Shown here: positions 1 to 8,517 of the stretch, one piece after another
Position numbering within the stretch: position 1 is the stretch's first letter
Layout: each line of letters starts with the position of its first letter
Source: a virus
Lineage: Duplodnaviria; Heunggongvirae; Uroviricota; Caudoviricetes
Reading direction: 5' to 3' (one strand)
DNA length: 8,517 nucleotides
Virus record (IMG/VR): IMGVR_UViG_2703718777_000017
The notes under the pieces: model-generated
Seen by the model: the letters and a program-made list of their open reading frames with translations, nothing else
The model's database searches: none
Told to the model about the DNA's origin: nothing
Position numbers and translations under genes: made by a program

Positions 1-1383
1 ACCACTATTCCCAATAACACCACGCACCGCCCCGCCACCCTTCAGCACCTGCGTATCGGTGCCGACCAGAGCGGGAAAATCACAGCTATCTCACATGAAA
101 GCTGGTCCGGAAACCTGCCCGGCGGCACGCCAGAAACGGCGGTACAGCAAAGCGAATTACTCTACGCCGGGGCGAATCGTCATACCGGCCTGCGGCTCGC
201 CACGCTTGATTTGCCGGAAGGGAACGCCATGCGTGCGCCCGGCGAAGCCCCCGGTCTGATGGCGCTCGAAATCGCGATCGACGAACTGGCGGAAAAAGCG
301 GGCATCGATCCCGTCGAGTTTCGCATCCTGAATGACACTCAGGTTGACCCCGCCGACCCGACGCGCCGCTTCTCTCGCCGTCAGCTTATCGAGTGCTTGC
401 GCACCGGAGCGGATAAATTTGGCTGGAAGCAGCGCAACGCCACACCCGGACAGGTGCGCGACGGGGAGTGGCTAGTCGGCCACGGTGTTGCGGCGGGCTT
501 TCGCAATAATCTGCTGGAAAAATCGGGGGCTCGGGTTCACCTCGAACCAAACGGCACCGTTACCGTGGAAACGGACATGACCGACATTGGCACCGGCAGC
601 TACACCATTCTGGCCCAGACGGCAGCGGAAATGCTTGGCGTACCGCTGGAGCAGGTTGCGGTTCACCTCGGCGATTCCAGTTTCCCGGTTTCTGCGGGTT
701 CTGGTGGACAATGGGGCGCGAATACCTCCACCTCCGGCGTTTACGCCGCCTGTATGAAGCTTCGCGAAATGATTGCCTCGGCAGTCGGGTTTGATCCTGA
801 GCAGTCGCAGTTTGCCGACGGCAAGATTACCAACGGTACCCGAAGCGCCACGCTACATGAAGCCACCGCAGGCGGCAGACTGACAGCGGAAGAGAGCATT
901 GAATTCGGAACACTGAGCAAAGAGTACCAGCAGTCGACCTTTGCCGGGCATTTTGTGGAGGTCGGCGTGCATAGCGCGACGGGAGAAGTTCGGGTCCGGC
1001 GTATGCTCGCTGTGTGTGCTGCAGGACGCATCCTGAATCCGAAAACTGCGCGCAGCCAGGTCATTGGCGCAATGACTATGGGCATGGGTGCGGCACTGAT
1101 GGAGGAGCTGGCGGTGGATGACCGTTTGGGCTACTTCGTTAATCACGATATGGCGGGGTATGAGGTGCCGGTCCATGCGGATATCCCAAAACAGGAGGTG
1201 ATTTTCCTGGATGATACCGACCCCATATCCTCCCCGATGAAGGCCAAAGGTGTCGGTGAGTTGGGCCTGTGCGGCGTGAGCGCGGCTATCGCCAACGCGG
1301 TGTATAACGCCACCGGTATTCGGGTACGGGATTATCCCATCACTCTGGATAAGCTGCTCGATAAGCTGCCGGATGTGGTTTAA
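1..1383 (+). CDS. paoC: Aldehyde oxidoreductase / xanthine-dehydrogenase-family molybdopterin-binding large subunit, C-terminal ~460 aa (5' end lies upstream of the window)
   Basis: Frame 1 is open from base 1 to TAA at 1381-1383; the ORF track only reports it from the first start-type codon at 211. The translation carries the XDH-family C-terminal region including KGVGELGLCGVSAAIANAVYNATGIRV (conserved GVGE catalytic-Glu segment). An XdhC-type gene follows 9 bp downstream, as in the E. coli paoABCD locus. GC-rich core-like composition. Symbol assigned from recalled locus organisation, not from a search. Confidence 0.85.
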   Translation, partial: TTIPNNTTHRPATLQHLRIGADQSGKITAISHESWSGNLPGGTPETAVQQSELLYAGANRHTGLRLATLDLPEGNAMRAPGEAPGLMALEIAIDELAEKAGIDPVEFRILNDTQVDPADPTRRFSRRQLIECLRTGADKFGWKQRNATPGQVRDGEWLVGHGVAAGFRNNLLEKSGARVHLEPNGTVTVETDMTDIGTGSYTILAQTAAEMLGVPLEQVAVHLGDSSFPVSAGSGGQWGANTSTSGVYAACMKLREMIASAVGFDPEQSQFADGKITNGTRSATLHEATAGGRLTAEESIEFGTLSKEYQQSTFAGHFVEVGVHSATGEVRVRRMLAVCAAGRILNPKTARSQVIGAMTMGMGAALMEELAVDDRLGYFVNHDMAGYEVPVHADIPKQEVIFLDDTDPISSPMKAKGVGELGLCGVSAAIANAVYNATGIRVRDYPITLDKLLDKLPDVV

Positions 1384-1392
1384 GGAGAAACA

Positions 1393-2349
1393 ATGTCATA
1401 CCCGCTTTTTGATAAAGACGAACACTGGCATAAGCCAGAGCAGGCGTTTCTCACCGATGACCACCGGACCATTCTGCGCTTCGCCGTAGAGGCGCTAATG
1501 TCCGGTAAAGGAGCGGTGCTGGTGACGCTGGTGGAGATACACGGCGGCGCGGCGCGCCCGCTCGGGGCGCAGATGGTGGTTCGCGAAGATGGTCGTTACT
1601 GCGGTTTTGTCTCTGGCGGCTGCGTGGAGGCCGCTGCCGCTTTTGAAGCGCTGGAGATGATGGGCTCAGGCCGCGATCGCGAAATTCGCTATGGCGAAGG
1701 TTCGCCGTGGTTTGACATCGTTCTGCCCTGCGGCGGTGGGATCACGCTGACGCTCCATAAACTACGCTCGGCACAGCCTCTGCTCGCCGTGCTGAACCGT
1801 CTGGAACAGAGAAAACCGGCGGGGCTGCGCTACGATCCGCAAGCACAATCGTTGGTGTGCCTGCCCACACAAACCCGAACGGGCTGGAATCTCAATGGCT
1901 TTGAGGTGGGGTTCAGGCCATGCGTCAGGCTGATGATTTACGGACGTTCTCTTGAGGCGCAGGCAACCGCGAGTCTTGCAGCAGCCACAGGCTATGACAG
2001 CCATATCTTCGATCTTTTTCCGGCCTCAGCCAGCGCTCAGATCGATACCGACACGGCGGTCATTTTGCTGTGCCATGATCTCAACCGGGAGCTGCCAGCA
2101 TTGCAGGCCGCGCGAGAAGCAAAACCCTTTTATCTCGGCGCATTGGGCAGCCATCGAACCCACACGTTACGTCTGCAAAAGCTCCACGAGCTGGGATGGT
2201 CCAGGGAGGAGACAGCGCAAATCCGGGCCCCCGTCGGGATATTCCCCAAAGCCCGGGATGCGCATACTCTGGCACTCTCCGTGCTGGCAGAAATCGCCTC
2301 TGTACGTCTCCATCATGAGGAGGATTCATGCCTGCCCCCGTCGTCCTGA
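1393..2349 (+). CDS. paoD: Molybdenum cofactor insertion chaperone, XdhC/CoxI family (318 aa)
   Basis: ATG at 1393 preceded by AGGAG (1383-1387) directly after the paoC stop, indicating operon coupling. Product length of 318 aa matches my recollection of E. coli PaoD (YagQ). Position immediately downstream of the XDH-family subunit fits an XdhC-type maturation factor. Stop TGA at 2347-2349. Confidence 0.8.
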   Translation: MSYPLFDKDEHWHKPEQAFLTDDHRTILRFAVEALMSGKGAVLVTLVEIHGGAARPLGAQMVVREDGRYCGFVSGGCVEAAAAFEALEMMGSGRDREIRYGEGSPWFDIVLPCGGGITLTLHKLRSAQPLLAVLNRLEQRKPAGLRYDPQAQSLVCLPTQTRTGWNLNGFEVGFRPCVRLMIYGRSLEAQATASLAAATGYDSHIFDLFPASASAQIDTDTAVILLCHDLNRELPALQAAREAKPFYLGALGSHRTHTLRLQKLHELGWSREETAQIRAPVGIFPKARDAHTLALSVLAEIASVRLHHEEDSCLPPSS

Positions 2350-2738
2350 TCCTTGCGGCCGGGCGTGGAGAGCGCTTTCTCGCCTCCGGGGGAAATACCC
2401 ATAAGTGTATCGGCTGGCGTCAGTCCCCGGAGGTTGCGCCTTATCGCTGGCCATTTGAAGAAAACGGGAGAACTTTCGACCTTGCGATTGAACCGCAGAT
2501 TACGACTAATGATCTGCGTCTGATGTTGAGGCTGGCTCTTGCCGGCGGAGGAATAACAATTGCCACTCAGGAAACTTTCAGGCCATATATTGAAAGCGGT
2601 AAGCTTGTATCGCTGCTTGATGACTTTCTTCCACAATTTCCGGGCTTCTATCTGTATTTCCCACAGCGTCGCAATATTGCACCAAAGCTCCGCGCCCTGA
2701 TTGACTACGTCAAAGAATGGCGGCAGCAATTGGTTTAA
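2328..2738 (+). pseudogene. yagP: Chimeric relic ORF (136 aa): MocA/MobA-like nucleotidyltransferase N-terminal motif fused to a LysR-family C-terminal effector-binding fragment
   Basis: ATG at 2328 overlaps the paoD stop by 22 bp and follows GAGGAGGA (2317-2324). N-terminal residues MPAPVVLILAAGRGERF resemble the LAAGxxxR nucleotide-binding start of molybdenum-cofactor nucleotidyltransferases. Residues from about 48 onward (LRLMLRLALAGGGITIATQETFRPYIESGKLVSLLDDF...YLYFPQRRNIAPKLRALIDYV) look like only the C-terminal part of a LysR-type regulator; no HTH domain is present. Length and position match my recollection of the E. coli yagP pseudogene. Confidence 0.55.
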
Positions 2739-2861
2739 ATAGCTGCACCTGCACTGCCTGATGTCAGAACAGTATTTTGATGAATTGCCAAGGTTACAAT
2801 GGCACAAATGCGGCACAGGAGGAAACGTGGTGTATTTAAATATGGGGTAACTCTTTGATTT

Positions 2862-2880
2862 TAATGGCGATAATAGGAGT
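2862..2880 (-). other. tRNA-Thr (thrW-like) 3'-end fragment; putative attachment-site core remnant
   Basis: Reverse complement of 2862-2880 is ACTCCTATTATCGCCATTA. The first 13 nt (2868-2880) are identical to the T-arm/acceptor 3' segment ACTCCTATTATCG of E. coli tRNA-Thr(CGU) as I recall it, and 16 of 19 nt match through the CCA end. It lies between the chromosomal relic ORF and the integrase, exactly at the GC transition. No full tRNA cloverleaf is present. Depends on recalled tRNA sequence. Confidence 0.3.
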
Positions 2881-2966
2881 AAAACACTCGATTAATCTCG
2901 TGTTAATGCCATCACCTACGACCATTACTAATTGATTGAATCTTATAGAAAAAATCATCATTTTCT

Positions 2967-4301
2967 ATGCGTTACAATCAATTTTCACATTACAAACGCT
3001 CCGACACTTTAGCCGGGGAGTTTATGAGATACAAGCCCAATCAATACATAATCTGTGATTCTTACGGTAACTACTATTTAAGGATCACGCTGCCTGTGTA
3101 TATGCAGCCCTTTTTTGAAGGAAAAAGGACGTTTGTCAGGAGTCTACATACAAGTAACCTTCGTGTTGCACGTAGAAAGCGTGATCAGATTGCAGATGAA
3201 TACCATTGTCTACGGGAGAGTGTCGCTCCTGTAAACAGCACAATAGAGAACACGCTGGAACTGTTACGCAGTAAGGCTAAATACGCCAAAACAGCTACCA
3301 GAATGCAAGATACAGCGTCTTCGTGTCCGTCATTGCTTAAAATTCTTGAAATCTACCTGACAATTAACAGCACGAAGAAGAAGCCAGCCACTTTAGCTAA
3401 GGCAAGAAAAGCGGTAGAGATGTTTCTCTCCTACCGTAAAAAGCCTGATATTGCATTGCAAGATGTAAGCCGCACCACTGTTACAGGCTGGATTGAACAC
3501 ATGCAAAAAACCCTTTCACAACAATCAATTGCAAATTATATCAGCCCAATGGCCCAGCTATGGGAGTTAGCTTCATCACGTTACCACGATGCACCAGAAA
3601 GGGCGCTCTCCCCCTGGCGAGGGCATAGGCTTGATGTGGCACAAAGTAGAGAGAGCTATGAGGCATTTTCTAACAAAGAGCTATTGCAGGTGTTGCAAGT
3701 ATTTTCCGGTAATTCAGCAGAAAACAAAGAAATGATAGCTTTGTGTCTTATCGGTGCTTATACAGGTATGCGGATCAATGAGATAGCAAGTCTCACAATA
3801 GACGATGTGAAAGAGATCGAAGGTGTGCTGTGTTTTGAAATCACACAGGGAAAAACGAAAGCTGCGGCACGTGTTGTGCCTGTGCATAGCCTTATCACTC
3901 CATTGGTGTTATCTCTTCGTGAAAAGCCTCACAATGGCTTTTTGTTCTATCACGCCAGCATTACAGAGCGTGCTGATGGTAAACGTTCCACGTGGCACAC
4001 GCAGAGATTTACAAGAGCTAAACGAAAGGCTTTAGGGGAAAAGGGAACAGAAAGGAAGGTGTTTCATTCTCTGAGACACGGAGTAGCACAGCTTCTTGAT
4101 CGAAATCAAATTCCAGAAGACAGGATCGCCCTTCTCCTGGGCCATACACGCGGCAATACAGAAACATTCCGCACATATAGCAAGAATGCAGCTTCTCCAG
4201 TAGAGCTTAAAAAATATATTGAGCTTCTACGCTACCCTGAAATAGAGAAAGGCTTATCAATCAATAAAAAATCAAATTTAAGGCGTAAAACAACGCCATA
4301 G
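2967..4301 (+). CDS. Tyrosine-type site-specific recombinase (phage integrase family), 444 aa; possible alternative start at 3024
   Basis: C-terminal catalytic signature: TGMRINE (Arg codon 3771-3773), then FHSLRHGVAQLL...LLGHTRGNTETFRTYSK, i.e. box II HxLRH at 4065-4079, LLGH, and catalytic Tyr codon at 4176-4178. An in-frame stop at 2946-2948 fixes the earliest start at ATG 2967, which lacks a good SD. The second in-frame ATG at 3024 is preceded by GGGGAG. Position next to the tRNA-fragment junction is typical of island integrases. Confidence 0.85.
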   Translation: MRYNQFSHYKRSDTLAGEFMRYKPNQYIICDSYGNYYLRITLPVYMQPFFEGKRTFVRSLHTSNLRVARRKRDQIADEYHCLRESVAPVNSTIENTLELLRSKAKYAKTATRMQDTASSCPSLLKILEIYLTINSTKKKPATLAKARKAVEMFLSYRKKPDIALQDVSRTTVTGWIEHMQKTLSQQSIANYISPMAQLWELASSRYHDAPERALSPWRGHRLDVAQSRESYEAFSNKELLQVLQVFSGNSAENKEMIALCLIGAYTGMRINEIASLTIDDVKEIEGVLCFEITQGKTKAAARVVPVHSLITPLVLSLREKPHNGFLFYHASITERADGKRSTWHTQRFTRAKRKALGEKGTERKVFHSLRHGVAQLLDRNQIPEDRIALLLGHTRGNTETFRTYSKNAASPVELKKYIELLRYPEIEKGLSINKKSNLRRKTTP

Positions 4302-4308
4302 ACGCAAT

Positions 4309-4340
4309 AAAGAGGCTCCAACATAATTGGTAGCCTCTTT
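4309..4340 (+). terminator. Putative intrinsic terminator in the convergent gap between the integrase and the cargo array
   Basis: Inverted repeat AAAGAGGCT(4309-4317) ... AGCCTCTTT(4332-4340), with additional CCAA/TTGG pairing inside the loop, followed by TATAATT. It lies 8 bp after the integrase stop and about 40 bp beyond the end of the minus-strand 237-aa gene. Confidence 0.45.
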
Positions 4341-4381
4341 TATAATTACATCGTTACAGAGCGTTTTAGAGGCGTTTACGG

Positions 4382-5095
4382 CTATTCCTGTTTAAAGGCA
4401 GGAGTAATAGTGTCTTCACCTTCACTACTTGATTTTTCAGTGTTAACACGTTTTTTCATATTAGCCCCGATGTTCTTAGATGGCTGTGTTTTGATAGCTA
4501 CAGTGTTCACAGTGCCATAAGAAACTAATCTTATTTGCTCAAAGCTAAGATCAAATACCAGGGATTCGCTTGCCTCTTCTGTGTATTCGATTCCTGTTAA
4601 AACAACGTTCTCAAAAGTTTTATTTTCTGTAACAAGAAGAAAAGGCTGTCTACTGTCCATAATCTGATTCAGGTAGTCGATAGCTAATGATCTTCTGTTC
4701 CCGTTCACCCCTGCACTCTTTAACAAGCCAGGATCGCTTTTAATCGGTGTTTCAGTGATCCTTCCTTTAAGAGAAAACTTATTGTTTTTAATTTGAACGT
4801 GATCAGACACAGTAGCACCATTTTCTACGGGGTAGCTTGTAACATCTGCCGAACGTCTCACGTTCACATCGTCAACACTATCAAAGGCCAGTGCCATATA
4901 ATTTTCATAAACATCATTGCCAGAAGATGCCAAGCCACTGGTAACAATAGCAAATCCGTTCTCTCCTTTTGTTTTATTGGCTTTGCTATTTTCGTTTTTT
5001 GTAGAGTTTATATCTTGTTCTGCTTTGTAAACAGCCTGAACGTGTTGTTCTGGAGTATTTGCTGCACGTATGGTTAAAATCCCGGCGGTCGCCAT
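4382..5095 (-). CDS. Hypothetical protein, 237 aa (possible virion or tail-associated protein; function unknown)
   Basis: ATG at 5095 (minus) preceded by AAGGAAAA about 11 nt upstream. Last gene of the minus-strand array, ending 80 bp from the integrase stop. N-terminal K/N/S-rich low-complexity segment, then a segment with alternating hydrophobic residues (FLLVTENKTFENVVLTGIEY...LVFDLSFEQIRLV) suggestive of beta structure. No recognisable catalytic motif. Confidence 0.6.
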   Translation of the reverse strand: MATAGILTIRAANTPEQHVQAVYKAEQDINSTKNENSKANKTKGENGFAIVTSGLASSGNDVYENYMALAFDSVDDVNVRRSADVTSYPVENGATVSDHVQIKNNKFSLKGRITETPIKSDPGLLKSAGVNGNRRSLAIDYLNQIMDSRQPFLLVTENKTFENVVLTGIEYTEEASESLVFDLSFEQIRLVSYGTVNTVAIKTQPSKNIGANMKKRVNTEKSSSEGEDTITPAFKQE

Positions 5096-5129
5096 AATAA
5101 TAATTTTCCTTGTAATGTTATGGCGGGAA

Positions 5130-6959
5130 TTACCCGCCGTTGGATTGTCCTGATAAGCTGGTTAATGTTAATGATTTCAAGAAGCTATCCCGACTTGCTC
5201 TCGCTGTAAAATCCACATAATCGCTTAATCTTGATGTGTCTGAATTAATAGTAAGAGGAACCTCTGTTACCACTTCAAATGTAGGATTCAGATTAAACAC
5301 AGGAGATAAATTATAAGCCGGAGTTGTCATTGCAAGATTATTTAAAGCACCCTGTTTGAGATTGGTTATCGGTGCTTCGCTGACTGACATTTTTACATCT
5401 GACACAGAAGAATTATCATCGAAAAGCAATCCCTTAATCGTGTTAAAGAGAGAATGACTATTATCAGGTGTAGTTGTTGCAGTGCCAGCGCCTTTATATT
5501 GGTCAGGAACGAGATTAGAAAGATGCTGTTTCATCCCTTCATTGCTTAATGGCGGTGCATCACCTAAATTTTTCTGAATAGCATCTGTCTTATCATCATT
5601 ACGATTAAACCAGTTTACAATCTTCATAATAGCTTCAAAGAGACTTCCTACAGCTTCTCCCAGCTTCGTAAAATACGGAGTGAGATTAGAAAGGTTTTTC
5701 AAAAACTCTTCCGTTACTTTTGGATCGAGAGATTTCATAAAGCCGTCTACGAATGCTACTTGTCTTGCATCAGAAAGCTGTGAAAGCTGTCTGTTTAGTT
5801 CTCTGAATTTAACAATAGAGTCTTGCTGTGTTTCTGTTAGCCATTTTCCAGAGGCTTTTTGCTGATTAATACTTTCTTGTACATCTTTAACGGAACGTTG
5901 CCAATATTTTGACGTAAGCATCAAATCATCGCCCAGGTCTTCTAAACGTTGTCCAATTTGGGAGTCTGAAAACCCTTTTTTCATCATTCCATTAACAGCC
6001 TTAGAAATTAATCCAGCCGGATTATCAGCAAATTTTTTAAGGTCGCTTTTGTTAATAACACCGATGTTTAGAAGTTCATTAATAGCATTATCACCGCCTT
6101 TCCATTCAGATTTTCCGGTTTTCTTGTCTTTCACCAATTCAGCTTCACTGTAGGATTTTGCGGCACGTTCCCTAACATCTTTCATCTGATCCAGGTATTT
6201 CCTAGCCCCTTGATCACCCATCATAGAGTCAACGCCGTTTCTATAGGCCCATTCTGTAATGTTGTACATCTGGTTAACGTCTACACCGCCAAGCCTTGCA
6301 CGTTGAATTAGCTCTCCTTGTGTCTCAGCATTGGCAAAACTATTAGCCATAAATTCACCGGTTTTACTAACCGCCATCACGCCAGCAGCAGCCGTAGCGC
6401 CTCCAAATAACAGAGCGCCCATAGTGGCGGAATTCCCTGATCCTCCCTTAACGGGGGCTAATTGAACTTTTCTGTTGCCATTAATCTTACGTTGTTGTTG
6501 TTGTAAGCGTTTCATCTGGCTATTCATACGTGCAAGCGAGATAGCCCCTTGCTCATATTGTTTCGCTATCTCTCTAGCCTGTGCAATAGCTTTGTATTGT
6601 TCCGCTACAGAGAGGCGGTGCATTGCACTGATAGAGCTTGACACATCAAGGAGCTTTAATTCTGCTTTCTCTTTACGTGCTGCTATTTGTTGCTGTTGCC
6701 TTGCCTGTGCTCTTGCTGCGGCAGCTTGTGCTCTTTGATTCTGTTTTTCTGTTTTGGCTTTCTGTTGAGCAATCTTATCTACTTCGCTTTGTGCTTTCTT
6801 ATAGCCTTTAGTGACATTATCAAATCTTAATTTAGCTGGCTTGATGTTTTCTGCGAATTCCTTTAAGCCTGTAATAGAGTCTTTCGCTTTTTTCAAGCTG
6901 TCTTTATCTACACTAAATGTAACTGTGTTCTTAATTTTAGAAGTGTTAATTTCTAACAT
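5130..6959 (-). CDS. Large coiled-coil protein, 609 aa; tape-measure-like or internal virion (ejection) protein-like architecture, function unverified
   Basis: ATG at 6959 (minus) preceded by GGGGA with a 6-nt spacer, and only 18 bp after the stop of the upstream 66-aa gene, so an operon. The N-terminal ~170 aa is Q/A/R/K-rich, with heptad-like character (QKAKTEKQNQRAQAAAARAQARQQQQIAARKEKAELKL). A Gly/Ala hydrophobic segment (GGSGNSATMGALLFGGATAAAGVMAVSKTG) follows, then a long helical central region and an S/T/N-rich C-terminus. This arrangement is common in phage tape-measure and ejection proteins. The call is architectural, not homology-based. Confidence 0.7.
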   Translation of the reverse strand: MLEINTSKIKNTVTFSVDKDSLKKAKDSITGLKEFAENIKPAKLRFDNVTKGYKKAQSEVDKIAQQKAKTEKQNQRAQAAAARAQARQQQQIAARKEKAELKLLDVSSSISAMHRLSVAEQYKAIAQAREIAKQYEQGAISLARMNSQMKRLQQQQRKINGNRKVQLAPVKGGSGNSATMGALLFGGATAAAGVMAVSKTGEFMANSFANAETQGELIQRARLGGVDVNQMYNITEWAYRNGVDSMMGDQGARKYLDQMKDVRERAAKSYSEAELVKDKKTGKSEWKGGDNAINELLNIGVINKSDLKKFADNPAGLISKAVNGMMKKGFSDSQIGQRLEDLGDDLMLTSKYWQRSVKDVQESINQQKASGKWLTETQQDSIVKFRELNRQLSQLSDARQVAFVDGFMKSLDPKVTEEFLKNLSNLTPYFTKLGEAVGSLFEAIMKIVNWFNRNDDKTDAIQKNLGDAPPLSNEGMKQHLSNLVPDQYKGAGTATTTPDNSHSLFNTIKGLLFDDNSSVSDVKMSVSEAPITNLKQGALNNLAMTTPAYNLSPVFNLNPTFEVVTEVPLTINSDTSRLSDYVDFTARASRDSFLKSLTLTSLSGQSNGG

Positions 6960-6977
6960 TTAAAATCCCCTTATTAA

Positions 6978-7178
6978 TCATTTTTTACCACCTTCTTTGC
7001 TTAAGAAATGGTGTAGAGCCTGATCAATACTCTCGTTTAGTCTGAACATACGGGCTTTTACTCCTTCATATGGAACATCTAAGAGAGAACATAGATATTT
7101 CAGATTTAACAAGCCTCTAGAATCATTAGCATCTAAATGTACGTGTACACCATTTTTTGATTTCAGAATCACTTCCAT
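6978..7178 (-). CDS. Small hypothetical protein, 66 aa
   Basis: ATG at 7178 (minus) preceded by GAGGTGA with a 7-nt spacer. It sits directly downstream of the terminator that follows the capsid-like gene and is tightly coupled to the 609-aa gene. Basic C-terminus (KEGGKK). Function unknown. Confidence 0.5.
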   Translation of the reverse strand: MEVILKSKNGVHVHLDANDSRGLLNLKYLCSLLDVPYEGVKARMFRLNESIDQALHHFLSKEGGKK

Positions 7179-7211
7179 ATTTTAATCACCTCTCAAAATT
7201 TAAAAATAAAT

Positions 7212-7248
7212 AAAAAAAGGCGAAGCGTGTTATTCACGCCACGCCTCT
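7212..7248 (-). terminator. Rho-independent terminator immediately downstream of the capsid-like gene
   Basis: On the minus strand the transcript reads as a GC-rich hairpin (GGCG-UG-GCGUG-AAUAA-CACGC-UU-CGCC) followed by UUUUUUUAUUUAUUUUU; on the plus strand this is the A-run at 7212-7218 preceding the stem. It begins 17 nt after the stop codon of the 342-aa gene (7265-7267). Confidence 0.6.
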
Positions 7249-7264
7249 ATTACACGTTAAAATA

Positions 7265-8293
7265 TTATTTAACAGTGATTTGAACGGAGAAGCCAACGCC
7301 GTGGTTTACAACCATCTGGCTATTCTCTGTAACAACGTTAACAGCATCACCACGAGAAGATTCATAGCTGTAGCTATACACCTCAGCAGGAGCGGCATTG
7401 ATCAGTTCAAAGGTGCTGGAAGCAGCCCCGTAGATGTTCTGATATACATTAGAGCCTTTAGCAAACTTCGGAACCGCTACAGCGTCTGCGGTCATATGTG
7501 CAAGGTGTAGCGGATCTACCAGTTTAACAACATCAATGTTAGTTCCTGGAATAGTGAACGCTGTCACCCCCGGTAGCAGGTCACGACGCTGATACACAAC
7601 GTTCCCTTCTTCCAGTGGGCTTACATACTGGAATGCGTTTGCCATACCCGCAGAGAATCGAATTGCAGAGAAGGCTTCAGGTTTACAGAACACAACAACA
7701 CGCTCAATGGTTGCAGCCTGTTTTTGTGCCTTAGCAATCATATCCGTAGCAATCTGATCAAATTCTTTAAAAATCTTCGTGGTGTCAGTGCTGGAAGCGT
7801 TCACAGTGGCTTTCATAGCTGATACGTTAAACAGCTTGCCCCATTCGATAAGAACATCATCAGTTTTAGGCGTGTAAGTTTTACCGCTAAACAGAGATGC
7901 AGCCAGCACGCTCTCTTTTGTACGCTGATACGCTACGTGGTGTTTAGCAACATAGTCAGCATAGATATCAGTGAGTGTTTCCTGAAAATCAGTGCCAGGC
8001 TTACGCTTGCCTTGAACATCAGAAGGACGGATCACATCTTCACGAAGAAAATACGGGATTTCAATAAGCCATTCTTTACCTTGTTCTCGCTTAGTAACGT
8101 TGTGTTCAGAAGAGAAACGAGAGGTTTCTTTGTTAAAGAGAGATTCGTTGCTTTCGACAAGCTGGGAAACAGCTACTTTATGAGAACTAACGCCCACCGG
8201 ATCAGTGAAGTCGAGGGTAGAGAGCAGAAAGTTACGCGTGCTGTGTGTCTGGAAAAGCGGAGCTAAATCAACGTAATCATTACCTAGAATCAT
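7265..8293 (-). CDS. Putative phage major capsid-like protein, 342 aa (family assignment tentative)
   Basis: ATG at 8293 (minus) preceded by AAGGAA with a 6-nt spacer, 15 bp after the stop of the upstream partial gene. Followed by a strong intrinsic terminator, as expected for an abundantly expressed structural gene. The segment IERVVVFCKPEAFSAI resembles, from memory, the DRVFYCDPDSYSAI segment of T7-type (HK97-fold) major capsid proteins. Size is typical of HK97-fold capsid proteins. No search or structure prediction was possible. Confidence 0.6.
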   Translation of the reverse strand: MILGNDYVDLAPLFQTHSTRNFLLSTLDFTDPVGVSSHKVAVSQLVESNESLFNKETSRFSSEHNVTKREQGKEWLIEIPYFLREDVIRPSDVQGKRKPGTDFQETLTDIYADYVAKHHVAYQRTKESVLAASLFSGKTYTPKTDDVLIEWGKLFNVSAMKATVNASSTDTTKIFKEFDQIATDMIAKAQKQAATIERVVVFCKPEAFSAIRFSAGMANAFQYVSPLEEGNVVYQRRDLLPGVTAFTIPGTNIDVVKLVDPLHLAHMTADAVAVPKFAKGSNVYQNIYGAASSTFELINAAPAEVYSYSYESSRGDAVNVVTENSQMVVNHGVGFSVQITVK

Positions 8294-8308
8294 TTATTAT
8301 TCCTTTTA

Positions 8309-8517
8309 TTAAGAAGTGAAAACAGAATGGAACCCTTCAAGCTGAAAGCCTTTTTTAATTAATGCTGTTTTTGCTGCTTCACTTACAGCATTCAGGGCAT
8401 CAGCTTTGATGCATACAAGCCCAGCATTGCTACGTAGCACATCTACAGGCTTGTTTTCCCCAGCCGTTACAAATTCACTCAGAACAACATTGATCTTACC
8501 CAGCAATAGTGGACACG
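8309..8517 (-). CDS. Hypothetical protein, C-terminal part only (gene starts beyond the window); possibly a scaffold or head-associated partner of the capsid-like gene
   Basis: The minus-strand frame is open from the window edge (8517) to TAA at 8309-8311. The ORF track's start at 8506 is a TTG and probably not the true start. Stop is 15 bp upstream of the capsid-like gene's ATG, so co-transcription is likely. Confidence 0.5.
   Translation of the reverse strand, partial: CPLLLGKINVVLSEFVTAGENKPVDVLRSNAGLVCIKADALNAVSEAAKTALIKKGFQLEGFHSVFTS

Follow-up and report, generated by a model that had tools for sequence, protein, structure and literature searches.

P4 resizes the capsid protein of its helper by means of Sid and Psu, carries an alpha primase, and has no capsid, tape measure or tube-initiator gene. 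The PLE of Vibrio cholerae is not known to encode a major capsid protein, a tape measure or a tube initiator of its own either. As a putative satellite, the element described here would share with P4/P2 the form of an integrative element of ~12 kb inserted at a tRNA gene, dependence on a myovirus helper and the need for a small capsid. With PLE and its helper ICP1 it would share the position of satellite of a virulent myophage, a modular RepA_N initiator with an iteron origin, and a chimeric phage T5orf172 nuclease (Odn in the case of ICP1; PMC8263062) that copies the DNA-binding domain of the initiator; however, there is no sequence relationship to PLE, and the copied domain is 99% identical between the element and phage muut as opposed to 42% for Odn and PLE1. 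The capsid-forming cf-PICIs (Alqurainy et al., bioRxiv 10.1101/2022.09.08.507074) are also satellite-size chromosomal islands that encode their own HK97-family capsid protein rather than only diverting that of the helper. They differ in that our element (both in the window and in the intact relative L003) lacks the terminase small and large subunits, portal, prohead protease, head-tail adaptors, alpA and Pri-Rep, genes likewise missing from the family in PMC10448857; in that it has a tape measure and tube initiator, which cf-PICIs do not; and in that the helpers presumed for it are virulent myophages instead of temperate ones.

The closest described system is an unnamed family of 224 putative satellites, including the element of strain fEC.1, that was catalogued computationally and attributed to Inny/Muut/Mt1B1_P17-type phages (Barth, Dunham & Seed 2023, NAR Genom Bioinform 5:lqad076; PMC10448857; their Fig. 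8 and Table S6). These satellites have the same integrase, decoration-like gene, major capsid protein, tape measure, baseplate/tube initiator and RepA_N-type initiator, the same thrW/lysR-side location and the same resolvase-bearing subtype; no mechanism was given for the structural genes (PMC10448857). The element had at first been proposed to be an undescribed one, but Table S6 already lists elements at the same locus that are ~96% identical to window positions 2700-8517 (CP085638.1, 96.4%; CP027366.1, 96.3%), although CP027548 and CP020092 are absent from it. The window copy is no different in kind and is set apart by an IS3 insertion, a frameshift in rep and a shortened att site. The element is thus known in kind but uncharacterised, and we found in the literature no published follow-up or experimental test of its helper-dependent excision, replication, packaging or transfer.

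The window (the whole stretch of DNA analysed, 8,517 nt) carries part of this element as AT-rich DNA between paoD/yagP' and thrW of E. coli. Its features are as follows:

2850..2891, no strand assigned: element end, a degenerate att copy from the thrW 3' end (ptwF-like), read from the sequence
3024..4301, plus strand: tyrosine integrase with DUF6538, SAM-like and catalytic domains (Pfam, PHROGs, RefSeq start)
4311..4338, no strand assigned: hairpin AGAGGCT-N14-AGCCTCT between the convergent stop codons of integrase and array, read from the sequence
4382..5095, minus strand: tail-tube initiator (Dit_like), 237 aa, homologue of phi92 gp135 (Pfam, PDB)
5130..6959, minus strand: tail tape measure protein, 609 aa, homologue of phi92 gp134 (phrog_16051, PDB, tblastn)
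6978..7178, minus strand: conserved small protein of 66 aa, a beta-hairpin plus three helices, weakly HTH-like
7212..7247, minus strand: intrinsic terminator or attenuator downstream of the capsid gene, GAGGCGTGGCGTG-AATAA-CACGCTTCGCC followed by T7 (scan and sequence)
7265..8293, minus strand: major capsid protein, 342 aa, lambda gpE / phi92 gp124 family (Pfam, PHROGs and PDB profile matches)
8309..8490, minus strand: 3' part of a ~120-aa gene truncated by IS3, a pseudogene in RefSeq
8491..8517, no strand assigned: IS3 terminal inverted repeat, TGATCTTACCCAGCAATAGTGGACACG on the plus strand, read from the sequence

The five minus-strand open reading frames are convergent to the integrase, and the first-pass annotation had described them well: they are consecutive and closely spaced (gaps of 34, 18, 86 and 15 nt), with Shine-Dalgarno-like motifs upstream of the starts (AAGGA, AAGGGG, GAGGTG and AAGGA) and a GC content of 0.32-0.47, compared with 0.56-0.62 in the flanking pao genes. 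The gene at the right-hand end, which it had called partial, is indeed partial, but it is cut not only by the window edge: IS3 interrupts it. Selection on the window genes is purifying (dN/dS 0.01-0.19, with single-gene values down to 0).

The five genes are a block of virion proteins: a capsid protein, a tape measure, a tail-tube initiator and two small proteins. The suggestion that the array is a virion-structural module was therefore correct, each of the first three having a homologue of solved structure in phi92 (PDB 21uy/21vq, PMC13450770), where gp124, gp134 and gp135 stand in the same relative order; however, phi92 is a 148-kb virulent phage and the element a 12-kb chromosomal one. The capsid protein matches Pfam Phage_cap_E (6e-14; residues 23-341 of 342; 52.3 bits against a gathering cut-off of 22.9), phrog_29 (major head protein) and, in the PDB, the capsid protein 9zbi_A (3e-10) and Phi92_gp124 (21uy_N, 1e-6), and is predicted from family membership to have the HK97 fold. 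It is deeply diverged from phi92 gp124, with which it aligns end to end at 22% identity. All 53 clusters of capsid homologues come from Enterobacterales chromosomes, and the dN/dS of the gene is 0.06-0.14.

The tape measure matches phrog_16051 (TMP, 9e-54), Phi92_gp134 (21vq_V, E 2e-37) and, by tblastn, the tape measures of Stephanstirmvirinae. At 609 aa it is 50 aa shorter than gp134 (659 aa), ~86 aa being missing from the N-terminal coiled coil; its N-terminal 66 aa are 55% identical to gp134, and the alignment reaches the extreme C-terminus (dN/dS 0.16-0.17; the coiled-coil architecture was judged by eye from the sequence alone). The tube initiator is closer still to its phage counterpart, with 58-61% identity to gp135 of phi92-like phages (~60% to phi92 gp135 itself, whose structure is solved), and matches Pfam Dit_like (3e-29; 101.9 bits against a cut-off of 24.2), Phi92_gp135 (21vq_N, 2e-78) and the tube initiators 9cuy_K (3e-13) and 7yfz_a (1e-6); its dN/dS is 0.01-0.07. 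In phi92, gp135 assembles into a hexameric ring that rests on the baseplate hub and from which the tube polymerises (PMC13450770); Pam3 gp17 is another myophage tube initiator of this class. The versions of the element in Klebsiella, Enterobacter, Serratia and some E. coli have no tube initiator, so the family's lifestyle does not depend on this protein.

The ~120-aa gene lies ahead of the capsid gene throughout the family (full length at 19621-19983 in L003) and was named “decoration protein” by Barth et al. (PMC10448857), a role for which we obtained no confirmation, since hhalign against phi92 gp123 and a PDB profile search were both negative; its AlphaFold2 model has a pLDDT of 46. The 66-aa gene occupies the same position in seven lineages (the Citrobacter open reading frame having been seen by eye in the gap sequence), with a pLDDT of 74 and a dN/dS of 0-0.05; HTH matches in Pfam are sub-threshold only, and no PDB fold match had E<1. 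The strong terminator proposed after the 342-aa gene is real: a hairpin plus U-run lies in the same post-capsid gap in six of seven diverged relatives, and it is thus a conserved feature, not chance.

On the other side, the integrase is supported by Pfam Phage_integrase (3e-17), DUF6538 (4e-9) and phrog_1 (integrase, 4e-33), and probably starts at 3024 (425 aa, as in RefSeq) rather than at 2967. The terminator scan missed the hairpin at 4311-4338, giving other sites instead (4282-4297 and 4293-4305), but from its sequence this hairpin is likely a bidirectional terminator. The location near thrW also holds: thrW itself sits beyond the window, at the opposite end of the element, and the near end is the degenerate thrW-derived copy at 2850-2891, which adjoins the yagP' LysR remnant. 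Its core, TTAATGG..CGATAATAGGAGT, is 3 nt shorter than that of thrW and matches the “att_WT” of Table S6 (PMC10448857); the exact thrW core was not found in the window. L003 has att repeats at 14162-14189 and 26514-26541 (thrW 3' end), which match at 26 of 28 positions.

The complete element, as seen in strain fEC.1, is ~12.3 kb long, with att repeats, an integrase and an O-like replication initiator with iterons (five of ~24 nt each in the intact relative). The first reading had noted no excisionase, repressor, lysis, terminase, portal or tail-tube genes in the window; Pfam and PHROGs found none there, nor in the complete element free of the IS, and the att-bounded unit of ~12.3 kb holds no lysis or immunity genes. 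Among all open reading frames of L003, Pfam and PHROGs likewise identified no portal, terminase, protease, head-tail adaptors, sheath, tube or baseplate wedge. The layout stands, as had been supposed, outside the lambdoid, P2, P4, P22 and T7 types. Portal/terminase or non-phage genes had been expected just to the right; instead, IS3 follows (its transposase is annotated directly right of the window in strains 2014C-3061 and 13E0725) and then, in the window strain, the element's own early/replication genes.

Could such a gene set be what is left of a cryptic prophage, the late-operon remnant of a temperate phi92-like relative that had lost portal, terminase, sheath, tube and baseplate? The ~120-aa, capsid, tape measure and tube-initiator genes keep part of the phi92 order, gp123-gp124 ... 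gp134-gp135, and the window copy is partly decayed: because IS3 splits the ~120-aa gene, rep is frameshifted and att is degenerate, it is probably no longer mobile. However, the same compact set of ~10-12 kb with att repeats and integrase occurs in seven genera at 37-98% capsid identity (Klebsiella, Enterobacter, Citrobacter, Sodalis, Serratia and divergent E. coli among its hosts), with no pseudogene debris of the missing genes; selection is purifying; at least 80% of the block is carried by 242 of 5426 complete E. coli genomes; and phages aim nucleases at the replication module, which makes sense only against an active competitor. We therefore consider a degraded prophage, which had been one of the options offered, very unlikely. 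Still harder to credit is a non-viral apparatus assembled from parts of phage origin, either a protein shell or a secretion-like device of the encapsulin, tailocin or contractile-injection type. All that speaks for it is an HK97-family capsid gene standing without portal or terminase. Against it, the element has neither genes for a sheath, tube, spike or wedge nor any encapsulin-like or cargo-loading feature; its capsid protein can be aligned over the full length with that of a phage; and the context is a mobile element whose replication module phage nucleases target.

The array, then, probably serves as the morphogenesis module of an integrative element of ~12.3 kb at thrW, a putative phage satellite; of the explanations first offered, a capsid-forming satellite is the best supported. 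Infection of the cell by a phi92-/phAPEC8-like virulent myophage would be followed by excision of the element and replication from its own origin. Its capsid protein would be overproduced together with the ~120-aa partner, which the terminator downstream of the capsid gene would favour. Small capsids for ~12 kb would be assembled on the portal and scaffold of the helper, and the helper terminase would fill them; at only 22% identity to phi92 gp124, the capsid protein may not be compatible with that portal and scaffold. Two further element proteins, the tape measure and the tube initiator, could join helper baseplates, yielding either satellite-dedicated tails (shorter by ~8%, provided that the ruler rule applies) or spoiled helper tails, and either outcome would lower the yield of the helper.

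Another reading is that of a primarily anti-phage interference island in which the capsid, tape measure and tube-initiator homologues are dominant-negative or decoy subunits that poison phi92/phAPEC8-like assembly while the element itself goes unpackaged. The tape measure keeps its helper-like N-terminus (55% over 66 aa) and the baseplate-embedded C-terminus, and the tube initiator, at 60% identity to gp135, is near enough to enter helper baseplates; interference of mobile elements with tail assembly has precedent (PMC11364771). There is no terminase, and we found no packaging signal common to the whole family (a 79-bp phage-like motif occurs only in the resolvase-bearing subtype). On the other hand, the integrase, att sites, own replicon and full-length capsid under selection are the equipment of a mobilisable element, and interference is in any case compatible with spread as a satellite, since PLE does both. 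No PADLOC-DB 2.0 model matched any of ten element proteins at E<=0.01, and nothing non-phage was found among the proteins, which also speaks against the “protein-shell or defence-type system” first proposed. Taken together, we regard a primarily interfering island as unlikely.

The phages themselves provide a link. The virulent phages muut, inny and Mt1B1_P17 encode T5orf172 nucleases whose DNA-binding domains copy the initiator of the element: residues 1-123 of muut gp094, which has a T5orf172/MUG113 endonuclease domain, are 99% identical to the DNA-binding domain of the L003 Rep initiator; muut gp095 matches a 55-aa ORF of the element at 100% identity; and muut shares 609 bp with the element at 86% nucleotide identity. 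Sequence comparison thus demonstrates very recent exchange of DNA between virulent Stephanstirmvirinae phages and the element. The nuclease is sporadic among these phages, with three different N-termini, and the window strain has another type of initiator DNA-binding domain than L003 (in a frameshifted rep gene). In this way, some phages would respond to the element: their nuclease, with its copy of the DNA-binding domain of the initiator, would cut the element's origin.

The structural homology to phi92 gp134 and gp135, the conserved terminator and the presence of the family in Klebsiella, Enterobacter, Citrobacter, Sodalis and Serratia all go beyond what was reported in 2023. This is, apparently, an element family at war with large virulent phi92/phAPEC8-like phages.

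The genes that converge on the integrase encode parts of a virion, as judged from their database matches. The 237-aa protein is identified by homology as a tail-tube initiator, since it has a Pfam Dit_like match (3e-29), shares 58–61% identity with gp135 of phi92-like phages and, in the PDB, finds 21vq_N ‘Phi92_gp135’ (2e-78) as well as the tube initiators 9cuy_K and 7yfz_a. In the cryo-EM structure of phi92, gp135 forms a hexameric ring on the hub and starts tube assembly (PMC13450770). The 609-aa protein is, on the same kind of evidence, a tape measure protein (TMP; phrog_16051, 9e-54; PDB 21vq_V ‘Phi92_gp134’, 2e-37), with 55% identity to phi92 gp134 over residues 1–66 and an alignment that reaches the extreme C-terminus, which in gp134 lies inside the phi92 baseplate (PMC13450770). 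The element TMP (window 5130–6959) is 50 residues shorter than gp134 (9001–10980 in the phi92 locus, L004), and if TMP length sets tail length, the tails would be ~8% shorter than the 24-ring tail of phi92 (PMC13450770). Relative to gp134, ~86 residues of the N-terminal coiled coil are missing and ~35 are added in the C-terminal half. The 342-aa protein is assigned by its profile to the major capsid proteins (MCP) of the lambda gpE family, with Pfam Phage_cap_E across residues 23–341, an end-to-end alignment to phi92 gp124 at 22% identity and further matches to PDB capsid chains; among its 53 homologue clusters, every one with an organism name comes from an Enterobacterales genome.

The 66-aa protein has homologues at the same position in every relative, with helix-turn-helix Pfam matches that are all sub-threshold. 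Its AlphaFold2 model (pLDDT 74) is a beta-hairpin with three helices, for which Foldseek against the PDB returned nothing below E=1; no family could be assigned, and BLASTP against phi92 gp133 found no match. What the window keeps of the truncated gene is its 3' portion; the full gene, of ~120 aa, invariably precedes the capsid gene, and its product was named a decoration protein by Barth et al. (PMC10448857). BLASTP against phi92 gp123, hhalign and a PDB profile search were all negative for this protein, and its AlphaFold2 model (pLDDT 46) was unusable, so that the decoration label derives from Barth et al. and from gene position.

The window is a piece of E. coli chromosome. The first-pass annotation had placed five minus-strand ORFs convergent to the integrase at 4382–8517, and this is exactly where they lie, in DNA whose GC content falls to 32–47% from ~2750 onward.

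Features of the window
1–2740: end of paoC, paoD and a LysR-family remnant (yagP'); GC 56–62%
2850–2891: shortened copy of the att repeat of the intact element in strain fEC.1
3024–4301, plus strand: tyrosine integrase (Pfam Phage_integrase and DUF6538), convergent with the five minus-strand ORFs
4311–4338: second hairpin, between the stop codons of the integrase and the array
7212–7247: hairpin followed by T7, 3' of the 342-aa gene
8491–8517: terminal inverted repeat of an IS3 inserted in the window's strain

The integrase could start at 2967 (444 aa) or at 3024 (425 aa; RefSeq); the start at 2967 adds 19 codons and begins only 76 nt past the att copy. The tight spacing, SD-like motifs and terminator previously described can all be read in the sequence: the inter-ORF gaps are 34, 18, 86 and 15 nt, an AAGGA, AAGGGG or GAGGTG motif stands upstream of each array start codon, and the hairpin with T7 follows the 342-aa gene. 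Attenuated expression downstream of the capsid gene, also proposed there, is backed by the recurrence of a hairpin and U-run 3' of that gene in 6 of 7 lineages despite their differing sequences. The gene called partial is present as a partial ORF, but it is genuinely broken by IS3, whose terminal repeat closes the window. A tRNA scan of the window found none; thrW lies outside it.

In strain fEC.1 (L003), which is without the IS, the array is part of a stretch of low-GC DNA with a 28-nt direct repeat at either end; the two copies agree at 26/28 positions, are 12,352 nt apart from start to start, and one of them is the 3' end of thrW.

The fEC.1 element, from thrW inwards
First: 50-aa ORF and small serine recombinase
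Second: 1.85-kb non-coding stretch with five ~24-nt iterons, 23895–24035
Third: two small ORFs, one weakly Arc-like (E 0.017)
Fourth: 223-aa O-like/HTH_36 replication initiator, then three ORFs without matches
Fifth: 350-nt leader, 70-aa ORF, the five array genes and the integrase

Genes for a portal, terminase, protease, sheath, tube or wedge, for lysis and for a repressor are all absent from this unit. What is established, along with the protein identities, is an att-bounded, replicon-bearing unit without packaging and tail-body genes. The repeats at L003 23895–24035, five direct copies of ~24 nt (TAGGGGTATCA-N-TTGATAGGGGTA), are likely the iterons of the origin, and the phage nuclease discussed below is predicted to target them. 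The leader upstream of the 70-aa gene, the first of the structural operon (L003 20193–20545, minus strand, outside the window), carries a near-consensus sigma-70 promoter (TTGACA, 17 nt, TAATAT) and, downstream of it, a GGGGAG...CTCCCC hairpin, a 16-nt perfect palindrome (TATGCATAC/GTATGCATA) and a terminator-like hairpin with a T-run; in outline it looks like the leader of an antitermination-controlled late operon. No late-promoter motif common to the seven lineages was found among 11-mers with up to one mismatch, an Rfam scan of the whole element returned thrW only, and the PADLOC and NCBIfam libraries gave nothing informative for the element proteins.

Barth, Dunham & Seed (2023; NAR Genom Bioinform; PMC10448857) had traced the RepA_N domains of three odn-like genes to bacterial loci, which they described as putative satellites with an integrase, att sites, MCP, decoration protein, TMP and baseplate component and without terminase, protease, alpA, adaptors or Pri-Rep. 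They catalogued 224 of these, including a resolvase-bearing, lysR-side subtype, and their Table S6 holds both CP085638.1, which is fEC.1 (12,298 bp, tyrosine and resolvase ‘TRUE’), and CP027366.1 (PMC10448857). Each of the two is ~96% identical to the window, so this kind of element was already known, from sequence only; the 2023 description gave it neither name nor mechanism (PMC10448857). The literature on named satellites of rV5/phi92-type phages yielded the 2023 paper only, and no experimental follow-up to it was found there. The earlier suggestion of a structural module, possibly a capsid-forming satellite, is supported; the ideas that the element was undescribed or non-phage are not, given the 2023 catalogue and the matches to phage proteins. 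The discovery itself had already been made, and the biology of the element is unusual and testable. New here are the structural assignment to phi92 gp124, gp134 and gp135, the range of the family across Enterobacterales, an attenuator conserved within it, the decay of the window copy and a candidate terminal-repeat mimic.

The family is conserved and under selection: 242 of 5426 complete E. coli genomes (~4%) carry at least 80% of window 2700–8517, and dN/dS for the five window genes, compared among E. coli variants, is 0.01–0.19; the values for the integrase, computed from an out-of-frame start, are disregarded. The same compact plan is repeated in Klebsiella pneumoniae, Serratia, Enterobacter, Citrobacter freundii, Sodalis and one divergent E. 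coli, with small ORFs, the initiator, a few unmatched ORFs and a gap, followed by ~70-aa, ~120-aa, capsid (~345 aa) and ~60-aa genes and the TMP (610–650 aa), after which the convergent DUF6538 integrase usually stands. By these measures we regard the element as a conserved family rather than debris. Readings as a degraded prophage, as an interference island alone or as a non-viral shell are all less consistent, because a conserved, att-bounded, replicon-bearing layout fits each of them less well than it fits a satellite. Of the lineages compared, only the E. coli thrW type, Citrobacter and Sodalis have the tube initiator, which is therefore accessory, the capsid protein and TMP forming the core. 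In its place the Klebsiella and Enterobacter elements have a 92-aa ORF (L005 13513–13791, L015 12522–12800) and Serratia a 111-aa ORF on the opposite strand (L008 13311–13646); in one E. coli variant nothing separates TMP and integrase (L018 9040–9148). The slot adjoining the integrase is, on this comparison, a variable cargo position. In Citrobacter freundii (L016 14544–19032) the element stands in tandem with a P4-like island bearing an Arm-DNA-binding integrase, AlpA, DUF5375 and a zinc-ribbon primase/Toprim/DUF927, and gene content thus places two distinct satellite types side by side.

Recent DNA exchange links the family to the Stephanstirmvirinae. When the rest of the element was compared with phage genomes by blastn, 609 bp at 86% identity were found in Escherichia phage muut, a phi92-like Justusliebigvirus. 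Residues 1–123 of muut gp094 (332 aa) are 99% identical to the DNA-binding domain of the element initiator, and are followed by a second HTH_36 domain and a T5orf172/MUG113 endonuclease domain (phrog_681, 2e-18). The neighbouring gp095 (L009 3421–3588) is 100% identical to a 55-aa ORF of the E423 variant of the element (L002 22449–22616). This weakly Arc-like ORF, upstream of rep, is 100% identical in muut, inny (inny_185, L012 1837–2019) and L002; its copy beside the published Rep-domain copy points to a two-gene block captured by phages. In inny and Mt1B1_P17 (and BI-EHEC) the nuclease body of gp094 is joined to two other N-terminal domains, and very few further phages have it; the element initiator also exchanges its N-terminal domain among variants; the L002-type Rep had no match in phages. 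The architecture is that of Odn of ICP1, which carries a copied PLE RepA domain and cuts the PLE origin (PMC8263062). Such a counter-nuclease in phages again fits less well with prophage remains, interference alone or a non-viral shell than with a satellite.

A 79-bp non-coding stretch just past the serine-recombinase gene (L003 25217–25295, also L001 32590–32671 in the window's own strain, outside the window) has counterparts of ~83% identity in the unannotated DNA of 65 phage records, almost all of them ~150-kb phAPEC8-type (Phapecoctavirus) genomes. In many the match lies 24–357 nt from a record end, and the one in Schickermooser spans the edge of the 328/329-bp terminal repeat (Korf et al. 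2019). The stretch is missing from the resolvase-less variant L002 and folds no better than shuffles, which suggests no obvious RNA; it may imitate a site of packaging or cutting.

In the window's strain rep has a frameshift, IS3 interrupts the ~120-aa gene and 3 nt are missing from the att copy (2850–2891) (L001 28960–29648, L001 25858–27020, window 8491–8517 and 2850–2891). With the frameshift and the insertion, the window copy is probably no longer mobile. It is also a mosaic, with an L002-type Rep DNA-binding domain beside an L003-type 56-aa ORF. Locus comparison marks thrW as a tandem-insertion hotspot. In E423 (L002 25435–33806) the element gives way to part of a further thrW-type prophage, with GtrA/GtrB-type O-antigen glucosylation genes, a tailspike and an SfX/HK542-like attP region, and then to ISApl1; the top matches listed for the L002-specific flank against phages are the attP region of this adjacent lambdoid/SfX-type prophage.

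Combined, these data suggest how a satellite of this kind would work. On infection by a phi92/phAPEC8-like phage, the element would excise, replicate from its iterons and make its own capsid protein in excess, so as to build, with helper portal, scaffold and terminase, small heads fitting ~12 kb. The TMP, helper-like at both ends, and the tube initiator could enter helper baseplates, either reserving tails for the satellite or spoiling those of the helper, and spoiled or diverted tails would lower helper yield and protect the bacterial population; the patchy distribution of the tube initiator argues for an add-on role. We put forward only tentatively, as a rather doubtful possibility, that this is the first satellite family to remodel both ends of a virulent helper's virion. 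In that case its own capsid protein would give a small head, its TMP and tube initiator would displace those of the helper to give satellite-specific shorter tails or sabotage, and resolvase-type members might borrow the helper terminase via the ~80-bp copy of the Phapecoctavirus terminal-repeat boundary.

To our knowledge, PLE/ICP1 in Vibrio cholerae is the one case in which the satellite of a strictly virulent phage is understood in detail, and this family would supply E. coli and its relatives, the carriers including Klebsiella, Enterobacter, Citrobacter and Serratia, with an equivalent. The phi92/phAPEC8-like phages, its presumed helpers, are phage-therapy candidates, so an element that hijacks or blocks them could alter the outcome of therapy. 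A cargo of capsid, tail ruler and tube initiator, carried without packaging genes, also raises a clear and testable question, namely what share of a virion a parasite has to provide on its own.

Follow-up and report, generated by a model that had tools for sequence, protein, structure and literature searches.

The tape measure gene and its neighbours

On the minus strand of the window (the whole analysed stretch of 8,517 nucleotides), an open reading frame at positions 5130-6959 starts with ATG, is preceded by a good Shine-Dalgarno sequence, and encodes a protein of 609 residues. This reading frame is more than a product of chance, since thousands of near-identical copies of 608-614 residues are found in Escherichia and its dN/dS amounts to 0.16 (as compared to one allele, 96% identical); it is real, intact, and under purifying selection. 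The original prediction had pictured a coiled coil, a hydrophobic Gly/Ala stretch, a helical body, and an S/T/N-rich tail, all of which reappear in composition, hydropathy, and AlphaFold2 modelling: Q, A, R, K, and E make up 63% of residues 51-165, Gly and Ala 42% of residues 166-205, and S, T, and N 32% of residues 461-609, with the hydropathy peak at residues 179-197 (TMGALLFGGATAAAGVMAV, KD19 = 1.6). The AlphaFold2 model shows long helices at residues 47-111, 118-136, and 142-167 (pLDDT 75-95) and a confident helical domain at about 210-390; for the hydrophobic linker at 169-207 confidence is low, and the C-terminal third is poorly defined.

The suspected tape-measure look of the protein found clear backing in profile searches, with matches to phrog_16051 (E = 9e-54) and to gp134 of phage phi92 (PDB 21vq chain V, 21vq_V; E = 2e-37), and BLASTP likewise aligned it with gp134 (E = 8e-34), with a further N-terminal segment that is 55% identical. 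In phi92, gp134 is the tape measure protein (TMP), which forms a trimer inside the baseplate, within which its residues 631-656 sit (PMC13450770). Judged by homology, the 609-residue protein is a true phage tail TMP: it is homologous over its full length to a virion TMP, has a long α-helical body with a hydrophobic, Gly-rich segment, and is encoded directly upstream of a tube initiator gene, which starts 34 nt after the TMP gene. However, a preceding tail assembly chaperone (TAC) gene of the Phage_TAC_15 or gp132/gp133 type is missing. Pfam, NCBIfam, PADLOC, and Foldseek gave no enzyme or effector domain; in particular, the lytic transglycosylase or peptidase domain that had been considered was not found in Pfam, NCBIfam, or Foldseek searches, the last of which returned generic helical proteins only for the TMP model.

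The downstream neighbour (positions 4382-5095, minus strand; 237 residues) matches the Pfam family Dit_like PF21821 (E = 3e-29) and PDB 21vq_N (E = 2e-78), and is 60% identical over 205 residues to phi92 gp135, the hexameric tail-tube initiator of that phage (PMC13450770). By sequence it is accordingly a tail-tube initiator and a gp135 homologue. Its gene, with a dN/dS of 0.07, is 91% identical to Justusliebigvirus EC_OE_11 DNA over 79 nt, and the order TMP-initiator is common to the island described below, phi92, phiWec188, 05F01, and L011. While the two flanking proteins of 66 and 237 residues are both present as originally noted, the accompanying claim that no distal-tail gene flanks the TMP does not hold, as the 237-residue neighbour is Dit-like. 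The same prediction was right in that a tail tube and a chaperone are missing; neither tube, sheath, nor a recognisable chaperone was found.

The gene in front of the TMP gene (6978-7178, minus strand) encodes p66, a 66-residue member of a group of proteins of 60-76 residues that is conserved in position and sequence, and a p66-type gene precedes the TMP gene in every element checked that bears a major capsid protein gene. No family match was obtained for p66 in Pfam or PHROG, TAC families included. Its AlphaFold2 model (pLDDT 74) consists of a β-hairpin and two helices and has no Foldseek match in the PDB. As an equivalent of the chaperone gp133, p66 was rejected, given an hhalign probability of 0.07% against gp133 and of only 5% against the gp132 C-terminus.

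Further upstream lies the capsid gene (7265-8293, minus strand), which is followed by a terminator-like hairpin with a T-run (7224-7240, minus strand, read as 7240-7224), so that the capsid terminator proposed beside the reading frame is supported, by a consensus scan only. The encoded island major capsid protein belongs to the Phage_cap_E type with the HK97-type fold (PF03864, E = 6e-14) and is very divergent, with 22% identity to phi92 gp124 and only 20-25% to its best phage matches, and the dN/dS of the gene is 0.06. Upstream of it, alignment with the intact island L003, whose complete copy at 19521-19883 encodes 120 residues, reveals the truncated 3′ part of a conserved gene for about 120 residues (8309-8490, minus strand), into which an IS3 element has inserted, its left end occupying 8491-8517. 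The window shows full identity to strain L001, which bears the IS3 element, and departs from L003 at the insertion point.

Comparison with phi92-type tails

The island TMP is homologous to that of phi92 over its whole length (26-55% identity, as compared to 60% for the initiator), with an unchanged gene order and the same helical and hydrophobic layout; both ends of the protein are conserved, the segment resolved in the phi92 baseplate included. Identity to phage TMPs reaches 67-83% over residues 1-30, 40-67% over residues 571-609, and about 45% over residues 241-300, as against 7-30% elsewhere, and in the segment aligned to phi92 631-656 the island protein agrees with that of phiWec188 at 17 of 26 positions (a hand count from the alignment). 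Island TMPs share with the phage proteins ~30 residues at the N-terminus and ~40 at the C-terminus and are without two internal segments, which in the comparison with phi92 correspond to a Pro/Gly-rich linker after residue ~66 and an Arg/Glu-rich helix of ~40 residues before the hydrophobic segment. The island TMP is 42-50 residues shorter than the phage protein; across the sets compared, island TMPs measure 596-636 and phage TMPs 634-659 residues, so that the difference is small and the ranges touch.

The genetic setting differs as well. In phi92, TAC (gp132/gp133), tube, and sheath genes precede the TMP gene, whereas none of these is found before the island TMP, and the phage genome of 148 kb stands against a chromosomal island of 12 kb. 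The long-form TMPs occur in phages of 140-150 kb with full tail modules, and the nearest phage relatives are Stephanstirmvirinae. These phi92-like phages are known to be virulent and are not known to integrate. When profiles of seven families of island proteins were compared with 20 late proteins of phi92, no match was significant. The three best weak matches pair syntenic counterparts and are no more than a lead, each at a probability of only 1-5%: p62 matched the C-terminus of the TAC, p120 the cement protein, and p70 the C-terminus of the scaffold.

The thrW island and its relatives

The TMP gene is part of an island of 12.35 kb that is integrated at the tRNA-Thr gene thrW and bounded by att repeats. 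In the intact island L003, these are 28-nt repeats at 14062-14089 and at the thrW 3′ end (26414-26441), 12,352 bp apart. Strains fEC.1 (NZ_CP085638) and 89-3156 also carry intact islands. Comparison with L003 places the integrase-side repeat of the window at 2862-2886; it is a degenerate version of the thrW 3′ end, with a 3-nt deletion. Adjacent to it lies the gene of a tyrosine integrase (2967-4301, plus strand; RefSeq start at 3024) with DUF6538, SAM-like, and Phage_integrase domains, as assigned by Pfam, PHROG, and RefSeq. As the IS3 element cuts the ~120-residue gene and the att repeat carries its deletion, the copy in the window may be immobile.

The late operon of the island comprises the genes for p70, p120, the capsid protein, p66, the TMP, and the tube initiator; an Arc-like regulator, an invertase, the integrase, and a Rep-like HTH_36 protein (E = 4e-12 to PHROG replication initiators) are encoded as well, and L003 has five iteron-like repeats. 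In the E. coli island, Pfam and PHROGs detected no terminase, portal, sheath, tube, hub, fibres, or TAC, and neither a small terminase nor a pac/cos site was recognised. Rfam returned tRNA only, NCBIfam nothing useful, and PADLOC no match among ten island proteins. With its integrase and its att sites, the island is accordingly a discrete mobile element, and its set of virion and packaging genes is incomplete, as is characteristic of satellites. Its TMP module is present in 242 of 5,426 complete E. coli genomes.

A search for related loci used a capsid alignment, the TMP sequences being too divergent for search patterns. All ten different elements checked in Enterobacterales, from hosts including Buttiauxella, Kluyvera, Scandinavium, and Citrobacter, are small and carry a short-form TMP, and in nine of them a capsid gene lies beside it; their TMPs are only 27-39% identical to that of the window (one of the ten not measured). 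An integrase of the same type is found at the TMP end in relatives L005, L009, L016, L017, L020, and L023. Another relative, L024, is a circular assembly of 14 kb in which Pfam and PHROGs detect no terminase, portal, tube, sheath, hub, or fibres; it represents an episomal member of the family and encodes ParA and Rep. A protein with a CapR domain of the type known from PLEs (see below) occurs in one relative only. Matches in IMG/VR are predicted proviral regions on contigs of 19-76 kb with TMPs 88-99% identical, and are uninformative on packaging. The promoter-like motif CTGTRTGYAAC was seen downstream of a hairpin in several islands; it is absent from the E. coli island and not enriched in phi92, and no promoter motif common to islands and phage was found.

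A possible role in chimeric tails

Taken together, we consider it probable, though by no means certain, that the 609-residue protein is the TMP of a phage satellite that parasitises phi92-like phages and makes chimeric tails. A small, non-autonomous element that would take tube and sheath from its helper is a better explanation for the missing tube. In such a scheme, infection by a large virulent phi92-like myophage (Stephanstirmvirinae, i. e., Justusliebigvirus or Phapecoctavirus) would induce the island, which would excise and replicate and finally be packaged with the aid of the helper. A trimer of the island TMP and a hexamer of the initiator would dock on the helper hub and spike, presumably via the conserved C-terminal ~40 residues of the TMP and the conserved initiator, and the conserved N-terminal ~30 residues might keep contact with assembly or terminator factors of the helper. 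Helper tube and sheath would then polymerise along the island ruler, resulting in a chimeric contractile tail about 1-2 rings shorter than that of the helper, which would join capsids made of the island capsid protein and sized for ~12 kb. As with other TMPs, the hydrophobic Gly/Ala segment could help to bring the genome across the envelope. The island may also benefit from a ruler of its own in that the satellite might be independent of, or immune to, whatever blocks the helper TMP, and helper baseplates would be diverted. As the initiator gene is absent from several relatives, the tube initiator is not essential to this scheme.

Several observations speak against the satellite reading. With a capsid protein only ~22% identical to that of phi92, co-assembly with the helper portal or scaffold is not obvious; TAC, small terminase, and pac/cos are not recognised; the difference in TMP length is small; no promoter motif common to island and phage was found; the window copy, with its IS3 insertion and att deletion, may be immobile; and the initiator is missing from the relatives just mentioned.

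Among the alternatives, an assembly decoy appears unlikely. Here, the TMP and the initiator would act in a dominant-negative manner, entering helper baseplates and poisoning or mis-sizing the tails, which would protect the population without any transfer of the island in particles. Conserved docking ends on a divergent body do fit a competitor, defence-type cargo (SduA_C, Rap1a, and Imm_superinfect) is found in relatives, and blocking of tail assembly is known from the Tai systems (PMC11364771) and from Rta of PLE11 (PMC12987554). The Tai systems resemble the decoy scenario also in that interference with phage tail assembly is borne by satellites or prophages; however, Tai proteins are inhibitors and not structural homologues (PMC11364771), and the island matches no PADLOC model. 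Moreover, the TMP gene is linked to a capsid gene in nine of ten elements, and also to functions in replication, partition, and integration, which suggests that particles are made and moved. A decoy effect is in any case compatible with the satellite model and not exclusive of it. Considerably less probable is a decaying prophage remnant whose genes are without present function. In its favour are the location at thrW, where the cryptic prophage CP4-6 has its locus, the incomplete set of tail genes, and, in the window copy, the IS3 insertion and the damage to the att repeat. Against it, the donor-like phages are Stephanstirmvirinae of 145-150 kb that are known to be virulent and are not known to integrate, and one compact arrangement of genes is found again in different genera, with TMP identities of 27-39%. 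The dN/dS values of 0.06-0.16, the reading-frame length held at 608-614 residues in thousands of genomes, and the existence of a circular 14-kb relative likewise argue against decay.

What speaks for the original alternatives (internal core or ejection protein of a podovirus-like particle; membrane-active effector; scaffold) is the hydrophobic Gly/Ala segment, the coiled coil, and the lack of a tube or sheath gene nearby. They now seem very improbable: the relatives of the protein are all contractile-tail TMPs or island copies, with end-to-end alignment to the former, one of which is seen in a baseplate structure; the next gene encodes a tube initiator, a component without function in podoviruses; and no effector or enzyme domain was found by Pfam, NCBIfam, or Foldseek. 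Equally improbable is a minimal autonomous particle (similar to a gene transfer agent or a tailocin) that would manage without a helper. It could account for the own capsid, TMP, and initiator and for the episomal member with ParA and Rep, but portal, terminase, tube, sheath, hub, and fibres were detected by Pfam and PHROGs neither in the circular relative nor in the E. coli island.

Extending the satellite reading to all relatives, we give about even chances to a family of Enterobacterales satellites that is widespread, has so far gone undescribed, and resides in the chromosome or in episomes. Its members would parasitise strictly virulent phi92/phAPEC8-like myophages, and their virions would combine an own small capsid and an own TMP with stolen tube, sheath, and baseplate. 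To our knowledge, satellites of lytic phages would thereby be described for E. coli for the first time. No description of the family was found in the literature, the coverage of which was incomplete and gives no proof of novelty. If the reading is true, about 4-5% of complete E. coli genomes (the 242 of 5,426 above) harbour an element that could hijack phi92- and phAPEC8-like phages, candidates for therapy and biocontrol, and would probably blunt them. Piracy by chimeric tails, for which Vibrio PLEs are the only demonstrated case so far, would then be a general strategy, extending from a single Vibrio system to Enterobacterales, with the TMP as the core satellite-encoded tail part, and a tractable E. 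coli model would be at hand for why and how a satellite TMP is chosen over that of the helper. The conserved ends and deleted internal segments suggest hypotheses for docking sites and interference targets. Should the island merely interfere with assembly, it would represent a new kind of structural-mimic defence.

A precedent are the V. cholerae PLEs, which encode their own TMP, TAC, and BhuB and form chimeric tails with ICP1 parts that are 10 nm shorter (PMC12987554). Both PLE and island are small integrative elements with an own TMP beside a small baseplate-core gene and a large virulent myophage as target (predicted for the island); in both, the satellite TMP is shorter than that of the helper (predicted for the island), with conservation higher in the core protein than in the TMP (41% vs 20% for PLE, 60% vs 26-55% for the island). 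However, PLE has V. cholerae as host and ICP1 as helper, as opposed to Escherichia and other Enterobacterales and predicted Stephanstirmvirinae helpers; it has a TAC, whereas the island combines TMP and initiator without a recognisable one; and it remodels the ICP1 coat, whereas the island encodes its own capsid protein. The island Rep is of the HTH_36 type, and the likeness is one of gene content. Putative tmp genes occur in some capsid-forming PICIs (cf-PICIs; PMC12987554, Extended Data Fig. 10), and, like the island, cf-PICIs have an own capsid gene and take tail parts from the helper (predicted for the island), but they possess the whole set for head formation and packaging (protease, portal, connectors, terminases), as compared to only the capsid protein and small proteins in the island. 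P4-like satellites are integrative E. coli elements of similar size (~11-12 kb), and P4 uses virion parts of a myophage, as predicted for the island. However, their Psu, Delta, Sid, and α-primase genes were not found in the island, and P4 has neither an own capsid nor an own TMP and relies on the temperate helper P2. In one relative, L023, a P4-like element adjoins the family member as a separate unit.

A tape measure protein and its tube initiator

The 609-aa gene (5130-6959, - strand) is clearly real, since its 608-614-aa copies number in the thousands in Escherichia and its dN/dS against a 96%-identical allele is 0.16. Recomputed on the sequence, its coordinates and composition agree with the original prediction: residues 51-165 are 63% Q/A/R/K/E, a Gly/Ala hydrophobic stretch follows at residues 166-205 (hydropathy peak at 179-197), and the C-terminal tail is rich in S/T/N. 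In an AlphaFold2 model built from a 20-sequence alignment, the long helices at 47-167 and a helical domain at about 210-390 are confident, the hydrophobic linker after the long helices is unstructured, and the C-terminal third is poorly defined.

With high confidence, the protein is a tape measure protein (TMP), in itself an ordinary family assignment. It belongs to phrog_16051 ("tail length tape measure protein", E = 9e-54, PHROGs), and a PDB sequence search returned phi92 gp134 (21vq chain V, E = 2e-37), both bearing out the tape-measure look noted in the original prediction. The cryo-EM study of phi92 identified gp134 as a trimeric TMP with residues 631-656 inside the baseplate, and gp135 as the hexameric tube initiator (PMC13450770). 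Domain-family and structure searches found no enzymatic or effector domain in the 609-aa protein, and the earlier readings as a podovirus core or ejection protein, a membrane effector or a scaffold found no support.

Aligned to phage TMPs, the island protein is strikingly uneven in its similarity, with 67-83% identity at residues 1-30, about 45% at 241-300, 40-67% at 571-609, and 7-30% elsewhere. According to the alignment with gp134, the conserved C-terminus spans the segment docked in the phi92 baseplate. Missing are the Pro/Gly-rich linker that phage TMPs carry after residue ~66 and a phage-specific Arg/Glu-rich helix of about 40 aa preceding the hydrophobic stretch.

The claim that no distal-tail gene flanks the 609-aa ORF was mistaken: the 237-aa neighbour (4382-5095, - strand) is such a gene, as it matches Pfam Dit_like (E = 3e-29) and is 60% identical to the tube initiator gp135. 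In the island as in phi92, phiWec188, Klebsiella phage 05F01, and a metagenomic phage contig of 140 kb, the TMP is followed by the initiator. Conservation is highest in the initiator, where 79 nt even reach 91% nucleotide identity with a Justusliebigvirus, and its nearest phage relatives belong to Justusliebigvirus (about 60%) and Phapecoctavirus (about 56%); for TMP and initiator alike, the nearest phage relatives are E. coli Stephanstirmvirinae. Two phages labelled 'Campylobacter phage', MG065661 (C9) and MG065674 (A140), score exactly as E. coli rV5-like phages with both proteins, and these host labels look doubtful.

A small island at thrW

E. coli core genes fill bases 1-2750 of the window (paoC with its 3' part, paoD, and a LysR fragment; GC 53-63%), and from about 2860 the GC falls to about 40% at the start of a mobile island. 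Its att repeat (2862-2886) duplicates the 3' end of thrW; compared with the intact island of strain fEC.1 (L003, NZ_CP085638), it is 3 nt (TGC) shorter. The integrase gene (2967-4301, + strand) converges with a - strand row that, in transcription order, comprises the 3' part of a ~120-aa gene (8309-8490), the capsid gene (7265-8293), a 66-aa gene (6978-7178), the TMP gene and, as the last, the 237-aa gene. An IS3 element (left end at 8491-8517; 25692-26940 in L001, a strain identical in sequence) interrupts the conserved ~120-aa gene that lies upstream of the capsid gene, so that the short ORF at 8309-8506 begins within IS3. Because of this insertion and the 3-nt att deletion, the window's own copy may be immobile or defective, even should the family be active.

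In complete genomes, the TMP and initiator genes belong to an island occupying the CP4-6 site, tRNA-Thr thrW, and 242 of 5,426 complete E. coli genomes hold at least 80% of a 5.7-kb island segment. The fEC.1 island, with 28-nt direct repeats 12,352 bp apart (14062-14089 and 26414-26441), encodes an integrase, a Rep-like HTH_36 protein, an Arc-like regulator, a serine invertase, several small genes, and a late operon. A further 1.85 kb without annotated gene (22716-24569), in which Rfam found nothing, contain five iteron-like repeats of ~24 nt (23795-23935) as well as three other short direct-repeat pairs, and are probably the origin and control region. Neither terminase, portal, sheath, tube, hub, fibre nor a recognisable chaperone turned up in domain and PHROG annotation of this intact island, in line with the absence of tube and chaperone noted originally. 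The capsid protein belongs to the Phage_cap_E fold family, with only about 22% identity to phi92 gp124 and only 20-25% to any phage in the collection searched. In the searchable literature, the coverage of which is incomplete, we came across no account of this island family.

A proposed satellite of phi92-like phages

An exhaustive HMMER search with the TMP returned only 73 clusters among 1.84 billion representatives, and the full-length members fall into two forms in the alignment, a short one without and a long one with the two phage-specific internal segments. In all four contexts of the long form, the gene lies in a 140-150-kb phage that has a complete tail module. Nine distinct short-form TMPs (eight from the HMMER search and one, L016, from a capsid-seeded scan) together with the window's island give ten elements, all of them small, and nine of the ten share a core of ~120-aa gene, capsid gene, 60-76-aa gene, and TMP; the Dit-like, Pam3_gp18-like, and integrase genes after this core are present in some and absent in others. 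Verified TMP lengths are 596-636 aa in islands and 634-659 aa in phages, and the length difference is therefore modest.

The capsid-seeded scan (one genome per species) added loci in Escherichia, Enterobacter, Buttiauxella, Kluyvera, Scandinavium, and Citrobacter with the shared order Rep, p91, p136, p121, p70, p120, capsid, p62, TMP, optional Dit, and integrase (the p numbers denote small proteins). One 14,065-bp contig (L024) has a 30-nt exact terminal overlap and is therefore a circular assembly. It encodes Rep-like and ParA-like proteins, a small (185-aa) recombinase, capsid, TMP, and Dit-like proteins, with no other structural genes detected, and is a family member in episomal form.

The closest functional precedent for the island TMP, a recent one, is provided by the Vibrio cholerae PLEs, satellites of phage ICP1, which bring a TMP, a chaperone, and the baseplate protein BhuB of their own, whereby TMP and BhuB replace those of ICP1 in chimeric tails that are 10 nm shorter and contain the ICP1 tube, sheath, and baseplate; deletion of the PLE tmp lowers transduction by 96-99.9% (PMC12987554). 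By analogy, a satellite TMP acting in a helper tail fits the E. coli island. The two ends of the TMP would be kept for docking with helper parts, the rest having diverged, and the tail parts missing from the island would come from the helper, as in PLE/ICP1. Stephanstirmvirinae (Justusliebigvirus, Phapecoctavirus), which hold the nearest phage relatives of TMP and initiator, are the predicted helpers. A ruler 42-50 aa shorter would shorten the 24-ring tail by roughly 5-8 nm, an estimate based on the PLE case (10 nm for 95 aa) and on 0.15 nm for each residue of a helix. Homology, context, and conservation apart, all steps of this satellite mechanism are inferred.

The conserved TMP ends would be compatible with a protein that serves purely as an assembly decoy or defence factor, which, however, leaves the near-constant linkage with the capsid gene, replication, and partition functions unexplained. 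A decaying prophage remnant as source of these genes is contradicted by the purifying selection acting on them and by an architecture conserved at 27-39% TMP identity; moreover, the donor-like phi92-type phages are, to our knowledge, not integrative. Read as part of a satellite, the 609-aa TMP represents the core tail gene in a family of satellite-like elements, apparently undescribed so far, that is directed against lytic phages of the phi92 type, a setting that is more interesting than the TMP assignment itself.

Variation among related loci

Weak profile-profile matches (probability 1-5%) connect p70 (L003 19880-20092) with the C-terminus of the phi92 scaffold gp122, p120 (19521-19883) with the cement protein gp123, and p62 (18183-18386) with the C-terminal end of the tail assembly chaperone gp132, the best weak matches occupying corresponding positions. 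As leads only, these may be miniaturised counterparts of the phi92 proteins. The island capsid proteins comprise two types, only about 15% identical (L008 8637-9677 and L009 720-1760 versus 7265-8293 in the window), in the same position and gene order.

At the regulatory end, most relatives carry a short tyrosine recombinase of 185-205 aa (noted in L005, L007, L008, L012, L016, L017, L020, L023, and L024; e.g., L007 1929-2489) and a small 60-67-aa gene, and the equivalent end of the fEC.1 island holds the serine invertase/resolvase (24569-25108); these enzymes may serve multimer resolution. Locus L022 (4060-5475 and 9001-11581) encodes a protein of 471 aa in which Pfam recognises CapR (PF21817), a domain that takes its name from the Vibrio PLE CapR repressor; this may connect the locus with PLE-like elements. 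TMP and Dit-like genes, Rap1a, and Imm_superinfect also lie there, with no capsid gene called. In L023, a P4-like satellite (13156-18066; integrase, P4 cII, Psu, Ogr/Delta) directly adjoins a member of the island family, placing two satellite types in tandem. Defence-type cargo occurs at the edge of related islands, namely SduA_C (Shedu) in L007 (655-1668) and Rap1a in L012 (2373-2729).

Follow-up and report, generated by a model that had tools for sequence, protein, structure and literature searches.

The open reading frame at positions 7265-8293 (minus strand) of the 8,517-nucleotide stretch analyzed here (referred to in full as the window) raises the question of what kind of capsid protein it encodes, and what sort of element carries it close to an integrase gene. 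A preliminary description of this DNA had proposed a 342-aa, capsid-like protein with a T7-type motif, followed directly by a strong terminator and lying within a few kb of a tyrosine integrase i.e., a T7-type capsid in a temperate, integrase-linked setting. The features it described were all confirmed. The ORF is uninterrupted over 342 codons, has an ATG start and an AAGGA ribosome-binding site, and is of complete length when compared with homologues of 342-345 aa. Residues 196-211 of its product are IERVVVFCKPEAFSAI, and T7 gp10A carries DRVFYCDPDSYSAI at an equivalent position; in a BLASTP comparison of this single pair, capsid residues 166-232 aligned with gp10A residues 172-239 (69 residues, 30% identity, E 5e-4). 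An intrinsic terminator (approximately 7248-7205, minus strand) begins 14 bases past the capsid stop codon and separates the capsid gene from the s66 and tape measure genes described below. Its hairpin, GAGGCGUGGCGUG-AAUAA-CACGCUUCGCCUU, is GC-rich, comprises 13 pairs and is followed by a U-run, with a folding energy of -20.6 kcal/mol (z = -4.1) that none of 200 shuffled sequences attained. The tyrosine integrase gene (PF00589; 2967-4301, plus strand, with the RefSeq start at 3024) is separated from the end of the capsid gene by 2.96 kb.

The T7 assignment itself, in contrast, did not survive comparison with capsid families. Pfam placed the protein in PF03864 (Phage_cap_E) at 52.3 bits against a gathering cut-off of 22.9, the match spanning residues 23-341 and model positions 18-329 of 329, and PF03864 was present in all capsid homologues. 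In PHROGs, the protein was assigned to family 29, major head protein. T7 gp10A belongs to another Pfam family, PF21703 (Gp10A-like, E 6.5e-115), for which the capsid protein gave no match at E ≤ 0.1. When a family profile built from 24 capsid homologues was used as query, the matches among solved structures were capsid proteins only, led by phi92 gp124 (3e-18, full length) and 9zbi (2.5e-16), and then by the capsid proteins of PhiTE, Bas63 and Sf14. By hhalign, the same profile aligned end to end with gp124, N-arm included, at a probability of 98.5% over 323 columns, whereas the alignment with T7 gp10A covered 30 columns at a probability of 0.9%; hhalign found no sequence-level match to lambda gpE. 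The profile comparison thus upheld homology to capsid proteins and not to the T7 type, and a T7-type capsid was rejected.

An AlphaFold model of the capsid protein was of moderate quality (pLDDT 59.8, pTM 0.60), with a confident core and a poorly defined N-arm and E-loop. Structure comparison of this model returned HK97-fold shells as the sole matches. Myovirus capsid proteins were nearest, with the ICP1 capsid protein (PDB 8g1r) among the closest, and T7-like capsids ranked lower. The HK97 fold, which is defined by an N-arm, E-loop, P-domain with spine helix and A-domain, was thus recognized in the capsid protein, in keeping with the capsid nature first proposed for it; this fold is shared with gp124 and other PF03864 relatives (Bas63/Felix O1-like, PhiTE, ICP1, lambda gpE). 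In the model, the IERVVVFCKPEAFSAI region forms a strand-turn-helix (strand 196-203, helix 205-212), a position at which phi92 gp124 has RIVALCSREFFASL and 9zbi is similar. Only Arg and Phe are invariant within the family in this motif, and the T7-looking Cys-x-Pro-Glu is limited to the Escherichia branch. T7 gp10A therefore has in common with the capsid protein the HK97 fold, a similar motif and a terminator after the gene, but differs in its Pfam family, in the short reach of its profile similarity and in structural rank. At the level of pairwise identity, the capsid protein is 22% identical to gp124, which is of similar length (333 vs 342 aa), and about equally far (22-25%) from other myovirus capsid proteins; no closer relative was found among 50,697 phage records, in which the best match was 24-25% identical. 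Taken together, the data demonstrate that the product of this ORF is a genuine major capsid protein with the HK97 fold, a member of the Phage_cap_E family whose nearest characterized relative, as judged by profile, is phi92 gp124. By itself the capsid gene is ordinary, and its RefSeq annotation is already "major capsid protein".

The neighborhood of a podovirus capsid gene i.e., a scaffold gene on the 5' side and genes for tail tube A/B and internal core proteins on the 3' side, was absent. What follows on the 3' side are genes homologous to those for the tape measure protein and the tube initiator of a myovirus. The tape measure homologue (5130-6959, minus strand; 609 aa) aligned end to end with phi92 gp134 (659 aa; BLASTP E 8e-34) and matched PHROG 16051 (E 8.8e-54). 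Identity to gp134 is 55% over its first 66 residues and 71% over the first 42 residues in the related fEC.1 copy, and its C-terminal tail is also conserved, part of the coiled coil being missing. The tail tube initiator homologue (4382-5095, minus strand; 237 aa) carries the Pfam Dit_like domain and is 60.5% identical to phi92 gp135. A cryo-EM study of phi92 has established gp124 as the capsid protein of a T=13 shell, gp123 as a beta-tulip cement protein, gp134 as the trimeric tape measure protein and gp135 as the hexameric tube initiator that adjoins gp134 (PMC13450770). By tblastn, the tape measure protein matched 134 phage records, nearly all of them phi92-like phages of ~130-150 kb by name or genome size. 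Phage matches to both tail homologues were essentially confined to this group, and the corresponding genes of divergent islands (see below) likewise matched phi92-like phages alone. The tape measure and tube initiator thus have their only, or closest, phage homologues in virulent ~145-150-kb phi92-like myoviruses (Stephanstirmvirinae), and by homology the three structural genes all point to this one phage group.

Two small genes complete this block. Directly upstream of the capsid gene, and cut by the end of the window, is the 3' part of p120 (8309-8517, minus strand), a conserved gene of ~120 aa. Its position is that of the gene for the cement protein gp123 in phi92, and BLASTP found no similarity between the two products; p120 also had no Pfam or PHROG match that would make it a scaffold or protease, and an AF2 model from a shallow alignment of seven sequences was unusable (pLDDT 45). 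Between the capsid and tape measure genes lies s66 (6978-7178, minus strand), which encodes a conserved 66-aa protein that was also found in Klebsiella, Serratia, Buttiauxella, Kluyvera, Citrobacter and Scandinavium, and which showed no Pfam or PHROG match and no similarity to phi92 gp133. The order p120-capsid-s66-tape measure-tube initiator is collinear with phi92 genes 123, 124, [125-133], 134 and 135, and phi92 gene 124 likewise has a small gene directly upstream and a terminator directly downstream. A GC-rich hairpin and T-run followed the capsid gene in all 11 related loci examined, with hairpin sequences that were not alike. The terminator is a feature of the island family, and it probably sets a high ratio of capsid to tail proteins.

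The window proved to be a piece of E. coli chromosome. It opens with the 3' end of paoC, then paoD and a LysR-type pseudogene, beyond which the DNA is foreign. The chromosomal flank (1-2738), in which the annotated pseudogene is a LysR-family fragment of 136 codons, marks the far edge of the thrW integration hotspot; in other E. coli this hotspot holds cryptic prophages, e.g., CP4-6 in K-12. Complete genomes show the foreign segment to be a discrete island. In E. coli strain fEC.1 (NZ_CP085638), the island is delimited by 28-nt direct repeats that lie 12,352 bp apart (19959-19986 and 32311-32338 of locus L002), one of which is formed by the 3' end of thrW, a tRNA-Thr gene. The window contains the other island-chromosome junction, next to the integrase gene, where the att repeat, a copy of the thrW 3' end, is at 2861-2885. 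Both att repeats of fEC.1 are intact, whereas this repeat has lost 3 nt (TGC) relative to fEC.1, a deletion that could impair excision. The capsid gene therefore belongs to a 12.35-kb element integrated at thrW and not to a prophage.

Besides the integrase, the island carries a putative replication initiator (rep), a serine invertase, eight small proteins without a recognized family, and the one structural block. The predicted function of rep, a 223-aa HTH_36 protein, is based on matches to PHROG replication-initiator families (4e-12). Its gene adjoins ~1.8 kb of non-coding DNA in which five units with ~24-nt spacing and the core TTGATAGGGGTA (L002 29692-29832 in fEC.1) look like the iterons of a replication origin. 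The 179-aa serine recombinase (L002 30466-31005; PHROG DNA-invertase family, E 1.3e-54) also adjoins the non-coding region. Three virion genes only were recognizable i.e., those for the capsid, tape measure and tube initiator proteins. Pfam and PHROG searches of the island ORFs detected no portal, terminase, protease, sheath or tube genes, for which there is also no room, and no pseudogene traces of a portal or terminase gene were seen in the island. Nor did we identify within it a small terminase, a pac/cos site, a capsid-size factor or a helper-sensing regulator. At 12.35 kb and with these genes, the island falls short of an intact temperate prophage, which would be of genome size and would have a terminase, a portal, a full tail, genes for lysis and a lysogeny switch. 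The eight small proteins matched no Pfam or PHROG family, NCBIfam returned nothing informative for the island, and Rfam detected its tRNA only.

When the eight small proteins were joined and compared by tblastn with all phage records, a single marginal match was obtained (E 7e-3), that of p71. This 71-aa protein (L002 28235-28450) shares 43% identity along 44 residues with a hypothetical protein encoded by the E. coli phages muut and inny, which have genomes of ~146-147 kb and each also carry a phi92-type tape measure or tube-initiator gene. Possibly, p71 is a regulator that the island and the presumed helper have in common. The structural operon is preceded by an apparent near-consensus sigma-70 promoter. 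Near-consensus sigma-70 promoters (TTGACA, 17 nt, TAATAT or TAATAA) were located at L002 26300-25990 for this operon and at 28770-28620 for the early small genes. As phi92 intergenic regions also contain sigma-70-like TTGACA/TATAAT promoters, this motif does not discriminate as a shared signal. The promoter of the structural operon is by itself no sign of helper-dependent expression.

The relatives of the capsid protein are few and closely knit. Among 1.84 billion representative proteins, 32 relatives of the capsid protein were detected at E ≤ 1e-30 and 243 at E ≤ 1e-3, and all of the named relatives were from Enterobacterales chromosomes. A conserved gene order (p62-p71-rep-p91-p136-p121-p70-p120-capsid-s66-tape measure-(tube initiator)-integrase) was complete or largely so in at least seven genera i.e., Escherichia, Klebsiella, Serratia, Buttiauxella, Kluyvera, Scandinavium and Citrobacter. 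Neither the capsid nor the tape measure gene was ever missing, and the tube initiator gene occurred in some lineages only. In Klebsiella and Serratia at least, the islands occupy integration sites other than thrW. Of 5426 complete E. coli genomes, 601 (~11%) contained the island or parts of it. Comparison of the window with fEC.1, the capsid genes of which are 96% identical, yielded dN/dS values of 0.058 for the capsid gene, 0.16 for tape measure, 0.067 for tube initiator and 0.015 for integrase; the capsid gene is thus under strong purifying selection. At 0.29, the dS of the capsid gene was 3-4 times that of the tape measure, tube initiator and integrase genes (0.07-0.11), which suggests that recombination swaps the capsid gene between island lineages. 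In the strain whose sequence is identical to the window, p120 is interrupted by an IS3 element just beyond position 8517 (25658-26820 of locus L001) and rep is annotated as frameshifted (L001 28760-29448). With these two lesions and the att deletion, the window's own copy of the island is damaged, and it is probably no longer functional.

What, then, is an island of this kind for? On balance, we lean towards reading it as a previously undescribed satellite of virulent phi92-like myoviruses, with a genuine capsid protein and its own att sites, integrase and predicted replication gene. This reading fits best because the island is a compact element with att sites at its ends that is predicted to replicate, and because it maintains, under selection, homologues of three virion parts that could not form a virion alone. 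It is a discrete integrated element with its own integrase (PF00589) and 28-nt att repeats, and its set of virion and packaging genes is incomplete. The assignment of phi92-like phages as helpers would follow from the homologies of the structural genes. The fuller proposal, to which we give slightly less than an even chance, is of a hitherto undescribed family of Enterobacterales satellites that exploit ~150-kb Stephanstirmvirinae, encode their own capsid and tape measure proteins and often a tube initiator, and travel in small-headed chimeric virions.

According to this model, infection by a phi92-like phage would lead the island to excise and replicate, and the operon p70-p120-capsid-(terminator)-s66-tape measure-tube initiator would be expressed, with the terminator keeping the capsid protein far more abundant than the tail proteins. 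For a genome of 12 kb, the shell would have to be much smaller than the T=13 shell of phi92, and the island capsid protein would build one of suitable size in place of the helper's own. The helper would supply the portal, a protease or scaffold, the terminase, sheath, tube and baseplate, while the tape measure protein and tube initiator of the island would join the assembling helper tail by means of their helper-like N- and C-termini. Interference with production of the helper would be a likely side effect. Several points weigh against the satellite reading: with an identity to gp124 of only 22%, the capsid protein might not work with the portal or scaffold of the helper, its model is of moderate quality, the window copy is damaged, the eight small proteins have no recognizable function, and no pac/cos site or helper sensor was found. 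A full-text literature search for satellites of phi92-like, rV5-like or virulent coliphages returned no description of such an element; a commentary on jumbo-phage satellites (PMC12772148), the Tai tail-interference paper (PMC11364771) and a paper on O157 Sakai prophages concern other elements.

The most serious competitor, which we nevertheless consider unlikely, is that the island has been domesticated as a decoy or defense locus whose three homologues poison phi92-like assembly in a dominant-negative manner, the island itself never being packaged. Purifying selection on the capsid, tape measure and tube initiator genes speaks for this reading, as does the apparently strong sigma-70-type promoter of the structural operon. 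Co-assembly would be possible given that the tape measure protein has helper-like termini and that the tube initiator is 60% identical to its phi92 counterpart, and interference with tail assembly is a known defense strategy (PMC11364771). However, no PADLOC defense model matched any of ten island proteins, and the retention of integrase, att sites, iterons and rep, together with the presence of the island in several genera and at other sites, is typical of a mobile element that is packaged. Decoy and satellite are also not exclusive of each other, because satellites usually interfere with their helpers as well.

A still less probable explanation is that the island is what remains, in inert form, of a prophage that decayed at thrW, the capsid gene having survived by chance. 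In other E. coli strains the site is home to cryptic prophages such as CP4-6, the window copy has suffered the IS3 insertion and the frameshift in rep, and a complete morphogenesis module is absent. Nevertheless, decay is disfavored because gene order is conserved and the genes are under selection: the same compact order recurs in seven genera, the island measures 12.35 kb, and dN/dS was far below 1 in all four genes tested. The intact att repeats of fEC.1, the presence of iterons, the lack of portal or terminase pseudogene traces, and the lack of a full-size phage with a close capsid relative among the 50,697 records also argue against it. Finally, a T7-type (Autographiviridae) capsid gene in an integrase-encoding temperate phage, for which the local BLASTP match to gp10A at equivalent positions and a terminator like T-phi after T7 gene 10 could be cited, is refuted by the family assignment and profile comparison and can be given almost no credence.

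Returning to the satellite reading, we compared the island with known elements. Carpena et al. are reported to have described in 2016 that Ccm, encoded by satellites of the SaPIbov5 type, is a homologue of the helper's HK97-fold capsid protein and gives rise to small capsids. Ccm acts together with the helper capsid protein, and the satellites that encode it have Gram-positive hosts and temperate helpers. These cos satellites thus resemble the island in encoding a capsid homologue but differ from it in both host and helper. To our knowledge, the PLE of Vibrio cholerae encodes neither a capsid protein nor a tape measure protein. PLE is a small integrated satellite of the virulent ~126-kb myovirus ICP1 and winds up in reduced capsids (PMC12772148); the island is likewise small and integrated, with a virulent myovirus as the partner suggested by homology. 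In the case of PLE, however, as far as the title of PDB entry 8g1r conveys, the helper's own capsid protein is redirected by an external scaffold. The capsid-forming PICIs (cf-PICIs) are also small integrated islands (~12-15 kb) with an integrase, a replication module, which in the present island is predicted, and their own HK97-fold capsid, and use helper tails (PMC12772148). They differ in that their head and packaging module is complete (portal, protease, connectors, small terminase) and in that they have no genes for tails. The island, in contrast, has a tape measure protein and tube initiator and lacks portal, protease and terminase; from such a head and packaging module it has the capsid alone, its other proteins having no Pfam or PHROG match to the remaining components. 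Moreover, the known helpers of cf-PICIs are temperate phages of ~40 kb, whereas the phage homologues of the island genes reside in virulent 150-kb myoviruses. Phi92 itself has a virulent genome of 148 kb, as opposed to the 12 kb of the integrated island.

The setting of the capsid gene is probably a new kind of phage satellite. Should this be correct, the island would be an E. coli satellite of a virulent phage; the other satellites with virulent helpers known to us are in Vibrio (PLE with ICP1, and PICMIs) and Streptomyces. Its toolkit of capsid, tape measure and tube initiator without portal or terminase, for which we found no earlier report, would set it apart from any described satellite in bringing a capsid protein together with a tape measure protein. 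Phi92-like phages, the presumed helpers, are being gathered as candidates for phage therapy and biocontrol, and an island present in ~11% of complete E. coli genomes could then affect both phage efficacy and the transfer of genes in the course of a treatment. Public collections already contain strains and phages with both partners.

Three observations concern the databases themselves. A scan of IMG/VR for signs of packaging was uninformative on particles, as nearly all matches were prophage calls from isolate genomes. A 9.4-kb contig of a "Bacillota" MAG (JAEWTL010000083.1, locus L036) contains a capsid gene that is 73% identical to that of the window; this is most likely a misbinned Enterobacterales contig. 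Finally, a few of the 134 phage records matched by the tape measure protein were deposited under other host names. Phi92-type tape-measure or tube-initiator genes were present in several ~148-151-kb records labeled with improbable hosts, such as Campylobacter phage B15 and Acinetobacter phage vB_AbaM_ABPW7, and these host labels are probably wrong.
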